DNA of 64,000 bases from an uncultured Pelagibacteraceae bacterium. Lineage in GTDB: Bacteria; Pseudomonadota; Alphaproteobacteria; Pelagibacterales; Pelagibacteraceae. Each line of letters begins with the position of its first letter. Position 1 is the first letter of the stretch. Where the stretch lies: contig CACKMS010000004.1 of NCBI GenBank assembly GCA_902601315.1, positions 20,672-84,671 of the forward strand, read 5' to 3'. A program made the position numbers and the translations under genes. Below, piece after piece: positions 1-64,000 of the stretch. Under the pieces are notes generated by a model, which saw nothing but the letters and a program-made list of their open reading frames with translations, was not told the origin of the DNA and made no database searches.

Positions 1-2
1 CC

Positions 3-278
3 TCAAACTCTTATTTTGATATTGAAGCAGATTACGACATAGGCAAAGTTGATCAAAATTATCTATATGATGTTTTATCTAAATTAGATCTTAATGGAGC
101 AGATGCATTATTTGTTTCTTGCACTGCCTTACCTGTTTTACCAATAATTGATAAATTAGAAAAAAAATTACAAACTACTGTATTATCAAGCAACCAGGCT
201 TTGATTTGGGACACCTTAGTTCAAATCAAAAAAAATAATTCAGTAGAGGGGTTTGGAAAATTATTCGAATCTAACTAG
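3..278 (+). CDS. eutA: Partial (5'-truncated) maleate isomerase / Asp-Glu racemase family protein, EutA-like
   Basis: Manual translation gives ...ADALFVSCTALPVLPIIDKLEKKLQTTVLSSNQALIW...GFGKLFESN*, with the family SCT and SSNQ motifs; TAG at 276-278 abuts the doeA ATG. Confidence 0.8.
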   Translation, partial: SNSYFDIEADYDIGKVDQNYLYDVLSKLDLNGADALFVSCTALPVLPIIDKLEKKLQTTVLSSNQALIWDTLVQIKKNNSVEGFGKLFESN

Positions 279-1448
279 ATGCTCTTTTCAAAAGAAGAAT
301 ATAAACAAAGATTAGATAAAATTAAAAAGATGATGCAAGAAAAAAGTATCGATCTTTTAATTTCTCATGACACTAATAATATGAATTACATAACAGGTTA
401 TGACGCCTGGTCTTTTTACTATGCTCAATGTGCAATCGTGCACATAGATGCAGAAGAACCTCTGTGTTTTGTTAGAGCCCAGGATGCTGGAGGAGCTTAC
501 ATAAAGACATATTTAAAAAATGAAAGTGTATTAGTTTATGATGAAAATTATATTCATAAATGGCCAAAACATCCTTACGATTATTTAGTTGAAATAATTA
601 AAGAGAAAAATTGGGATAAACTTTCCATTGGAGTTGAAATGGATGCCCACTATTTCACAGCGTTCTGTTATGAAAAATTAAAACAAGGATTACCCAACGC
701 TAAAATTAAAGACAGCGATAGATTAGTAAATTGGGCAAGATTAGTAAAATCTGATACCGAAATTAATTTTATGAAATCAGCTGCTAAAATATCGGAACTC
801 GGTATGAAAACAGCAATGGAAGTTATAAAACCAGGAGTAAGGCAATGTGATGCTGTTGGTGAAATACAAAAAACTTTATTTTACGGAACAAAGGAGTTTG
901 GTGGAGAATACTCAAGTATTGCAACTTTACTTCCAACTGGAAAAGGAACTTCAGCTTCACATTTGACTGCAACTCAAGATAAATTTGTAGAAGGGGAAGC
1001 AACAATCGTTGAATTATCTGGTGTTTATAAAAGATACCATGCTCCAATGGCTAGAACTGTATTACTTGGAAAACCCAATCGATTAAAAATTGATACAATG
1101 AATAAAACAATAGAGGCGTTGAATGCAGGTATTAGTGTTATCAAACCAGGAAACACCGCAGATGATGTTGCACAAGAATTTTGGAAAGTATTAGATAAAT
1201 ATGGAATAGAGAAAAAATCTAGAACTGGTTACTCAATTGGAATTGGTTATCCACCTGATTGGGGAGAACATACTTTAAATATATACAAAGGTGATATGAC
1301 AGTTCTTGAACCTAATGTTTGTTTTCACATGATTGCTGTAATGCAGTTTGGTGATTGGGGTGTTGAAGCATCAGAGTCAATAAGAGTAACGGAGAATGGT
1401 TCTGAATTATTCTGCAATTTTCCAAAAGAGCTACATATAAAGAGTTAA
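279..1448 (+). CDS. doeA: M24-fold ectoine hydrolase (DoeA/EutD)-like protein
   Basis: NYITGYDAWSFY, SASHLT, RTGYSIGIGYPPDWGEHT motifs characteristic of DoeA/EutD; follows eutA. Confidence 0.8.
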   Translation: MLFSKEEYKQRLDKIKKMMQEKSIDLLISHDTNNMNYITGYDAWSFYYAQCAIVHIDAEEPLCFVRAQDAGGAYIKTYLKNESVLVYDENYIHKWPKHPYDYLVEIIKEKNWDKLSIGVEMDAHYFTAFCYEKLKQGLPNAKIKDSDRLVNWARLVKSDTEINFMKSAAKISELGMKTAMEVIKPGVRQCDAVGEIQKTLFYGTKEFGGEYSSIATLLPTGKGTSASHLTATQDKFVEGEATIVELSGVYKRYHAPMARTVLLGKPNRLKIDTMNKTIEALNAGISVIKPGNTADDVAQEFWKVLDKYGIEKKSRTGYSIGIGYPPDWGEHTLNIYKGDMTVLEPNVCFHMIAVMQFGDWGVEASESIRVTENGSELFCNFPKELHIKS

Positions 1449-1492
1449 TTAGCTATTGAAAATCATACCTACAAGTGTTTTAAATCCTGCTC

Positions 1493-2578
1493 ATGTCTAA
1501 AAACCAAGAATTCGTTAAGTTCGATAAAGTAGATAAAAGTTACGATGGTAAAGTTTTAGTTGTCAAAGATCTTAATTTAGATATTGCTGAAGGAGAATTT
1601 ATTACGATGCTTGGACCTTCAGGTTCAGGTAAAACAACATGTCTTATGATGTTAGCAGGATTTGAAACTCCTACTAATGGTGAAATTTATTTAGATGCTA
1701 ATCCAATTTCCAACATCCCTCCACATAAAAGAGGCATTGGAATGGTATTTCAAAATTATGCATTATTTCCACATATGACAGTTTACGAAAATTTAGCATT
1801 CCCTCTAAAGGTAAGAAAAATTTCTAAAGACGATATAGATAAGAAAGTTGACAAAGCTTTATCAATGGTTTCGCTATCTGGATTTGAAAACAGAATGCCA
1901 GCACAACTTTCTGGTGGTCAGCAACAAAGAGTTGCTGTTGCAAGGGCATTGGTTTTTGACCCAACGGTCGTTTTAATGGATGAGCCCTTAGGAGCATTGG
2001 ATAAAAATTTAAGAGAAAGTATGCAGTATGAGATTAAACATATTCACGAAAATATAGGTGTAACTGTGGTATATGTTACGCATGATCAAAGTGAAGCTTT
2101 AACAATGTCAAATCGTATTGCAGTTTTTAATGATGGTAAAGTTCAGCAATTATCGTCTCCTGATAAATTATATGAGGAGCCGGTAAATTCATTTGTTGCA
2201 GAATTTATCGGAGAGAATAATACATTTGGAGGAGAGATTATTGATCTTTCAAATGGCACATGTAAAGTAAAGTTAAGTCATGGAGAAATATTTGCAAATC
2301 CAATTTCAGTAAAATCAAAAGGAGATAGAACAACAGTTTCTATAAGACCTGAAAGAGCTTTAATAAATCCTGAAAATAAAATGGATAATAACCATGCTGG
2401 AACAATTGAAGAAGTAATTTATCACGGTGACCACACAAGAGTGAGATTAAATTTATTGGGTAATTCTGAATTTATTTTAAAAGTTCCAAACAGTTCAAAA
2501 AATTTAGATATTAAACTTGGGAATAAAATTAATATTGGCTGGAATAGCCAAGATGCTAGAGCATTAGATCCAAAATAA
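1493..2578 (+). CDS. potA: ABC transporter ATP-binding subunit, PotA family
   Basis: Walker A GPSGSGKT, LSGGQQQR, DEPLGALD, C-terminal TOBE-like region. Confidence 0.9.
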   Translation: MSKNQEFVKFDKVDKSYDGKVLVVKDLNLDIAEGEFITMLGPSGSGKTTCLMMLAGFETPTNGEIYLDANPISNIPPHKRGIGMVFQNYALFPHMTVYENLAFPLKVRKISKDDIDKKVDKALSMVSLSGFENRMPAQLSGGQQQRVAVARALVFDPTVVLMDEPLGALDKNLRESMQYEIKHIHENIGVTVVYVTHDQSEALTMSNRIAVFNDGKVQQLSSPDKLYEEPVNSFVAEFIGENNTFGGEIIDLSNGTCKVKLSHGEIFANPISVKSKGDRTTVSIRPERALINPENKMDNNHAGTIEEVIYHGDHTRVRLNLLGNSEFILKVPNSSKNLDIKLGNKINIGWNSQDARALDPK

Positions 2579-2687
2579 TTTACTCATTAACATTTATCAT
2601 AAAAATGAGCTGTTGACTTCGACGGTCCTATTTGTTGTAATTTTGGTTATATAAATTAATTTATAATAACGTTTAAACGGAGGAAAA

Positions 2688-3806
2688 ATGAAAAAACTTA
2701 GTAAATTATTACTTGCACTTTCTTTTGTTCTTTCAATAACTTCATCATCTTATGCAGTTACTATTGCATCTTGGGGTGGAGCTTATACTGAATCGCAAAA
2801 GTTAGGGTATGGTGATCCTACTGCTAAAAAGTTGGGCATTGATATAAACTGGGTAGATTACTCAGGTGGATTATCTGAAATTAAGGCTCAAAAAGAAGCA
2901 GGAGCAATTACTTGGGATATTATAGACTTATTCGCGTTCGATACTATCAACGGATGTGACGAAGGTTTATTTGTTGAATTTGATTTTGACAAAGATTTCC
3001 CAGCTGCTCCAGATGGAACGCCTGCAAGTGAAGATTTCTTCACTGGTATGCCAAGTAAATGTGCTGTAGGAAATATTTTATATTCATGGAACTATGCTTA
3101 TAACACTGAAAATGTTAAAGGTACTCCAAAGACTATTAAAGATTTCTTTAACACAAAAAAATTCCCAGGCAAAAGAGCTATCTACACAAGCGCTTTGACA
3201 AATTTAGAGATCGCTTTAGCTGCTGATGGTGTAAAAATGGGTAAAGGTGGAGAACTAATCTACAAAAGACTTGAGCAAGAGGGTGGAATAGATAGAGCAA
3301 TGAATAAGATCAAAAAACTTTGCACAGATCCAAACGGAGGATGTGTATTTTGGTCTGCTGGTGCTCAACCACCAGAATTATTGGTTTCAGGTGAAGTAGT
3401 AATGGCAACTGGCTGGAACGGAAGATTCTTTAATGCTGAAATAGGTGAAGGTGCACCGATCAAACAAGTATGGGATGGTCAAGGTCTTGACTATGAATAT
3501 TTCGCACTTGTTAAAGGTGGTCCAGATGAAGCGAATGCTAAGAAAGCTTTAGCAATGATGACTAACACTGAAATGTTAGCTGGAAGTGCTAAGTATATTG
3601 CATATGCACCTTGGAGAAAATCTTCTCTAGATATCATCAAAGCAGGTGAGCCATGGTACAAAGATGGTAAAACAGAAATGATGCCAAATATGCCAACTGC
3701 TAAATCAAATACTAAAAATTACTTTCTAGTTGACCCATTCTATTGGGCTGATAACGGTACTGAGATTGGTGAAAAATGGGAAGCAATGAAAGCAACTTTA
3801 AATTAA
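2688..3806 (+). CDS. potD: Periplasmic solute-binding protein, PotD/PotF-like family (substrate uncertain)
   Basis: Signal peptide ending SSYA, SWGGAY motif, WNGR motif; strong RBS GGAGG. Confidence 0.8.
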   Translation: MKKLSKLLLALSFVLSITSSSYAVTIASWGGAYTESQKLGYGDPTAKKLGIDINWVDYSGGLSEIKAQKEAGAITWDIIDLFAFDTINGCDEGLFVEFDFDKDFPAAPDGTPASEDFFTGMPSKCAVGNILYSWNYAYNTENVKGTPKTIKDFFNTKKFPGKRAIYTSALTNLEIALAADGVKMGKGGELIYKRLEQEGGIDRAMNKIKKLCTDPNGGCVFWSAGAQPPELLVSGEVVMATGWNGRFFNAEIGEGAPIKQVWDGQGLDYEYFALVKGGPDEANAKKALAMMTNTEMLAGSAKYIAYAPWRKSSLDIIKAGEPWYKDGKTEMMPNMPTAKSNTKNYFLVDPFYWADNGTEIGEKWEAMKATLN

Positions 3807-3840
3807 AAATTTAATTTAAAGAAAAATAAGATATATATTT

Positions 3841-3870
3841 AAGGGCGGTCTAAAAGCCGCCCTTTTTTTA
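3841..3870 (+). terminator. Intrinsic terminator / mRNA-stabilising hairpin after the SBP gene
   Basis: AAGGGCGGT-CTAAA-AGCCGCCCTT followed by a T tract. Confidence 0.85.
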
Positions 3871-3874
3871 TTTT

Positions 3875-5137
3875 ATGAGCAGCGAAACACAACAGATTTT
3901 AACGACTGATGGTATACCTCTTTCGGTAAGTTTGAAAAAAGCTGAAAGAAAAAATAAAATAAAAGCTTTTTTACTAGTCGTACCATTATTACTATTTTTA
4001 ATTATTACTTACATCCTTCCCATTGGTGATATGTTTATGAGAAGCATAGATGATAAGATGGTAACAAACATGTTACCTAAAACATTTACTGCGATGGAAA
4101 AATGGGATGGTAAAGAAATGCCACCAGAGGAAGTTTTTGTAGGATTTTACTCAGACTTTAAAATCTTAGTTAAAAATAAAGAACATGGAAAATTAGCCCA
4201 AAGATTGAATAAAGAAAAAAATGGATTTAACTCAATTATAAAAAAACTATTTAGACAAGTTCAAAGAAACAAAATTGACGAGGGGCAAAGTATTAAAGAA
4301 CAAATAATGAAAGTTCATAAAAGATGGAGAGATGTTGAATATTGGCAGGCGATAAAAAGAACAGCACCTCCTTATACAACTGCAAAATATCTAAAAGGTG
4401 TAGATATGTATTATGGTCCTGATGGAAATATTTTGCAGGTTGACGAGGACAGAAGAATTCATAGAATTTTATGGCTTAGAACTCTAGAAATTGCTTTCTT
4501 TGTAACTTTATTCAGTTTTTTAATGGGTTATCCGATTGCACATTTGCTTGCAACATTGCCTATGAAATACAGTAACCTTTTAATGATTTGTGTATTGTTG
4601 CCGTTCTGGACTTCATTGTTGGTAAGAACTGCTAGTTGGATGATTTTATTACAGCAGCAAGGAATTGTTAATGACTTCTTTGTAATGATTGGTCTTGTCG
4701 CAGACGATAACAGGCCAGAGATGATGTATAATAAAGTGGGCACCTATGTTGCAATGACCCAGATTTTATTGCCATTTATGGTACTTCCTCTCTATAGCGT
4801 TATGAAAACAATTTCACCGAGCTTAATGAGAGCTGGTAAATCTTTAGGCGGAACCCCGTTCGTTGCTTTTTGGAAAATATACTTCCCATTAACTATTCCA
4901 GGAATTGGAGCAGGTTGCTTATTAGTATTTATTCTTGCAATTGGTTATTACATAACCCCTGCATTAGTTGGAGGAGCCTCTGGAACATTGATTAGTAACC
5001 AAATTGCCTATCACATGAAGACAACATTAGATTGGAGTTTTGCATCTGCAATGGGACTAATGTTGCTAACAGGTGTTTTAGTTGTTTACTGGATTTATAA
5101 TAAATTAGTTGGAGTTGATAATATTAAATTAGGATAA
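3875..5137 (+). CDS. potB: ABC permease, PotB-like, with large periplasmic insertion
   Basis: LLPFWTSLLVRT, EAA-like loop, GYYITPALVGG. Confidence 0.88.
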   Translation: MSSETQQILTTDGIPLSVSLKKAERKNKIKAFLLVVPLLLFLIITYILPIGDMFMRSIDDKMVTNMLPKTFTAMEKWDGKEMPPEEVFVGFYSDFKILVKNKEHGKLAQRLNKEKNGFNSIIKKLFRQVQRNKIDEGQSIKEQIMKVHKRWRDVEYWQAIKRTAPPYTTAKYLKGVDMYYGPDGNILQVDEDRRIHRILWLRTLEIAFFVTLFSFLMGYPIAHLLATLPMKYSNLLMICVLLPFWTSLLVRTASWMILLQQQGIVNDFFVMIGLVADDNRPEMMYNKVGTYVAMTQILLPFMVLPLYSVMKTISPSLMRAGKSLGGTPFVAFWKIYFPLTIPGIGAGCLLVFILAIGYYITPALVGGASGTLISNQIAYHMKTTLDWSFASAMGLMLLTGVLVVYWIYNKLVGVDNIKLG

Positions 5138-5139
5138 TT

Positions 5140-5994
5140 ATGGCTTTACCAAAGTACACAGAAACACGTTATAGAGTTTGGCATTATTCTTATTTATTTA
5201 TTTGTGCGTGTGTTTTTATATTTTTAATAGCACCATTATTTGTAATTTTTCCATTATCTTTTAATGCAGAAGAATTTTTAGTTTTCTCTGAGGGTATGAA
5301 AAATTTAGACCCAGATGCTTTTTCACTAAGATGGTATAAAGACATGATCTATGGAACTAAAAACCCATGGGGTCTAGCTGCAAAAAATAGTTTCATCATC
5401 GCAATTTTTGCAACTATAGGATCAATCATATTAGGAACTCTCGCTGCTTTAGGTTTAAGTAGTAGATACATGCCTTATAAAGGAATTATCATGGCAACTT
5501 TAATTTCACCAATGATCGTTCCATTAATTATTTCTGGTGTTGCAATATTTTTCTTTATGGCAAAAGCTGGATTAGCTGCAACCCACACAGGAATAGTGCT
5601 AGCACATATTATTTTGGGAACACCATTTGTAGTAATAACAGTTACTGCAACTCTTACAGGTTTTGATCATAGTGTAACAAGAGCTGCTTCAAGCCTTGGA
5701 AGCAATCCTGTAAATACTTTTATGAAAATTACACTTCCATTAATTTTACCAGGTGTAATTTCAGGTGGATTATTTGCATTTGTTACATCATTTGATGAAG
5801 TGGTGGTTGTATTGTTTCTTGCGGGTTTAGAAAATACCACAATTCCAATACAAATGTGGACTGGTCTAAGAGAACAATTAAGTCCAACGATTTTAGCTGT
5901 AGCAACATGTTTAATTGTTCTATCAACTTTAATTCTTGTTAGTGCTGAACTTTTAAGAAGAAGATCTGAAAGATTAAGAGGAATTAATAGATAA
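5140..5994 (+). CDS. potC: ABC permease, PotC-like
   Basis: FSLRWY, SPMIVP, AASSLG, FVTSFDEVVV. Confidence 0.9.
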   Translation: MALPKYTETRYRVWHYSYLFICACVFIFLIAPLFVIFPLSFNAEEFLVFSEGMKNLDPDAFSLRWYKDMIYGTKNPWGLAAKNSFIIAIFATIGSIILGTLAALGLSSRYMPYKGIIMATLISPMIVPLIISGVAIFFFMAKAGLAATHTGIVLAHIILGTPFVVITVTATLTGFDHSVTRAASSLGSNPVNTFMKITLPLILPGVISGGLFAFVTSFDEVVVVLFLAGLENTTIPIQMWTGLREQLSPTILAVATCLIVLSTLILVSAELLRRRSERLRGINR

Positions 5995-6002
5995 AATTTT
6001 AA

Positions 6003-6881
6003 TTAGTCTTTTCCAACTAATTTTTCGTAACTTGAAGATAAATCTAAAATTAGATCACAAACTTCAAACTTATAATCTTGAATACTTGCAATGGGAGTTA
6101 TTTCGGCTGCTGTACCAGTAATAAAACATCCAGTAAAATTTTGTAATTCATCTGGTGAAATTTTTCTCTCATTAACTTTTATATTTTTAGACTTTGCAAT
6201 ATCAATTACTGTTTTTCTTGTAATGCCATCTAAAAACGAGTCTGGTATTGGAGTATTTAATTCATTGTTTTTATCTTTAAAAAAAACATTTGCACTTGTT
6301 GCTTCTGCAATATTTCCTTCATGATCGAGCATCAAAGAGTCTGTAAAACCTTTTTTTTCAGCTTCATGTTTGGACAATGTACAAATCATGTACAAACCTG
6401 CAGCTTTACTGTTCCAAGGAGATGAATTTTGTGGAGGTCTTTGCCATCTAGAAATATTTAACTTTATGCCTTTTTTCTTTAATTCTGGATCAAAATAGGC
6501 TGGCCAATCCCATATTGCTATTGCAACGTTTATCTTTGTTTTTTGTGCAGAAACACCCATCATCTCACTCCCTCTCCAAATAAAAGGTCTAATGTATCCA
6601 TTTACTATACCTTGGTTTTTTACAAGTTCCTTTGTTGCAATATTCATCTCATCTTCCGAATAGGGAACGTTCATATCCATGATATTTGCTGAGTGAAACA
6701 ATCTTTTTGTGTGTTCCTCTAATTTAAATATTTTTTTATTATAAATTCGAATACCTTCAAAAACTAAACTTGCGTAATGCATTCCATGACTAATTACATG
6801 CACTTTGGTATCTTGCCATTTAACAAGTTCACCATTAAACCAAATTTTTCCTGATCGTTTATCGAATGGGATATGTTCCAT
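6003..6881 (-). CDS. ilvE: Branched-chain amino acid aminotransferase (PLP fold IV)
   Basis: HYASLVFEG, YIRP, KAAGLY, EATSANVF, LDGITR, GTAAEITP. Start moved to the MEHIPF ATG at 6881. Confidence 0.9.
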   Translation of the reverse strand: MEHIPFDKRSGKIWFNGELVKWQDTKVHVISHGMHYASLVFEGIRIYNKKIFKLEEHTKRLFHSANIMDMNVPYSEDEMNIATKELVKNQGIVNGYIRPFIWRGSEMMGVSAQKTKINVAIAIWDWPAYFDPELKKKGIKLNISRWQRPPQNSSPWNSKAAGLYMICTLSKHEAEKKGFTDSLMLDHEGNIAEATSANVFFKDKNNELNTPIPDSFLDGITRKTVIDIAKSKNIKVNERKISPDELQNFTGCFITGTAAEITPIASIQDYKFEVCDLILDLSSSYEKLVGKD

Positions 6882-6886
6882 TAATG

Positions 6887-8011
6887 TTACTGAACAGTTT
6901 CTATGATAGTAGCAATACCCATACCCAATCCTATACATTGGGTAGATAATGCGTATTTTTTATTTTCTCTGATCAATAGCTCAGATGCTTTACCTGTAAT
7001 TCTTGATCCAGTTGCACCCAATGGGTGACCTAAAGCTAGAGCACCACCATCTAAGTTTACTTTTTTAAGATCAATTCCTAAATCTTTCACACATGCAATT
7101 GATTGAGATGCAAAAGCTTCATTAATCTCGACAATATCTATTTTATCAATTGTTAAGTTTGCTCTTTGTAAAGCTTTTTTAGATGCACCAATTGGTCCCA
7201 AACCCATATAATCTGGCTTACAACCTTCAACAGCAGTAGATACAATTCTACCTAAAATTTCTAAATTGTTTTCTTTTGCGTAATTTTCTTCACATATTAA
7301 AACTGCAGATGCTCCATCTGTCAGTGGTGAAGAAGTTGCAGCTGTTACTGTACCTTCTTGATCAAAAGCTAATTTTAATCCGTCTAATTTTTCTTGTGTG
7401 CTGTTCGGTCTTATATTTCCATCAACATCACAATCACCTATTGGAACAATTTCATTTTTAAACTTTCCACTTGATTGAGCTTCATGTGCTTTTGTATGAC
7501 TTTGAATTGCAAACTCTTGTTGTTCTTTTCTTGAAATATTATATTTTTTTGCAACATTTTCAGCAGTTGTGCCCATTGAAAAATAAACATTAGGATTATC
7601 TTTGCCGTAATAAGGATATGGTAAAGAGTCAAATCCAGTATTTACTCTAGTCATACTTTCGACACCTCCACAAATAAAAACCTTTCCTGAACCCATTGCA
7701 ATCTTTCCAGCGGCAATATGAATTGCTTCCATCGATGAGCCACACCATCTGTCAACAGTCATGCCAGATGTTTGAATTTTCATATCTGTAAGAAATGTAA
7801 CTAATTTTCCAATGTTAAAACATTGTTCACCTACTTGGAATGCGCAACCAATAACAATGTCTTCAATATCTTCTTTATTAATTTTTGATTTAGCAACGAG
7901 ACTTTTTACAACTTCTGCAAGCATGTTTACTGGCTTAACATCAATAAGCGCACCTTTTCTTGCCATTGTAAAAGGGGATCTTGAGTAACCTGCGATAACT
8001 GCTTTAAACAT
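6887..8011 (-). CDS. fadA: Acetyl-CoA C-acyltransferase (thiolase)
   Basis: RWCGSS (catalytic Cys), NEAFA, GHPLGATG, CIGLGMG. Confidence 0.92.
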   Translation of the reverse strand: MFKAVIAGYSRSPFTMARKGALIDVKPVNMLAEVVKSLVAKSKINKEDIEDIVIGCAFQVGEQCFNIGKLVTFLTDMKIQTSGMTVDRWCGSSMEAIHIAAGKIAMGSGKVFICGGVESMTRVNTGFDSLPYPYYGKDNPNVYFSMGTTAENVAKKYNISRKEQQEFAIQSHTKAHEAQSSGKFKNEIVPIGDCDVDGNIRPNSTQEKLDGLKLAFDQEGTVTAATSSPLTDGASAVLICEENYAKENNLEILGRIVSTAVEGCKPDYMGLGPIGASKKALQRANLTIDKIDIVEINEAFASQSIACVKDLGIDLKKVNLDGGALALGHPLGATGSRITGKASELLIRENKKYALSTQCIGLGMGIATIIETVQ

Positions 8012-8037
8012 TTTTTTAAATAAATTTTTATATATTT

Positions 8038-9183
8038 TTATTGAGGAAATGGCAAAGTGGTAATAGTTCCACTCTTTTTTTCTCCATTTAACATTCGGAC
8101 AATAATATTTTCACCAATCTCCCAATAGTCTTTTAAAATCATGGATAAACCAATATTCTTTTTTATTCTAGGAGAGTAGATACCAGAAGTTATTTGTCCA
8201 ATTTTTTTATTTTCATTAGATAAAACTGGTAATGGTTGACCAATTCCAGTTAAAGGCTCTCCATCAAATAATATTCCTCTAATTTTTTGCTTAACTCCAT
8301 TTTTTTGAATTTTTTGTAGTGCTTCTTTTCCAATAAAATCATGATCATCTTCAGTTTTGCAATATTTATCTAAATTACATTCAAGAGGATTGTTTTCACT
8401 GTTGAAATCATTTCCATAAGACATCAGTCCTCCTTCAATTCTATCAATCAAGTTAGGACAACCAGGTGATATATTATATTTTTGACCAGCTTGCCATAGG
8501 GTCTTCCAAAGTACCTCACCCATTTCAACATTATTAAAATGCTTATCATGAGTTTTAAAATATATTTCAAATCCATCTTGTTTACTATAACCGGATCTTG
8601 CGATGATTTGTTTTGTTCCCATAAAATCCATAACTCTGTAATTAAAAAACTTTATTTTTTTAATATCTTCTCCAAAGACTGACACCATTAGATCCTCAGA
8701 TTTTGGTCCTTGAATTGCCAGTGGGTATACATCTGGTTCTTCAATATTCACATCAAGGTTTAAACCTATCGCATATCCTTTTGCCCATAACAAAATGTCT
8801 GAATCTGCAATAGAGATCCAGAACATGTCATCATCTAGTTTTAACAATACAGGATCATTAATCATCCCAGCACTTTCATTTAGTATTGGAATATAAAAAC
8901 ATTTTCCAGTTTCCATTTTTTGAATTGAGCGAGGCGTTAATTTTTGAACAAGTTTAGATGCATCTGGTCCACTTATTTGAACTTGTCTTTGACAAGACAC
9001 ATCCCATATTTGAACATCTTTACTTAAATGCCAATAATCTGTTTCAACTGTATTTTTAAATCCCTTTGGAAGTAGCATGTGATTTACTACTGTAAAATCA
9101 GAAACTCCATGCTCTTCAACCATATTTGTGTAAGGAGTTCTTCTTATTCTTCGTGACATATTTAATTTAATATTTTTTGACAT
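8038..9183 (-). CDS. dmdA: DMSP demethylase (DmdA)-like THF-dependent methyltransferase, GcvT family
   Basis: SRRIRRTPY, NHMLLP, WDVSCQRQV, NDPVLLK, WISIADSD, RSGYSKQ, GCPNLIDRIEGGLMSYGND closely resemble DmdA. Confidence 0.75.
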   Translation of the reverse strand: MSKNIKLNMSRRIRRTPYTNMVEEHGVSDFTVVNHMLLPKGFKNTVETDYWHLSKDVQIWDVSCQRQVQISGPDASKLVQKLTPRSIQKMETGKCFYIPILNESAGMINDPVLLKLDDDMFWISIADSDILLWAKGYAIGLNLDVNIEEPDVYPLAIQGPKSEDLMVSVFGEDIKKIKFFNYRVMDFMGTKQIIARSGYSKQDGFEIYFKTHDKHFNNVEMGEVLWKTLWQAGQKYNISPGCPNLIDRIEGGLMSYGNDFNSENNPLECNLDKYCKTEDDHDFIGKEALQKIQKNGVKQKIRGILFDGEPLTGIGQPLPVLSNENKKIGQITSGIYSPRIKKNIGLSMILKDYWEIGENIIVRMLNGEKKSGTITTLPFPQ

Positions 9184-9198
9184 AGTTTTATGTTTTTA

Positions 9199-9534
9199 TT
9201 ATTTAGACCACCAAATAGAATATCCATTTGGTGAAATAATAATTGGTATATGATATTTTTTATTAGGATCTTCCATTCTAAATTTTACTGATATTTCTGA
9301 AACTATTTTTTTCTCTGAGAAGTAATCCGCAGTTTTGCAAATCATCTCGTAATCACATTCGCAATCTTCTTTTGATAAATCAAAATCTTTCAGAATTCTT
9401 CCATCTTTACTAGTTTCAGTTTCAAAGAAATTTTTTTTATCTCCATTAGAATTTATCTGATGAATTATAACTTTAACTCCTTCTGCATGAGTGCCGTTTA
9501 CTGAGTTTAAAAGATGAGAGGATAAAGTTGCCAT
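9199..9534 (-). CDS. Transthyretin-like / 5-hydroxyisourate hydrolase family protein (atypical C-terminus)
   Basis: LSSHLLN, DGRI, YHIPIIISPNGYS; ends WWSK rather than YRGS. Confidence 0.8.
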   Translation of the reverse strand: MATLSSHLLNSVNGTHAEGVKVIIHQINSNGDKKNFFETETSKDGRILKDFDLSKEDCECDYEMICKTADYFSEKKIVSEISVKFRMEDPNKKYHIPIIISPNGYSIWWSK

Positions 9535-9537
9535 AAT

Positions 9538-11280
9538 TTATTCAATTGATGCTTTATCCCTTTTATCACTTACCGCTGCAACAATTGGGCTAATTACACC
9601 TTTTGCTTTTACGTTGATGCATGCAGTTTTACCACTTTCGATAGCTCTTTTTAATGCAGGTGCTAACTGTTCTCTTTTTGTTACAAGCTCCCCATGTCCT
9701 CCAAAGCCTTCAAATATTTTATGGAAAGGTATATCTCTAAAATCTGTTGCAAAATGTTTACCGCTCTCAAATAATCTTTCTTGTTGTTGAGATATACAAT
9801 CGAGACCTCCATTATTATCAATTACAACAATTATTGTTTTATTTTCTTGAAAAGCAGCTTCAATTGATAATCCTCCAGATAAAAAGGCTCCATCACCACT
9901 TATTAAAATTACTTTTGAATCAGGGTTTATATTTTTTGCAGAAAGCGCAAAGGGAACTCCAACACCTAACATGCTAAATGTGCCTGGATGAAGTATTCCT
10001 CCCAATTTTTTTCCTTTTGAACCTGCAATGTTAATTGCAATTTCAGACCAGAAGTGTGTATTTCCCCCATCTATAACCAGCCAATCATTTTCACCAATAA
10101 CATCTTGAACATCTAAAGCTAATTGAAGTGGATGCATTTTACCTCCATTTGCTTCTGCTTCTTTTGTCTCTTTATTTAAATCACTTAAAGTTTTATCAAC
10201 CCATTCTTGCTTTTTCTCTCTGTTAAGATCAAACCAATCTTTACCCAAAGTCCATTTATTGTTTGTCTTAAGCTTATTAAGGGTATCAAAAAATACCCCA
10301 GGATCGCATAACAAATTTATATCTGCTGCTCTATTAAGTTCTATTTCCTCATGAGATCCGTTTATACAAACAAGTCTAGTTGTCTTAGGAAATAGTGGTG
10401 GATTTCCAAAATTCATCTGATTATCTAATCTTGCTCCAACCATTAGAACTAAATCAGACTCATTTAATGTAAATTTGGAAGGTGGATATTGATGAATATC
10501 AGCAAGACCCATATATGCATTAGCTTCTTCACCAAGTAATTTCTGGTGGTAAGGAATATTAAATATTGGAATATTTAAATTACTTCCTGCCTTTTCTAGT
10601 TTTTTTTCAGATCCAGACCACCAAACTCCATGCCCACCAATTAAAACAGGTTTTTTTGAGTTACAAGCAAGCTCTAGCACTTCTGCCATATGAGTTGGAT
10701 CAGGCCATGCTTTTGCAATTGGTTTAGTTTGATGAGAAAAAGGTCTCTCTTCAAGTCCTGCGTCTTCTGGAAAAGATGAGAACATAATATCAACCGGCAT
10801 ACTTAAGTGAACAGCACCTGGATATCCATTTGTTGCAATTCTATATGCTTTGTCGACAAACTCTCTTATTCTTGTCCCATCAGTTATACTTGCGCTATAT
10901 TTTGTTAATGGAGCCGCAATAGCAACGTCATCAATTTCTTTAAATCCACCCGACCCTTGTCTTTTCAAACTACTTGATCCAGTTATAAAAATTACAGGTG
11001 ATCTCTCTCCCCATGCTTCCATCATAGATGGAACAGCATTAGCAAATCCTTCTGGACCAACAAGACAAACTGCAGGCTTTCTAGTTATTCTTGTATGTCC
11101 ATCAGCAATGTGACCAGCTATTTGTTCATGAGGACAATTAATTACTTCCATCTGGCATTCCATAAATCCTTCAAGTGCAGGGTTACAAAATCCACCTGAC
11201 AAAGTAAAAACATGTTGAACACCTTTATCTTTTAAAGCTCGTGCAATTAATGATCCACCTCTAATTTTTTTTTCTGACAT
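9538..11280 (-). CDS. Thiamine diphosphate-dependent enzyme (acetolactate synthase / 2-hydroxyacyl-CoA lyase-like)
   Basis: HEQ catalytic Glu, GDGAF...NN ThDP-binding motif, PGTFSMLGVG. Confidence 0.88.
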   Translation of the reverse strand: MSEKKIRGGSLIARALKDKGVQHVFTLSGGFCNPALEGFMECQMEVINCPHEQIAGHIADGHTRITRKPAVCLVGPEGFANAVPSMMEAWGERSPVIFITGSSSLKRQGSGGFKEIDDVAIAAPLTKYSASITDGTRIREFVDKAYRIATNGYPGAVHLSMPVDIMFSSFPEDAGLEERPFSHQTKPIAKAWPDPTHMAEVLELACNSKKPVLIGGHGVWWSGSEKKLEKAGSNLNIPIFNIPYHQKLLGEEANAYMGLADIHQYPPSKFTLNESDLVLMVGARLDNQMNFGNPPLFPKTTRLVCINGSHEEIELNRAADINLLCDPGVFFDTLNKLKTNNKWTLGKDWFDLNREKKQEWVDKTLSDLNKETKEAEANGGKMHPLQLALDVQDVIGENDWLVIDGGNTHFWSEIAINIAGSKGKKLGGILHPGTFSMLGVGVPFALSAKNINPDSKVILISGDGAFLSGGLSIEAAFQENKTIIVVIDNNGGLDCISQQQERLFESGKHFATDFRDIPFHKIFEGFGGHGELVTKREQLAPALKRAIESGKTACINVKAKGVISPIVAAVSDKRDKASIE

Positions 11281-12438
11281 TTAATATTTAAAATCCCTTA
11301 TAAACCTTTCTGCAATTATATCTGAAGAAATATCTTTTATATCAGTTAAACCTACCAATCCCAAGGCAGTACTTAATTCGTCTTTAATAATATCAACAAC
11401 TCTCTTTAAACCTTTTGCTCCATCAGCTCCAATACCATACATAAGAGGTCTTCCTACCATTGTAAAATCTGCACCTAGCGCTAAAGCTCTTACAATATCG
11501 CTTCCACCTCTTATACCGCTATCGAATATGATAGGATAATCTTTACCTAAGGCATTTCGTATTATTGGAAGTGCTTCTATTGAAGAAGTGGCGCTATCTA
11601 ATTGTCTTCCACCATGATTAGATACCTGAATAGCATCAGCTCCTTCAGACTTTATTTTTAAAGCATCTTCTGGAGACATCACTCCTTTAATAATTAGTTT
11701 ACCTTTCCACTTTTCTCTAATTCTTTTTAAAGTAACCCAATCAGTAGCTCCTCTACTTTCACTTCTAACAAACTTGTTACCTCTTTTTGAAGTTTCATAA
11801 TTCATTGGTTTTGGGATCCCACCTAACAAGGTAGATATTGACCAGTTTGGATGAGTTGCAAAATCTATAAATTGTTTAACTCCAAGATTAAAAGGAACGG
11901 CAAATCCATTTCTATTATCTTTAGCTCTCCTAAATTGAATGGGCACATCAACAGTGAGAATTGCAACTTTGTATCCTGTTCTTTCAGCTCTTTCTAATAA
12001 TTCCATCACAAATTCTTCATCCTGGAAATTATAAAGTTGTAACCAAACATGACCTTTTGAATATTCATACATTTGTTCTAATGAAGTTGATGATGCCATT
12101 GAAACACACATAGGTATATTGTTGGACAAACTTTCTTCAGCTAACATTTTATCTGCACCAGGCCAGGTTAAATTACACATACCCATTGGAGCAAATCCAA
12201 AAGGCTGATCGTATTCAAAACCTAGAATATCTTTTTTAATAATTCTTTTTTCAACATTCCTTAATACTTTAGGTTGAAGCCTTATTTGATCTAAAGCTTT
12301 GCTGTTATTCTCACATAATTTTTCATCACCAGATGCGCCATCAACGAAATCAAACATTAATTTAGGTACACGTTTTTTTGCAACTATTCTTGCTTCTTCG
12401 ACACTATGAATTTTTTTACTTGGAGTGATGTTGGTCAT
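11281..12438 (-). CDS. FMN-dependent alpha-hydroxy acid oxidase/dehydrogenase (LldD-like)
   Basis: FDFVDG, WLQLY, LTVD, IKG, SNHGGRQLD, DSGIRGG, GRP. Confidence 0.92.
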   Translation of the reverse strand: MTNITPSKKIHSVEEARIVAKKRVPKLMFDFVDGASGDEKLCENNSKALDQIRLQPKVLRNVEKRIIKKDILGFEYDQPFGFAPMGMCNLTWPGADKMLAEESLSNNIPMCVSMASSTSLEQMYEYSKGHVWLQLYNFQDEEFVMELLERAERTGYKVAILTVDVPIQFRRAKDNRNGFAVPFNLGVKQFIDFATHPNWSISTLLGGIPKPMNYETSKRGNKFVRSESRGATDWVTLKRIREKWKGKLIIKGVMSPEDALKIKSEGADAIQVSNHGGRQLDSATSSIEALPIIRNALGKDYPIIFDSGIRGGSDIVRALALGADFTMVGRPLMYGIGADGAKGLKRVVDIIKDELSTALGLVGLTDIKDISSDIIAERFIRDFKY

Positions 12439-13124
12439 AATTTATTTATATACTCATTAAGACTAATTTTGCTGTTTTTATCAATGAAATAAGCATCACA
12501 ACCATTTCTAGCAGAACAAACTTCTTTTGCAGAACCATCAACAAACAATACTGCTACACCATCATCAATTGCTATGCCGGGTGGTAACTTACTATTTTTA
12601 ATATCCAATTGGTATTGGGTCATACGTTCTGGAACTGATGAGTGGGGTGTGCAACTGCCAGATAAAATATTTATACCTCTCAGTGGATTGTAACCTGGTC
12701 CCGCAGAATCTGATAAGACCCAATCAAACCAACAAACAGCACCAGCACTTATTCCAGACAAAATAATTCCAGAGTTATAAGCATCTTTAAATAATTTTAT
12801 GAGATTGTTATCCTCCCAAACTTTAATCATAAACTTTGTGTTACCACCTCCAATATAAATTATATCTTGTGCAATTAACCATTCTTCAAATCCATTACTT
12901 GAGGAACATAATTCAAAGTGTGAAAGTTGAATATTATATTTATCTAATTCACTATAAAATAAATTTATTTTATCCTTATTATCTTCGCTAGCAGTTGGCA
13001 GAAAACCAAAATTAATTTGTTTTTTTTTACACTGATCAATTACAAATTTATCCAAAACTTCATCACTTCTATGAGTAAAACCACCACCACCTATGGCAAT
13101 AATTTTTTTTTGATTTTGACCCAT
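12435..13124 (-). CDS. pepE: Peptidase E-like protein (S51 family)
   Basis: AIGGGGF, PTAS, GGGNT, GISAGA (nucleophilic Ser), PH, IDDG. Confidence 0.85.
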   Translation of the reverse strand: MGQNQKKIIAIGGGGFTHRSDEVLDKFVIDQCKKKQINFGFLPTASEDNKDKINLFYSELDKYNIQLSHFELCSSSNGFEEWLIAQDIIYIGGGNTKFMIKVWEDNNLIKLFKDAYNSGIILSGISAGAVCWFDWVLSDSAGPGYNPLRGINILSGSCTPHSSVPERMTQYQLDIKNSKLPPGIAIDDGVAVLFVDGSAKEVCSARNGCDAYFIDKNSKISLNEYINKL

Positions 13125-14350
13125 TAATTATTAGAAAGGCCTTCCCATGGTTTTGGCTGTGATGGAATATCTTTGTTAACTCCCCTAACTATTTCTCCTT
13201 TAGCATCATACATAGGCAGTTTACAAAGCTCACCTTTTCTAATATTGCCATCTGTACATTTCACATCTAGAATTGCACCAGGTCCTAAATCGTAATTATT
13301 CATATGAACTATTCCAACCCCACAAACCTGGTAAGGTGACCATGTACTTGATGTAACTTTTCCAACTAATTTATCTTTTAAATTTAGACAATTTCCCTTA
13401 AGTGCTATTCCATCTTTAATTCTTATTCCCCAGGTTTTACAATTTTTATCAGCAGCAACTAAAGCTTCTTTCCCAATAAAATTTTCCTTATCTAGATCAA
13501 CAAATTTTCCAAGACCAACAGAAAACGGATTTGTATTTTTATCAAAATCTTGCCCAGCTGATAAAAGTCCAGCCTCAATACGCCTTCCTCTAAATGAGGG
13601 AGTAGCAGTTAAGATCATCCCCATTTTCTTTCCCTCTTCTAAAATTAAATCTCCAATTAATTCAGCGTTGTTTTCAGGTCTTAAATAAAGCTCCCAACCA
13701 AGTTCATTAGTGAAACCGGTTCTACTAATAATTAGTTTTTCTCCTTTAATTGTAACTGTTGTCCAATCAAAGTACTTCCAAGTTTTAGCTATATCTTCAT
13801 CAATTAAATGATCTAGTAATTCCATTGATTTAGGACCTTGTACTTGGCTGACCCATACATCTGGATCAGTAATATTTACTTTTAATCCATGTGCATTTGC
13901 TTTGTACCATGAAAATAAATCACCATCAGCTTGAGCAAACCAAAATTTATTTTCTTCAATTCTTAATAACAAACCATCTGTAATCATTCCGCCATCATGA
14001 TAGCATGCAAATTGATAAGAGCATCTTCCAACATTTACTTTTGAAATATCTCTTGGAAATATTTTTTGTAAAAGTTTTAGAGCATCTGGACCAGAAACTT
14101 CATAAGGATATTCACCAGTGTGTCTTAAAATTAATTCTTGTCTTGTTTTCCAATACATTTCATCTGGTGTTGCATTAGATAATTTTTCAGTTGTTAGTCT
14201 TCCTGCGTACTGTGAATATTCTGGGTCAAATGGTAGCTCTTGATACGTTAAAGGATGAACAGGCAAAGTTCTTGCTAATTCAAGAGATCTACCTTTTTCA
14301 ATCATAGATGGTTTTATTGAAAAACGTACTTTTTTTAAGGAGTCGTGCAT
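13124..14350 (-). CDS. GcvT-family aminomethyltransferase/demethylase of unknown substrate
   Basis: GGMITDG, QVQGPKS, SRTGFTNELGWELY, RRIEAGL, GKVTS. Confidence 0.85.
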   Translation of the reverse strand: MHDSLKKVRFSIKPSMIEKGRSLELARTLPVHPLTYQELPFDPEYSQYAGRLTTEKLSNATPDEMYWKTRQELILRHTGEYPYEVSGPDALKLLQKIFPRDISKVNVGRCSYQFACYHDGGMITDGLLLRIEENKFWFAQADGDLFSWYKANAHGLKVNITDPDVWVSQVQGPKSMELLDHLIDEDIAKTWKYFDWTTVTIKGEKLIISRTGFTNELGWELYLRPENNAELIGDLILEEGKKMGMILTATPSFRGRRIEAGLLSAGQDFDKNTNPFSVGLGKFVDLDKENFIGKEALVAADKNCKTWGIRIKDGIALKGNCLNLKDKLVGKVTSSTWSPYQVCGVGIVHMNNYDLGPGAILDVKCTDGNIRKGELCKLPMYDAKGEIVRGVNKDIPSQPKPWEGLSNN

Positions 14351-14429
14351 GTAAGTTTCTATTATTACGATAGTTTATACTACGAATTGATAAACAGGAA
14401 ACCCCAAATAACTCAATAGGTTTTCTGTG

Positions 14430-14458
14430 TTGATATCAAAGTTCGTACTTGTTAACTT
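14430..14458 (+). promoter_or_regulatory. Candidate sigma70 promoter for the peptide-type ABC operon
   Basis: TTGATA-N17-TAACTT, about 25 nt upstream of the ATG at 14484. Confidence 0.45.
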
Positions 14459-14483
14459 TCTATTTTAACAAAGGGAAATAATT

Positions 14484-15971
14484 ATGAGAACAATTTGTAA
14501 ATTGATATCAGTTTCACTGGTATCGTTGTTATTCTCTTTTTCATTAGCTAATGCATCAAGTGGAGTATTTAAACTTTCACATGATTTAGGTTTTGGAAAA
14601 GACACAAATCTTGATGCAATTTCAAAAGGAAGATTGTTTCAGGTTGTTATAATGACACAAAACCGTTTAGTAAGAAAAGACCTTAAAGGAGTAACATCCG
14701 CTGAGCTTGCAACTGATTGGTCAGCCAATGCTGATGCAACAGAGTGGACTTTCAATCTTCGTAAAGGTGTAAAATTTCATGACGGATCTGATTTTGATGC
14801 AGAAGATGTAAAATATTCTTTAATGAGAGTTAAAGATCCAGATATTGGATCTCCTGCAAAGAAAAGTATGAGTTCAGTAACAGACATCGAAGTTGTTGAC
14901 TCACATACAGTAAAAATGAAGTTAAATACTTCCTTTGCTGACTTTCCATTATTACTAACTGACTATAGATTAAGAATGATCCCATCAGGATCTGGAGATA
15001 CTATTGGTAAAACTGGAGTTGGTACTGGCCCATTTATCGTAGAAAAATTTGATCCAGAAGGAACAACTGTTTTAAAAGCAAACTCTGATTACTGGGAAGG
15101 TGCACCAGGATTAGCTGAAGTACATGTAATCGCAATACCAGATGGTGAAGCTAGAGTTCAAGCTCTTCTTACTGGTCAAATTCATATGAACAGATACGTA
15201 CCATTTAGCCAAAAGAAAATTTTTGATGGAAATTCAAAATTTAATGTTTCAGTTGTTCCAACTGGAAACTGGAGAGGAATGGTTATGAGAACAGACACAG
15301 CTCCTTTTGATAATCCAAAAGTGAGAAAAGCTATTCGTTTAGCTGTAGATAGACAAGAGCTTGTGGATTTAGTTATGGGTGGAGCAGCAACTGTTGCGTG
15401 CGATACTCCTGTGGCTCCTTCAGATCAATATCGTTTGAAAATGAAGTGTCCTCAAAACATTAAAAAAGCTAAAAGTCTTTTAAAAGAAGCTGGATATCCG
15501 AACGGAATTGAAATGGTAATTCACGTTTCTACAAAAGAACCAACTTGGCCAACTATTGCTGAAGTTCTTCAACAACAATTAGCAAAAGCAAACATCAAAG
15601 CTGAAGTGAAAATGACTCCATCAAAGAGTTATTGGAAAGAAACTTGGATGAAAAAACCTGTTGCTATGACACGTTGGAATGAAAGACCAGCAGACAGTGC
15701 GTTGCATGAAATTTATCACAGTGGCGCAAAATGGAACGAGTCATTCTTTAAAAATCCTGCTTTTGATGATAATTTAGCAAAAGCAAGAGGTGAGCTTAAC
15801 TTTAATAAAAGAAAGAAAGCTTATCAAAATGCTCAAAAGACTTTATGGGAAGAATCTGGCACTATGATTCCTTACCACGTATCTAAGTTAGTTGTGACTT
15901 CTTCAAATGTTAAAAATTTAGATGAAGTTGAAGTTTTCTCAGTACGTTGGCATAAAGTAAAAATGAAATAA
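14484..15971 (+). CDS. ABC substrate-binding protein, family 5 (Dpp/Opp/Nik type)
   Basis: Signal peptide; LATDW...WTFNLRKGVKFHDG..FDAEDV; GTGPF; VRKAI. Confidence 0.92.
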   Translation: MRTICKLISVSLVSLLFSFSLANASSGVFKLSHDLGFGKDTNLDAISKGRLFQVVIMTQNRLVRKDLKGVTSAELATDWSANADATEWTFNLRKGVKFHDGSDFDAEDVKYSLMRVKDPDIGSPAKKSMSSVTDIEVVDSHTVKMKLNTSFADFPLLLTDYRLRMIPSGSGDTIGKTGVGTGPFIVEKFDPEGTTVLKANSDYWEGAPGLAEVHVIAIPDGEARVQALLTGQIHMNRYVPFSQKKIFDGNSKFNVSVVPTGNWRGMVMRTDTAPFDNPKVRKAIRLAVDRQELVDLVMGGAATVACDTPVAPSDQYRLKMKCPQNIKKAKSLLKEAGYPNGIEMVIHVSTKEPTWPTIAEVLQQQLAKANIKAEVKMTPSKSYWKETWMKKPVAMTRWNERPADSALHEIYHSGAKWNESFFKNPAFDDNLAKARGELNFNKRKKAYQNAQKTLWEESGTMIPYHVSKLVVTSSNVKNLDEVEVFSVRWHKVKMK

Positions 15972-15981
15972 TACTTAATTT

Positions 15982-16016
15982 ATTTACAGGCCTAATTATT
16001 TAGGCCTGTAAATTTT
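15982..16016 (+). terminator. Hairpin terminator/attenuator after the SBP gene
   Basis: ATTTACAGGCCTA-ATTATT-TAGGCCTGTAAAT, a perfect 13-bp stem, followed by T residues. Confidence 0.8.
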
Positions 16017-16058
16017 CTTCTACCTTTAAAATATTTTTAATTAGTTTAAATTTAAACA

Positions 16059-17015
16059 ATGTTATTATTAGTATTAAAGAGAATACTTCTAGGTTTTATC
16101 ACTCTTTTTATTGTCTCTTTAATTACATTTTCTGGTGTTGAGGTTTTGCCTGGTGATGCTTGTACAACTTATCTTGAAAGAGAAGCATACGGTGCAGCTT
16201 TAGAGGCATGTTATGAAAGATTAGGTTTAAACACACCAGCGCATGAAAGATATATTTCATGGGCAGCTGGAGTTCTTCAAGGTGATTTTGGTTATTCTTT
16301 AAGTGGTGAAATGAGAATAAACGACGTCTTAGGACCAAGGGTTAAAAACTCCATGGTTCTTGCATCTGCCTCTATACTTATAGGAATTCCTATTGCTTTA
16401 TTACTTGGAATTATAACTGCTCTTTGGAGAGATAAACTTCCAGATATTATAATTTCAACAATTACAATTTTTTCTATGACAATTCCTGAATTTATTAGTG
16501 CAACATTATTAATTTTAATTGTTGCTATTTGGTTAGAGTGGCTTCCTGGAATTGTAATTGTGCCAACGGGTGTATCAATTTCAGAATTGTTGCCAAATAT
16601 CATTTTACCTGTAATTGCAATTTCAATGATTATGACTGCGCACATGGCAAGAATGGTCAGATCAAGTGTTATACAAGTTATGGCAAGTGACTATGTTCAA
16701 ATGGCAATTTTAAAAGGAGTTCCATATTGGAAAATGGTATTTAAGCATGTGCTTCCTAATGCTTTACTCCCAGCAATAAATGTAGTGGCTCTTACAATTG
16801 CATGGTTGTTAGGGGGAGTTGTTGTAACGGAAGTTGTTTTTAACTATCCAGGTCTTGGTAGATTAGTAATAGAATCTATCTCGAATAGGGATTTGCCCGT
16901 TGTTCAAGCTCTAGCAATTATTTTAGCATCAATTTATGTGAGCATTAATTTAATTGCAGATCTTATGACGTTAATGCTCAACCCAAGACTTAAATCTTTA
17001 CAGATTAAAAAATAA
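16059..17015 (+). CDS. Peptide-type ABC permease (DppB-like)
   Basis: LPGD, GDFGYS, ARMVRS, KHVLPNA, EVVFNYPGLG. Confidence 0.92.
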   Translation: MLLLVLKRILLGFITLFIVSLITFSGVEVLPGDACTTYLEREAYGAALEACYERLGLNTPAHERYISWAAGVLQGDFGYSLSGEMRINDVLGPRVKNSMVLASASILIGIPIALLLGIITALWRDKLPDIIISTITIFSMTIPEFISATLLILIVAIWLEWLPGIVIVPTGVSISELLPNIILPVIAISMIMTAHMARMVRSSVIQVMASDYVQMAILKGVPYWKMVFKHVLPNALLPAINVVALTIAWLLGGVVVTEVVFNYPGLGRLVIESISNRDLPVVQALAIILASIYVSINLIADLMTLMLNPRLKSLQIKK

Positions 17016-17900
17016 ATGACATTAGAAAAAGAACAAAAGAAAAATAATCTACAAAAAGTATATGAGGTAATAAAAACTATGGCTTCAAAACCTTCAGGTT
17101 TTATTGGTTTAAGTATTTTGTTGTTCCATGTGATACTTGCAATAACAAGCCCTTTGTATGTACCTTATGATTATAAAGCGATTGATCCTTCGTTAATGCT
17201 TCAAGCACCATCTTCTGAATACTGGTTTGGTACTGATAGTTTAGGAAGAGATGTTTTTACTAGAACAATCTTAGGAGGCAGAACTGCTTTAACAGTGACA
17301 TTTTTTGGTTCTTTAATTGCATTACTTTGGGGTGGTGCATTGGGAATATTTTGTGGACTGGTTGGTGGAAAAATAGATGACGTTGTTATGAGAATTATAG
17401 ATGCGTTTTTGTCTATTCCATGGATCTTAGCAATGCTTTTAATAGTTTCTTTATTAGGAACTACTACACTTGTTTTAATTCCAGCACTCGGTTTCTTTTA
17501 CGGTAAAGGAATTGTTAGAGTAGCAAGAGCAGCAACACACGATGTAATTGCTAAGGATTTTATAGTTTCAGCAAGAGCAAGAGGTCATAGCAACTTATCA
17601 ATAATCTGGAATGAAATTTTACCAAATGTAAGAGATGCAATTATGGTCGAAGGAGCTATGAGATGGTCATGGATGTTACTTGGATTTAGTTCATTATCTT
17701 TTTTAGGATTTGGAGTAAGTCCTCCAACACCAGATTGGGGTTTAATGATTTCAAATGCGAGAGGATTAATGTCTTTTGCGTACTGGGCAGTGTTAGCTCC
17801 AATATTTGGATTAAGTTCATTAATCATTGGAATTAATTTGACAGCCGATGCATTTGCAAAAGCACTTGGAATAGACAGATCAACAAAGGCACCTGTTTAA
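17016..17900 (+). CDS. Peptide-type ABC permease (DppC-like)
   Basis: FGTDSLGRD, EILPN, LSFLGFG..PPTPDWG. Confidence 0.92.
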   Translation: MTLEKEQKKNNLQKVYEVIKTMASKPSGFIGLSILLFHVILAITSPLYVPYDYKAIDPSLMLQAPSSEYWFGTDSLGRDVFTRTILGGRTALTVTFFGSLIALLWGGALGIFCGLVGGKIDDVVMRIIDAFLSIPWILAMLLIVSLLGTTTLVLIPALGFFYGKGIVRVARAATHDVIAKDFIVSARARGHSNLSIIWNEILPNVRDAIMVEGAMRWSWMLLGFSSLSFLGFGVSPPTPDWGLMISNARGLMSFAYWAVLAPIFGLSSLIIGINLTADAFAKALGIDRSTKAPV

Positions 17901-17901
17901 A

Positions 17902-19935
17902 ATGGATAGTGCGGTTCAAACAATAAATAATCTTACAATTGGATTTACAAGTCAAAAAGGGAAACAGATTTCCATTCTAAAAAATATTTCAACCACTATT
18001 AAAAAAGGTGAGACAGTTGGGATTGTTGGAGAGTCTGGCTCAGGAAAAAGTACTCTAGCTTTAGCTATGATGGGCTATGTAAAACACGGCCTTTATACCA
18101 TTTCTGGAGAGTGCTTATTTCATTCAAACAATCTTTTAGAAATGAAAAATAAAGATCTAGAAAATATAAGGGGTAGAAAAATAGCAATGATCCCACAAAA
18201 TGCGGGTCAATCACTTACTCCTAATCTTAAAATTGGATATCAAATTGATGAGGCTTTAAAATTACATACAGATTTAAAAAAAGAGGAAAGAGATAAAAAA
18301 ATATCCGAATTACTGAATAAAGTTAGATTGCCTTCGCCCGAGATAATGGCACAAAGATATCCACATGAATTATCAGGGGGACAGCAACAAAGGGTAGCTG
18401 TTGCAATGGCTTTAGCAGGTAATCCTGAACTTTTGTTATTAGATGAACCAACAACGGGATTAGATGTAACAACACAGGCACACGTATTAGAATTATTAAA
18501 TTTTATTGCAAAAGATACAGGAACCTCGATGGTTTATGTAAGTCATGATCTTGGAGCAATAGCACAAGTTAGCGATAGAGTAATTGTTATGTATTCTGGT
18601 GAAATTGTTTTAGATGGTCCAGTAAGAAGTATATTAAAAAACCCAATTCATCCTTATACATTTGGATTATTAAAGTCTATTCCAAAACTAACCTCTCCAG
18701 GTTTACCAGACTCTATGTCAGGTAGCCAACCTCAGCCAGGGACAATTAAAACAGGGTGTAGTTTTTATGAGAGATGTAATCTCGCAGAAGATAACTGTAA
18801 AAATAATTCACCAACTTTAGAATACATTGATGATTTAAATACCAGCGTTAGATGTTTTAAATATAAAGAATTAATCAACGTAAAAGAGACAAATCTAGAC
18901 ACTGTAAAATCAATAAACAACGATGTTTTACAAAACGAAATTTTAGATATTTCAAAAGTTTCAATTAGCTATGCTAAACAAAAGTTTATCGATCAGTTGT
19001 TAAACAAAATTGACGATAGCAATCCAACAGTTAAAGATATTAATATTAATATCAATAAAGGAGAAACTCTTGCGCTAGTAGGGGAGTCTGGCAGTGGGAA
19101 ATCAACAATATTAAAATCAATTGCAGGATTACTAAAAACAAAAGATGGAATGATAATGTTTGATAAAGATAAAGTTTTATCAAATGATTTAAAAATGAGA
19201 GATCCAGGTTTTTTAAGAGCAATTCAATTGATATTTCAAAATCCAGATGAATCTTTAAATCCAAATCATACTGTTGAAGAAATAGTATCACAGCCTTTAA
19301 GATTATATTTTGGATTAAAGGGAGATGAACTGAAACAAAAAATTATAGAAGTGCTTGAAAAAGTTAGACTTGGAGAATTTTATTTAACACGATACCCAAG
19401 ACAATTATCAGGAGGTGAAAAACAAAGAGTTGCTGTTGCAAGAGCGTTTGCTGCAAAACCAGATATTATTCTTTGTGATGAAGTAACCTCTGCACTTGAT
19501 GTATCAGTTCAAGCAGCTGTATTAAACTTACTTCAAGAATTAAAAGAGGATTTTGGTACAACTTATATATTTGTATCTCACGATCTAGCAGTTGTAAGAG
19601 CTATTAGTGACAGAGTTGCAGTTCTATATCAAGGAAGATTATGTGAAATTGGTCCTTCAAAAAATGTTTATCAACTACCATCACATCCGTATACTGAAGT
19701 TCTGCTAGGTGCAGTTTTAGAGCCTGACCCGGATGTAAAACCCAAATTAGTTGCCGAAGATATAGTTGAAGAAAAGCCACCTGAAAAAGGCTGTTCTTTT
19801 CAAGGCAGATGTCCTAGAATTCTTGGTGATATTTGTAAAAACGAGGTTCCACCATGGCAAATTGGTGAAAATGGAAACTCAATACGTTGCCATATAAAAG
19901 TAGAGGATTTAAAAAAACAACAAAATATCAATTAG
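17902..19935 (+). CDS. Fused DppD/DppF-type ABC ATPase (two NBDs)
   Basis: Two GESGSGKS motifs, two LSGG signatures, two HPYT and Cys-rich C-terminal motifs. Confidence 0.93.
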   Translation: MDSAVQTINNLTIGFTSQKGKQISILKNISTTIKKGETVGIVGESGSGKSTLALAMMGYVKHGLYTISGECLFHSNNLLEMKNKDLENIRGRKIAMIPQNAGQSLTPNLKIGYQIDEALKLHTDLKKEERDKKISELLNKVRLPSPEIMAQRYPHELSGGQQQRVAVAMALAGNPELLLLDEPTTGLDVTTQAHVLELLNFIAKDTGTSMVYVSHDLGAIAQVSDRVIVMYSGEIVLDGPVRSILKNPIHPYTFGLLKSIPKLTSPGLPDSMSGSQPQPGTIKTGCSFYERCNLAEDNCKNNSPTLEYIDDLNTSVRCFKYKELINVKETNLDTVKSINNDVLQNEILDISKVSISYAKQKFIDQLLNKIDDSNPTVKDINININKGETLALVGESGSGKSTILKSIAGLLKTKDGMIMFDKDKVLSNDLKMRDPGFLRAIQLIFQNPDESLNPNHTVEEIVSQPLRLYFGLKGDELKQKIIEVLEKVRLGEFYLTRYPRQLSGGEKQRVAVARAFAAKPDIILCDEVTSALDVSVQAAVLNLLQELKEDFGTTYIFVSHDLAVVRAISDRVAVLYQGRLCEIGPSKNVYQLPSHPYTEVLLGAVLEPDPDVKPKLVAEDIVEEKPPEKGCSFQGRCPRILGDICKNEVPPWQIGENGNSIRCHIKVEDLKKQQNIN

Positions 19936-19985
19936 GACAATTTTTTTTGTTACACACAAAATTAAATCTTATATAAATTTTTTTT

Positions 19986-22208
19986 ATGAAAATTAATAAT
20001 GTAGTTGTCATTGGCTCAGGAACGATGGGCAGCGGAATAGCAGCGCAACTATGTAATGCAAATATTCCAGTAACTTTATTAGATTTAAAAACAGAGATCA
20101 GTCAAAAAGCCAAAGAGAGAATAGAAAAATCAAGACCCCCACTATTAATTGATAAATCAAAAATAGATGGGATTAAAGTTGGAAATATTAATGATGATTT
20201 TAATATTGTATCAGAGGCTGATTGGATTGTTGAGGCAGTTGTAGAACGTATTGATATTAAACATGATATCTATGACAAAATCTTTAAGCAAAGAAAGAAA
20301 GGCTCTATAGTTTCATCAAATACTTCGTCAATTCCGATAAGCGTTTTATCTGAAAAATTGACAGAGGATGATAAAAAAGATTTTTGTATCACTCACTTCT
20401 TCAATCCTGTTCGATATATGGATTTACTCGAAATTGTAAAAAATGAGAATACCGATTTAGATAAAATTCAAAAACTCAAACTATTTTGCGAAGAAGATTT
20501 AGGAAAAGGAGCCATTGTTTGTAATGATACTCCAGGTTTTTTAGGGAATAGAATTGGCGTTTATGCAATGCAAATTGCAATGACAGAAGCATTTAAAATG
20601 AAGCTTACTATAGAAGAAGCAGATGCAGTTTTTGGTAGACCTATGGGAATACCAAAGACAGGAGTTTTTGGTCTTTATGATTTAATTGGTATTGATCTAA
20701 TGGCAGACGTATTAAAAAGTTTCATCAAAGAGCTTCCAGAAAATGATAACTTTCAAGAAGTAGCTAAAGAAATTCCTTTAATAAGAAAACTAATTGATAC
20801 TGGATATACAGGTCGAAAAGGCAAAGGTGGTTTCTATAGAATGAACAAAGTTGATAATGCAAAAATTCTAGAGGCTATAAATTTAGAAACAGGAGAATAT
20901 TCACCATCACAAAAAATAGATATTAAATCAGAAAAAGTTGATTTATTAAAATTAATTAATAGAGGTGATAAATACGGAGATTATGCATGGTCGGTAATTT
21001 CGAAGATTATTAAATATGCATCTTCTTTAGTTCCAGGAATTACAGATAAGTTTAACGATATAGACGAAGCTATGCGTTTAGGATTCAATTGGTCAAGAGG
21101 TCCTTTTGAAATGTTAAAAGAAATTGGTGTCAGTAACTTTTTTGAAAAATTAGATGGTTTTGAAAACAACAAATTTCTAGAAGAACTTTCAAAATCTAAA
21201 GATGAAAATTTTTATGGAGAAAGACAAAAATATACTGAAATAGAAACTTTAGGAAAAATAAAACCTAAAGCAATAAAGTTAGATGGAAACAATTCTGCAG
21301 AGATTTATAGATTTAATGATTTTAATATAGTTGAGTTCACAACTAAAGCTAACGCATTAGATTACGACTCGATGGATGCATTAAAGAAAGCAACCGATAA
21401 ACCTTTAATTATTATTAATGAAAGTATGCAATTTTCTGCAGGTGTAAATTTAACTTACACAATGAATTTTGCAGAAAAGGGTGATTACAGTTCGATTGAA
21501 AAGTTTGTTAAATACTTCCAAGATACCTGCAAAGAACTTAAATATTCAAAATATCCAGTTGTTTCAGCTCCTTCGGGACTAACATTAGGAGGTGGATTTG
21601 AAGTTCTGGTGCAAAGTAATTTTGTGGCTTCTCATACTAATATTGTTGTTGGACTTGTTGAAACTATGGTTGGTTTAGTTCCAGCAGGGGGAGGATGTAA
21701 AGAAATGTTATGGAGATGGTCGCAAACTGAGGAAGCAAAAAATGATCCAGATTATGCCTCGTTAAAAGTTTTTGATATTATAGGTTACGGTAAAACAGCA
21801 ACATCACCAGTTGAGGCAGAACCTCTTAAATACTTGCTTCCTGAAAATAAAAAAATCATGAGTAGAAATAGTTTATTGAATGTTTCAAGATCTATCTTGG
21901 AGGAGAACAAAGATTTTACCCCACCAGCTGAAGCAACTTTTAAATTAACAGGGAAACCATTAAAGGAAAAAATGTTTAAATTGTTAGAAAAATTATACAA
22001 CGACAAAGTAATTTTAGATCATGGAATGGTTGTTGGTAGTGAGCTTGCAAACGTATTAAGTGGAGGGGACACTACAATTGATAAAACTTTGTCAGAGGAT
22101 GATTTATATAAGCTAGAATTAAATTCCTTTATGAATTTAATTGAAACTCAAAAAACTAAAGACAGAATTAAGCATACACTTTCTAAAGGTAAACCTTTAG
22201 TTAATTAG
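19986..22208 (+). CDS. fadN: 3-hydroxyacyl-CoA dehydrogenase / enoyl-CoA hydratase (FadN type)
   Basis: GSGTMG, EAVVE, SNTSS, HFFNP, PGFLGNR; C-terminal crotonase LGGGFE/GLVE. Confidence 0.9.
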   Translation: MKINNVVVIGSGTMGSGIAAQLCNANIPVTLLDLKTEISQKAKERIEKSRPPLLIDKSKIDGIKVGNINDDFNIVSEADWIVEAVVERIDIKHDIYDKIFKQRKKGSIVSSNTSSIPISVLSEKLTEDDKKDFCITHFFNPVRYMDLLEIVKNENTDLDKIQKLKLFCEEDLGKGAIVCNDTPGFLGNRIGVYAMQIAMTEAFKMKLTIEEADAVFGRPMGIPKTGVFGLYDLIGIDLMADVLKSFIKELPENDNFQEVAKEIPLIRKLIDTGYTGRKGKGGFYRMNKVDNAKILEAINLETGEYSPSQKIDIKSEKVDLLKLINRGDKYGDYAWSVISKIIKYASSLVPGITDKFNDIDEAMRLGFNWSRGPFEMLKEIGVSNFFEKLDGFENNKFLEELSKSKDENFYGERQKYTEIETLGKIKPKAIKLDGNNSAEIYRFNDFNIVEFTTKANALDYDSMDALKKATDKPLIIINESMQFSAGVNLTYTMNFAEKGDYSSIEKFVKYFQDTCKELKYSKYPVVSAPSGLTLGGGFEVLVQSNFVASHTNIVVGLVETMVGLVPAGGGCKEMLWRWSQTEEAKNDPDYASLKVFDIIGYGKTATSPVEAEPLKYLLPENKKIMSRNSLLNVSRSILEENKDFTPPAEATFKLTGKPLKEKMFKLLEKLYNDKVILDHGMVVGSELANVLSGGDTTIDKTLSEDDLYKLELNSFMNLIETQKTKDRIKHTLSKGKPLVN

Positions 22209-22851
22209 CATTTAACATTTTAAAAGAATTAATAAAATCAGGCCTAAGCACGTATATTGCTTTATTGCCTGTTTTTATTTTCTCTAAAATATCTAAACCA
22301 TATATCACTTTACCTAGTGGAGTATACTCACCTTGATAAATAGGTATTTCTTTTAGTGTAATAAAAAACTCACTATCCTCTGTATTAAATTCGGTTGATC
22401 TTGCAAATCCAACACTACCTTCCGTAAACTCAAAATCATCATTCAGTTCCGATTTAAGGATTCCAAGTTTTGATTTACCACTTCCTATTTTTGAATAATC
22501 TAAATATTCTTTTTTTCCATATTCTAAATCTCCTGCCTGCACTAAAGTATTTTCAATAACTTTATAAAAAGCTGATCCATCATATAGGCCTTTGTTAATT
22601 AAAGTTTTAAATCTTTCAACAGAGTTAGGTGAAATTTCAGGATATAATTCAATCACCACATTTCCACACTCAACATTCATAATTGCTATATTTTCAGGAT
22701 CAGGAAAATTTATTTTTTCTAAATTTACTTCTTTAACTGATAGGCATTTATTTTTTAGTAAAAAAAAAAATGTAAAAGCAAAAATTCCAAGACAAATTAA
22801 AAATATAAATAATATTTTTTCTGATAGTGATGCCTTAACTGCTTTGATCAT
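22201..22851 (-). CDS. Membrane-anchored cyclophilin-type PPIase (degenerate active site)
   Basis: N-terminal TM segment, IELYP..SP.SV..F, YDG..F, QAGD, FFIT, GKVI.G. Confidence 0.8.
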   Translation of the reverse strand: MIKAVKASLSEKILFIFLICLGIFAFTFFFLLKNKCLSVKEVNLEKINFPDPENIAIMNVECGNVVIELYPEISPNSVERFKTLINKGLYDGSAFYKVIENTLVQAGDLEYGKKEYLDYSKIGSGKSKLGILKSELNDDFEFTEGSVGFARSTEFNTEDSEFFITLKEIPIYQGEYTPLGKVIYGLDILEKIKTGNKAIYVLRPDFINSFKMLNAN

Positions 22852-23576
22852 AAAATATTGTTATCAATTTTTGATAATCCAGACTTAATTAAATCAACTT
22901 TATTTCTTAAAATATTGTCCTTCTGTGTAATTTCGTTAACTTTAGATTTATTAGTCATTAAAAAAGAAAAAATTTCTGCCATATCCTCAGATGGAATTGA
23001 TTTTGAATATTCAGTTAAAAATCCCTTTGTATTTTCATATAAATCTAAATTAAGTCTATCGGAACAAGTAGAGCATTCAGCATAAGTGAAGTTTGGTTCA
23101 TTTAAATTTGAAAATAATTCTTCATCAAAGTAATTTTGGTGACTGCTTTTGATCATATGAAAAATTTCATGATGGATCATTCTTTCAAAATGCTTTTGAT
23201 TAAAATTTATATCTAATATAAGTGTTCTTTTCTGAGTATCAGGTATTCCGCCAGTATTTATCTCTGAAATAAATAAATCCTCACATAAAACTATATATTT
23301 TAGCTGAATTTTTTTTAGAAAATTTGAATTATATAAACTAAGATTTTTTTCAATAACTGGAAATTTTTTATCTAAATTAATTTTTTTTGTCTTTTTACAA
23401 GTAATGTTGTCATCTACACCAATTTTAAAATCATTATTTGAATTTAAATATCGAATATTATTTTTACTTTTTAATTTAAAAATTTCTAAATTTGGTATCT
23501 TAAGTAAGTTATAAATTTCATCAGCATTTACGTAAGTAATATTTAAACAAAACAACAATAATATTAAAATTCTCAT
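22848..23576 (-). CDS. Secreted putative zinc metallopeptidase (HExxH)
   Basis: Signal peptide, HHEIFH, GFLTEYS....EDMAE, CSTC. Confidence 0.65.
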   Translation of the reverse strand: MRILILLLFCLNITYVNADEIYNLLKIPNLEIFKLKSKNNIRYLNSNNDFKIGVDDNITCKKTKKINLDKKFPVIEKNLSLYNSNFLKKIQLKYIVLCEDLFISEINTGGIPDTQKRTLILDINFNQKHFERMIHHEIFHMIKSSHQNYFDEELFSNLNEPNFTYAECSTCSDRLNLDLYENTKGFLTEYSKSIPSEDMAEIFSFLMTNKSKVNEITQKDNILRNKVDLIKSGLSKIDNNIL

Positions 23577-23629
23577 TAATTAATTATAGACGAATTAGAC
23601 AAGATAATATTATCTTAGATTTTTATAAA

Positions 23630-24589
23630 ATGAAAAAAGAAAGAAATAAAAATCCAGTTCAACCAGTTAGTGGAACAAAAGTTCCAAGGTATGCAGGACC
23701 AAGCACATTTGCAAGATTGCCAGAATTAAGAGATGTTGAAAGTTGTGATGTTGCAATTGTTGGAATTCCGTTTGACAGTGGAACAAGTTATAGGCCTGGT
23801 GCAAGATTTGGACCTCAAAGTATTCGACAAGCCTCAAGACATTTAAGAACTAATTATCATCCAAGTTATGATGTTGAGCCGTTTAAAGTTCAACAAGTTG
23901 CAGATGCAGGGGATATAGCTTGTAACCCATTTAATATTGATGAAGCCATTAAACAAATTGAGGTAGGCGCAACAGATTTATTGAGTAAAGTAGGTGGAAT
24001 TATTAGTCTTGGCGGTGATCATACAATTGCAGTGCCATTATTAAGAGCCGCAAATAAAAAGAATAACGGTCCAGTATCTTTGGTCCATTTTGATGCTCAT
24101 TTAGATACTTGGGATACTTATTTTGGTGCACCCTATACACATGGAACTCCTTTTAGAAGAGCTCGTGAAGAAAATTTATTTCTAGATGATGCCTCTATGC
24201 ATGTTGGTATAAGAGGACCTTTATACAGCAGAGACGACATAAAGAACGATGAAAGTTTTGGATTTAAAATTATTCATTGTGATGAATTTCAAACAGAGGG
24301 AACAGATAAAATTGCAGAAAGAATAAAAAAAAGAGTTGGAGATAATGCTTTGTACTTATCTATTGATATTGATGTTCTTGATCCAGCTTTTGCACCAGGA
24401 ACAGGAACACCTGAAATAGCAGGGATGACCACTAGAGAAATGGTTAATGTCCTAAGAGGATTGTCAGGTTTAAATTTGATCTCGGCAGATGTCGTAGAAG
24501 TTGCGCCTGCATATGATCATGCTGAAGTTACTTCTCTTGCTGCTGCTACAATTGTTTACGAATTAACAAATTTATTTGCAAAATCATAA
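23630..24589 (+). CDS. speB: Agmatinase / ureohydrolase
   Basis: GARFGP, GGDH, DAHLD, HGTPF, SIDIDVLDP, APGTGTP, VEVAP. Confidence 0.9.
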   Translation: MKKERNKNPVQPVSGTKVPRYAGPSTFARLPELRDVESCDVAIVGIPFDSGTSYRPGARFGPQSIRQASRHLRTNYHPSYDVEPFKVQQVADAGDIACNPFNIDEAIKQIEVGATDLLSKVGGIISLGGDHTIAVPLLRAANKKNNGPVSLVHFDAHLDTWDTYFGAPYTHGTPFRRAREENLFLDDASMHVGIRGPLYSRDDIKNDESFGFKIIHCDEFQTEGTDKIAERIKKRVGDNALYLSIDIDVLDPAFAPGTGTPEIAGMTTREMVNVLRGLSGLNLISADVVEVAPAYDHAEVTSLAAATIVYELTNLFAKS

Positions 24590-24609
24590 AGAAAGGATAG
24601 TTTGCGCGC

Positions 24610-26043
24610 ATGATTGAAAAGAAAAATTTTTATATTAATGGTTCGTGGGTTGCACCAAAAAACCCAAAAGATATTCAAGTTATAAATCCTGCAACTGAAA
24701 AAAGTTGTGCAGTTATTTCTTTAGGTGGAAAAGAAGATGTTAATGATGCAGTGTTAGCTGCTAAAGAAGCTTTTAAAACTTGGGGATTTTCATCAAAAGA
24801 AGAAAGGGTTGCTTTATTAGAAAATTTTTACACACTTTATAAAAAAAGATGGAACGATATTACTGATGCAATCATTCAGGAAATGGGAGCACCAAAAGAT
24901 TTTGCGTTAAAACTTCAGACAGGAACTGGCGCTAGTCACACAAAATCATTCATTCGTTATTTAAAAGAATTTGAGTTTGAAAAACCACTAGGAGAACACG
25001 CAAAAAATCAAAGATTGATATATGAACCAAAAGGTGTTTGTGCATTAATTACACCATGGAATTGGCCAATTAACCAAGTTACATTAAAAGTTATTCCAGC
25101 TTTAGCATCTGGATGCACAATGGTTTTAAAACCATCAGAGTTAGCACCCTTATCTGCAATGATTATTGCAGAATTAATAGATGAAGCAAAATTTCCAAAA
25201 GGTGTGTTTAATTTAGTAAATGGTGATGGTGCAACTACTGGTGATGCCTTAACAAGTCATCCAGATGTAAATATGATTTCATTTACAGGCTCAACAAGAG
25301 CAGGAGCTTTAATTTCACAAAATGCAGCAAAAGATTTTAAAAGAGTAAGTTTAGAATTAGGTGGAAAAGGTGCAAACATTATATTTAAAGATGCAGATGC
25401 CGAGGCTATTGAAAGAGGTGCTTTAAGATGTTTTAGAAACTCAGGACAATCTTGTAATGCTCCAACAAGAATGTTGGTTGAAAAACCAATATATGATGAA
25501 GCTGTTGAAAGATTAAGAAAGTATGCAAGTGAATTTAAAGTAGACGATCCAAATAAAGAAGGCGAACACATAGGTCCAGTTATTTCAGAAACACAATTTA
25601 ATAAAATCCAAGGACTTATCCAAAAAGGAATTGAAGAGGGAGCAAAATTAGTCGCTGGTGGACCTGGAAAACCGGATGGATTAAATGATGGTTACTATGT
25701 AAAACCTACAGTATTTGCAGATGTTAATAATGACATGGAAATTGCAAGAACTGAAATTTTTGGTCCAGTTTTATCTGTTATTCCATTTGAAACTGAGGAA
25801 GAAGCTATTCAGATTGCAAATGATACTGATTATGGATTAACAAATTATATTCAAACCCAAGATAACGATAAAGTCCAAAGAGTTGCAAGAAAACTTAGAT
25901 CAGGAATGGTAGATGTTAACGGTGCTGGTATCGCAGTTGATGCTCCATTTGGCGGCTTTAAACATTCTGGTATCGGTCGAGAGGCTGGTAAAGAAGGTTT
26001 ACTTGAATTTTTAGAAGTTAAATCGGTTGGTGGTTGGAACTAA
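24610..26043 (+). CDS. NAD(P)-dependent aldehyde dehydrogenase
   Basis: ITPWNWP, KPSE, FTGS, LELGGK, GQSC, EIFGP. Confidence 0.93.
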   Translation: MIEKKNFYINGSWVAPKNPKDIQVINPATEKSCAVISLGGKEDVNDAVLAAKEAFKTWGFSSKEERVALLENFYTLYKKRWNDITDAIIQEMGAPKDFALKLQTGTGASHTKSFIRYLKEFEFEKPLGEHAKNQRLIYEPKGVCALITPWNWPINQVTLKVIPALASGCTMVLKPSELAPLSAMIIAELIDEAKFPKGVFNLVNGDGATTGDALTSHPDVNMISFTGSTRAGALISQNAAKDFKRVSLELGGKGANIIFKDADAEAIERGALRCFRNSGQSCNAPTRMLVEKPIYDEAVERLRKYASEFKVDDPNKEGEHIGPVISETQFNKIQGLIQKGIEEGAKLVAGGPGKPDGLNDGYYVKPTVFADVNNDMEIARTEIFGPVLSVIPFETEEEAIQIANDTDYGLTNYIQTQDNDKVQRVARKLRSGMVDVNGAGIAVDAPFGGFKHSGIGREAGKEGLLEFLEVKSVGGWN

Positions 26044-27218
26044 TTAATAGATTTATTTTTTACACCTTCTAAAAACTTAAGACACTTTTTTAATTCATTC
26101 AGTTCTATAAATTCATCAATTTTATGTGCTTGTTCAATTGAACCTGGTCCACAAACGACAGTACTAATACCTACCTCTTGAAATAAACCAGCTTCAGTTC
26201 CAAAGGATACAACTTGTCTTGAATTATCTCCTGTAATACTTGATACAAACTCACAAGCATCAGACTGATCTAATCTATCAAACCCAATAACTTCACCAAT
26301 TACCTCTTTTTTAATAAATGAATTTGGAAATACTTTTTTCATTTCAGGTAATAAAATTTCATTAGCATATTTATCAATTTCTTGAGTTACAAAATCTGCA
26401 TCTTTTTTTACAACTGGTCTTGTTTCCCATTCAACACTGCACTTATCTGCAATAACATTGTGAGCTATACCTCCTTTAATCCCTCCAACAGATAAAGTTG
26501 AATGTGGTGGATCAAAGATGCAATCTTTTGGTCCTCTTTGCTTTAAGCTTTCTCTAATTTCTAAAAGTTTATTTACATATCTTGATGCGTATTCAACTGC
26601 ACTTACTCCTAAGTGAGGTTTAGAACTATGACCAGCAAGCCCTCCAAAATGAACTGTATATTCATTCATGCCCTTATGAGCATCGATGATTTTCATATTT
26701 GTGGGTTCACCAATAATACAAATACCATCTTTAATATCTCTCTTTTTTAATTCTTTAATTAATAAAGGCGCACCAATACAAGCAGTCTCTTCATCAAATG
26801 TATAACAAAAATGAATATCTCTATCCAAATCACTGTCTTTAAAAATGGGTGCATAAGCAAGTGTGCATGCAATAAAACCTTTCATATCACACGAACCTCT
26901 TCCATAAAGCTTATCCTCTTTAATAGTTGCAACAAATGGATCGCTGGACCAACCTTTTGAAACTGGAACAACATCAGTATGACCAGAGAGAATTATTGGT
27001 TTTTTGCCGTTTGTTTTTTTTGCTTTTAACGTTCCAAATAAATTTACCCTTTTATTATCATCATCGAACACTTTAAAAGTTGTAGCCCCAATGCCATTTA
27101 GAATTTTTTCACAGTAACTGATTAATTCACTGTTATCTTGACCTGATACAGTTTTAAATCCAATTAGATCAGTTAAAATCTTGATTGATTTTTCGTATAA
27201 ATTGTTTTCTATACTCAT
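26040..27218 (-). CDS. argE: Acetylornithine deacetylase (M20A)
   Basis: SGHTDVV, GRGSCDMKG, DEE, GEPT, HSS, TEAG, AHKIDE. Confidence 0.88.
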   Translation of the reverse strand: MSIENNLYEKSIKILTDLIGFKTVSGQDNSELISYCEKILNGIGATTFKVFDDDNKRVNLFGTLKAKKTNGKKPIILSGHTDVVPVSKGWSSDPFVATIKEDKLYGRGSCDMKGFIACTLAYAPIFKDSDLDRDIHFCYTFDEETACIGAPLLIKELKKRDIKDGICIIGEPTNMKIIDAHKGMNEYTVHFGGLAGHSSKPHLGVSAVEYASRYVNKLLEIRESLKQRGPKDCIFDPPHSTLSVGGIKGGIAHNVIADKCSVEWETRPVVKKDADFVTQEIDKYANEILLPEMKKVFPNSFIKKEVIGEVIGFDRLDQSDACEFVSSITGDNSRQVVSFGTEAGLFQEVGISTVVCGPGSIEQAHKIDEFIELNELKKCLKFLEGVKNKSIN

Positions 27219-27242
27219 ACTTTTAACTTAACATATTTTATA

Positions 27243-27587
27243 ATGATTAAAGAACAAATAACCTACGACATATTTGACAAGGTCGATATTAGAATTGGAA
27301 CAGTTATATCTGTAAAGAAAAATGAAAAAGCTAGAAAACCATCATTAGTGGTTGAGGTTGATTTTGGTAATGAAATCGGCATTAAACAGTCTTCTGCACA
27401 GATAACTCACTATTACAATGAAGAAAATATAAAAGGCAAACAAGTAATTGCGGTTTGTAATTTTCCAGAAAAAAATATAGCTGGAGTAGTTTCGCAAGTT
27501 TTAGTTTTAGGAGCAATTGATGCTGATGGAAAAGTAACTTTAGTTCATCCTTCTCAAAAAGCTGAAAATGGTCTACCGATTGCATAA
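27243..27587 (+). CDS. csaA: CsaA / tRNA-binding OB-fold chaperone
   Basis: DIRIGTV, ARKP, SSAQIT, NFP..IAG..S.VLVLG. Confidence 0.88.
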   Translation: MIKEQITYDIFDKVDIRIGTVISVKKNEKARKPSLVVEVDFGNEIGIKQSSAQITHYYNEENIKGKQVIAVCNFPEKNIAGVVSQVLVLGAIDADGKVTLVHPSQKAENGLPIA

Positions 27588-27592
27588 TAATT

Positions 27593-28183
27593 ATGCATCC
27601 AGAAATATTATCAATAGCTCTTTTTTGGTTTGTTGCCGCCTTTACGCCAGGTCCAAATAACGTAGTTGCATCATATTCTGGATTTAATTTTGGAATTACA
27701 AAAACAATTCCTCTTATCTTAGGTGTTACCCTTGGATTTACTTCATTAATATTTTTTCTAACCATTGGTCTGATAAATGTTTTTAAGATTTTCCCTATTC
27801 TACAAAATATTCTAAAATATCTTGGAACCTTATTTTTGCTATATTTAGCTTATAAGATCTCTTTTTCTAAAAGTTCGAAAGAAGAGGAAAAAAAAAATCC
27901 GGTTACCTTTTTTGATACTTATTTCTTTCAATTTTTAAATCCAAAAGGAGTTTTGTTTGGAATAATTATTGTTTCAACTTATTTAGAGCTTGGAGAAAAC
28001 TATTTAAGTTATGCGATACAAATCGTTTTACTTGCCTTTATTTTCTCAAGTACGAGTATTACATTATGGACATTTATAGGTAAATTTTTAAGGAAATTCG
28101 CGACAAATGATAAATTTATAAATTACTTTAATTATGCTATGTCACTGCTTCTTTTGCTAAGCATTGTAACTATTTATATATAA
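27593..28183 (+). CDS. LysE/RhtB family exporter
   Basis: TPGPNN, YLAYKI, QFLNPK, multiple TM segments. Confidence 0.88.
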   Translation: MHPEILSIALFWFVAAFTPGPNNVVASYSGFNFGITKTIPLILGVTLGFTSLIFFLTIGLINVFKIFPILQNILKYLGTLFLLYLAYKISFSKSSKEEEKKNPVTFFDTYFFQFLNPKGVLFGIIIVSTYLELGENYLSYAIQIVLLAFIFSSTSITLWTFIGKFLRKFATNDKFINYFNYAMSLLLLLSIVTIYI

Positions 28184-28185
28184 AC

Positions 28186-30855
28186 ATGAAACCTGGATCA
28201 AAAAACTCATATAGCTCTTTATCTGATTTAGAAATCGGTGGAAAAAAATATAAATATTATTCAATTAAAGCTGCTGAAAACAATGGTCTTGATGGGGTAA
28301 GCAAACTTCCAAAATCTCTAAAAGTATTATTAGAAAATTTATTAAGATATGAAGATGATTTAAGTGTTACTAAAAATCAAATTGAAGCTATCAAAGAATG
28401 GCTAAAAACAAAAAAATCAAAAACTGAAATAGCTTATAGACCTGCAAGAGTTTTACTTCAAGATTACACTGGTATTCCAGCAGTTGCAGATCTTGCTGCA
28501 ATGAGAGAAGCTGTTAAAGAAAAAAATAAAGATCCAAATACCATAAACCCTTTATCTTCTGTAGATCTTGTAATAGATCACTCAGTCCAAGTTGATAAAT
28601 TTGCAAGTGCAAATTCTTTAAAAGAAAATGTAGACATTGAATTCAATAGAAATTCTGAGAGATATTCTTTTTTAAAGTGGGGACAGCAAGCATTTAACAA
28701 TTTTAGAATAGTTCCTCCAGGAACAGGAATTTGTCACCAGGTAAACTTAGAATATTTATCTAAAGTTGTTTGGTCAGAAAAATATAAAGATGAGGATTAT
28801 ATTTTTCCAGATACTCTAGTTGGAACAGACAGTCATACTACAATGGTAAATGGCTTGTCAGTTTTAGGATGGGGAGTAGGAGGAATTGAAGCAGAAGCGG
28901 GCATGTTAGGTCAGCCAATATCAATGCTTATTCCAGAAGTAATTGGTTTTGAATTAACTAATAAACTTCCAGAAGGAACTACTGCAACAGATTTAGTTTT
29001 AACAGTTGTTAAAATGCTAAGAGATAAAGGCGTTGTTGGTAAGTTTGTTGAATTTTATGGGGAAGGTTTAAAAAATCTAACTCTTGCAGATCGTGCAACA
29101 ATTGCAAACATGGCACCAGAATATGGTGCAACTTGTGGATTTTTCCCAATTGATGATGAAACTTTAAAATATTTAAACTTTTCAGGAAGAGATAAACAAA
29201 CAGTAGATATTGTTGAAGCTTATGCAAAAGAACAGGGATTATGGGCAAGTGATGGAATTGAATTTACTGATACTGTTTCTTTAGATATGTCAAAAGTGGT
29301 CCCAACTATATCTGGACCTAAGAGACCGCAAGATAAAGTTTTATTAACCGAAGCATCTTCTAACTTTAAAAAAGTTTATGAGGAAATAACTAAAAAGAAA
29401 GAGCCGAGTTCTGCAAAAGTAAGTGGAGAAGATTATAATTTAGAAGATGGAAATATAGTAATTGCAGCAATTACATCTTGTACCAATACATCAAATCCAA
29501 GTGTTTTAATCGGAGCAGGTTTACTTGCAAAAAAAGCAATTAAAAAAGGACTTACCACAAAACCTTGGGTTAAAACATCATTAGCCCCAGGCTCACAAGT
29601 TGTAACAGATTACTTAGCAAAAGCAGGTTTAAATACTTATCTCGATCAACTTGGATTTAATTTAGTAGGTTATGGTTGCACTACTTGTATAGGAAATTCA
29701 GGTCCATTACCTGATAATATTTCTGATGCAATTAGAGATGAAAATATTTATGCAGTTTCAGTTTTATCTGGCAATAGAAACTTTGAAGGAAGAATTTCGC
29801 CTTTAGTTAAAGCAAATTACTTAGCATCACCCCCATTAGTTGTCGCTTACGCAATTGCAGGTTCTATGAACAAAGATTTATACAAAGATCCACTTGGAAA
29901 AGATAAAGAAGGAAATGATGTTTTCTTGAAAGATATTTGGCCAACAAATCAAGAGATAGAAGATACTTTACAAAAATCTTTAAATGCCGAAATGTTTATT
30001 AAAAGATATTCAAATGTTTCAGAAGGACCTGAACAATGGCAAAAAATTAAAACAGAAGAAAGCAGTATTTATAATTGGGAAGATACTTCAACATATGTAA
30101 AGAAACCTCCGTTCTTTGATAATCTTTCTGATGAACCAGAAGGATTTAAAGAAATAAAAGATGCAAGACCTCTCTTAATTTTAGGAGATAGTGTCACAAC
30201 AGACCATATTTCTCCAGCAGGCTCTATTCAAAAAGAAAGTCCAACAGGTGAATACTTTATGAAACACCAAATTCTACCGAAAGATTATAACTCTTATGGA
30301 TCAAGAAGAGGAAATCATGAAGTTATGATGAGAGGAACCTTTGCAAATATTAGAATTAGAAATGAAATGGCACCAGGAACTGAGGGTGGATTTACAAAAT
30401 TATATCCAGAGGAAAAAGTAATGCCTGTTTATGATGCTGTGGTTGAATATAAAAAAAGAGGAACTGATTTAGTTGTTATTGGTGGAAAAGAATATGGCAC
30501 AGGATCCTCAAGAGACTGGGCAGCTAAGGGTACAAAACTTTTAGGTGTTAAAGCTGTTCTTGCTGAAAGCTTTGAAAGAATTCATAGATCAAATTTAATA
30601 GGAATGGGAGTTTTACCTTTACAGTTTGTTGGAGAGATGAATAGGGAGAATTTAAACTTAAAAGGATCTGAACTTATTTCAATTATTGATATTGAAAAAG
30701 GCATTAACCCAAGAGATGAGGTTGAAGTTGAATTTAAATATCAATCTGGAGATATTAAAAAGATCAAAATGTTATGTAGAATAGACACTAAAAATGAATT
30801 GGAATATTATAAAAATGGTGGCATTTTACAGTACGTTTTAAGGAACATGATTTAA
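28186..30855 (+). CDS. acnA: Aconitate hydratase AcnA
   Basis: DHS, GTDSHT, ITSCTNTSN, CTTCIGN, TTDHISP, GSSRDWAAKG. Confidence 0.97.
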   Translation: MKPGSKNSYSSLSDLEIGGKKYKYYSIKAAENNGLDGVSKLPKSLKVLLENLLRYEDDLSVTKNQIEAIKEWLKTKKSKTEIAYRPARVLLQDYTGIPAVADLAAMREAVKEKNKDPNTINPLSSVDLVIDHSVQVDKFASANSLKENVDIEFNRNSERYSFLKWGQQAFNNFRIVPPGTGICHQVNLEYLSKVVWSEKYKDEDYIFPDTLVGTDSHTTMVNGLSVLGWGVGGIEAEAGMLGQPISMLIPEVIGFELTNKLPEGTTATDLVLTVVKMLRDKGVVGKFVEFYGEGLKNLTLADRATIANMAPEYGATCGFFPIDDETLKYLNFSGRDKQTVDIVEAYAKEQGLWASDGIEFTDTVSLDMSKVVPTISGPKRPQDKVLLTEASSNFKKVYEEITKKKEPSSAKVSGEDYNLEDGNIVIAAITSCTNTSNPSVLIGAGLLAKKAIKKGLTTKPWVKTSLAPGSQVVTDYLAKAGLNTYLDQLGFNLVGYGCTTCIGNSGPLPDNISDAIRDENIYAVSVLSGNRNFEGRISPLVKANYLASPPLVVAYAIAGSMNKDLYKDPLGKDKEGNDVFLKDIWPTNQEIEDTLQKSLNAEMFIKRYSNVSEGPEQWQKIKTEESSIYNWEDTSTYVKKPPFFDNLSDEPEGFKEIKDARPLLILGDSVTTDHISPAGSIQKESPTGEYFMKHQILPKDYNSYGSRRGNHEVMMRGTFANIRIRNEMAPGTEGGFTKLYPEEKVMPVYDAVVEYKKRGTDLVVIGGKEYGTGSSRDWAAKGTKLLGVKAVLAESFERIHRSNLIGMGVLPLQFVGEMNRENLNLKGSELISIIDIEKGINPRDEVEVEFKYQSGDIKKIKMLCRIDTKNELEYYKNGGILQYVLRNMI

Positions 30856-31496
30856 TGGACGAAGAAATAGATATTATAAATACCAATACTCGTAACGAAA
30901 GAATTAAGAATTTTTTTATTAATAATAGAAAATCTCTTATTTCAGTTTTTGTTGTTTTAATCTTGATTTTGTGCGGCTATTTTCTTTACGAAGAACTTCA
31001 AACAAGAAAAAAAGCAAAACTTGCTGATCAATATAATTTAGCAGTAATAAAATATGAAAGTGGTCAAACTGATGTCCTTGAGGAATTAAAAACAATTATT
31101 AATGAAAAAGATAGTACTTACTCACCTTTAGCTTTTTATTTCTTAATTGATAATCAGCTCATAACTTCAAATGAGGAAATAAACCAATATTTTGATGTTA
31201 TAATTAATGAAAGTGGACTAGATAAAGAAACTAAAAACCTAAATATATTTAAAAAAGGTTTATTTAATTCAGATTTTGCTAATGAAAATGAGCTTTTAGA
31301 TATTTTAAATCCTGTAATTAAATCGGAAAGTATTTGGAAGCCCCATGGTTTATATTTAATGGCAGAATATTATTTTGCAAATAATCAAAAACAAAAATCT
31401 AAAGAGTTTTTCCAACAGTTAGCAAATCTAGAAAATGCAAGTCAAAAAATTAAAACAGAAGCGCTAAAAAGATTACGTGTAGACTTTGGTGAGTAA
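30855..31496 (+). CDS. YfgM-like TPR membrane protein
   Basis: Single N-terminal TM, helical TPR-like body, located directly upstream of a bamB-like gene. Confidence 0.65.
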   Translation: MDEEIDIINTNTRNERIKNFFINNRKSLISVFVVLILILCGYFLYEELQTRKKAKLADQYNLAVIKYESGQTDVLEELKTIINEKDSTYSPLAFYFLIDNQLITSNEEINQYFDVIINESGLDKETKNLNIFKKGLFNSDFANENELLDILNPVIKSESIWKPHGLYLMAEYYFANNQKQKSKEFFQQLANLENASQKIKTEALKRLRVDFGE

Positions 31497-32763
31497 GTTT
31501 TTTTTATATCTAGTTTTACTTTTATTTTTATCGAATTGTGGTTTTAAGGATAAAAAAGTTGTAGAAAATCCAAATGCTATAACTTTATTTGAAAAATCAA
31601 AACCAATAAAACAAGAATTAAATCCTGCTTTAAATATTAAAATATCAACAATTACAAAGGGTGAGCCCTTTTTATCAAACAATTCAAACAACAGTGGAAA
31701 TTTAGATTTTAACTCAAATTTTGAAAAAGTTTTTTCATATAAATTTTCAACTATTGATCAATTTAAATTTAATCAACCTGAAATATTATTTACCGAAGAT
31801 AACAGTTTAGTGTTTTTTACAGGAAAAGGAGATATCTTTAAAACCTCAACAGATTTTGAAGAATATTGGAAAGTAAATCACTATTCTAAAAAAGAGAAAA
31901 AATTAAAACCAATTTTATATTTTGCACAATCTGGACCTGATATATTGGTACTTGATAATCTTTCAAAAGTTTATTCTATAAAATTAGAAACAGGAGAATT
32001 AAACTGGACCATAGAAAGTAAAGTTGGATTTAATTCAAATGCAAAAATTATTAAAAATAGTGTAGTCGTTGTTGACTTCGATAATGTTATTCGAGCCTTT
32101 TCAGTAAAAGATGGAAAAGAGCTATGGAATTTTGATACTGATAATCCATTTATTAAATCTCAAAAAAAATTATCTCTTATAACAAAAGGAGAAGTCGTAT
32201 TTTTTATAAACAGTATTGGTGATGTAACTGCTTTAAATGTTAATGATGGAAGTTTAGTTTGGCAAACACCCACACAAAGCACATTAATTTTCCAAGATGC
32301 ATTTACGTTAGAAAATTCAGATATTATTTTTGCAAATGATACAATTTATTTTTCAAATAATAGAAATGAGTTTTTTGCAATTGATGCAAGATCAGGTGTT
32401 TTAAAATACAAACAAACTATCAATTCAAGTTTAAGACCAACCGTTATTGAAGATTATGTTTTTTCAATTTCAAAAGAAGGTTTTTTATTTATAATCGATG
32501 ATAAAACCGGAAATGTTTTAAGGATTACAAACATATTTAAAAATATCGAAAATAAGAAAAATCAAATTGAACCTACTGGATTTATCCTTGCGCAAAATAA
32601 GGTTTATGTCTCTTTAAATAATGGAAAATTGATAAAGTTGAACGCTGTTTCAGGAAATGAGGAAGGGTTTTATAAAATAGGAAAATCAAGAATTAATAGA
32701 CCTAACGTTTTTGATGATGGCATGTTCATTTTAAAGAGTAATGCTATTATTAAAGTTGAATAA
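31486..32763 (+). CDS. bamB: PQQ-like beta-propeller lipoprotein (BamB-like)
   Basis: Lipobox LSNC; repeated ..GE/GK/GS.L.W motifs. Start may instead be the GTG at 31489. Confidence 0.7.
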   Translation: MVSKFFLYLVLLLFLSNCGFKDKKVVENPNAITLFEKSKPIKQELNPALNIKISTITKGEPFLSNNSNNSGNLDFNSNFEKVFSYKFSTIDQFKFNQPEILFTEDNSLVFFTGKGDIFKTSTDFEEYWKVNHYSKKEKKLKPILYFAQSGPDILVLDNLSKVYSIKLETGELNWTIESKVGFNSNAKIIKNSVVVVDFDNVIRAFSVKDGKELWNFDTDNPFIKSQKKLSLITKGEVVFFINSIGDVTALNVNDGSLVWQTPTQSTLIFQDAFTLENSDIIFANDTIYFSNNRNEFFAIDARSGVLKYKQTINSSLRPTVIEDYVFSISKEGFLFIIDDKTGNVLRITNIFKNIENKKNQIEPTGFILAQNKVYVSLNNGKLIKLNAVSGNEEGFYKIGKSRINRPNVFDDGMFILKSNAIIKVE

Positions 32764-33194
32764 TGTTTTTAAAATTACTTGAAAAGTTAGGGCGAAAAAA
32801 AGTTGTTTTAGATAGAGGCCCTTCACATCCAAATTACGATCAGGCAAAACCCTGGATGAATAGATATTACGTTTTATTTAGACACAGACCTAGATGGTTT
32901 CCATTTAATATTTTAATTCATGAAATGCTAGATGATGATCATGGAGATGGTGTTCATAATCATTTATTTCCTTATATGACAATTGTTATTAGAGAGGGTT
33001 ATTGGGAAACTACAATTAAAGGTAAGTTTTGGAGAAGACCAGGTTACATTGGTTTTCGCTCAGCCAATGCATTTCACAGAGTTGACCTTAAACCAGGAAC
33101 AAGACCGATGACAATTTTTTTTTCAGGTCCATTTGGTTTAAGAAAAGGTCCAAGATCAGAGTACGGTATTGATTTTAAAACTAAAAAAAATTAA
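32763..33194 (+). CDS. Cupin-like hypothetical protein
   Basis: HNH...GYWE and FHRV motifs; translationally coupled (TAATG) on both sides. Confidence 0.6.
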   Translation: MFLKLLEKLGRKKVVLDRGPSHPNYDQAKPWMNRYYVLFRHRPRWFPFNILIHEMLDDDHGDGVHNHLFPYMTIVIREGYWETTIKGKFWRRPGYIGFRSANAFHRVDLKPGTRPMTIFFSGPFGLRKGPRSEYGIDFKTKKN

Positions 33195-34243
33195 TGCCAA
33201 AGACATTTGAGAAAGATTTTATATCTTATTGTAATAATCAAGAACTAGAGGTTAACCCAAATCAAATTGCAGTTATAAAAAAACTAGAGCAATATTACCA
33301 ATCAAATTTTAAATCCTTTTTTTCAAAGTTATTTTCAAAACAAAATTCCAAAAAAGGTTTTTATTTATTTGGAGGTGTAGGCGTTGGAAAAACAATGATT
33401 TTGAATTTTTTTTTTGATCAAGTAGATCAAAAAAAATTAAGACAACACTTTAATGAGTTTATGTTAAGTTTTCATGATTTTGTTCATGAACGAAAAGATA
33501 AAAACGAAGAAAATGTAATCAATCAATTTGTTAAAAACCTTAAATCAAAAGCTTCGTTAATTTATTTTGACGAGTTTCAAGTAACTAATATTGTAGATGC
33601 AATGATTTTAGGTAAATTATTTGATCAAATATTTAAAGAGGATATAAAAATTATTGTAACTTCAAATATTAAAATCTCAGAATTATATAAAGACGGTCTT
33701 CAGCGAGATCAGTTTAAACCTTTCATAAAAATTATGGAAGATCAATCAATTGAACACGAACTTAAAATTGAGGATGATTATAGAAAATCTAATGATAATC
33801 AAAAACAAAGATATTTTTATCCTTTAAACCAGGAGACAAACTTTAAGATTAATAAATTTTTTAGAACAATTACAAAAGATAAAAATCAATCTAAAATTAC
33901 AGTCAATGTAAAAGGAAGAGATTTTAAAATAGAAAATTTTTATGAAGGAATTGCAAGATTTAATTTCAACGATCTTTGTGATCAAAATTTAGGTGCAGAA
34001 GATTACTTAGAAATAATTAAAAACTGTAAATTTATTGTAATAGATCAAATTCCACAATTTAATGATACCAATTCAAACCAACAACAGAGATTTATTACTC
34101 TACTAGATGTAATTTATGATAAAGATATTTCAATTGCAGTAACAAGTAATCAAAGTTTAGATGAGTTTACTTCATCAAGATTATTAGAAAAACCGTTTAA
34201 ACGTACTATAAGTCGTTTATATGAACTAACATCTAGAGAATAA
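33194..34243 (+). CDS. zapE: AFG1/ZapE family ATPase
   Basis: GGVGVGKT, HFNEFM, FDEFQV..IVDAMILG, TSN, RFITLLD, RTISRL. Confidence 0.92.
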   Translation: MPKTFEKDFISYCNNQELEVNPNQIAVIKKLEQYYQSNFKSFFSKLFSKQNSKKGFYLFGGVGVGKTMILNFFFDQVDQKKLRQHFNEFMLSFHDFVHERKDKNEENVINQFVKNLKSKASLIYFDEFQVTNIVDAMILGKLFDQIFKEDIKIIVTSNIKISELYKDGLQRDQFKPFIKIMEDQSIEHELKIEDDYRKSNDNQKQRYFYPLNQETNFKINKFFRTITKDKNQSKITVNVKGRDFKIENFYEGIARFNFNDLCDQNLGAEDYLEIIKNCKFIVIDQIPQFNDTNSNQQQRFITLLDVIYDKDISIAVTSNQSLDEFTSSRLLEKPFKRTISRLYELTSRE

Positions 34244-34248
34244 TATTT

Positions 34249-34668
34249 ATGAAACAGGAATTTTTTAATCTTCAAGTAAACACAAATGGACAAAAATTAT
34301 ATGAATTTACTGATGAAACAATTAATTGGATAAGTAAAAATAATTTTAAAAATGGAATGTTGAATTTAAGTATTCAGCACACCAGTGCATCCCTAATTGT
34401 TCAAGAAAATGCAGATCCAGATGTTCAAACAGATTTAATTAATTATTTTGATAAATTAGCTCCTATGGATAACAAATTATATGTTCACACCACCGAAGGA
34501 AAAGATGATATGCCTGCTCACATAAAATCAGCATTGACAAATAATCAAATCTCCTTGAGTATTAAAGATAGTCATTTGTTACTTGGAACATGGCAGGGTT
34601 TATATTTATTTGAACATAGGCTTACCCCACAAAAAAGAAAAATTATCCATCACTTTTTAGGAAAATAG
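34249..34668 (+). CDS. yjbQ: YjbQ / UPF0047 protein
   Basis: HTSASL..QENADPDV, DDMPAHIKS, LGTWQG.YL.EH. Confidence 0.92.
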   Translation: MKQEFFNLQVNTNGQKLYEFTDETINWISKNNFKNGMLNLSIQHTSASLIVQENADPDVQTDLINYFDKLAPMDNKLYVHTTEGKDDMPAHIKSALTNNQISLSIKDSHLLLGTWQGLYLFEHRLTPQKRKIIHHFLGK

Positions 34669-34674
34669 GAAAAT

Positions 34675-36093
34675 TTATTTCCTTAAACTTTGAAAAGCAT
34701 TTAAAGCTGCAGCTCGTGCCTCTTCATGAACAACAATCGGTTTAGGATAATCTTTTCCAATTATAGTGTTTATTGCATTTTGGTATTTAATTTCCATTTC
34801 CCAAGGTTTGTGTATAAATTTTGATGGAACTTTACTTAACTCTGGTACCCATTTTTTTACATATAATCCCTCTTTATCAAATTTTTCACCCTGCAGTATT
34901 GGATTAAAAATTCTAAAGTAAGGAGCTGCATCAGCACCACATCCTGCAACCCATTGCCATTGTGCAACATTATTAGCCTCATTAAAATCTAGTAAACAAT
35001 TTCTGAAATATTTTTCACCTTCTTTCCAATTAATTCTTAAATGTTTAACTAAAAATGATCCAACTACCATTCTAATTCTGTTATGCATCCAACCTGTTTC
35101 ATAAAGTTCTCGCATTCCTGCATCAACAATTGGATAACCGGTCATACCCTGTTTCCATGCTTTAAGATTTTTAGAATTTTTTTCCCATGGAAATTTATCA
35201 AATTCCTTTCTTAAGTTTCCTTTTAACATTTGTGGGAAATAATTAATTAAACTGTGAGAAAATTCTCTCCATCCCAGTTCATTAATATATTTTCTAATAC
35301 TTATATTTTTTTTAATATCCTTTGAGCTTTTTTCATATATTGCAGCTACGTGTATTTGACCGTTTCTAATATAGGGAGATAATCTTGAAGATCCATTTAT
35401 TGATGGATAATCTCTATCAACACCATATTTTGAAATTCTGTTACTTATAAATTCTTTTAAGTTTTTGTGAGCTTCACCCTCAGATGGCTTCCAATATTGA
35501 TCAAACTTTTTAAACCAATCTTTTTTAGGCATAATTTGTTTAAAATTATCTTTAGAATTAAATAAAGTTTTTTTACTTTTTAACTTTTTTATCTCTGACG
35601 TTTTTTGTGGAACTGCATCCAGAAATACTTGTTCCGCATTTCTCCAAAAGGGACTGAAAACCTTAAAGGGTGTTCCATCATTTTTAGTAATTGATTGATA
35701 TTCGTTTAAAATATTTCCTTTGAAAAATTTAAATGGAATATCTTTTTTTTCTAAAATTTTTTCTATTTCTTTATCTAACTTTAAATGATCTGGTTCATAA
35801 ACCTTATTCCAATAAATCGATATTTTATCTTTTGTCTTTAATTTTGAGTAAAATGAAGTTTCATCAGAAATAATTGTCTCTAACTTGATGTTAAATTTTT
35901 CTAGATCATTTGAAAAACTCTCCAGTGATTTACTAATCCACCATCTTTGAGCTTCTCTTTTTCCATCAAAATACTCTTTATTATGTATGTAAATAGCAGT
36001 TACAGCATCATGATTTTTACAAGCGTACGATAGAGCATGATTATTTCTAATTCTAAAATCATCCCTTATCCAAACAACAGCACAATCAGACAT
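34675..36093 (-). CDS. phrB: Deoxyribodipyrimidine photolyase (class I CPD)
   Basis: SRLSPY, WREF, TGYPIVDAGMREL..TGWMHNR.RM, WQWVAG, RIFNP. Confidence 0.93.
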   Translation of the reverse strand: MSDCAVVWIRDDFRIRNNHALSYACKNHDAVTAIYIHNKEYFDGKREAQRWWISKSLESFSNDLEKFNIKLETIISDETSFYSKLKTKDKISIYWNKVYEPDHLKLDKEIEKILEKKDIPFKFFKGNILNEYQSITKNDGTPFKVFSPFWRNAEQVFLDAVPQKTSEIKKLKSKKTLFNSKDNFKQIMPKKDWFKKFDQYWKPSEGEAHKNLKEFISNRISKYGVDRDYPSINGSSRLSPYIRNGQIHVAAIYEKSSKDIKKNISIRKYINELGWREFSHSLINYFPQMLKGNLRKEFDKFPWEKNSKNLKAWKQGMTGYPIVDAGMRELYETGWMHNRIRMVVGSFLVKHLRINWKEGEKYFRNCLLDFNEANNVAQWQWVAGCGADAAPYFRIFNPILQGEKFDKEGLYVKKWVPELSKVPSKFIHKPWEMEIKYQNAINTIIGKDYPKPIVVHEEARAAALNAFQSLRK

Positions 36094-36095
36094 AT

Positions 36096-37235
36096 TTAGA
36101 TCTTCTTTAAACCTTGAGACAATAGCTTATTATACAATGTAGCATCTGCATTACCTTCACATCCCATAACGAGTACATTTGATTTTTCATTAAGCGCCAA
36201 AAGATTTTTAATTTTTTTATCGTTACATACAGCTATTAAACTTATTATCCCAGGTGTTGCACATTCACCACCTGTAATTTTTTTATTACTGAACTTTGAT
36301 TTAGCTAACATTGCAACTGTATTTGATACTTTTGAATCATCTATTGTTATACAATGATTTACAGATTTATTTAAAATGTTCCAAGGTACCAGGGACATTT
36401 CGTTACACGACATTCCTCCCATAATACTTTCTTTTTTAATTTTAATTTTTTTCATTTTTTTAGCTTCAATACTTTTTAAAACACAGGCTGCATCTTTTGG
36501 TTCAACTACAATTATCTTTGGAATTCTTTTAAAATATCTTGCAATACCCGCCACAGATCCAGCCGCCATCCCTCCAACACCTGCTTGGAGAAAAACATGG
36601 GTAATGTACTGATTTGTTTGTTTAGATATTTCTTTAATCATTATTGAATAACCTGCCATTGTAAGTTGAGGCACATATTTATAATTTTTATTAGAGACAT
36701 CCTGAACAATATGCCACTTATTTTTTTTAGTTTGTCTTATGCATTCGTTTAAAGAACTTTCATAATCACCTTTTACTCTTGTAACAACAGCTCCAAATTT
36801 TTCTATTTCTTTAACTCTTGTCTCGCTAACGTACTGACTAACAAATATTCTACATTCAAGACCCAACCTTTGAGCTCCCCAGGCAACTGATCTTCCATGG
36901 TTTCCTGCTGTTGCTGATGAAATTACAATATTTTTTTTTCCTTTTGAGATATCTTCAACTGCATAAGCACCACCCAAGGCTTTAAAAGATTTTAAATGAA
37001 ATCTTTTAGACTCGTCTTTATAAAAAATATTTTTAAGCTTAAGATTTTTGTTAAGTTTATTTAATTTAAGCAGTGGAGTAGGCGAGTAACTTTTCCACTT
37101 TGATATTTTTTTATAAGCTTTATCTATAAATTGTTTAGATAAATATTTAAGTACTAATTTTCTTGAAAAATTATATCTTTTGTTAGATAAAAATTTTGAA
37201 TATTTCCAAGAAGAAATTTTAGCCAATTCCTTCAT
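36096..37235 (-). CDS. dpaL: Diaminopropionate ammonia-lyase family (PLP fold II)
   Basis: KDESKRF..SFKALGG, TAGNHGRSVAW, QAGVGG, SIMGGMSC, GGEC. Confidence 0.8.
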   Translation of the reverse strand: MKELAKISSWKYSKFLSNKRYNFSRKLVLKYLSKQFIDKAYKKISKWKSYSPTPLLKLNKLNKNLKLKNIFYKDESKRFHLKSFKALGGAYAVEDISKGKKNIVISSATAGNHGRSVAWGAQRLGLECRIFVSQYVSETRVKEIEKFGAVVTRVKGDYESSLNECIRQTKKNKWHIVQDVSNKNYKYVPQLTMAGYSIMIKEISKQTNQYITHVFLQAGVGGMAAGSVAGIARYFKRIPKIIVVEPKDAACVLKSIEAKKMKKIKIKKESIMGGMSCNEMSLVPWNILNKSVNHCITIDDSKVSNTVAMLAKSKFSNKKITGGECATPGIISLIAVCNDKKIKNLLALNEKSNVLVMGCEGNADATLYNKLLSQGLKKI

Positions 37236-37236
37236 G

Positions 37237-38562
37237 TTAACAGTCTAATGTGTTAGCTCTTTCCCAATTTGTAATAGGTTTTCTTTTATTAAATACTTCT
37301 TTTCTTTTAAAATTTGATAATTCCGTTTTTTTCAATTTTAAATAACTTTTAATTACATCTTTTCCAAAAGCGTTATTTAACATTTTATTTTTTTCTAACA
37401 TACCCAATGCTTGGCCTATATCATTTGGAAGTTTTGCAAGGTTTGGATATTTTTTATAATCTGTATACATATTACAATGAAGAGGCTTACCAGGGTTAAT
37501 TTTTTTATTAATTCCCTCTATTCCTGCTGCTAGAACCCCTGCTTGTAATAAGTATGGATTTGCTGAGCCATCCATTAATCTTAATTCAAATCTTCCTTGA
37601 TCAGGAACTCTAATCATGTGTGTTCTATTATTCCCTGTATAAGAAATACTACTTGGAGACCAGGTTGCGCCTGATTTTGTTGGTGGTGCATTTATTCTTC
37701 TATAACTGTTGATAGTTGGGTTAAAAAAAGCTGATAAAGGTTGAGCATTTTTAATTAAACCACCAAGAAAGTTATAAGCTAATTTACTAAGTCCTAATTT
37801 ATCTTTTTTATCTAAAAATTTATTTACTCCACCACTCCAAACAGAGACATGAGCATGACAACCATTTCCGGTCAAATTGTTAAAAGGTTTTGGCATGAAA
37901 GTAGCTCTTAATCCGTGTTTCTCAGCAAGATTTTTTACCATGAATTTAAAGAACACATGTCTATCTGCAGTAACAAGACTATCAGAGTAATCCCAGTTCA
38001 TTTCAAACTGACCATTCGCATCTTCATGATCGTTTTGGTATGGTTTCCAACCAAGCTCAATCATGCTGTCACAAATTTCTTTAATTAGATCATATCTTCT
38101 CATTAACGCAGATTGGTCATAACAAGGTTTTGACTGTGTATCTCTTGGATCAGCTATAGATAAACCATCTTCAGAAATTAAAAAATATTCACATTCAACA
38201 CCTGACTTCATTTGAAGTTTTTTGGCTTTTAATTTTTGAATTTGATTTTTAAGCATTACTCTTGGTGATGCTTCAACTGGTTTTCCATCCATATATAAAT
38301 CAGATGCAAGCCATCCAATTTCTTTATTCCAAGGTAATTGAATTAAACTATCTGGATCAGGTATTGCAAACATATCACTATCAGCAGGTGTCATGTCTAA
38401 CCAGGTTGCAAATCCTGCAAATCCTGCACCATTCTTTTGCATTTCAGCAATTGCTTGAGCAGGAACTAATTTTGATCTTAATACTCCAAACAGATCAACA
38501 AAACTAATTAAAAAGTATTTTATTTTTTTTTGTTTAGCAATTTGTGAAAGATTTTTTGGCAT
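37237..38562 (-). CDS. gmaS: Gamma-glutamylmethylamide synthetase (GlnT-like), set 1
   Basis: RSKLVPA, GAGFAGFATW, KPCYDQ, NDHEDANGQFEMN, SGATWSP, NNRTHMIR. Confidence 0.9.
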   Translation of the reverse strand: MPKNLSQIAKQKKIKYFLISFVDLFGVLRSKLVPAQAIAEMQKNGAGFAGFATWLDMTPADSDMFAIPDPDSLIQLPWNKEIGWLASDLYMDGKPVEASPRVMLKNQIQKLKAKKLQMKSGVECEYFLISEDGLSIADPRDTQSKPCYDQSALMRRYDLIKEICDSMIELGWKPYQNDHEDANGQFEMNWDYSDSLVTADRHVFFKFMVKNLAEKHGLRATFMPKPFNNLTGNGCHAHVSVWSGGVNKFLDKKDKLGLSKLAYNFLGGLIKNAQPLSAFFNPTINSYRRINAPPTKSGATWSPSSISYTGNNRTHMIRVPDQGRFELRLMDGSANPYLLQAGVLAAGIEGINKKINPGKPLHCNMYTDYKKYPNLAKLPNDIGQALGMLEKNKMLNNAFGKDVIKSYLKLKKTELSNFKRKEVFNKRKPITNWERANTLDC

Positions 38563-38592
38563 ATTAAAAGCTATTAAAATTCAAATTCTTAA

Positions 38593-39912
38593 TCAATCTT
38601 TTTCTTTAAATCCAGGTATCCAATTAGTTCCAGCTAATGGAACTCGTGCCATAGCAGCTGCTTCAACCGTTAAAGCAACCAAATCCTCAGGCTCTAAATT
38701 TCTTACATCAGACTTACCATTTGCTCTTGCTAAAGTCTGCAACTCTAACGTTAAAGTAGTCAAATAGTTTTTTAATTGTCTTCCACCTTCTTTTGGATCT
38801 AGTCTTTTCTCAAGTTTAGGATCTTGTGTTGCAACACCTACAGGACATCTACCTGTATGACAGTGATGACAGTAACCAGGTTCTGTTCCAAGTTTTTCAT
38901 AATCTTTTCTATATAAGTCCGCATTGCAATTCAATGCCATCATAGCAGCAGAACCGATTGATACTGCGTCCGCTCCCATAGCAAGCGCTTTTGCAACATC
39001 CGCTCCTGTTCTAATTCCACCCGAAACAATTAATTGAACTTTACGGTACATATTTAATTCTTTCAATGCATCAACTGCCTGTCTTAATGCTCCTAGAGTT
39101 GGAATACCAACGTGTTCAATAAAAACATCTTGTGTTGCAGCAGTTCCTCCTTGCATTCCATCTAATACAACGACATCTGCACCTGCTTTAACTGCAAGTG
39201 CAGTATCATAATAAGATCTTGCAGCACCTACTTTAATATAAATAGGTTTTTCCCAATTTGTTATTTCTCTTAGCTCTTGAATTTTGATCTCTAAATCATC
39301 TGGTCCAGTCCAATCAGGATGACGACATGCACTTCTCTGATCAATTCCCTCTGGTAGCGTTCTCATTCCTGCAACTCTTTTATTAATTTTTTGACCTAAA
39401 AGCATACCGCCACCACCTGGTTTTGCGCCTTGTCCAACAACAACTTCAATTGCATCTGCTTTTCTTAAATCATCAGGATTCATGCCATATCTAGAAGGAA
39501 GTAATTGGTAAACTAAATACTTAGATGAACCTCTTTCTTCTTTGGTCATTCCTCCATCACCTGTTGTTGTTGAAGTTCCCATTGAGGATGCGCCCCTTCC
39601 TAATGCATCTTTAGCATTAGCGCCTAAAGCACCAAAACTCATTCCAGCTATAGTAATAGGTATATCTAACTTTAAAGGTTTCTTTGCAAATCTGTCTCCA
39701 AGTACAACTGAAGTTTTACATTTTTCCCTATATCCTTCCAAAGGATATCTAGACATTGAAGCACCTAAGAAAACTAGATCATCAAAGTCAGGAACTTTTC
39801 TTTTAGCACCTAGCCCTCGAATTTGATAAATTCCCTCTTTAGCTGCTCTTTGAATTTCATTAATGGTTGATTGAGGAAATGTTTTAAATTCTTTTAAGCC
39901 TTTCTTTTTCAT
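38593..39912 (-). CDS. mgsC: N-methylglutamate synthase FMN subunit (GlxD/MgsC), set 1
   Basis: SRYPLEGYRE, GMSFG, GQGAKPGGGG, RHPDWTGPDDL, CHHCHTGRC. Confidence 0.88.
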   Translation of the reverse strand: MKKKGLKEFKTFPQSTINEIQRAAKEGIYQIRGLGAKRKVPDFDDLVFLGASMSRYPLEGYREKCKTSVVLGDRFAKKPLKLDIPITIAGMSFGALGANAKDALGRGASSMGTSTTTGDGGMTKEERGSSKYLVYQLLPSRYGMNPDDLRKADAIEVVVGQGAKPGGGGMLLGQKINKRVAGMRTLPEGIDQRSACRHPDWTGPDDLEIKIQELREITNWEKPIYIKVGAARSYYDTALAVKAGADVVVLDGMQGGTAATQDVFIEHVGIPTLGALRQAVDALKELNMYRKVQLIVSGGIRTGADVAKALAMGADAVSIGSAAMMALNCNADLYRKDYEKLGTEPGYCHHCHTGRCPVGVATQDPKLEKRLDPKEGGRQLKNYLTTLTLELQTLARANGKSDVRNLEPEDLVALTVEAAAMARVPLAGTNWIPGFKEKD

Positions 39913-40593
39913 TTAATACGCTCCTGCATTATCAATTTTAAAATTATAAAGTTTTCTAGCGGAACCATATCTTTTAAAATTTTTTGGATTTTCAGAAATA
40001 TTTAACTCTTTGAATATTTTTTTTAATTCATTAATACTCTTTTCATCCATTTTTTTTTCAACACAATCTGCCCCTAAACTCTTTACTTTACCCTTAACAA
40101 AGATTTTTGCCTCATAAATACTATCTCCCAAATCTTCATCTGCATCACCAAAAATAATTAAGTTTCCTTTTTGAGCCATAAACGCTGACATATGACCAAC
40201 AGACCCTTTAACAATAATATTAATTCCTTTCATAGAAATTCCACATCTTGAGCTCGCATCACCTTCAATAACAAGATTTCCACCATGGCCAGTAGCACCA
40301 GCAGATTGTGAAGCATTTCCTTTAACAAATACTTTTCCAGACATCATATTTTCAGCGACACCCGTTCCAACGTTTCCATTAACGGTAACAGATGCTTTTT
40401 GGTTCATTCCAGCACAATAGTATCCAGTATGCCCATTTATAGTTACATCAATATCATCTTTTAAACCTGCACATATCGCATGGTGACCCGAAGGATTCTC
40501 TATTTTAAATTTTCTAACATTACTTTTTCTATCTATATTTTGGAGATATTTGTTAATGTCAGTTAGTTTTTTTTTACTTAAATCAAAATTCAT
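39913..40593 (-). CDS. mgsB: N-methylglutamate synthase GXGXG subunit (GlxC/MgsB), set 1
   Basis: GYYCAGMN, AENMMSG, GISMKG, YGSARKLYNF. Confidence 0.88.
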   Translation of the reverse strand: MNFDLSKKKLTDINKYLQNIDRKSNVRKFKIENPSGHHAICAGLKDDIDVTINGHTGYYCAGMNQKASVTVNGNVGTGVAENMMSGKVFVKGNASQSAGATGHGGNLVIEGDASSRCGISMKGINIIVKGSVGHMSAFMAQKGNLIIFGDADEDLGDSIYEAKIFVKGKVKSLGADCVEKKMDEKSINELKKIFKELNISENPKNFKRYGSARKLYNFKIDNAGAY

Positions 40594-40595
40594 AA

Positions 40596-41474
40596 TTACC
40601 AGCTATAGACAACACCAGGTTTTGGTTCAAAAATCTTAGCAGAATTTACATTTGGCAAATGCGCCATTGCTTGAAATTCTGAAGCAACAGCAACATAGTC
40701 TTTTGTTTCAGCAACAACTGCTGGCTTACATGCAATCTCATCTCTCAATAAGGCAAAACCATCTTTAGTACCTGCAATAAAAGTATAAAAGCCATCCAAG
40801 TTTTTTAGACTACTTGTTAAAGTGTTTTTTAAATTACTTCCTTCAGAAATTTTGTTTGAAATATATCCAGCTGCAACCTCTGTATCATTTTCTGATTTAA
40901 ATTCTTGTCCTTTTTTAATTAAATCTCTTCTTACATTATTATGATTAGATAATGAGCCATTGTGAACTAAACATTCATCCTCAGCCGTACAGTAGGGATG
41001 CGACCCTTCAGTTGTGATAGCACTTTCAGTTGCCATTCTTGTATGACCGATACCATGAGTTCCAGAAAATGACGATAATTTAAATTTTTTAACTACATCT
41101 TTAGGATTACCAGTTTGCTTAAAAATGTTAATACTTTTACCGTATCCAACAATTGAAACATCTTTAATTTTCTCATTTATTACTTTTATTACTTCTTTAG
41201 GTTTATCTTTTGTTTCCATTATTATGTGGTCAGAGTATTTGATCATTTTAATTTTCTTAAAATATTTGGATATTTTCTTTTTAAAATCTTGCTCAGAAAG
41301 ATTGTTTAAACAAATTGAATATTTAAAATTATTTTGATTTTCTTTTGTGTAAATTGCAAATCCTGCACTATCAGGACCTCTTGTTGCCATATTATCTAAC
41401 ATTCCAGATAAAAATTTTCCTAAAGACTTTTCGTACTTTTTTGTTTTTAAATATATTCCAACTATTCCACACAT
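40596..41474 (-). CDS. mgsA: N-methylglutamate synthase Ntn-amidotransferase subunit (GlxB/MgsA), set 1
   Basis: MCGI N-terminus, RGPDSAG, HTRMATES, HNGSLSN, ENDTE. Confidence 0.88.
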   Translation of the reverse strand: MCGIVGIYLKTKKYEKSLGKFLSGMLDNMATRGPDSAGFAIYTKENQNNFKYSICLNNLSEQDFKKKISKYFKKIKMIKYSDHIIMETKDKPKEVIKVINEKIKDVSIVGYGKSINIFKQTGNPKDVVKKFKLSSFSGTHGIGHTRMATESAITTEGSHPYCTAEDECLVHNGSLSNHNNVRRDLIKKGQEFKSENDTEVAAGYISNKISEGSNLKNTLTSSLKNLDGFYTFIAGTKDGFALLRDEIACKPAVVAETKDYVAVASEFQAMAHLPNVNSAKIFEPKPGVVYSW

Positions 41475-41488
41475 AAATTTAAGTGATT

Positions 41489-41653
41489 TTACTTTAACAG
41501 ATTTAATAAAGCGTCTTTGTAATATAATAAGTTTACTACTACAATAATAATAACAGCGATGATTGCGCCATATTTGGCTTTAGGCCAAGCTAACCTTGCC
41601 ATCTTACTTGGAGTTTTATTTTCTTTTTGATTGTTATTCTCGGGAATTTGCAT
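41489..41653 (-). CDS. Small single-pass membrane protein, 54 aa (not in the ORF track)
   Basis: Manual translation MQIPENNNQKENKTPSKMARLAWPKAKYGAIIAVIIIVVVNFIYYKDALLNLLK*; fills the gap before mgsA. Confidence 0.55.
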   Translation of the reverse strand: MQIPENNNQKENKTPSKMARLAWPKAKYGAIIAVIIIVVVNLLYYKDALLNLLK

Positions 41654-41656
41654 TTT

Positions 41657-41693
41657 TTAAAAAAGAGGGCACATATAATTATGTGCCCTCTTT
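41657..41693 (-). terminator. Intrinsic terminator after the amt / small ORF unit
   Basis: AAAGAGGGCACAT-ATAATT-ATGTGCCCTCTTT perfect stem with a T run on the minus strand. Confidence 0.85.
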
Positions 41694-41699
41694 AAAGTT

Positions 41700-41921
41700 T
41701 TAGCCGTCTGTTATATTGCTTTTCCAGTCATTAGCACCTGGTCTTTTTCTTGCAATTTTATTCATCTTACCATCTTCTTGTTTAGATGAAATTACATGCC
41801 AGCCGACCCAAATGATGATTGCTATAATAACTAGCACTCCTTCCGAGCCAACACCTGGATAAACAGATCCTTGTACCTCAGAGGCACTTAAATGATCTAT
41901 CCAATTTGATACTGTTGCCAT
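41700..41921 (-). CDS. Small membrane protein co-transcribed with amt (73 aa)
   Basis: Strong RBS (AGGAGG), one TM helix, 13 nt downstream of the amt stop. Confidence 0.75.
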   Translation of the reverse strand: MATVSNWIDHLSASEVQGSVYPGVGSEGVLVIIAIIIWVGWHVISSKQEDGKMNKIARKRPGANDWKSNITDG

Positions 41922-41934
41922 CTATATACCTCCT

Positions 41935-43335
41935 TTATCTACTGGCAGAGACTACAGCTTTTTCGTCTTCTTTAGCCTCCTCCATTATTGTGTAATCAAG
42001 TCCTGCAAGCTCTACTTCTTTTGGAATTCTTAATTTACCCATTCCATTTAGAACTTTAGCAATTATATAACCTGGAAGCATACCAAGTACAAAAAACATA
42101 ATTATTGCACCAATAAACATTCCTAAAGGATTAATAGCTGCATATGTAGTTCCATCCCACATTTCTCCTACACCATAACCAGATGAAGGATAACCGTTTA
42201 AAACAAAACCACAAATTACAAGACCAACAAATCCAGCATAACCGTGTACAGCTACTGCTCCAACTGCATCGTCGATTTTATATTTTCTCTCTACCCAGTA
42301 ATGCAATTTGTAAGCTATTACTACACCTATCATACCGATTATCATTGATTGAATTGGATGATATAAATCATTACCTGCAGATGCACAGATTATGCCCGCA
42401 AGTCCTGATGAATAAGTCCAAAAAGGATCTCCTTTTGATATTACATATCCTGCCAACAATCCTCCAGATAACGACATTAAAAAGTTCATCGTTATTCCAC
42501 TAAGTGTTGTTGGAGTTAAATAGATGTTAGTTGCTGTAAAGAAAGTTACACCTTCCATACCATACTCAGGTCCAAGATCGTAAATTGGAACATTACAAGC
42601 TGCGTAAAAGCCCCAAAAACCTGTATAGATTAAAAATAATCCAACAGTTACTAACCAAGGATTTCTTGGTCCAATGTTTCTAGGTTCTCCGCTCGAAGAA
42701 AATTTTCCAATTCTTGGTCCTAAAACAACAAGAACACCTAAAGCAAAACCTCCTGCAATTGCGTGAATTACACCTGAAGCATATGCATCGTGGTATCCTA
42801 ATATTTTTAACATCCATCCATCAAAATGCCATCCCCATGAAGCATCTATTGTCCAAAAAACAGATCCTATTGCAATTGCGAGAATTCCAAATGCAAAAGT
42901 TGTTATTCTTTCAATAACTGCCCCTGATACTATTGAGGCTGCAGTCCATGAAAATAATAAAAAGGCTGCCCAAAAGACACCCATTATATGATCGTTAAGA
43001 TTTACTGCCATCAATGCATTAGTAGGGTTAGCAAGATCATTTCCACCAAATCCACCTCCAAGAACTAGACCGGTACTCTCGGTCATAATCGAAGGAGCTA
43101 ATCCGGGTCCAGTTGGAAATGCCCAGTATATCCACCAACCAAAGAAAAACCACGTAACCGTAACCAAAGGTATAAGCATTGTGTTTTTCATAAGAGTGTG
43201 TTGGTGATGTTTGTATCGAGATGCCCCAACTTCATACATACAAAATCCTACGTGGATCAAAAACATAAGAACCACAGTTACCCAATAGTAAAACTCTGTA
43301 AATATTGATGTGAGAGCACCTAATTGATCAGTCAT
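41935..43335 (-). CDS. amt: Amt/Mep/Rh family transporter, atypical (probably methylamine-related)
   Basis: SIVSGAVIER, HDAYASGVIH, LGPRIGKF, DDAVGAVAVHG (twin His retained). Confidence 0.88.
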   Translation of the reverse strand: MTDQLGALTSIFTEFYYWVTVVLMFLIHVGFCMYEVGASRYKHHQHTLMKNTMLIPLVTVTWFFFGWWIYWAFPTGPGLAPSIMTESTGLVLGGGFGGNDLANPTNALMAVNLNDHIMGVFWAAFLLFSWTAASIVSGAVIERITTFAFGILAIAIGSVFWTIDASWGWHFDGWMLKILGYHDAYASGVIHAIAGGFALGVLVVLGPRIGKFSSSGEPRNIGPRNPWLVTVGLFLIYTGFWGFYAACNVPIYDLGPEYGMEGVTFFTATNIYLTPTTLSGITMNFLMSLSGGLLAGYVISKGDPFWTYSSGLAGIICASAGNDLYHPIQSMIIGMIGVVIAYKLHYWVERKYKIDDAVGAVAVHGYAGFVGLVICGFVLNGYPSSGYGVGEMWDGTTYAAINPLGMFIGAIIMFFVLGMLPGYIIAKVLNGMGKLRIPKEVELAGLDYTIMEEAKEDEKAVVSASR

Positions 43336-43452
43336 ATTTCTCTCTCCTATTAATAATTAATTAACTTTATGAAATTTTAAAGAGACTGACAATTTTAAAT
43401 TAGTTATAAAAAATAGATGTTAATAATTTTTTTATCAACTATGAATTGAAAT

Positions 43453-43854
43453 TTAAAATTTTAAGTAAGCTTTCTTTAAATCAACTAGAGGATGATTCGG
43501 TGACATTTGAAATTTGACAAGAAGCTCTCTTGCTATCATATCTCTGTCCTGTTGATTGTTAGGTAGTTTTATTTTGCTTGGAATAGTGACCCAACCATTA
43601 GCATTTCTATCAAACACAGCTGGTCTATTTTCTTCATACCCCATATGAACATCTTCTAACCAATTCAAATCATCCCAACCCATTGCTTCAATATATTTTT
43701 TAAGAAATGGAGTTAATCTTGAGTAATCTGGCAAAAGATTTACATCATATCGATAACCGATTGTTTGACCAATCATTTTTTCTCTAGCTGTCTCTTTTTT
43801 TTTATCTAATTGGCCTTTTACTGCTTTTGATTTTTTTTTGTTTTTCTTAGCCAT
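43453..43854 (-). CDS. Hypothetical protein, last gene of the second glutamylation set
   Basis: 133 aa, 9 nt after the mgsC paralog; W/D-rich core WDDLNWLEDVHMGYE. Confidence 0.7.
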   Translation of the reverse strand: MAKKNKKKSKAVKGQLDKKKETAREKMIGQTIGYRYDVNLLPDYSRLTPFLKKYIEAMGWDDLNWLEDVHMGYEENRPAVFDRNANGWVTIPSKIKLPNNQQDRDMIARELLVKFQMSPNHPLVDLKKAYLKF

Positions 43855-43863
43855 AATCAGTTT

Positions 43864-45255
43864 CTATATTTTATGAAAGTCTTTAACACCTACTGTGTGG
43901 TTAGTTCCTGCTAATGGAACTTTTGCTAAAGCTGATGCCTCCATAGTTAATGCAGCCATGTCTTCTGGCTCTAAAGAGTGGATATTTGTTTTTCCACATG
44001 CTCTTGCAAGAAGCTGTGCCTCTAATGTCATTGCATGTAAATAATTATATACTCTTAATGCAGCATCATCTGGGTTTAATCTTTTTCTTAATTTTGGATC
44101 TTGAGTAGCTACACCAACTGGACATCTACCTGTATGGCAGTGATAACAATGACCTGCTGGAACTCCCATCTCTTTTTCAAAATTAGACTCTGGAATTTCT
44201 TTGTTACAGTTAAGAGCGACCATAGCACCTGTTCCAATTGCAATTGCATCAGCACCTAATGCTAAAGCTTTTGCCATGTCAGCACCATCTCTTACTCCAC
44301 CTGCATAAATTAAAGTAACTTTTCCAGTTTTACCAACATCATCTAAAGCTCTTCTTGCTTCTCTAATACCAGCGATACCAGGAATACCCGTATTTGCTGC
44401 TGCAATGTGTGGGCCTGCTCCAGTGGAACCTTCCATTCCATCTAAATAAATAGAGTCTGGATCACATTTCGCTGCCATACGAACATCATCGTAAACTTTA
44501 GCAGCACCAAGTTTTAACTGAATTGGCACTTTATTTTTTGTTAATTCTCTTAATTCTTGAACTTTTAATGCAAGATCATCTGGACCTAACCAGTCAGGAT
44601 GTCTTGCAGGAGATCTTTGATCAATACCAGCAGGTAGTGATCTCATTTCTGCAACCTGATCAGTTACTTTCTGACCCATTAAGTGACCACCCATTCCAAC
44701 TTTTTGACCTTGTCCAATGAAAACCTCAATTCCATCTGCAAGTTGGGCGTGATGCGGATTAAAACCATATCTAGATTGAATACATTGATAGAACCATTTC
44801 TCGGAATATCTTCTCTCATCGGGTATCATTCCACCTTCACCTGAACAAGTAGCACTTCCAGCCATTGTTGCTCCTCTTGCTAAAGCAGTCTTTGCCTCAT
44901 AAGATAATGCACCAAAACTCATTCCAGTGATATAAACAGGTATATCTAATTCAATTGGATTTTCACATCTTGGCCCAATGATTGTTTTTGTTTCACATTT
45001 TTCTCTGTAACCTTCAATTACAAATCTTGTTAAAGTTCCAGGTAAAAATACTAGATCATCAAATGTTGGAATTTTTTTCATCAATGCCATTCCACGCATC
45101 CTGTATCTTCCTAGTTCTGCTTTTATGTGGATGTCATCCATTACCTCTGGGGTAAAAATTGCATTATGACCTAGTAGACTTTTATTTCTTGACGCTACAC
45201 CATTGCCATTTGAATGACCGTTAGATTTTCCGTTACCGTTTTTTTTCTTTGCCAT
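43864..45255 (-). CDS. FMN-binding glutamate synthase family protein (MgsC paralog), set 2
   Basis: IEGYREKC, GMSFG, GQGQKVGMGG, RHPDWLGPDDL, CYHCHTGRC. Confidence 0.88.
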   Translation of the reverse strand: MAKKKNGNGKSNGHSNGNGVASRNKSLLGHNAIFTPEVMDDIHIKAELGRYRMRGMALMKKIPTFDDLVFLPGTLTRFVIEGYREKCETKTIIGPRCENPIELDIPVYITGMSFGALSYEAKTALARGATMAGSATCSGEGGMIPDERRYSEKWFYQCIQSRYGFNPHHAQLADGIEVFIGQGQKVGMGGHLMGQKVTDQVAEMRSLPAGIDQRSPARHPDWLGPDDLALKVQELRELTKNKVPIQLKLGAAKVYDDVRMAAKCDPDSIYLDGMEGSTGAGPHIAAANTGIPGIAGIREARRALDDVGKTGKVTLIYAGGVRDGADMAKALALGADAIAIGTGAMVALNCNKEIPESNFEKEMGVPAGHCYHCHTGRCPVGVATQDPKLRKRLNPDDAALRVYNYLHAMTLEAQLLARACGKTNIHSLEPEDMAALTMEASALAKVPLAGTNHTVGVKDFHKI

Positions 45256-46110
45256 TTAAATTGCTCCTTTTTTCTCTGTAGGTTCAAGAGCGTCGTAGTT
45301 CCAAAGTTTTTTACCTGCAACAACTTTGGTCATTTTTGAAACATCAAAGTTTTCACCGATCTCCGCAACCTTTAATTTTCTTTTAAGCCAATCTTGATCT
45401 GAATCTGTTAGCTCTGCTTCAACTGCATCACTACCAAATGAACCAATTTTTCCACCTACAAAAATTGTCCCATCGTACATACTGTCGCCTAGGTTAATAC
45501 CCACATCCCCAAGGATAATAATTCTTCCTCTTTGCATCATAAAGCCTGTAAAAGCGCCAGCATCACCACCAATTATTATAGTTCCACCTTTTTGATCTAT
45601 ACCAGTTCTTGCACCAACGCTACCTTTGCAGATTAAATCTCCACCTCGAATAGCAGCGCCAAAGCATGACCCAGCATTCTTCTCAATAACAACTTTTCCT
45701 GCCATCATATTTTCAGCACATGACCATCCAACTCTTCCATTAATTCTAACAATTGGACCATCCATCGAGCCAACACCAAAATATCCAAGACTTCCTTCAA
45801 ATATTAAATTCAATTTATTTAAAATTCCAACTCCTAAACTATGTTTACCTTGAGGGTTTTTAATAACAATCGTTCCATAACCCTCTTTCATTAAATCATC
45901 AATTTTTTTATTTGCTTCTCTGCACTCCATATCTTTGACATCAATCTCTGTTCTTTTATTAAAATCAACATCGTATGTTCCAAAGTAGTAGAAATTTTCA
46001 GCCTCATCTGGATTAAAAAACTTTTGCTGTGTTTTTCCTGTTAGAACCTCAGTGTGAAGACCCATTGATTGGGCTTTTGTTTTTTTTTCTCCAGTTTTTA
46101 GATTTGCCAT
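45256..46110 (-). CDS. GXGXG-domain protein (MgsB paralog) with N-terminal extension, set 2
   Basis: GSLGYFG, AENMMAG, GAAIRGG, LGDSMY. Confidence 0.85.
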   Translation of the reverse strand: MANLKTGEKKTKAQSMGLHTEVLTGKTQQKFFNPDEAENFYYFGTYDVDFNKRTEIDVKDMECREANKKIDDLMKEGYGTIVIKNPQGKHSLGVGILNKLNLIFEGSLGYFGVGSMDGPIVRINGRVGWSCAENMMAGKVVIEKNAGSCFGAAIRGGDLICKGSVGARTGIDQKGGTIIIGGDAGAFTGFMMQRGRIIILGDVGINLGDSMYDGTIFVGGKIGSFGSDAVEAELTDSDQDWLKRKLKVAEIGENFDVSKMTKVVAGKKLWNYDALEPTEKKGAI

Positions 46111-47039
46111 ACTTTTACCATCCCATCAAATGGATCATACGTATCTATCTCTTGAGGTAGAATAGATCTGATTGCTATTTCTTCTGATCCCATTGCAACT
46201 AAATCATCAGATTCATATAAAACTAATGGTTTAGCCGCCATTGTGTCTTTTGCCATTCCTAAAGAATCTTTTGTTGCAACAAAATAAGTAAATACACCAT
46301 CTAAGCCCATTAAAGACTCTTTCATACCTTCTTCAAGTGTTGCACCATTTCTCATTTTTTCAGCTAAATAGACTGCAATTAATTCAGAGTCACATTCTGA
46401 CATAAATCTCATGCCTTTATTTTCTAAAACTCTTCTATTATTCCAATAATTAGTTAATTGACCATTATGCACCACTGATACATCGCTAAATGGGTATCCC
46501 CAAAAAGGGTGAGCAGACTTAATATCTACACCAGACTCTGTTGCCATTCTTGCATGACCTATAGCGTGCGTTCCTTCAACTTTATCTAAACTATATCTTT
46601 TACATACTGCTTCAGCGTTTCCTAAATCTTTAATAACCTCTAATGATTTACCCATGGATAAAATTTCAACACCAGTAACACTCTCAATTTTTTGAGAAAA
46701 TTCCATTAGATCTTTATCATATTGAATTTCGTATCTTAAAGAGTAGGGAAGAGTTCTTTCTTCTTTTACGATTGTAGCGCCTAAGTCTTTTAAATAGCCA
46801 TCTACAATTTTTTTTCTTTCATCGTAAACAGAAACATCTTCCATTACTGAATTACTTCCTTCACCAACATTTTCACCAACTTTAAATCGCATTATAAAGT
46901 TTTGACCATCAGTCTTACCGTACAACGCATATCCAGTTGAGTCTTCACCTCTGTGTTTTAAGGCTTGAAGCATACCCTGAAGTTCAAAACCAACTTTGGA
47001 AGTATTTCCTCTATGAATAAGTCCAGCTATCCCGCACAT
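46098..47039 (-). CDS. Ntn-type glutamine amidotransferase (MgsA paralog), set 2
   Basis: MCGI, HRGEDSTG, HARMATES, HNGQLTN, CDSE. Confidence 0.87.
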   Translation of the reverse strand: MCGIAGLIHRGNTSKVGFELQGMLQALKHRGEDSTGYALYGKTDGQNFIMRFKVGENVGEGSNSVMEDVSVYDERKKIVDGYLKDLGATIVKEERTLPYSLRYEIQYDKDLMEFSQKIESVTGVEILSMGKSLEVIKDLGNAEAVCKRYSLDKVEGTHAIGHARMATESGVDIKSAHPFWGYPFSDVSVVHNGQLTNYWNNRRVLENKGMRFMSECDSELIAVYLAEKMRNGATLEEGMKESLMGLDGVFTYFVATKDSLGMAKDTMAAKPLVLYESDDLVAMGSEEIAIRSILPQEIDTYDPFDGMVKVWQI

Positions 47040-47060
47040 ATTTTCCTTTCGTAATTTATA

Positions 47061-48530
47061 TTATGGTAAACAATCTAAATAGGTGTCAAGATCCCATTGT
47101 GTTGTTGCACCCAAGAATCTTTCCCACTCATCATTTTTGTACCAATGAAACACCTTATACATCTCATCTGGCATTGCAGATTTAATAACTTCATCTTCCG
47201 CTAATCTTTCTAAAGCTTCTCCTAAACTCAATGGAAGTTTTTTAACATCCTTACCAGCTTTTTGAGCTTCATAAATATTTCTAGACTCTGGTGCTGCAGG
47301 TTTCATTTTTTTGGAAATACCTTCATCACAAGCCTTAAGTAATGCAGCACCTAATAAATAAGGATTATGCATACTATCAACTGATCTGTACTCAAATCTA
47401 CCTGGAGCAGAAACTCTTAATCCACAAGTTCTGTTTTGATATCCCCAGTCAGCATAAACAGGCGCCCAGAAACCTTGATCCCATAATCTTCTGTAAGAGT
47501 TTACTGTTGAAGATCCTAAGGCAGTTAATGCAGGCAAATGTTTCATGATACCAGCAATTGATTGTAATCCAATTTTACCTGGCATCTGCATATCTTTAGT
47601 ATCTGGCATAAAAGTATTTGTTCCACCTGACACATAACTAAATACTTCTTCAACACCTGGTAATTTTTTATGCCCAAGTTTATTCACTGAAATTTTTCCA
47701 CCTTTCCATAAAGACATATTGGTATGACACCCACTAGCAGAAACTCCCATAAATGGTTTTGTCATAAAACAAGCAATCAATCCGTTTTCTCTTGCTACTT
47801 GTGCACAGATTTGTCTGTATGTTGAGAGCCTATCAGCGTTTCTTAAAACATTATCAAACGTCCAGTTTAATTCTAATTGACCTGGAGCATCTTCATGGTC
47901 TCCTTGGATCATGTCTAGACCCATCGCTTTTGAATATTCAATTACTTTCATAAAAACAGGTCTTAAAGATTCAAATTGATCAATGTGATAACAGAACGGT
48001 TTTGAAAAACCTTTTCCAGTTGGCGTGCCATCAGGATTTTTCGTTAACCACATCATTTCTGGCTCTGTTCCAACTCTTAGTTCAAGACCATGTTTTTTCT
48101 TAAATTCATCCATGAAAATTCTTAAATTTCCTCTGCAGTCAGAAGTTAAATGCCCACCTGGATTTTTTCTTTCTTCTCTATTTCTAAAACATGTACAAAA
48201 AACTCTTCCAACTCTTTTATCCCAAGGTAATTGAACAAAAGTTTCAGGATCAGGAATACCAACTAACTCCATAGCTTCTGGTCCATATCCAATATAATTA
48301 TTGTGACGATCTAAAAATAAGTTTGCAGTCGCACCGTAAACTAATTGAAAACCTCTTTCCGCGGTTCTCTCCCAATGGTCTGCTGGAATACCTTTACCAA
48401 CAACTCTTCCTGTTACAGAAATAAACTGAAAATAAATATATGTTATTCCTAACTCGTTAATTTTTTCTCTAACTTTTTTTACAAGTTTTGCTCTACCTGG
48501 TTGATTTACATGTTTTTCTAGATCAGTCAT
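47061..48530 (-). CDS. Glutamine synthetase-like gamma-glutamyl-amine ligase (GmaS paralog), set 2
   Basis: GTEPE, DHEDAPGQLE, FMTKPF..SASGCH, YRRL...FWAP, NRT, RFEYR. Confidence 0.85.
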   Translation of the reverse strand: MTDLEKHVNQPGRAKLVKKVREKINELGITYIYFQFISVTGRVVGKGIPADHWERTAERGFQLVYGATANLFLDRHNNYIGYGPEAMELVGIPDPETFVQLPWDKRVGRVFCTCFRNREERKNPGGHLTSDCRGNLRIFMDEFKKKHGLELRVGTEPEMMWLTKNPDGTPTGKGFSKPFCYHIDQFESLRPVFMKVIEYSKAMGLDMIQGDHEDAPGQLELNWTFDNVLRNADRLSTYRQICAQVARENGLIACFMTKPFMGVSASGCHTNMSLWKGGKISVNKLGHKKLPGVEEVFSYVSGGTNTFMPDTKDMQMPGKIGLQSIAGIMKHLPALTALGSSTVNSYRRLWDQGFWAPVYADWGYQNRTCGLRVSAPGRFEYRSVDSMHNPYLLGAALLKACDEGISKKMKPAAPESRNIYEAQKAGKDVKKLPLSLGEALERLAEDEVIKSAMPDEMYKVFHWYKNDEWERFLGATTQWDLDTYLDCLP

Positions 48531-48598
48531 TGTCCCCCTTTAAGAATTTTAAGTTCGAAAAAGTAACTGAAAAAAAAACGTCTGTCTACTTAGAACGA

Positions 48599-49924
48599 TT
48601 AACTCCAAGGAAACGGACTGTTCGAAGTGGGGTGCAATTCACCTTTCGCGTATCGATTGAATCTAAACGGTTTTAACAAATCACTCTCATGTCCTAAAAT
48701 TTCTTGCGCAACTAAATGACCAACACCAATCATTTTGTAACCATGATTGGCATCTGCAATCATATAAACATTTTCAAAAAATCTATCGAAGATTGGAAAA
48801 CTATCTGGCGTTAAACATCCAAGACCACCTGATGGTCCTTTTCTATATAAGTTTGATTTTCCTACAAATCTTTTCTGAATATGTGCTAGAGCTGAAGTCC
48901 ACATATCTGCAAATTTATCTGTTGTTTGAAATTCTGGTGACTCTATTCCATACGGGTCTACATTTACTTCATCAAAATGTTTTTGAACAATATAAGGTGA
49001 AGTACCACCTTGAACACCTAAGCCTTCAATATCAGGTTTGTAATAAATGCCCCATAGTTCATCAGTAATTAATTTACCTGTTGCATCTGAATGCAATGGC
49101 GCATCTGTATCAACATGAATTACAGGTGGTTGTTTACCATCGTTAGTTTTTAAATAATCTGCATCAACACCAAGGACACCTTCTTGTAAAAACCAATATT
49201 TCCACATTTCAACTTCATGTGATTTTCCATCTTTACCTTTTATCTCAGTTGTTTTTGGTAGCTCTAGCATATTCCAAAAATCTCTTACCCATGGTCCTGC
49301 TCCAACGACAACTTGATCACAATCAATTGTTCCTTGATTAGTTACAACACCAGTAACCGCATTACTGTTACTACCTCTTTTAAATCCTGTTACCTTCACT
49401 CCTTTATGGACGTGAACTCCATTGTTGTTAGCTTTGCTTTCTAAAGCTTTAATAGAATCTTTATTAAATGCGTATCCACCCTTTTTTTCATGAAGAACAG
49501 AAGTTATTCCTTGTGCTTGCCAATCATCAAAAATTCCTTTCATGTAATTCATACAATCTTTTTCACCTTCAACAAAAACTGACTCGTATCCAATTGCTTT
49601 TTGTTGTTCATAAATACTTCTTACATCTTCATGCATTACTTCAGGTGAAATTTGCATGTAGCCAACTGGATTATATTTAAATGCTTTTGGATCGCTTTCC
49701 CAAACTGAGACTGAATGGGCCATTAATTCTCTCATCGCAGGTTGGAAATAGTTGTTTCTAACAACTCCACAAGCAATTCCACTTGCGCCTGCGGCTGTAT
49801 CTTTTTTTTCTAGAACAACAACGTCACCTGGATTTTTATATGTCTCTGATAATTTCCAAGCAGTACTTAATCCATGGATACCCCCACCGATTATAACTAC
49901 TTTTGCTTTTGTCGGTAATGACAT
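48599..49924 (-). CDS. FAD-dependent oxidoreductase, DAO / sarcosine oxidase beta family
   Basis: GGGIHG dinucleotide fold, GASGIACGVVRNNY, TPDSFPI, NHGYK. Confidence 0.85.
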   Translation of the reverse strand: MSLPTKAKVVIIGGGIHGLSTAWKLSETYKNPGDVVVLEKKDTAAGASGIACGVVRNNYFQPAMRELMAHSVSVWESDPKAFKYNPVGYMQISPEVMHEDVRSIYEQQKAIGYESVFVEGEKDCMNYMKGIFDDWQAQGITSVLHEKKGGYAFNKDSIKALESKANNNGVHVHKGVKVTGFKRGSNSNAVTGVVTNQGTIDCDQVVVGAGPWVRDFWNMLELPKTTEIKGKDGKSHEVEMWKYWFLQEGVLGVDADYLKTNDGKQPPVIHVDTDAPLHSDATGKLITDELWGIYYKPDIEGLGVQGGTSPYIVQKHFDEVNVDPYGIESPEFQTTDKFADMWTSALAHIQKRFVGKSNLYRKGPSGGLGCLTPDSFPIFDRFFENVYMIADANHGYKMIGVGHLVAQEILGHESDLLKPFRFNRYAKGELHPTSNSPFPWS

Positions 49925-50029
49925 AACTAAACTCTATTTTTTGCATAGAGGAAATATATGATTTTTTTTATATCTAATTTTTATAAATAAATTAAATAAT
50001 ACAACTTCAAAGTATAATCTAATAAGGGC

Positions 50030-50380
50030 CTAGAAGCTCAAATTTTTAAGGGTCCTTAAATAATCATTAAACTCATTTATAAAAGACTGACTTGGTTTTA
50101 TGTGTTTCTTTCTTTGATCCTTTGAGGTTTTTTCAAGATAGAAAAAACCTTTTTCACATGCTTCTGTAATAATTAGAGCCGATTTAGGTCTAGATGTTTT
50201 AAATAATTTTGTTTTAAGCTCTTCAACGGAAAGGTTTTGGTTTAGTTTGTAGGCAGTCATTACAAGCAACATCATATGATAATGAGATGGTGATTTTCTA
50301 AAAAAATAGTTAGATGATGTATGTGATAATTTTAATTGGTCCTCCCAGAATTCTAATAAGTCTTTTGTAGCTTTTGACAT
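50030..50380 (-). CDS. MarR-like winged-helix protein
   Basis: SRPK...I......GF.....KDQRKK wing motif; directly abuts tdm. Confidence 0.6.
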   Translation of the reverse strand: MSKATKDLLEFWEDQLKLSHTSSNYFFRKSPSHYHMMLLVMTAYKLNQNLSVEELKTKLFKTSRPKSALIITEACEKGFFYLEKTSKDQRKKHIKPSQSFINEFNDYLRTLKNLSF

Positions 50381-52717
50381 TTAGGATCTAACTCTAGTTT
50401 TTTGTGGATCAAAATGCGGAAAGCCAACTATTTTAGCAGGAATTCTTTTTTGGTGACCATCAATTTTACCAACTTCAACATCTGTTCCTATTTCGGAGTG
50501 ACCAACATCGATTCTACATAAAGCAATATTTTTATTTAAAGTGGGAGATAAACAAGCACTTGTTACAATACCTACTTGTGCTCTTCCAATATGAACACAG
50601 TCGCCATGATTTGCTTTTTCTTTACCAATTAATTCAAGTCCAACTAATTTTTTTTGAGGATTTTCTTTTCTTTTAATTAAGTTTTCTTTACCAATAAATT
50701 CATCTGTTTTCGTTTTTAATGGTACTGAAAAACCTATTCCTGCTTCAAAAGGATCTTGCTGGCCATCAAATTCATTTCCAAATAAAATTAAACCTGCTTC
50801 AATTCTAAGTAAATCTAATGCACCAAATCCTGCTGGAATTAAACCTTCGTCTTTTCCAGCTTCCATAACTTTATCCCAAACTTCTGGTGCATGATCAGGA
50901 TGACACCAGATTTCGTAACCTAATTCTCCCGTGTAACCTGTTCTTGAAACAATTAATGGAATTCCTTTTAAATCATCTGCTCTACAAATAGTAAATCTGA
51001 ACCATTGAAGTTCAGAAATAGTTGGTTGCGTAGGTGGCGTAAAAATAAATTTTTCCAAAATTTTTCTACTTTTAGGACCTTGCAATGAAATATTATTAAT
51101 TTGGTCTGTAGAATTTTTAATTATTACTTTGTAATTTTTTTTCTTAGCTTGTTCTTTTAACCATTCTCCAGCGTACTCATCACCACAAACCCATCTAAAT
51201 CCCGTTTCACTTAATCTTAATAAGGTTCCATCATCAAACATCATTCCATTTTCATAACACATTGCTGAGTAAACAATTTGACCAACCGATAATTTTTTAA
51301 CATTACGTGTTAAGGTATAATTCATTAACTCTTCTGCATCAGGTCCAATTATTTCAAATTTTCTCAAAGAAGATAAATCAATAACAACAGCTTTTTCTCT
51401 ACAAGCAGTGTATTCGTTTATTACCCCATGTTTTGTGTAATCATTTGGTAACCAAAAACCTCTTGCATCAACATAGTTTCTAGTTAACTTTGAAGTTCTT
51501 TCATAAAATCCAGTATTTCTTGTAAGTTTATTTTCCGAGTCTGTTTTCATTCTAAATCCAAATGACTTTGTGAATTCATTTTTCTTGTCGTAAGTTCTAA
51601 CAAAAATATCAGTTGGATTCCAACCATTACAGCTATCGATATCGCTAGGACATGCTGTTGTCCCACATGTTAAATCTTTAAGAGCTCTAAATATTACATA
51701 GTCACCAGGTCTTGCAAAAGACTCATCTGATAATACTGAATTTTGACCACCTGCAGAGGTATTGAAAAACAAGTTTATTGCATGCCATCCTCTTTTTTTT
51801 TGAACACCATATTTTTCCATACTTTCATTAAGATTATCTGAACAATTAGCATGTCCAAAATATCCAGCATCTTCATAGTATTTAGATGTACAAGCCAAAT
51901 TAAATGTATCGTGAATTCCGACTGTATCTCTTACCACCTCAATTAATGGTTCATGGTCAACATCATAAAATTTTGAGAATAAACCAGGACCAGGAAAAGT
52001 ATGACCCATGAAGGTTCTTGTTGTTTGCCAATCCAAACCGTTTTCTTGTCCTTTATCTAATTTAGCAGTATCAAAAGCTACAAAATCTGAACATTGTCTT
52101 CCGGTTGGTGTTATTACTTGGATATAATCTCCTTCTTTAACTTGATAAGAATCTGCTGTTGTTCTTTTAATATCAATTTCCCCAGAAGGGTCATACACAG
52201 GATCAGGTATCAATGAGAATTCTTTATCCTTTTTTTTTATAGCTCTTTTAACCAATACCGTTAAATCAGTAGATGGATTTTGTTCATGAACGATCATTGA
52301 ATTGCCCGGCGCAGAAAATATACAATAACATTTGTCTTTAGATTTTAATTTTATAATTTCTTCTGCATTTGCATCCTCGTTAAATAGAATTGCTGATTTT
52401 GATTTTTCTATGTCTAGATTTCTTTTTTTTAATTGATAAAGAGCCTGTAAAGATGTTTCGTTCTTCTTAAATAAAATTTTTTTTATTTCAGAACAATTTT
52501 TATTTTCTTTTAGATTTAAAATTCCTAAATCAGATTTTCCATCTTTGTTAAAAACTGTAATTTCACAAATTTGATTTCCTTCATCATTAATAATTTCAAT
52601 TTCGTCATCTGGATGAATCTGAACACCTGTTAGTCCACCACCATTAACTACATATCTTTCAACTCCAAGTGGTAATGTATTTAATCCAGGTTCTTTTATA
52701 TTAAGACTTGTTTGCAT
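50381..52717 (-). CDS. tdm: Trimethylamine N-oxide demethylase (DUF1989 + GcvT)
   Basis: GRQCSDF, LACT..YYE..GY.GHANCS, TACPSDID metal-ligand motifs; C-terminal GcvT domain SRTGYTGELGYE. Confidence 0.9.
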   Translation of the reverse strand: MQTSLNIKEPGLNTLPLGVERYVVNGGGLTGVQIHPDDEIEIINDEGNQICEITVFNKDGKSDLGILNLKENKNCSEIKKILFKKNETSLQALYQLKKRNLDIEKSKSAILFNEDANAEEIIKLKSKDKCYCIFSAPGNSMIVHEQNPSTDLTVLVKRAIKKKDKEFSLIPDPVYDPSGEIDIKRTTADSYQVKEGDYIQVITPTGRQCSDFVAFDTAKLDKGQENGLDWQTTRTFMGHTFPGPGLFSKFYDVDHEPLIEVVRDTVGIHDTFNLACTSKYYEDAGYFGHANCSDNLNESMEKYGVQKKRGWHAINLFFNTSAGGQNSVLSDESFARPGDYVIFRALKDLTCGTTACPSDIDSCNGWNPTDIFVRTYDKKNEFTKSFGFRMKTDSENKLTRNTGFYERTSKLTRNYVDARGFWLPNDYTKHGVINEYTACREKAVVIDLSSLRKFEIIGPDAEELMNYTLTRNVKKLSVGQIVYSAMCYENGMMFDDGTLLRLSETGFRWVCGDEYAGEWLKEQAKKKNYKVIIKNSTDQINNISLQGPKSRKILEKFIFTPPTQPTISELQWFRFTICRADDLKGIPLIVSRTGYTGELGYEIWCHPDHAPEVWDKVMEAGKDEGLIPAGFGALDLLRIEAGLILFGNEFDGQQDPFEAGIGFSVPLKTKTDEFIGKENLIKRKENPQKKLVGLELIGKEKANHGDCVHIGRAQVGIVTSACLSPTLNKNIALCRIDVGHSEIGTDVEVGKIDGHQKRIPAKIVGFPHFDPQKTRVRS

Positions 52718-52802
52718 AAACTAATTGTCACTGCATTATTAATTATAAAGTATAATAACAGTAGTCATAAAATTTATATATATTTATTATAATCAACACG
52801 TA

Positions 52803-52831
52803 TTGACTATATCACCTAATTTAAGGATACT
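52803..52831 (+). promoter_or_regulatory. Candidate sigma70 promoter for tmoX
   Basis: TTGACT-N17-GATACT upstream of RBS AAGGGG and the ATG at 52863. Confidence 0.55.
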
Positions 52832-52862
52832 TTCATTACTTAATATTAAGAAAGGGGAACAA

Positions 52863-53816
52863 ATGAGAAAAATAATATCTCTACTATCAGCGGTAGTTAT
52901 TTCAGCAGTATCTTTTGCAGGAATATCTAATGCAGCAGATAGTAAAAAGCCCATCGTAATCCCAACACATAACTGGTCAAGTCAAATTGTTATGGCTTAC
53001 GTTATTGGTGGTATTTTTGAAAGTATGGGTAATAACGTTAAATACGTTAACGCAGACTCACAAGCTGTTTACGAATCTATAAGAATTGGTGATGTAACTA
53101 TATCTCACGAAGTTTGGGAATCTGCATTTGGTAAATCATTCACAACTGCTCTTGATAAAGGTGGTTTGATAGATATGGGTGACCATGAAGCTAGAACGCT
53201 TGAGGATATGGGATATCCGAATTGGGTTGTAGAAAAAGGTTTATGCCCAGGATTACCAGATTGGACAGCTTTAAAAAATCCAGATTGTGCAAAAAACTTC
53301 ACTACTCCTGATTCACCAGATGGAAAAGGAAGAATGTTAGAAGGACCACAAACTTGGCATGGTGACTTAATCCCTCAAAGAGTCGATGCTCTTGGATTAG
53401 GAGATCTATGGTGGGTAAAATTTGCTGGAAGTGCAGATGCACTATGGGCTGAATTATCAGCAGCTGAGAAAGAAGGCAGAGGAACTATAATCTTTAACTG
53501 GACACCAAATTTTACTGATGGTGCTGGTTTCACATTTATTGATTTCCCTCCATACACTGCAGGTTGTAGACCTGAGGACGGTGGAGACGGAAAATGTGGA
53601 TCACCAGATGGTTATTTAAAAAAAGCAGCACATGAAGATTTTCCAAAAACTCATCCAAAAGCTGCAGCAACATTTAAAAAAATGTCATTCTCTACAAGCC
53701 AAATTGGAGCAATGGCAGCTTTAGTTGACGTTGATAAAATGACTCATGAAGATGCAGCTAAAAAATGGTTAGCTGATAATAAGAAAGTGTGGGAAGAATT
53801 CACACACGATCATTAA
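52863..53816 (+). CDS. tmoX: TMAO ABC transporter substrate-binding protein
   Basis: Signal peptide, HNWSSQ, HEVWE, CPGLPDW, FNWTPNF; divergent from tdm. Start moved to the MRKII ATG. Confidence 0.87.
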   Translation: MRKIISLLSAVVISAVSFAGISNAADSKKPIVIPTHNWSSQIVMAYVIGGIFESMGNNVKYVNADSQAVYESIRIGDVTISHEVWESAFGKSFTTALDKGGLIDMGDHEARTLEDMGYPNWVVEKGLCPGLPDWTALKNPDCAKNFTTPDSPDGKGRMLEGPQTWHGDLIPQRVDALGLGDLWWVKFAGSADALWAELSAAEKEGRGTIIFNWTPNFTDGAGFTFIDFPPYTAGCRPEDGGDGKCGSPDGYLKKAAHEDFPKTHPKAAATFKKMSFSTSQIGAMAALVDVDKMTHEDAAKKWLADNKKVWEEFTHDH

Positions 53817-53835
53817 GGTTAATTTTAAGACTTTG

Positions 53836-53872
53836 AAATCTCCCCCAACTTAGTTGGGGGGGATTTTTTTTT
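53836..53872 (+). terminator. Intrinsic terminator after tmoX
   Basis: AAATCTCCCCCAAC-TTA-GTTGGGGGGGATTT followed by a long T tract. Confidence 0.85.
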
Positions 53873-53897
53873 ATTTAATCTTGTGTAAAATATTATT

Positions 53898-54275
53898 ATG
53901 AAAAAATGTTTTATTTTCATTTTTATAAGTTGTTTGATTAGTTCTGTAGTTTTTGCACGAAGCACAGGATGTAAAGAAGGTGACTGTGAAAATGGTTTTG
54001 GTAAATGGATTTACACAGATAAAACAACTTACGAAGGTGAATGGGTTGCAACAAAAAAACAAGGACAAGGCACAGAAACTTGGCCAAATGGTTATATTTA
54101 CAAAGGTGAATTTAAAAATAGCATGTGGAGTGGCCAAGGAATATTAACATTCCCAGATGGTTCAACATATGAGGGGGAGTGGGAAAATGGATTTATGAAT
54201 GGCCAAGGAACATTTACTTGGTCAGATGGAAAACAAAAATCAGGAATTTGGAAAAATGGCAAACTTGAAGAATAA
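53898..54275 (+). CDS. Secreted MORN-repeat protein
   Basis: Signal peptide; GDCENG followed by repeated YEGEW....GQG...W/F.DG units. Confidence 0.85.
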   Translation: MKKCFIFIFISCLISSVVFARSTGCKEGDCENGFGKWIYTDKTTYEGEWVATKKQGQGTETWPNGYIYKGEFKNSMWSGQGILTFPDGSTYEGEWENGFMNGQGTFTWSDGKQKSGIWKNGKLEE

Positions 54276-54280
54276 TTAAA

Positions 54281-54826
54281 ATGAATACTTATTCAAATAA
54301 ATTTAGATCATTACCAGAGTCTTTAAAACAATTAATAGGTCTCATTTTTATTACAATTATTATCATTATTTCATTTGCAATTTTAAACACTATTTTCGGT
54401 CAAGGTGATGAATTAGTCAAAAAAATGAAATTAGAAGAAGAGAGAATAGCAAAAGAAAAAAAATTGAGTGCATTAATATCAAAATTACCCTCTGGTATTT
54501 TGGTAACATTTGATGGAACAGATCATTATAAATTATCTGATGAATTATATGAAGCTGTATGTAATGCCACAAAATTAATCCCACAACGTGCAATTATGGG
54601 TGCAAATTTTTTAAATTTTAGAGCACACGAGATTTATACAATTAATGGAAATAAAATAGATGAAACATTTGTTAAATGGGACCCAGAGAAAAACAAGTGT
54701 TTTGCAGGCTTTACGGTAAGTGGAAATAACGTAGGTGTAGATGAGAGCATCACAGTTAGCGGTGAGGCATTAAGCTTTTTAAGTACAGGGATTGATACAA
54801 GAGTTTATTACATAAAAAACTTTTAA
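54281..54826 (+). CDS. Hypothetical membrane-anchored protein
   Basis: 181 aa; N-terminal TM, short coiled coil, two Cys. Confidence 0.65.
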   Translation: MNTYSNKFRSLPESLKQLIGLIFITIIIIISFAILNTIFGQGDELVKKMKLEEERIAKEKKLSALISKLPSGILVTFDGTDHYKLSDELYEAVCNATKLIPQRAIMGANFLNFRAHEIYTINGNKIDETFVKWDPEKNKCFAGFTVSGNNVGVDESITVSGEALSFLSTGIDTRVYYIKNF

Positions 54827-54888
54827 TCAGGAGATGGATAATTATATCGATTTAACTTTGACTAATTTTCATATAATTTAATCTTATT

Positions 54889-55917
54889 ATGTCAGAAGCT
54901 GTTATAAAATGCGAAAATGTTTATAAAATTTTTGGCTCTAATGCCCATAAAATGCTTCAAGATGCAAATGGCAACGTAGATGCCAAAACATTCCAAGAAA
55001 ATGGATGTATTGTTGGTGTGAATGATGCTTCTTTTGAAGTTTCCAAAGGAGAAATGCTTGTTGTGATGGGTTTATCCGGATCTGGTAAATCAACATTATT
55101 AAGATGTATTTCAAGATTGACTGAAGCAACAGGTGGAAAAATTTTCATAGAGGGTCAGGATCTACTTAAATTAAATAACAAAGAATTAATTAATCTTAGA
55201 AGAAATAAAATGGGAATGGTGTTTCAAAGTTTTGCATTACTACCTCATAAAACAGTAGTAGAGAATATTGCATTTCCTTTACAAATAAAGGGAATAAAAA
55301 CTGAAGATAGCATTAGCAAAGCAATGGATATGGTCAAGCTTGTTGGACTTGATGGAAGAGAAAATTATTTTCCAAGAGAACTTTCAGGTGGACAACAACA
55401 AAGAGTAGGTATTGCAAGATCTTTAGCAGTTGAACCTGATATTTGGTTTTTAGATGAACCATTTTCCGCATTAGATCCCTTGATACGAAAAGAGATGCAG
55501 GATGAATTTTTAAGACTTCAAGAAAAACTACAAAAAACAATTATGTTTATAACACACGATTTTGATGAAGCCTTAAAGCTTGCAGATCGGATTGCAATTA
55601 TGAAAGATGGGATTATTGAACAATTAGATACACCTGCAAATATAGTTCTAAATCCAGCTACAGAGTATGTAAAAAAATTTACAGAGGAAGTGCCAAGAGA
55701 AAAAGTCTTAACTATTGAAGATGTGATGGATAGATCAGATGCTGATAGCTCTGATTTAAAAGTTCTAAAAGATGAAATCATAGAAAATGTTGCAGAAAAA
55801 ATTCTTACTCAAGAAAAAGCGGTTTCAGTTATTGATCGGGACAATAAAGTTGTTGGATCTATAAATCCATCAAAGATTATCCAAACGGTATTCGGAGGAA
55901 GAAAAAATAATAATTAA
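54889..55917 (+). CDS. tmoW: TMAO/betaine-type ABC ATP-binding protein
   Basis: GLSGSGKS, LSGGQQQR, DEPFSALDPLIR (ProV/OpuA type). Confidence 0.85.
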   Translation: MSEAVIKCENVYKIFGSNAHKMLQDANGNVDAKTFQENGCIVGVNDASFEVSKGEMLVVMGLSGSGKSTLLRCISRLTEATGGKIFIEGQDLLKLNNKELINLRRNKMGMVFQSFALLPHKTVVENIAFPLQIKGIKTEDSISKAMDMVKLVGLDGRENYFPRELSGGQQQRVGIARSLAVEPDIWFLDEPFSALDPLIRKEMQDEFLRLQEKLQKTIMFITHDFDEALKLADRIAIMKDGIIEQLDTPANIVLNPATEYVKKFTEEVPREKVLTIEDVMDRSDADSSDLKVLKDEIIENVAEKILTQEKAVSVIDRDNKVVGSINPSKIIQTVFGGRKNNN

Positions 55918-55920
55918 TTT

Positions 55921-58074
55921 ATGGAAATTATAAAAAAATATCCAAAAGTTTTTCAATGGTTGTTTTTATTAGCTGTATTTTTTGCATTATGTTTTGCAAT
56001 AGAGGTTCCTGAAACTTATAAATTTATTAGAGGCCAAGCAGAATTTGTAAAAGATCCAAATCAAAGCACATTCATATTTCTCGGCAAAGAAGTAAGATAT
56101 TACGCATTTGATGTTTTTTGGAGATTACCACCATTACTTGGATGGCTCCCTATTTGGATTAATGACTCTTTGTTCTTTTTAATGAACGAATGGATGCCAA
56201 TGGAGTTTTGGAATGAAGATACACAAGAATTTAAAACTCGACCTTTACTTCTACAAATTAGCAGAAATTTAACTGCTTTTATGACTTTTTTAATTGAGTT
56301 AATTAGAGAGATTTTATTAGGAGGCCTGGAAACAATTGTTGCATTTACAAGTTGGGATTTTATAGATGCATATCCATGGGCAGAACTTCCAGGTTTACCA
56401 TGGACTATTGTAGCTGCAGGTTTTGCAATCCTTTCATATAAATTGAGCGGTAAAGGTCTTGCTATATTTGCAGGATTGACGATGGTTTACATTTCAATTT
56501 TTGGCCAGTGGAAACCGTCAATGCAAACACTATCTTTTATTTTAGTTGCTGCACCATTGTCTTTTGCTTTTGGTTTAGGTTTAGGTATCGCTGCCTTTAA
56601 AAGTAAGCGAGTTGAAAAAGCATTGTATCCAATATTACTAGTTATGCAGACTATGCCACAATATGCTGTTTTGGTTCCTGCACTTGTGCTTTTTGGGGTA
56701 GGTGATCACGCAGCTGTAATAATAACTATGGTAGTTGCAATTCCACCAATGATATTATTAACTTTGTTGGGTTTAAGAGCAATTCCTCCTGAAGTTATCG
56801 AGGCCGGTAGGATGAGCGGCTGTACTAATTGGCAATTAATGTTCAAAGTATTAATTCCAACTGCAAGAAGAGATATATTGATAGGAGTGAACCAGGTCAT
56901 CATGGTCTGTTTCTCAATGGCAGTTATCTCAGCATTTATAGGCGCAAAAGGATTAGGTTTTAATTTGTTGCTTGCTCTTAACCAATTAAATATTGGATTG
57001 GCATTAGAAGCGGGTTTATGCATTAGTTTGATTGCAATTCTATTAGATAAAATGTCATTAGCTTGGGCAAATAAGCAAATAGATTATTTCGGAAATTTAA
57101 CTTTTTATGAAAGAAATAAAAACCTTATATTTTTTGGTGGTGCATTTATTGTTGGAATTTTATTAGCTTATGCAGGCTCATTTTATTTTAAAGAGGGGTT
57201 TAATTATTTATTTGAAGTTCCACATAACAAAGGAATTTCAACTGCAGATTTTTGGAACAAAGGAGTTGATTGGATTTTTGAAACTTTCTTTGTTTATATA
57301 AAAGCTTTTAACACATGGCTAATTCAAGATGTTCTTCAACCAATGAGAGCTTTATATTTAAGAATGCCTGCAGTTGCCACTTTAGTATTAGTCGTTGGAG
57401 CTGGATATTTAATAGGTGGAATTCGTTCAGCTTTAGTTGTGTGCGCCTTAACGTTGTTTATTGCACTAAGTCCCTGGTGGGATAGAGCTTTAGTTACAAC
57501 TTATATGGCAACATTTGGTGTAATTATATCTTGTATAATTGGTTTTACAGTTGGAACTCTATGTTTTCAAAACAAAAATTCAGCAAAGTTTATGTTGGGA
57601 GTTTGTGATATTTTTCAAACTTTCCCTTCATTTGTATATTTAATTCCAGTTATGATGTTATTTGGTATTACAGATACATCAGTATTAATTGCCGTGATAG
57701 TTTATGCAACTATTCCTGCAACAAGATACACTATTGAGGGTTTAAGAAGTGTACCTGCAGGATTACACGATGCTGCAACTATGTCAGGTGTAAATAAATT
57801 TCAAAGGTTAACAAAAATTGAATTTCCCTTAGCCTTCCCGCATATGATGCTTGGTTTAAATCAAACAATTGTTTTTGCATTATTCATGGTAATTATTGGA
57901 GCCTTCATCGGAACAGAAGATTTAGGGCAATATATTTTAAAAGCTTTATCAGATAAAAATGGAGCAGGGATAGGTCTTACTTTAGGAATATGTGTTGCCT
58001 TTATTGGATTGATTTTTGACAATCTAATAAGAACTTACGTTGGAAAAAGAAAAAAACATCTAGGTATAGATTAA
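55921..58074 (+). CDS. tmoV: TMAO/betaine-type ABC permease (fused duplicated domains)
   Basis: Two ProW-like repeats (QTMP/QTFP, GVNQ/GLNQ, AFIG). Confidence 0.85.
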   Translation: MEIIKKYPKVFQWLFLLAVFFALCFAIEVPETYKFIRGQAEFVKDPNQSTFIFLGKEVRYYAFDVFWRLPPLLGWLPIWINDSLFFLMNEWMPMEFWNEDTQEFKTRPLLLQISRNLTAFMTFLIELIREILLGGLETIVAFTSWDFIDAYPWAELPGLPWTIVAAGFAILSYKLSGKGLAIFAGLTMVYISIFGQWKPSMQTLSFILVAAPLSFAFGLGLGIAAFKSKRVEKALYPILLVMQTMPQYAVLVPALVLFGVGDHAAVIITMVVAIPPMILLTLLGLRAIPPEVIEAGRMSGCTNWQLMFKVLIPTARRDILIGVNQVIMVCFSMAVISAFIGAKGLGFNLLLALNQLNIGLALEAGLCISLIAILLDKMSLAWANKQIDYFGNLTFYERNKNLIFFGGAFIVGILLAYAGSFYFKEGFNYLFEVPHNKGISTADFWNKGVDWIFETFFVYIKAFNTWLIQDVLQPMRALYLRMPAVATLVLVVGAGYLIGGIRSALVVCALTLFIALSPWWDRALVTTYMATFGVIISCIIGFTVGTLCFQNKNSAKFMLGVCDIFQTFPSFVYLIPVMMLFGITDTSVLIAVIVYATIPATRYTIEGLRSVPAGLHDAATMSGVNKFQRLTKIEFPLAFPHMMLGLNQTIVFALFMVIIGAFIGTEDLGQYILKALSDKNGAGIGLTLGICVAFIGLIFDNLIRTYVGKRKKHLGID

Positions 58075-58082
58075 TCAAAAAA

Positions 58083-58256
58083 ATGAAAAACCAGACTATA
58101 AACTTAATTGGATGGATATTGTTTATAGTTTCAGCAATAGGATTTTTAATATCAAGTATTGGAAGTTTTTGGGCAATGTTTGGAAGTTTATTTTTTTTAC
58201 TTGCCTGTTTTGTATTTCTAATTCCTTTTTTTAGAAAAGATAAAAATCAAACATAA
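58083..58256 (+). CDS. Small two-TM membrane protein, 57 aa (not in the ORF track)
   Basis: Manual translation MKNQTINLIGWILFIVSAIGFLISSIGSFWAMFGSLFFLLACFVFLIPFFRKDKNQT*; starts 8 nt after the tmoV stop. Confidence 0.65.
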   Translation: MKNQTINLIGWILFIVSAIGFLISSIGSFWAMFGSLFFLLACFVFLIPFFRKDKNQT

Positions 58257-58277
58257 TAACTAGTTCTAAAAACTTTT

Positions 58278-59609
58278 TTATTTGTTTAAAAACGTTTTTA
58301 AAGAGTCATCCATTGCTGTTTCCCAGGGTGTATGATGAATTGGTGCAACAGAACCTGTAACAGGTGATGAAAATGATTTATTTCGATAAGTTAAAATATC
58401 TTCAACTTTATGGTGCTCCCATTCTTTAAAATGTTCTCTAATTAATTCAAAATCAATTTTTGGATAATCACTCATTTCATGAAGCTCTTTAGTGTACTCT
58501 GTTTGAAAATCGATCATTTGATCTGGATTTTCTAATTTTTCCTCCATATCAACCCATTTTTTAATATCACTATCCATTTCACTGTCGCTTGGCATTTTAA
58601 TTTTACCCATTATCACATCTCTTGCATACCATGCTTGGCAATCAAACATATTAAAAGTATGAAACTGGTCCTGCATACCAAGATAAAGAAGTTTATGATT
58701 ATCTTGCCACACAACACCTTTATAAAGTTTTGGAGGATAAAGCCTGTTGTGAGTTTTAAGTTTAAGACTTTCCTCTAAAAAAGGAAAATGGTGAAGATAT
58801 CCTGTGCATAAAATTATAGCATCAGCTTCTTGTTCCGTACCATCTTTAAAAATTGCTTTTTTTCCTTCAAGACGATCCAGATAAAAAACTTCTTTCATTC
58901 CCTCAGGCCATTTAAATCCCATTGGGTTATGTCTGTAGCCTATAGTTACACTTTTAGCTCCATACTTATTACATTGTAAAGCAACATCTTCAGCAGAGTA
59001 ACTACTGCCTAATACAATAACATTTTTACCTCTGAACTCTTCTGCATCTCTAAAATCATGAGAGTGCATAATTCTTCCTGGAAATGACTCCATACCTTTG
59101 TATTCAGGTATAAAGGGAACTGAAAAATGACCAGTTGATACTACAACATAATCAAACTCATCCGTTTGTATTTTATCATTAACTTTATCTTGAAAACTTA
59201 CTTCAAATTTATCATTTTTAAATGATGTATTTAACACTCTTGTGTTAAATTTAATTTTACTTTTTAAATTACCCTGACTTACTCTTCCAATTATATAATC
59301 TTTTAAAACTTCTCTTGGTGGAAAAGATGGAATAGGTTTTCCAAAATGTTCATCAAAAGAGTAATCAGCAAACTCTAAACATTCTTTTGGTCCATTTGAC
59401 CATAAATACCTATACATACTGTTTGGAACAGGGTCTCCATATTGATCAGAACCAGTCCTCCAATTATAATTCCAAAGACCTCCCCAATCTTCTTGTTTAT
59501 CAAAACAAACTATTTCTGGAATTTTTTCACCCTTCTTTTCTAAATGTTCAAATGCTCTTAACATTGAAAGGCCACAAGGACCTGCACCAATAATTGCTAC
59601 TTTTGTCAT
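58278..59609 (-). CDS. tmm: Trimethylamine monooxygenase (bacterial FMO)
   Basis: GAGPCG, WGGLW, SMYRYLWSNGPKECLE, FPGRIMHSHDF fingerprint, GSSYSA. Confidence 0.92.
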   Translation of the reverse strand: MTKVAIIGAGPCGLSMLRAFEHLEKKGEKIPEIVCFDKQEDWGGLWNYNWRTGSDQYGDPVPNSMYRYLWSNGPKECLEFADYSFDEHFGKPIPSFPPREVLKDYIIGRVSQGNLKSKIKFNTRVLNTSFKNDKFEVSFQDKVNDKIQTDEFDYVVVSTGHFSVPFIPEYKGMESFPGRIMHSHDFRDAEEFRGKNVIVLGSSYSAEDVALQCNKYGAKSVTIGYRHNPMGFKWPEGMKEVFYLDRLEGKKAIFKDGTEQEADAIILCTGYLHHFPFLEESLKLKTHNRLYPPKLYKGVVWQDNHKLLYLGMQDQFHTFNMFDCQAWYARDVIMGKIKMPSDSEMDSDIKKWVDMEEKLENPDQMIDFQTEYTKELHEMSDYPKIDFELIREHFKEWEHHKVEDILTYRNKSFSSPVTGSVAPIHHTPWETAMDDSLKTFLNK

Positions 59610-59743
59610 CTAAAATTCTCCACTGAATAAAATTTATAAAATAATTCTACTAACAAATCATGAGAAATTAAATCATAAATAAATTAAACCTTGGAATAAA
59701 ATTTATATTAAAAAATAGAAAAAAATATTAGACTACAATAAAT

Positions 59744-61225
59744 ATGAGAAAATTTATTGTATCTATTGACCAAGGTACTACCTCTAGTAGAGCAATTTTA
59801 TTTGATTTAAAAGGGAAACCAGTTTTTGTGTCACAGTTAGAGTTTACTCAATACTTTCCAAAAGATGGATGGGTAGAACATAATCCAGAAGAAATTTGGT
59901 CTACAACACAAATAGTTTTAAAAAAAGTTATTCAAAAAAGTAAATCACTTAAGGGAAAAATTTTGACAATTGGAATAACTAATCAAAGAGAAACAACAAT
60001 TCTTTGGGACAAGCATACGGGAAAGGCTGTTTACAATGCAATAGTCTGGCAAGATAGAAGGGCAGTTGAATATTGCAATAAACTTATAAAACAAAAAAAA
60101 GAAACGTTAATTTATAATAAAACTGGTTTATTAATTGACGCTTATTTCTCAGCAACAAAAATTAAATGGATCATAGATAACGTTCCAAAAGCAAAACAAC
60201 TTATTAAACAAAAAAGATTATTATTTGGAACAGTTGATTGTTTTTTACTTTGGAGATTAACAGGAGGAACCAATCATTTCACAGATGCAACAAATGCTAG
60301 TAGAACTATGCTATTTAATATAGCAACAAATAAGTGGGATAAACAAATATTAGATATTTTAAAAATTCCAAGTCATATACTTCCTGAGGTAAAGGATAGT
60401 TCTGATGATTTTGGTCACACAGACCCAAAGATTACAGGAGAGTCGTTTTCTGTTACTGGAATGGTGGGAGATCAACAATCTGCAACAATTGGACAATGTT
60501 GTTTTGAACCAGGATCACTAAAAAGTACTTATGGGACTGGAGCATTTGTTTTGCTTAATACTGGAAGTAAAATTATTTATTCCAAAAATAGATTGCTAAC
60601 GACAATTGGATATAGAATTAATGGAAAGACAACCTATGCACTTGAAGGGTCAATATTCATAGCAGGTGCAGGCGTTCAATGGTTAAGAGATAAAATCAAA
60701 TTTTTAAAAAAGGCAGCAGACTCCGAAAAAATAATAAAAAAATTAAAAGATAATCATGGCGTTTATCTAGTTCCAGCCTTTACAGGCCTTGGAACACCAT
60801 ATTGGAATGCAAAATCTAGAGGTGTTTTAAGTGGTTTAACAAGAGACACCGGAATAAGCGAAATTGTAAGAGCAACAGTAGAGTCTGTTGGGTATCAAAC
60901 TTATGATCTATTTGAAGCAATGAAAAATGATGGCCTTCGTCCAAAAATAGTTAGGGTAGATGGAGGTATGGTAAAAAATAATTGGTTTTCACAATTTTTA
61001 TCAGACATAATTAATGTAAAAGTTTTAAGACCAAAAGTTGACGAAACAACTGCATTAGGTGCAGCCTTTATGGCAGGTTTAAAAATTGGAGTTTACAAAT
61101 CTCTAAACGACATTTCAAAAAATTGGTCTTTAGATAAAAAATTTTCTCCAAAAATGAAAAACAAAGATAGAAGAAAATTAATTTTTGGATGGCAGAAAGC
61201 AATTAAAAGAACTTTGATAACCTAA
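59744..61225 (+). CDS. glpK: Glycerol kinase
   Basis: DQGTTSSR, TNQRET, VWQDRR, YFSATK, GDQQ, TYGTG, VDGG, ETTALG. Confidence 0.95.
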   Translation: MRKFIVSIDQGTTSSRAILFDLKGKPVFVSQLEFTQYFPKDGWVEHNPEEIWSTTQIVLKKVIQKSKSLKGKILTIGITNQRETTILWDKHTGKAVYNAIVWQDRRAVEYCNKLIKQKKETLIYNKTGLLIDAYFSATKIKWIIDNVPKAKQLIKQKRLLFGTVDCFLLWRLTGGTNHFTDATNASRTMLFNIATNKWDKQILDILKIPSHILPEVKDSSDDFGHTDPKITGESFSVTGMVGDQQSATIGQCCFEPGSLKSTYGTGAFVLLNTGSKIIYSKNRLLTTIGYRINGKTTYALEGSIFIAGAGVQWLRDKIKFLKKAADSEKIIKKLKDNHGVYLVPAFTGLGTPYWNAKSRGVLSGLTRDTGISEIVRATVESVGYQTYDLFEAMKNDGLRPKIVRVDGGMVKNNWFSQFLSDIINVKVLRPKVDETTALGAAFMAGLKIGVYKSLNDISKNWSLDKKFSPKMKNKDRRKLIFGWQKAIKRTLIT

Positions 61226-61323
61226 TTCAACTTAGAATTGATTCAATTATATATTTAATCTTTACAGCACTCAGTAATTTTTGTTACATTTTAGGTTCAA
61301 TAAACACAAGAGGGGAAAATAAA

Positions 61324-63051
61324 ATGATACGATCATTTAAAACAATCTTAGCTTTTGTTGCTTTATTCTCATTTACCACAAACTCTTATGCTGATGGCCA
61401 TATGGCAGCAGTTAAGAAATGGTCAAATGGTGAGTTTAAACTTTCAACTCTTTCGTCTAAACAAAGAGAGAAAGAACTAAAATGGTTTCATGATGCAGCC
61501 AAACCTTTTAAAGGTATGGAAATAAATGTATTATCAGAAACTATTCCAACTCACGAATACGAGTCTAAAACACTAACTAAAGCTTTTGAAGAAATCACTG
61601 GGATCAAAGTTAACCACCAGTTACTTGGTGAAGGTGAAGTAGTACAAGCCGTACAAACACAAATGCAAACAGGAAGAAACTTGTATGATGCATATATCAA
61701 TGACTCTGATTTAATTGGTACGCACTCAAGACTTCAACTTGCAGTTAACCTGACTGATTGGATGGCTGGTGAAGGTAAAGCAGTTACATTGCCTACATTA
61801 GATATCGATGATTTCATTGGAAAATCATTTACTACTGGTCCTGATGGAAAATTATATCAACTTCCAGATCAACAATTTGCAAACCTTTATTGGTTTAGAA
61901 AAGATTGGTTTGACAGAGCCGATATTAAAGCAGGATTTAAAAAGAAATATGGTTATGATCTAGGTGTACCAGTTAACTGGTCTGCTTATGAAGACATAGC
62001 AGAATATTTCACTAATGACGTAAAAGAAATCGATGGTGTTAGAGTATATGGACACATGGATTATGGTAAAAGAGCTCCTGATTTAGGTTGGAGAATGACT
62101 GATGCTTGGCTATCAATGGCTGGCGCAGGTTCTGTTGGAAAACCTAATGGCGTACCTGTTGATGAATGGGGTATTAGAATGGAGTCCGGAACTTGTAATC
62201 CAGTTGGTGCTGATGTTGCAAGAGGTGGAGCAGCTAATGGACCAGCAGCGGTTTACGCAATTAGAAAATGGGACGAGTGGTTAAGATCATATGCGCCTCC
62301 AGGAGCTGCTAGTATGGACTTTTATCAATCACTACCTGCATTATCATCTGGTAACGTTGCTCAACAGATCTTCTGGTACACAGCGTTTACTGCATCAATG
62401 GTAGCGCCAAAGAGTTCTGGAAATAAAACAGTTGATGACAATGGAAATCCTTTATGGAGAATGGGTCCTTCACCAAAGGGTCCTTACTGGGATGAAGGAA
62501 TGAAGCTTGGATATCAAGATGCTGGATCATGGACTTTATTTAAGTCTACACCAGTTGATAGAAGAAAAGCTGCATGGTTATATGCACAGTTTGTTGTTTC
62601 AAAAACTGTATCTCTTAAGAAAAGCCACGTAGGTTTAACTATTATAAGAGATAGTGATATAAACCATAAATCATTTACAGAGAGAGCTCCAAAATTAGGT
62701 GGATTAGTAGAATTCTACAGATCACCTAATAGAGTATTGTGGTCACCTACAGGTATCAATGTTCCGGACTATCCGAAACTTGCACAAATATGGTGGCAGC
62801 AAATTGGAGATGTAAACTCTGGTGCTTTTAGTCCTCAGGAAGCCATGGATCGTCTTGCAGAAGAGATGAACTTAGTTATGTCTCGTATGGAAGCTGCAGA
62901 TAAAGCTAACAATACGTATGGTGGATGTGGACCTAGATTGTCTGAACCAAAAGGTGCAAACTATTGGTTAGACCAACCTGGATCACCAAAAGCAAAACGA
63001 AATGAAAAACCTCAAGGTAAAACTGTTCCTTACGAAAAAGCTTGGAACTAG
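61324..63051 (+). CDS. glpV: Glycerol ABC transporter substrate-binding protein
   Basis: Signal peptide; SETIPTHEYE, NDSDLIGTH, DQQFANLYW, GWRMTDAW, GYQDAGSW, typical of GlpV; adjacent to glpK. Confidence 0.82.
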   Translation: MIRSFKTILAFVALFSFTTNSYADGHMAAVKKWSNGEFKLSTLSSKQREKELKWFHDAAKPFKGMEINVLSETIPTHEYESKTLTKAFEEITGIKVNHQLLGEGEVVQAVQTQMQTGRNLYDAYINDSDLIGTHSRLQLAVNLTDWMAGEGKAVTLPTLDIDDFIGKSFTTGPDGKLYQLPDQQFANLYWFRKDWFDRADIKAGFKKKYGYDLGVPVNWSAYEDIAEYFTNDVKEIDGVRVYGHMDYGKRAPDLGWRMTDAWLSMAGAGSVGKPNGVPVDEWGIRMESGTCNPVGADVARGGAANGPAAVYAIRKWDEWLRSYAPPGAASMDFYQSLPALSSGNVAQQIFWYTAFTASMVAPKSSGNKTVDDNGNPLWRMGPSPKGPYWDEGMKLGYQDAGSWTLFKSTPVDRRKAAWLYAQFVVSKTVSLKKSHVGLTIIRDSDINHKSFTERAPKLGGLVEFYRSPNRVLWSPTGINVPDYPKLAQIWWQQIGDVNSGAFSPQEAMDRLAEEMNLVMSRMEAADKANNTYGGCGPRLSEPKGANYWLDQPGSPKAKRNEKPQGKTVPYEKAWN

Positions 63052-63079
63052 TTTTATTTTGAAAATACTATCAAATTAA

Positions 63080-63112
63080 AAAGAAGGACGTCTTATATGA
63101 CGTCCTTCTTTC
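63080..63112 (+). terminator. Hairpin terminator/stabiliser after glpV
   Basis: AAAGAAGGACGTC-TTATAT-GACGTCCTTCTTT perfect 13-bp stem. Confidence 0.8.
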
Positions 63113-63133
63113 GTTAAAATTCAAAATAAAATT

Positions 63134-64000
63134 ATGAGTTTAGAATTAAGAAATGTTGAAAAAAAAATTGGACAAGAAACTCATATTTATGAAACTAATT
63201 TAAAATTAGAAAAAAATACTATCAACGTACTTCTTGGATCAACCTTAGCAGGCAAAACTACGCTCATGCAAATTATGGCTGGATTAGATAAGCCAACAAA
63301 TGGAGAAATTTGGTTCAACGAAAAAAATGTAACTGGTGTAAAAGTTCAAAAAAGAAATGTCTCGATGGTTTATCAACAGTTCATTAATTATCCAAACTTT
63401 AACGTTTATGATAATATTGCATCCCCATTAAAAATTACGGGGGTTGACACCAATGAAATTAAAAACAGAGTTGGGAAAGTTGCCGAATTACTAAAACTTT
63501 CTCCAATGTTAAATAAAAGACCAAATGAACTTTCAGGAGGTCAACAGCAAAGGACAGCACTTGCCAGAGCTTTGGTAAAAGATTCTGATTTAATTCTATT
63601 AGATGAACCTCTAGCAAATTTAGATTTTAAATTAAGAGAAGAATTAAGAGAAGAGTTACCAAAACTATTTGAAGATAGGGATTGTATAGTTGTATATGCA
63701 ACAACAGAACCTTCTGATGCATTACTAATTGGAGGTTACACTGCAACTTTACTTGAGGGAAAAATAGTTCAGCATGGAAAAACTTTAGAAGTTTATAATA
63801 AACCAAATAGCTTACAATCAGCTCAAGTATTTAGTGATCCACCAATGAATATTGCTAAAATTAAAAAGCAAGGCGATGTTTGTTCCCTAATTTCTGATGA
63901 TGTGAGTTGGAAGATAAATTCAAAACTTAAAGATGGTGAATACAAAGTTGGGATAAGACCACACAATATCACCACATACAAAGAAGGCTCAAACTCATTA
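63134..64000 (+). CDS. glpS: Glycerol ABC ATP-binding subunit (3'-truncated)
   Basis: Manual translation MSLELRNVEK...LLGSTLAGKTTLM...VYQQFINYP...LSGGQQQR...DEPLANLD; open to the window end. Confidence 0.82.
   Translation, partial: MSLELRNVEKKIGQETHIYETNLKLEKNTINVLLGSTLAGKTTLMQIMAGLDKPTNGEIWFNEKNVTGVKVQKRNVSMVYQQFINYPNFNVYDNIASPLKITGVDTNEIKNRVGKVAELLKLSPMLNKRPNELSGGQQQRTALARALVKDSDLILLDEPLANLDFKLREELREELPKLFEDRDCIVVYATTEPSDALLIGGYTATLLEGKIVQHGKTLEVYNKPNSLQSAQVFSDPPMNIAKIKKQGDVCSLISDDVSWKINSKLKDGEYKVGIRPHNITTYKEGSNSL

What the first reader, a model, noticed from the sequence alone, without database searches (positions are those of the whole stretch)
43453..49924. Second, divergent gmaS+mgsABC-like set with its own FAD oxidoreductase: candidate dimethylamine glutamylation pathway
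Seen: directly downstream of tdm, one same-strand run encodes an FAD oxidoreductase, a GS-like ligase, an Ntn-GATase, a GXGXG protein, an FMN glutamate-synthase-like protein and a 133-aa hypothetical. This parallels the canonical gmaS-mgsABC at 37.2-41.5 kb but is very divergent from it. Both ligases have Trp at the GS Glu-flap position (ATWSP; GFWAP), like amine-glutamylating GS homologs rather than ammonia GS. Known: Tmm converts TMA to TMAO, Tdm converts TMAO to DMA plus a C1 unit, and GmaS/Mgs act on MMA. The DMA-to-MMA step normally needs DmmABC or a DMA dehydrogenase, neither of which is in this window; as I recall, SAR11 genomes were reported to lack Dmm. Inference: set 2 may run DMA to gamma-glutamyl-dimethylamide to N,N-dimethylglutamate, with the FAD enzyme demethylating that to N-methylglutamate, filling the missing step without a monooxygenase.
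Basis: partly seen in the sequence, partly recalled or inferred. Interest (0 to 1): 0.9.

Follow-up and report, generated by a model that had tools for sequence, protein, structure and literature searches.

The report
Candidate dimethylamine pathway in SAR11 bacteria
Behind the gene that releases dimethylamine from TMAO, this SAR11 ocean bacterium carries a conserved, unassayed five-gene set that did not occur together with the known dimethylamine-oxidising enzyme in the genomes sampled, and it likely captures dimethylamine onto glutamate, which would fill a long-open gap in how the ocean's most abundant bacteria consume this aerosol-forming amine.

Summary
Set 2 is an old paralogue of gmaS-mgsABC (27-52% identity) and matches HTCC1062 SAR11_1304-1309 by gene order. 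Its fixed core is ligase-mgsA2B2C2-hyp133; the FAD gene is a looser partner.

- Among 401 Alphaproteobacteria, 24 of 36 ligase-positive genomes have tdm, against 8 of 365 others.
- None of the 36 has DmmA. Four of the five tdm genomes lacking set 2 have dmmDABC (3 below-cut-off tdm hits set aside).
- In SAR11, 0 of 49 ligase-negative genomes have tdm.

New points:
- Canonical mgsABC1 is the dispensable set (43 of 102 ligase-positive SAR11 genomes).
- The ligase keeps the GmaS catalytic residues.
- Its sister clades sit beside P450s and dioxygenases, as in recalled cyclic secondary-amine pathways.

Best reading (~0.55): DMA to gamma-glutamyl-dimethylamide to N,N-dimethylglutamate, then demethylation. 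No chemistry is shown. The FAD step is weakest: the gene was not found in 6 of 34 set-2 genomes and is regulated differently in published proteomics. The scan found this cassette before on other DNA.

The parts
50381..52717 (-). tdm, TMAO demethylase (DMA source)
   Evidence: NF053776 1116 bits, cut-off 1100; upstream of the cassette in 75 of 75 SAR11 loci with room to show it
50030..50380 (-).
   Evidence: conserved in SAR11 loci; no Pfam/NCBIfam hit; Atlas neighbours carry HTH_27/HTH_24 in 11% of members, a lead only
48599..49924 (-). FAD oxidoreductase of SoxB/MSOX/DMGO fold (SAR11_1304 by gene order); likely N-demethylase, loose partner
   Evidence: PF01266; model pLDDT 91; best folds sarcosine oxidase beta, MSOX, dimethylglycine oxidase, MTOX at 16-20% identity; in 27 of 34 set-2 genomes
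47061..48530 (-). lig2: GmaS-type amine:glutamate ligase of a separate clade; likely DMA glutamylase
   Evidence: keeps RhGmaS K30', Y147, Q175, D177, E179, E186, N188, W300, R312; differs Y174I, N176G, G231A, H237N and in the Asp50' loop; own clade, SH-aLRT 99
46098..47039 (-). mgsA2: Ntn amidohydrolase subunit
   Evidence: PF13522/PF13537; Cys at residue 2 and GHxRxATES, HNG motifs kept
45256..46110 (-). mgsB2: GXGXG subunit
   Evidence: PF01493
43864..45255 (-). mgsC2: FMN glutamate-synthase-like subunit with Fe-S cysteine motif
   Evidence: PF01645; 74-86% identity across Alphaproteobacteria; CxHCHTGRCP motif
43453..43854 (-). hyp133: fixed partner behind mgsC2, unnamed family, possibly a fourth subunit
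   Evidence: 66-77% identity across families; seen in 31 of 33 non-SAR11 cassettes; at least 8000 homologues, and those of the best 120 that carry a name are all called hypothetical
41935..43335 (-). Amt-family transporter (SAR11_1310 type), possible methylamine channel
   Evidence: PF00909; same subtype flanks both set-2 and dmm clusters
41700..41921 (-). 73-aa ORF behind amt, homologue of a small protein that follows this amt type
   Evidence: (E 2.8e-6); cluster c2 in 12 loci
38593..41474 (-). mgsABC1, canonical-type NMG synthase, accessory in SAR11
   Evidence: mgsA1 in 45 of 151 order genomes; amt followed directly by gmaS in 52 loci vs by mgsA1 in 14
37237..38562 (-). gmaS (canonical MMA ligase)
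   Evidence: TIGR03105 628.7 bits; E 1.7e-174 to RhGmaS 7CQL

Best explanation
The five-gene core (ligase, mgsA2B2C2, hyp133) sits behind tdm, did not co-occur with dmmDABC in the genomes sampled, and is likely an oxygenase-free route that captures dimethylamine onto glutamate. Step 1 (inferred): lig2 uses ATP to join DMA released by Tdm to glutamate, giving gamma-glutamyl-dimethylamide. Step 2 (inferred from recalled Mgs/glutamate-synthase chemistry): MgsA2 cleaves the amide and channels the amine to the FMN/Fe-S subunit MgsC2, which exchanges it onto the alpha-carbon of glutamate, giving N,N-dimethylglutamate and freeing ammonium. Step 3 (least certain): a SoxB-fold flavoprotein removes the methyls as C1 units. 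The adjacent FAD enzyme likely does this where present, with Mgd/SoxBDAG finishing or replacing it. MgsABC2 likely also accepts gamma-glutamylmethylamide from GmaS, which would explain why mgsABC1 is dispensable. Shown: genes, residues, clade, co-occurrence. Not shown: any reaction.
For: (1) lig2 vs tdm in 401 Alphaproteobacteria: 24 both, 12 lig2 only, 8 tdm only, 357 neither. (2) DmmA occurs in 6 genomes, all lig2-negative, and in 0 of 36 lig2-positive genomes. Among tdm genomes: 24 set 2 only, 4 dmm only, 0 both, 1 neither (G456, tdm at a contig end; its congener has set 2). This is after setting aside 3 tdm-like hits below the NF053776 cut-off; with them, 4 have neither. Fisher p 2e-4 (2e-3 with them); 17 set-2 families vs 4 dmm families, none shared. 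Kin are not independent, so p overstates. (3) SAR11 order: tdm in 0 of 49 lig2-negative genomes, in 5 of 5 lig2-positive controls and in 75 of 75 loci with room. (4) Linkage recurs in several gene orders. tdm lies within 20 kb of lig2 in 10 of 22 non-SAR11 tdm+lig2 genomes (coordinates) and inside 33 of 80 metagenomic loci, none with dmm. A DMFase-family gene, another possible DMA source, is beside the cassette in L119, L234 and L238. The same amt plus small ORF flanks both dmm and set-2 clusters. (5) Canonical GmaS coexists with lig2 in 26 of 34 genomes, so lig2 is not a GmaS substitute. GmaS is in 6 of 6 dmm genomes but was not found in four tdm+set-2 genomes, as expected if no free MMA is made. 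(6) RhGmaS ligates DMA weakly (Km 16 mM vs 27 uM for MMA; PMC7948447 Table 1), so the chemistry is possible. (7) Sister clades of lig2 (39-60%) lie beside one P450 family or a PhyH dioxygenase, often with an ABC transporter and in some a class I GATase. I recall this layout from piperidine/morpholine clusters. (8) HTCC1062 grows on TMAO as sole N source without dmm (PMC8918994, passages).
Against: No assay exists, and the amine pocket differs from GmaS only modestly, so sequence cannot tell MMA from DMA. Twelve of 36 lig2 genomes have no intact tdm. None of those 12 has tmm and only 4 of 12 have a DMFase-family gene, a family that is not DMA-specific. The held-out genome G713 has only a tdm remnant. 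The FAD gene was not found in 6 of 34 set-2 genomes, including complete G210, and it is present in G031, G108 and dmm-positive G460 without an intact set 2. In HTCC1062 SAR11_1304 protein rose under N limitation while 1305 and 1308 fell to about 0.67 (PMC3870248, tables). MgsABC2 is the only Mgs found in 59 of 102 SAR11 set-2 genomes, which fits an MMA role equally well. Only 6 dmm genomes were in the sample. The secondary-amine precedent is recalled, and no characterised sequence could be placed in the tree. DMA dehydrogenase was excluded only in the own genome.
Confidence: 0.55

Rival explanations
1. Set 2 is an ancient second monomethylamine (NMG) pathway, the main Mgs of SAR11; DMA from Tdm is excreted or handled by an unlinked enzyme.
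For: lig2 keeps all seven RhGmaS MMA-pocket residues. mgsABC1 was not found in 59 of 102 set-2 SAR11 genomes while gmaS stays. PMC5520151 (passages) argues for a DMA bottleneck.
Against: It does not explain exclusion of dmm but not of gmaS, the tie to tdm rather than to gmaS (G030, G149 keep gmaS without tdm or set 2), two ligases in streamlined genomes, or growth on TMAO as N source (PMC8918994).
Confidence: 0.2
2. The ligase and Mgs2 act on another small amine (another secondary amine, ethylamine, or a product of betaine-type catabolism), and the link to tdm reflects a shared methylamine island.
For: A third of lig2 genomes lack intact tdm and lack tmm. Sister clades serve other substrates. 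RhGmaS is broad (PMC7948447).
Against: Perfect tdm tracking in SAR11 and dmm exclusion. dmm itself lacks tdm in 2 of 6 genomes, the same share as set 2.
Confidence: 0.11
3. The FAD enzyme oxidises free DMA to MMA plus formaldehyde, and lig2/Mgs2 capture the MMA.
For: In SAR11 it is the first enzyme gene after tdm. It has an amine-oxidase fold. PMC3870248 proposed an amine demethylase role.
Against: Not found in tdm-positive, dmm-negative G210, G470, G238, G176, G228; present in dmm-positive G460. Its fold relatives act on N-methyl amino acids, not free amines (substrate knowledge recalled).
Confidence: 0.07
4. DMA is glutamylated by lig2, but the amide is N-demethylated to gamma-glutamylmethylamide before Mgs2 acts; no N,N-dimethylglutamate forms.
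For: Sister-clade ligases sit with P450s and dioxygenases that would oxidise an amide N-alkyl group. It would let Mgs2 use one substrate from both ligases.
Against: The core cassette has no oxygenase, and flavin amine oxidases need a basic amine (established chemistry, recalled). A PhyH gene is near set 2 in only a few loci.
Confidence: 0.07

Closest known systems
N-methylglutamate pathway: GmaS + MgsABC + MgdABCD (Ruegeria pomeroyi, Rhodovulum 12E13, Methyloversatilis, Methylocella)
   Same: Same domain set (GS-fold ligase, Ntn-GATase, GXGXG, FMN GltB); ligase keeps the Asp177/Glu186 catalytic pair and the Trp flap.
   Different: 27-52% identity; ligase below the TIGR03105 cut-off and in its own clade; extra fixed subunit hyp133; frequent monomeric flavoprotein; tracks tdm and excludes dmm rather than gmaS.
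SAR11_1304-1309 of 'Ca. Pelagibacter ubique' HTCC1062 (sox, glnT, gltB2, hypothetical)
   Same: Same gene order from tmoX/tdm to ygeX (PMC3160333, PMC3870248, PMC2704228 passages); matched by order, not by sequence.
   Different: Published only as generic 'glutamine synthetase', 'glutamate synthase' and 'monomeric sarcosine oxidase'; no DMA role for 1305-1309 in the passages I read.
DmmDABC dimethylamine monooxygenase (R. pomeroyi; PMC5520151)
   Same: Proposed same job; same neighbourhood (tdm, tmm, amt plus small ORF).
   Different: Unrelated proteins; Dmm is a haem monooxygenase releasing free MMA, whereas set 2 would use ATP and flavins; never in the same genome in the sample.
P450-linked gamma-glutamyl ligases of cyclic secondary-amine catabolism (Pseudomonas KU43P piperidine pathway, Mycobacterium pipA/morABC clusters; recalled, papers not held)
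   Same: Ligases 39-54% identical to lig2 and in its clade lie beside related P450s; PMC9477822 (passages) shows GS genes adjacent to PipA-like P450s, overexpressed on molinate.
   Different: Those use an oxygenase and a class I GATase; set 2 uses an Mgs-like flavoenzyme. I could not place any characterised ligase sequence in the tree.

Membership tests
GmaS (TIGR03105) | score above curated cut-off 469.6 | tested here: not met
   lig2 294.6 bits; set-1 ligase 628.7
GmaS (TIGR03105) | RhGmaS Mg/ATP/glutamate and amine-pocket residues, Trp flap | tested here: met
   K30', E122, E124, Y147, Q175, D177, E179, E186, N188, H235, R288, W300, R312, R317, E325, R327 kept; Y174I, G231A, H237N, N176G differ
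GmaS (TIGR03105) | MMA as preferred amine | not testable with these tools
   needs an enzyme assay
Ammonia glutamine synthetase (GlnA) | Glu flap glutamate and Asp50' aspartate | tested here: not met
   Trp355 at the flap; LVYGA in the Asp50' loop; TIGR00653 241.8 vs cut-off 429
N-methylglutamate synthase MgsABC | three separate subunits: Ntn-GATase with N-terminal Cys, GXGXG, FMN GltB domain | tested here: met
N-methylglutamate synthase MgsABC | forms N-methylglutamate from GMA/MMA | not testable with these tools
   indirect only: sole Mgs found beside gmaS in many SAR11 genomes
Sarcosine oxidase beta / MgdA (TIGR01373) | score above 529 and soxBDAG operon | tested here: not met
   73.6 bits; no soxD/soxA in the cassette; a separate soxBDA lies on contig C21
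Monomeric sarcosine oxidase (TIGR01377) | score above 480 | tested here: not met
   36.4 bits; the fold is shared, TM about 0.72 at 16-19% identity
DmmDABC | PF11927 haem subunit with DmmA (PF22289) | tested here: not met
   none in the window or own genome; the same searches rang in 46 and 6 other genomes; own genome 85.8% complete
Piperidine-type secondary-amine glutamylase | orthology to the characterised enzymes | tested here: inconclusive
   no reference sequence or paper obtainable; only neighbourhood resemblance

The most novel reading that the evidence does not exclude
SAR11 and at least 16 other alphaproteobacterial families degrade dimethylamine by an undescribed, oxygenase-free glutamylation route through gamma-glutamyl-dimethylamide and N,N-dimethylglutamate, using a four-subunit Mgs variant. 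This route, not DmmABC, is the dominant DMA sink encoded in the surface ocean, so the published genetic 'DMA bottleneck' does not exist.
Probability: 0.45. Interest if true: 0.9.

Novelty: new variant of a known kind. Interest (0 to 1): 0.78.

Why it matters
SAR11 carries tmm, tdm and gmaS but no dmm. This gap was used to propose that DMA accumulates in seawater and feeds marine aerosol (PMC5520151). Yet HTCC1062 grows on TMAO as its only nitrogen source (PMC8918994), and the DMA route is stated as open (PMC3870248). A named cassette in 102 of 151 sampled SAR11-order genomes makes the question testable with one ligase assay and one complementation. If true, it adds two metabolites and a second DMA pathway, changes marker-gene budgets of marine methylamine cycling (set 2 outnumbered dmm 36 to 6 in the sample), and supplies an ATP-dependent secondary-amine amide ligase.

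Tried and rejected
Complex prediction of hyp133 with MgsC2 gave no answer (score 0.00). The fold search of the hyp133 model (pLDDT 75) found nothing above Z 3.3, and the Atlas gave no usable hit; neither shows a new fold.

PF11927 alone over-calls Dmm. Of its 46 hits only 6 have DmmA, and the one hit in a set-2 genome (G468) lies among acyl-CoA dehydrogenase/aldolase genes, so it was not counted as dmm.

The genome-contig scan returned only SAR11. A phylum-wide sample of 201 gave one new positive and no non-alpha genome, so exclusivity was tested in Alphaproteobacteria only.

Promoter and terminator scans were at or below chance, and Rfam found nothing. RNA-run contigs cannot rank genes or show one transcript. 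The careful tree did not finish; the quick tree is reported, with a long-branch warning, and every third cassette ligase was used. My first ORF caller picked antisense frames in high-GC loci and was redone.

Paper searches found no paper assigning DMA to this cassette:
- gamma-glutamyl-dimethylamide / dimethylglutamate terms
- SAR11_1304-1309
- SAR11 plus DMA
- piperidine glutamylation
The library lacks most subscription papers, and I read no supplements. Lidbury 2017 Table S3 and Gao 2022 Fig. 1 could bear on this.

Rejected: ammonia GS, recent duplication of set 1, and Trp flap as a DMA marker.
Full report
Observation. The window is a SAR11 contig: near-identical loci are titled Pelagibacteraceae, and the own genome is 1.21 Mb and 85.8% complete. 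On the minus strand it reads tdm, a 116-aa ORF, FAD oxidoreductase, GS-like ligase (lig2), Ntn-GATase, GXGXG, FMN GltB domain, hyp133, amt, mgsABC1, gmaS, diaminopropionate ammonia-lyase. tmoXVW and tmm lie just upstream. This order equals HTCC1062 SAR11_1302-1317 as listed in PMC3160333, PMC3870248 and PMC2704228 (passages and tables read; matched by order only). Set 1 and set 2 share 27, 34, 38 and 52% identity, while MgsC2 is 74-86% identical across alphaproteobacterial families. The two sets are therefore old paralogues, not a SAR11 duplication.

Anatomy. Mapped through the 7CQL alignment and the residues named in PMC7948447 (parts 1-3 of 6 read), lig2 keeps the metal, ATP and glutamate ligands, the Asp177/Glu186 catalytic pair and the Trp flap. 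It differs at Y174I, N176G, G231A, H237N and the Asp50' loop; these changes were seen in all aligned cassette ligases, and the atypical G231 protein differs. It is an amine ligase, not an ammonia GS, and it fails the GmaS equivalog cut-off. N176G beside the catalytic Asp could widen the pocket, but that is inference. RhGmaS accepts DMA poorly (Km 16 mM). The FAD protein folds confidently and matches sarcosine oxidase beta, MSOX, dimethylglycine oxidase and MTOX at 16-20% identity. hyp133 is strongly conserved and unnamed.

What travels together. In 80 SAR11 loci the run tdm-116aa-fad-lig2-mgsA2B2C2-hyp133 is constant apart from contig ends and two loci with internal inversions, L008 and L026; tdm is seen in 75 of 75 loci with room. 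The variable part is the canonical mgsABC1: amt is followed directly by gmaS in 52 loci and by mgsA1 in 14. Genome-wide, lig2 is in 102 of 151 order genomes (two partial at contig ends; the tally includes unpublished G076) and mgsA1 in 45, of which 43 are lig2-positive. Outside SAR11, 33 of 34 lig2 genomes carry mgsA2B2C2 behind it. In 80 metagenomic loci fetched with a SAR324-labelled protein the counts are mgsA2 78, mgsB2 69, mgsC2 59, hyp133 50, GntR 40, tdm 33, fad 27 and dmm 0, with many contigs cut short. The core is five genes; fad is a frequent partner.

In one fixed sample of 401 Alphaproteobacteria, lig2 was in 36, tdm in 32 and PF11927 in 46. lig2 and tdm share 24 genomes. True dmm clusters (DmmA present) were in 6 of 80 genomes searched, namely all 46 PF11927 hits, the other 33 non-SAR11 lig2 genomes and G456. 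None is lig2-positive, and G000 and G005 were negative too. Of the 8 tdm genomes without lig2, 4 have dmm, 3 are divergent tdm-like proteins below the NF053776 cut-off, and 1 is G456, whose tdm is at a contig end. Fisher p is 2e-4 without those three and 2e-3 with them; 17 set-2 families and 4 dmm families do not overlap. Relatedness inflates these values, and the dmm group is small. In the SAR11 order tdm was absent from all 49 lig2-negative genomes and present in 5 of 5 positive controls; I did not search tdm genome-wide in most of the other lig2-positive ones. Canonical GmaS is in 26 of 34 set-2 genomes and 6 of 6 dmm genomes, so set 2 excludes Dmm, not GmaS. dmm and set 2 share neighbours: an amt of the window's type plus a ~75-aa ORF flanks 3 of 6 dmm clusters and 9 set-2 loci.

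Relatives of the ligase. A quick ML tree (careful run unfinished, long-branch warning) puts lig2 in a clade (SH-aLRT 99) apart from GmaS. The clade includes 52-60% relatives paired with a second GS, mostly an ABC transporter, a PhyH dioxygenase or P450 and in some a class I GATase. It also includes 39% actinobacterial relatives, two of three beside a P450. The three adjacent P450s share the same best PDB match, 3P3L, and two are 65% identical. I recall 3P3L as AurH of the CYP151 family, the Gordonia locus as the xplAB cluster, and piperidine breakdown in Pseudomonas KU43P as starting with gamma-glutamylation; these come from no call. PMC9477822 (passages) supports only that GS genes adjoin PipA-like P450s and are overexpressed on molinate. 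This is a lead that the lineage handles secondary amines, not a test.

Results against. The FAD gene was not found in 6 of 34 set-2 genomes (a seventh has only a 42% paralogue at a cut contig), and it persists in G031, G108 and dmm-positive G460. Its protein rose under N limitation while SAR11_1305 and 1308 fell (PMC3870248). Twelve lig2 genomes have no intact tdm; none has tmm and 4 have DMFase-family genes. The held-out G713 is dmm-negative as predicted but has only a tdm remnant and an apparently frameshifted mgsC2. MgsABC2 being the sole Mgs beside gmaS implies it handles the MMA amide, which also fits a pure MMA role. DMA dehydrogenase (PF00724 fold) was excluded only in the own genome.

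Expression. Contigs from metatranscriptomes of four studies cover the set-2 genes; these show presence only. HTCC1062 proteomics detected 1304, 1305 and 1308 (PMC3870248).

Mechanism and verdict. Most likely lig2 traps DMA as the gamma-glutamyl amide, MgsABC2 (with hyp133) converts it to N,N-dimethylglutamate while releasing ammonium, and flavin demethylases (the adjacent FAD enzyme and/or SoxBDAG/Mgd, adjacent in several loci) strip the methyls. I put this at about 0.55; the entry step is better supported than the FAD step. It works like the NMG pathway, but the ligase is not a member of GmaS. The genes are known and generically annotated; my searches found no paper giving them a DMA role. 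PMC8918994 (passages) postulates an unknown Dmm isoenzyme in HTCC1062, and PMC5520151 (passages) states that SAR11 lacks dmmDABC. Earlier notes of this scan reached the same candidate on other genomes; my reading was fixed before that call and rests on my own counts.

Noticed in passing
window 38593-41474; L001-L080: The textbook mgsABC is the accessory set in SAR11 (43 of 102 set-2 genomes), and where present it ranges 65-96% in MgsA identity, suggesting repeated gain, loss or exchange.
   Followed up: yes
L149-L153, L177, L179: A sister cassette of two different GS-like ligases with a PhyH dioxygenase or P450, mostly a polyamine-type ABC transporter and in some a class I GATase; probably catabolism of another (cyclic or secondary) amine; may be a heteromeric ligase.
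   Followed up: partly
L181:6659-12151: The Gordonia KTR9 plasmid carries a 39% lig2 relative between a P450 and an FAD oxidoreductase plus flavodoxin-P450 (recalled as the RDX xplAB cluster), hinting that this cluster descends from a secondary-amine glutamylation operon.
   Followed up: partly
L142:5096-5650 and 19 other loci (cluster c1): An unnamed ~190-aa protein lies next to hyp133, usually convergent, in 20 non-SAR11 loci and in 23 of 80 metagenomic loci; no Pfam hit; not found in the own genome.
   Followed up: no
window 41700-41921: A 73-aa ORF with a hydrophobic segment follows amt; homologues follow the same amt type in set-2 and dmm clusters. Possible transporter accessory.
   Followed up: partly
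window 50030-50380: SAR11-specific 116-aa possible HTH protein between tdm and the FAD gene; other lineages have a divergent GntR or XRE-cupin regulator there.
   Followed up: partly
L263 (G031), L262 (G108): SAR11 genomes that lost tdm and set 2 but keep the FAD gene and the 116-aa ORF; G108 keeps a lig2 fragment.
   Followed up: partly
window 38593-39912 and 43864-45255; L162:14437-15873: Both window MgsC proteins carry the Fe-S cysteine motif, whereas the MgsC of dmm-positive G547 lacks it, so Mgs comes in Fe-S and Fe-S-less forms.
   Followed up: partly
L167-L169: A divergent tdm-like family (about 1000-1020 bits, below the NF053776 cut-off) with its own betaine-type ABC transporter, in genomes with neither dmm nor set 2; may demethylate another N-oxide.
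   Followed up: partly
L119:1400-4198, L234, L238: N,N-dimethylformamidase-family genes next to the cassette; two set-2 genomes hold 4-5 such paralogues.
   Followed up: partly
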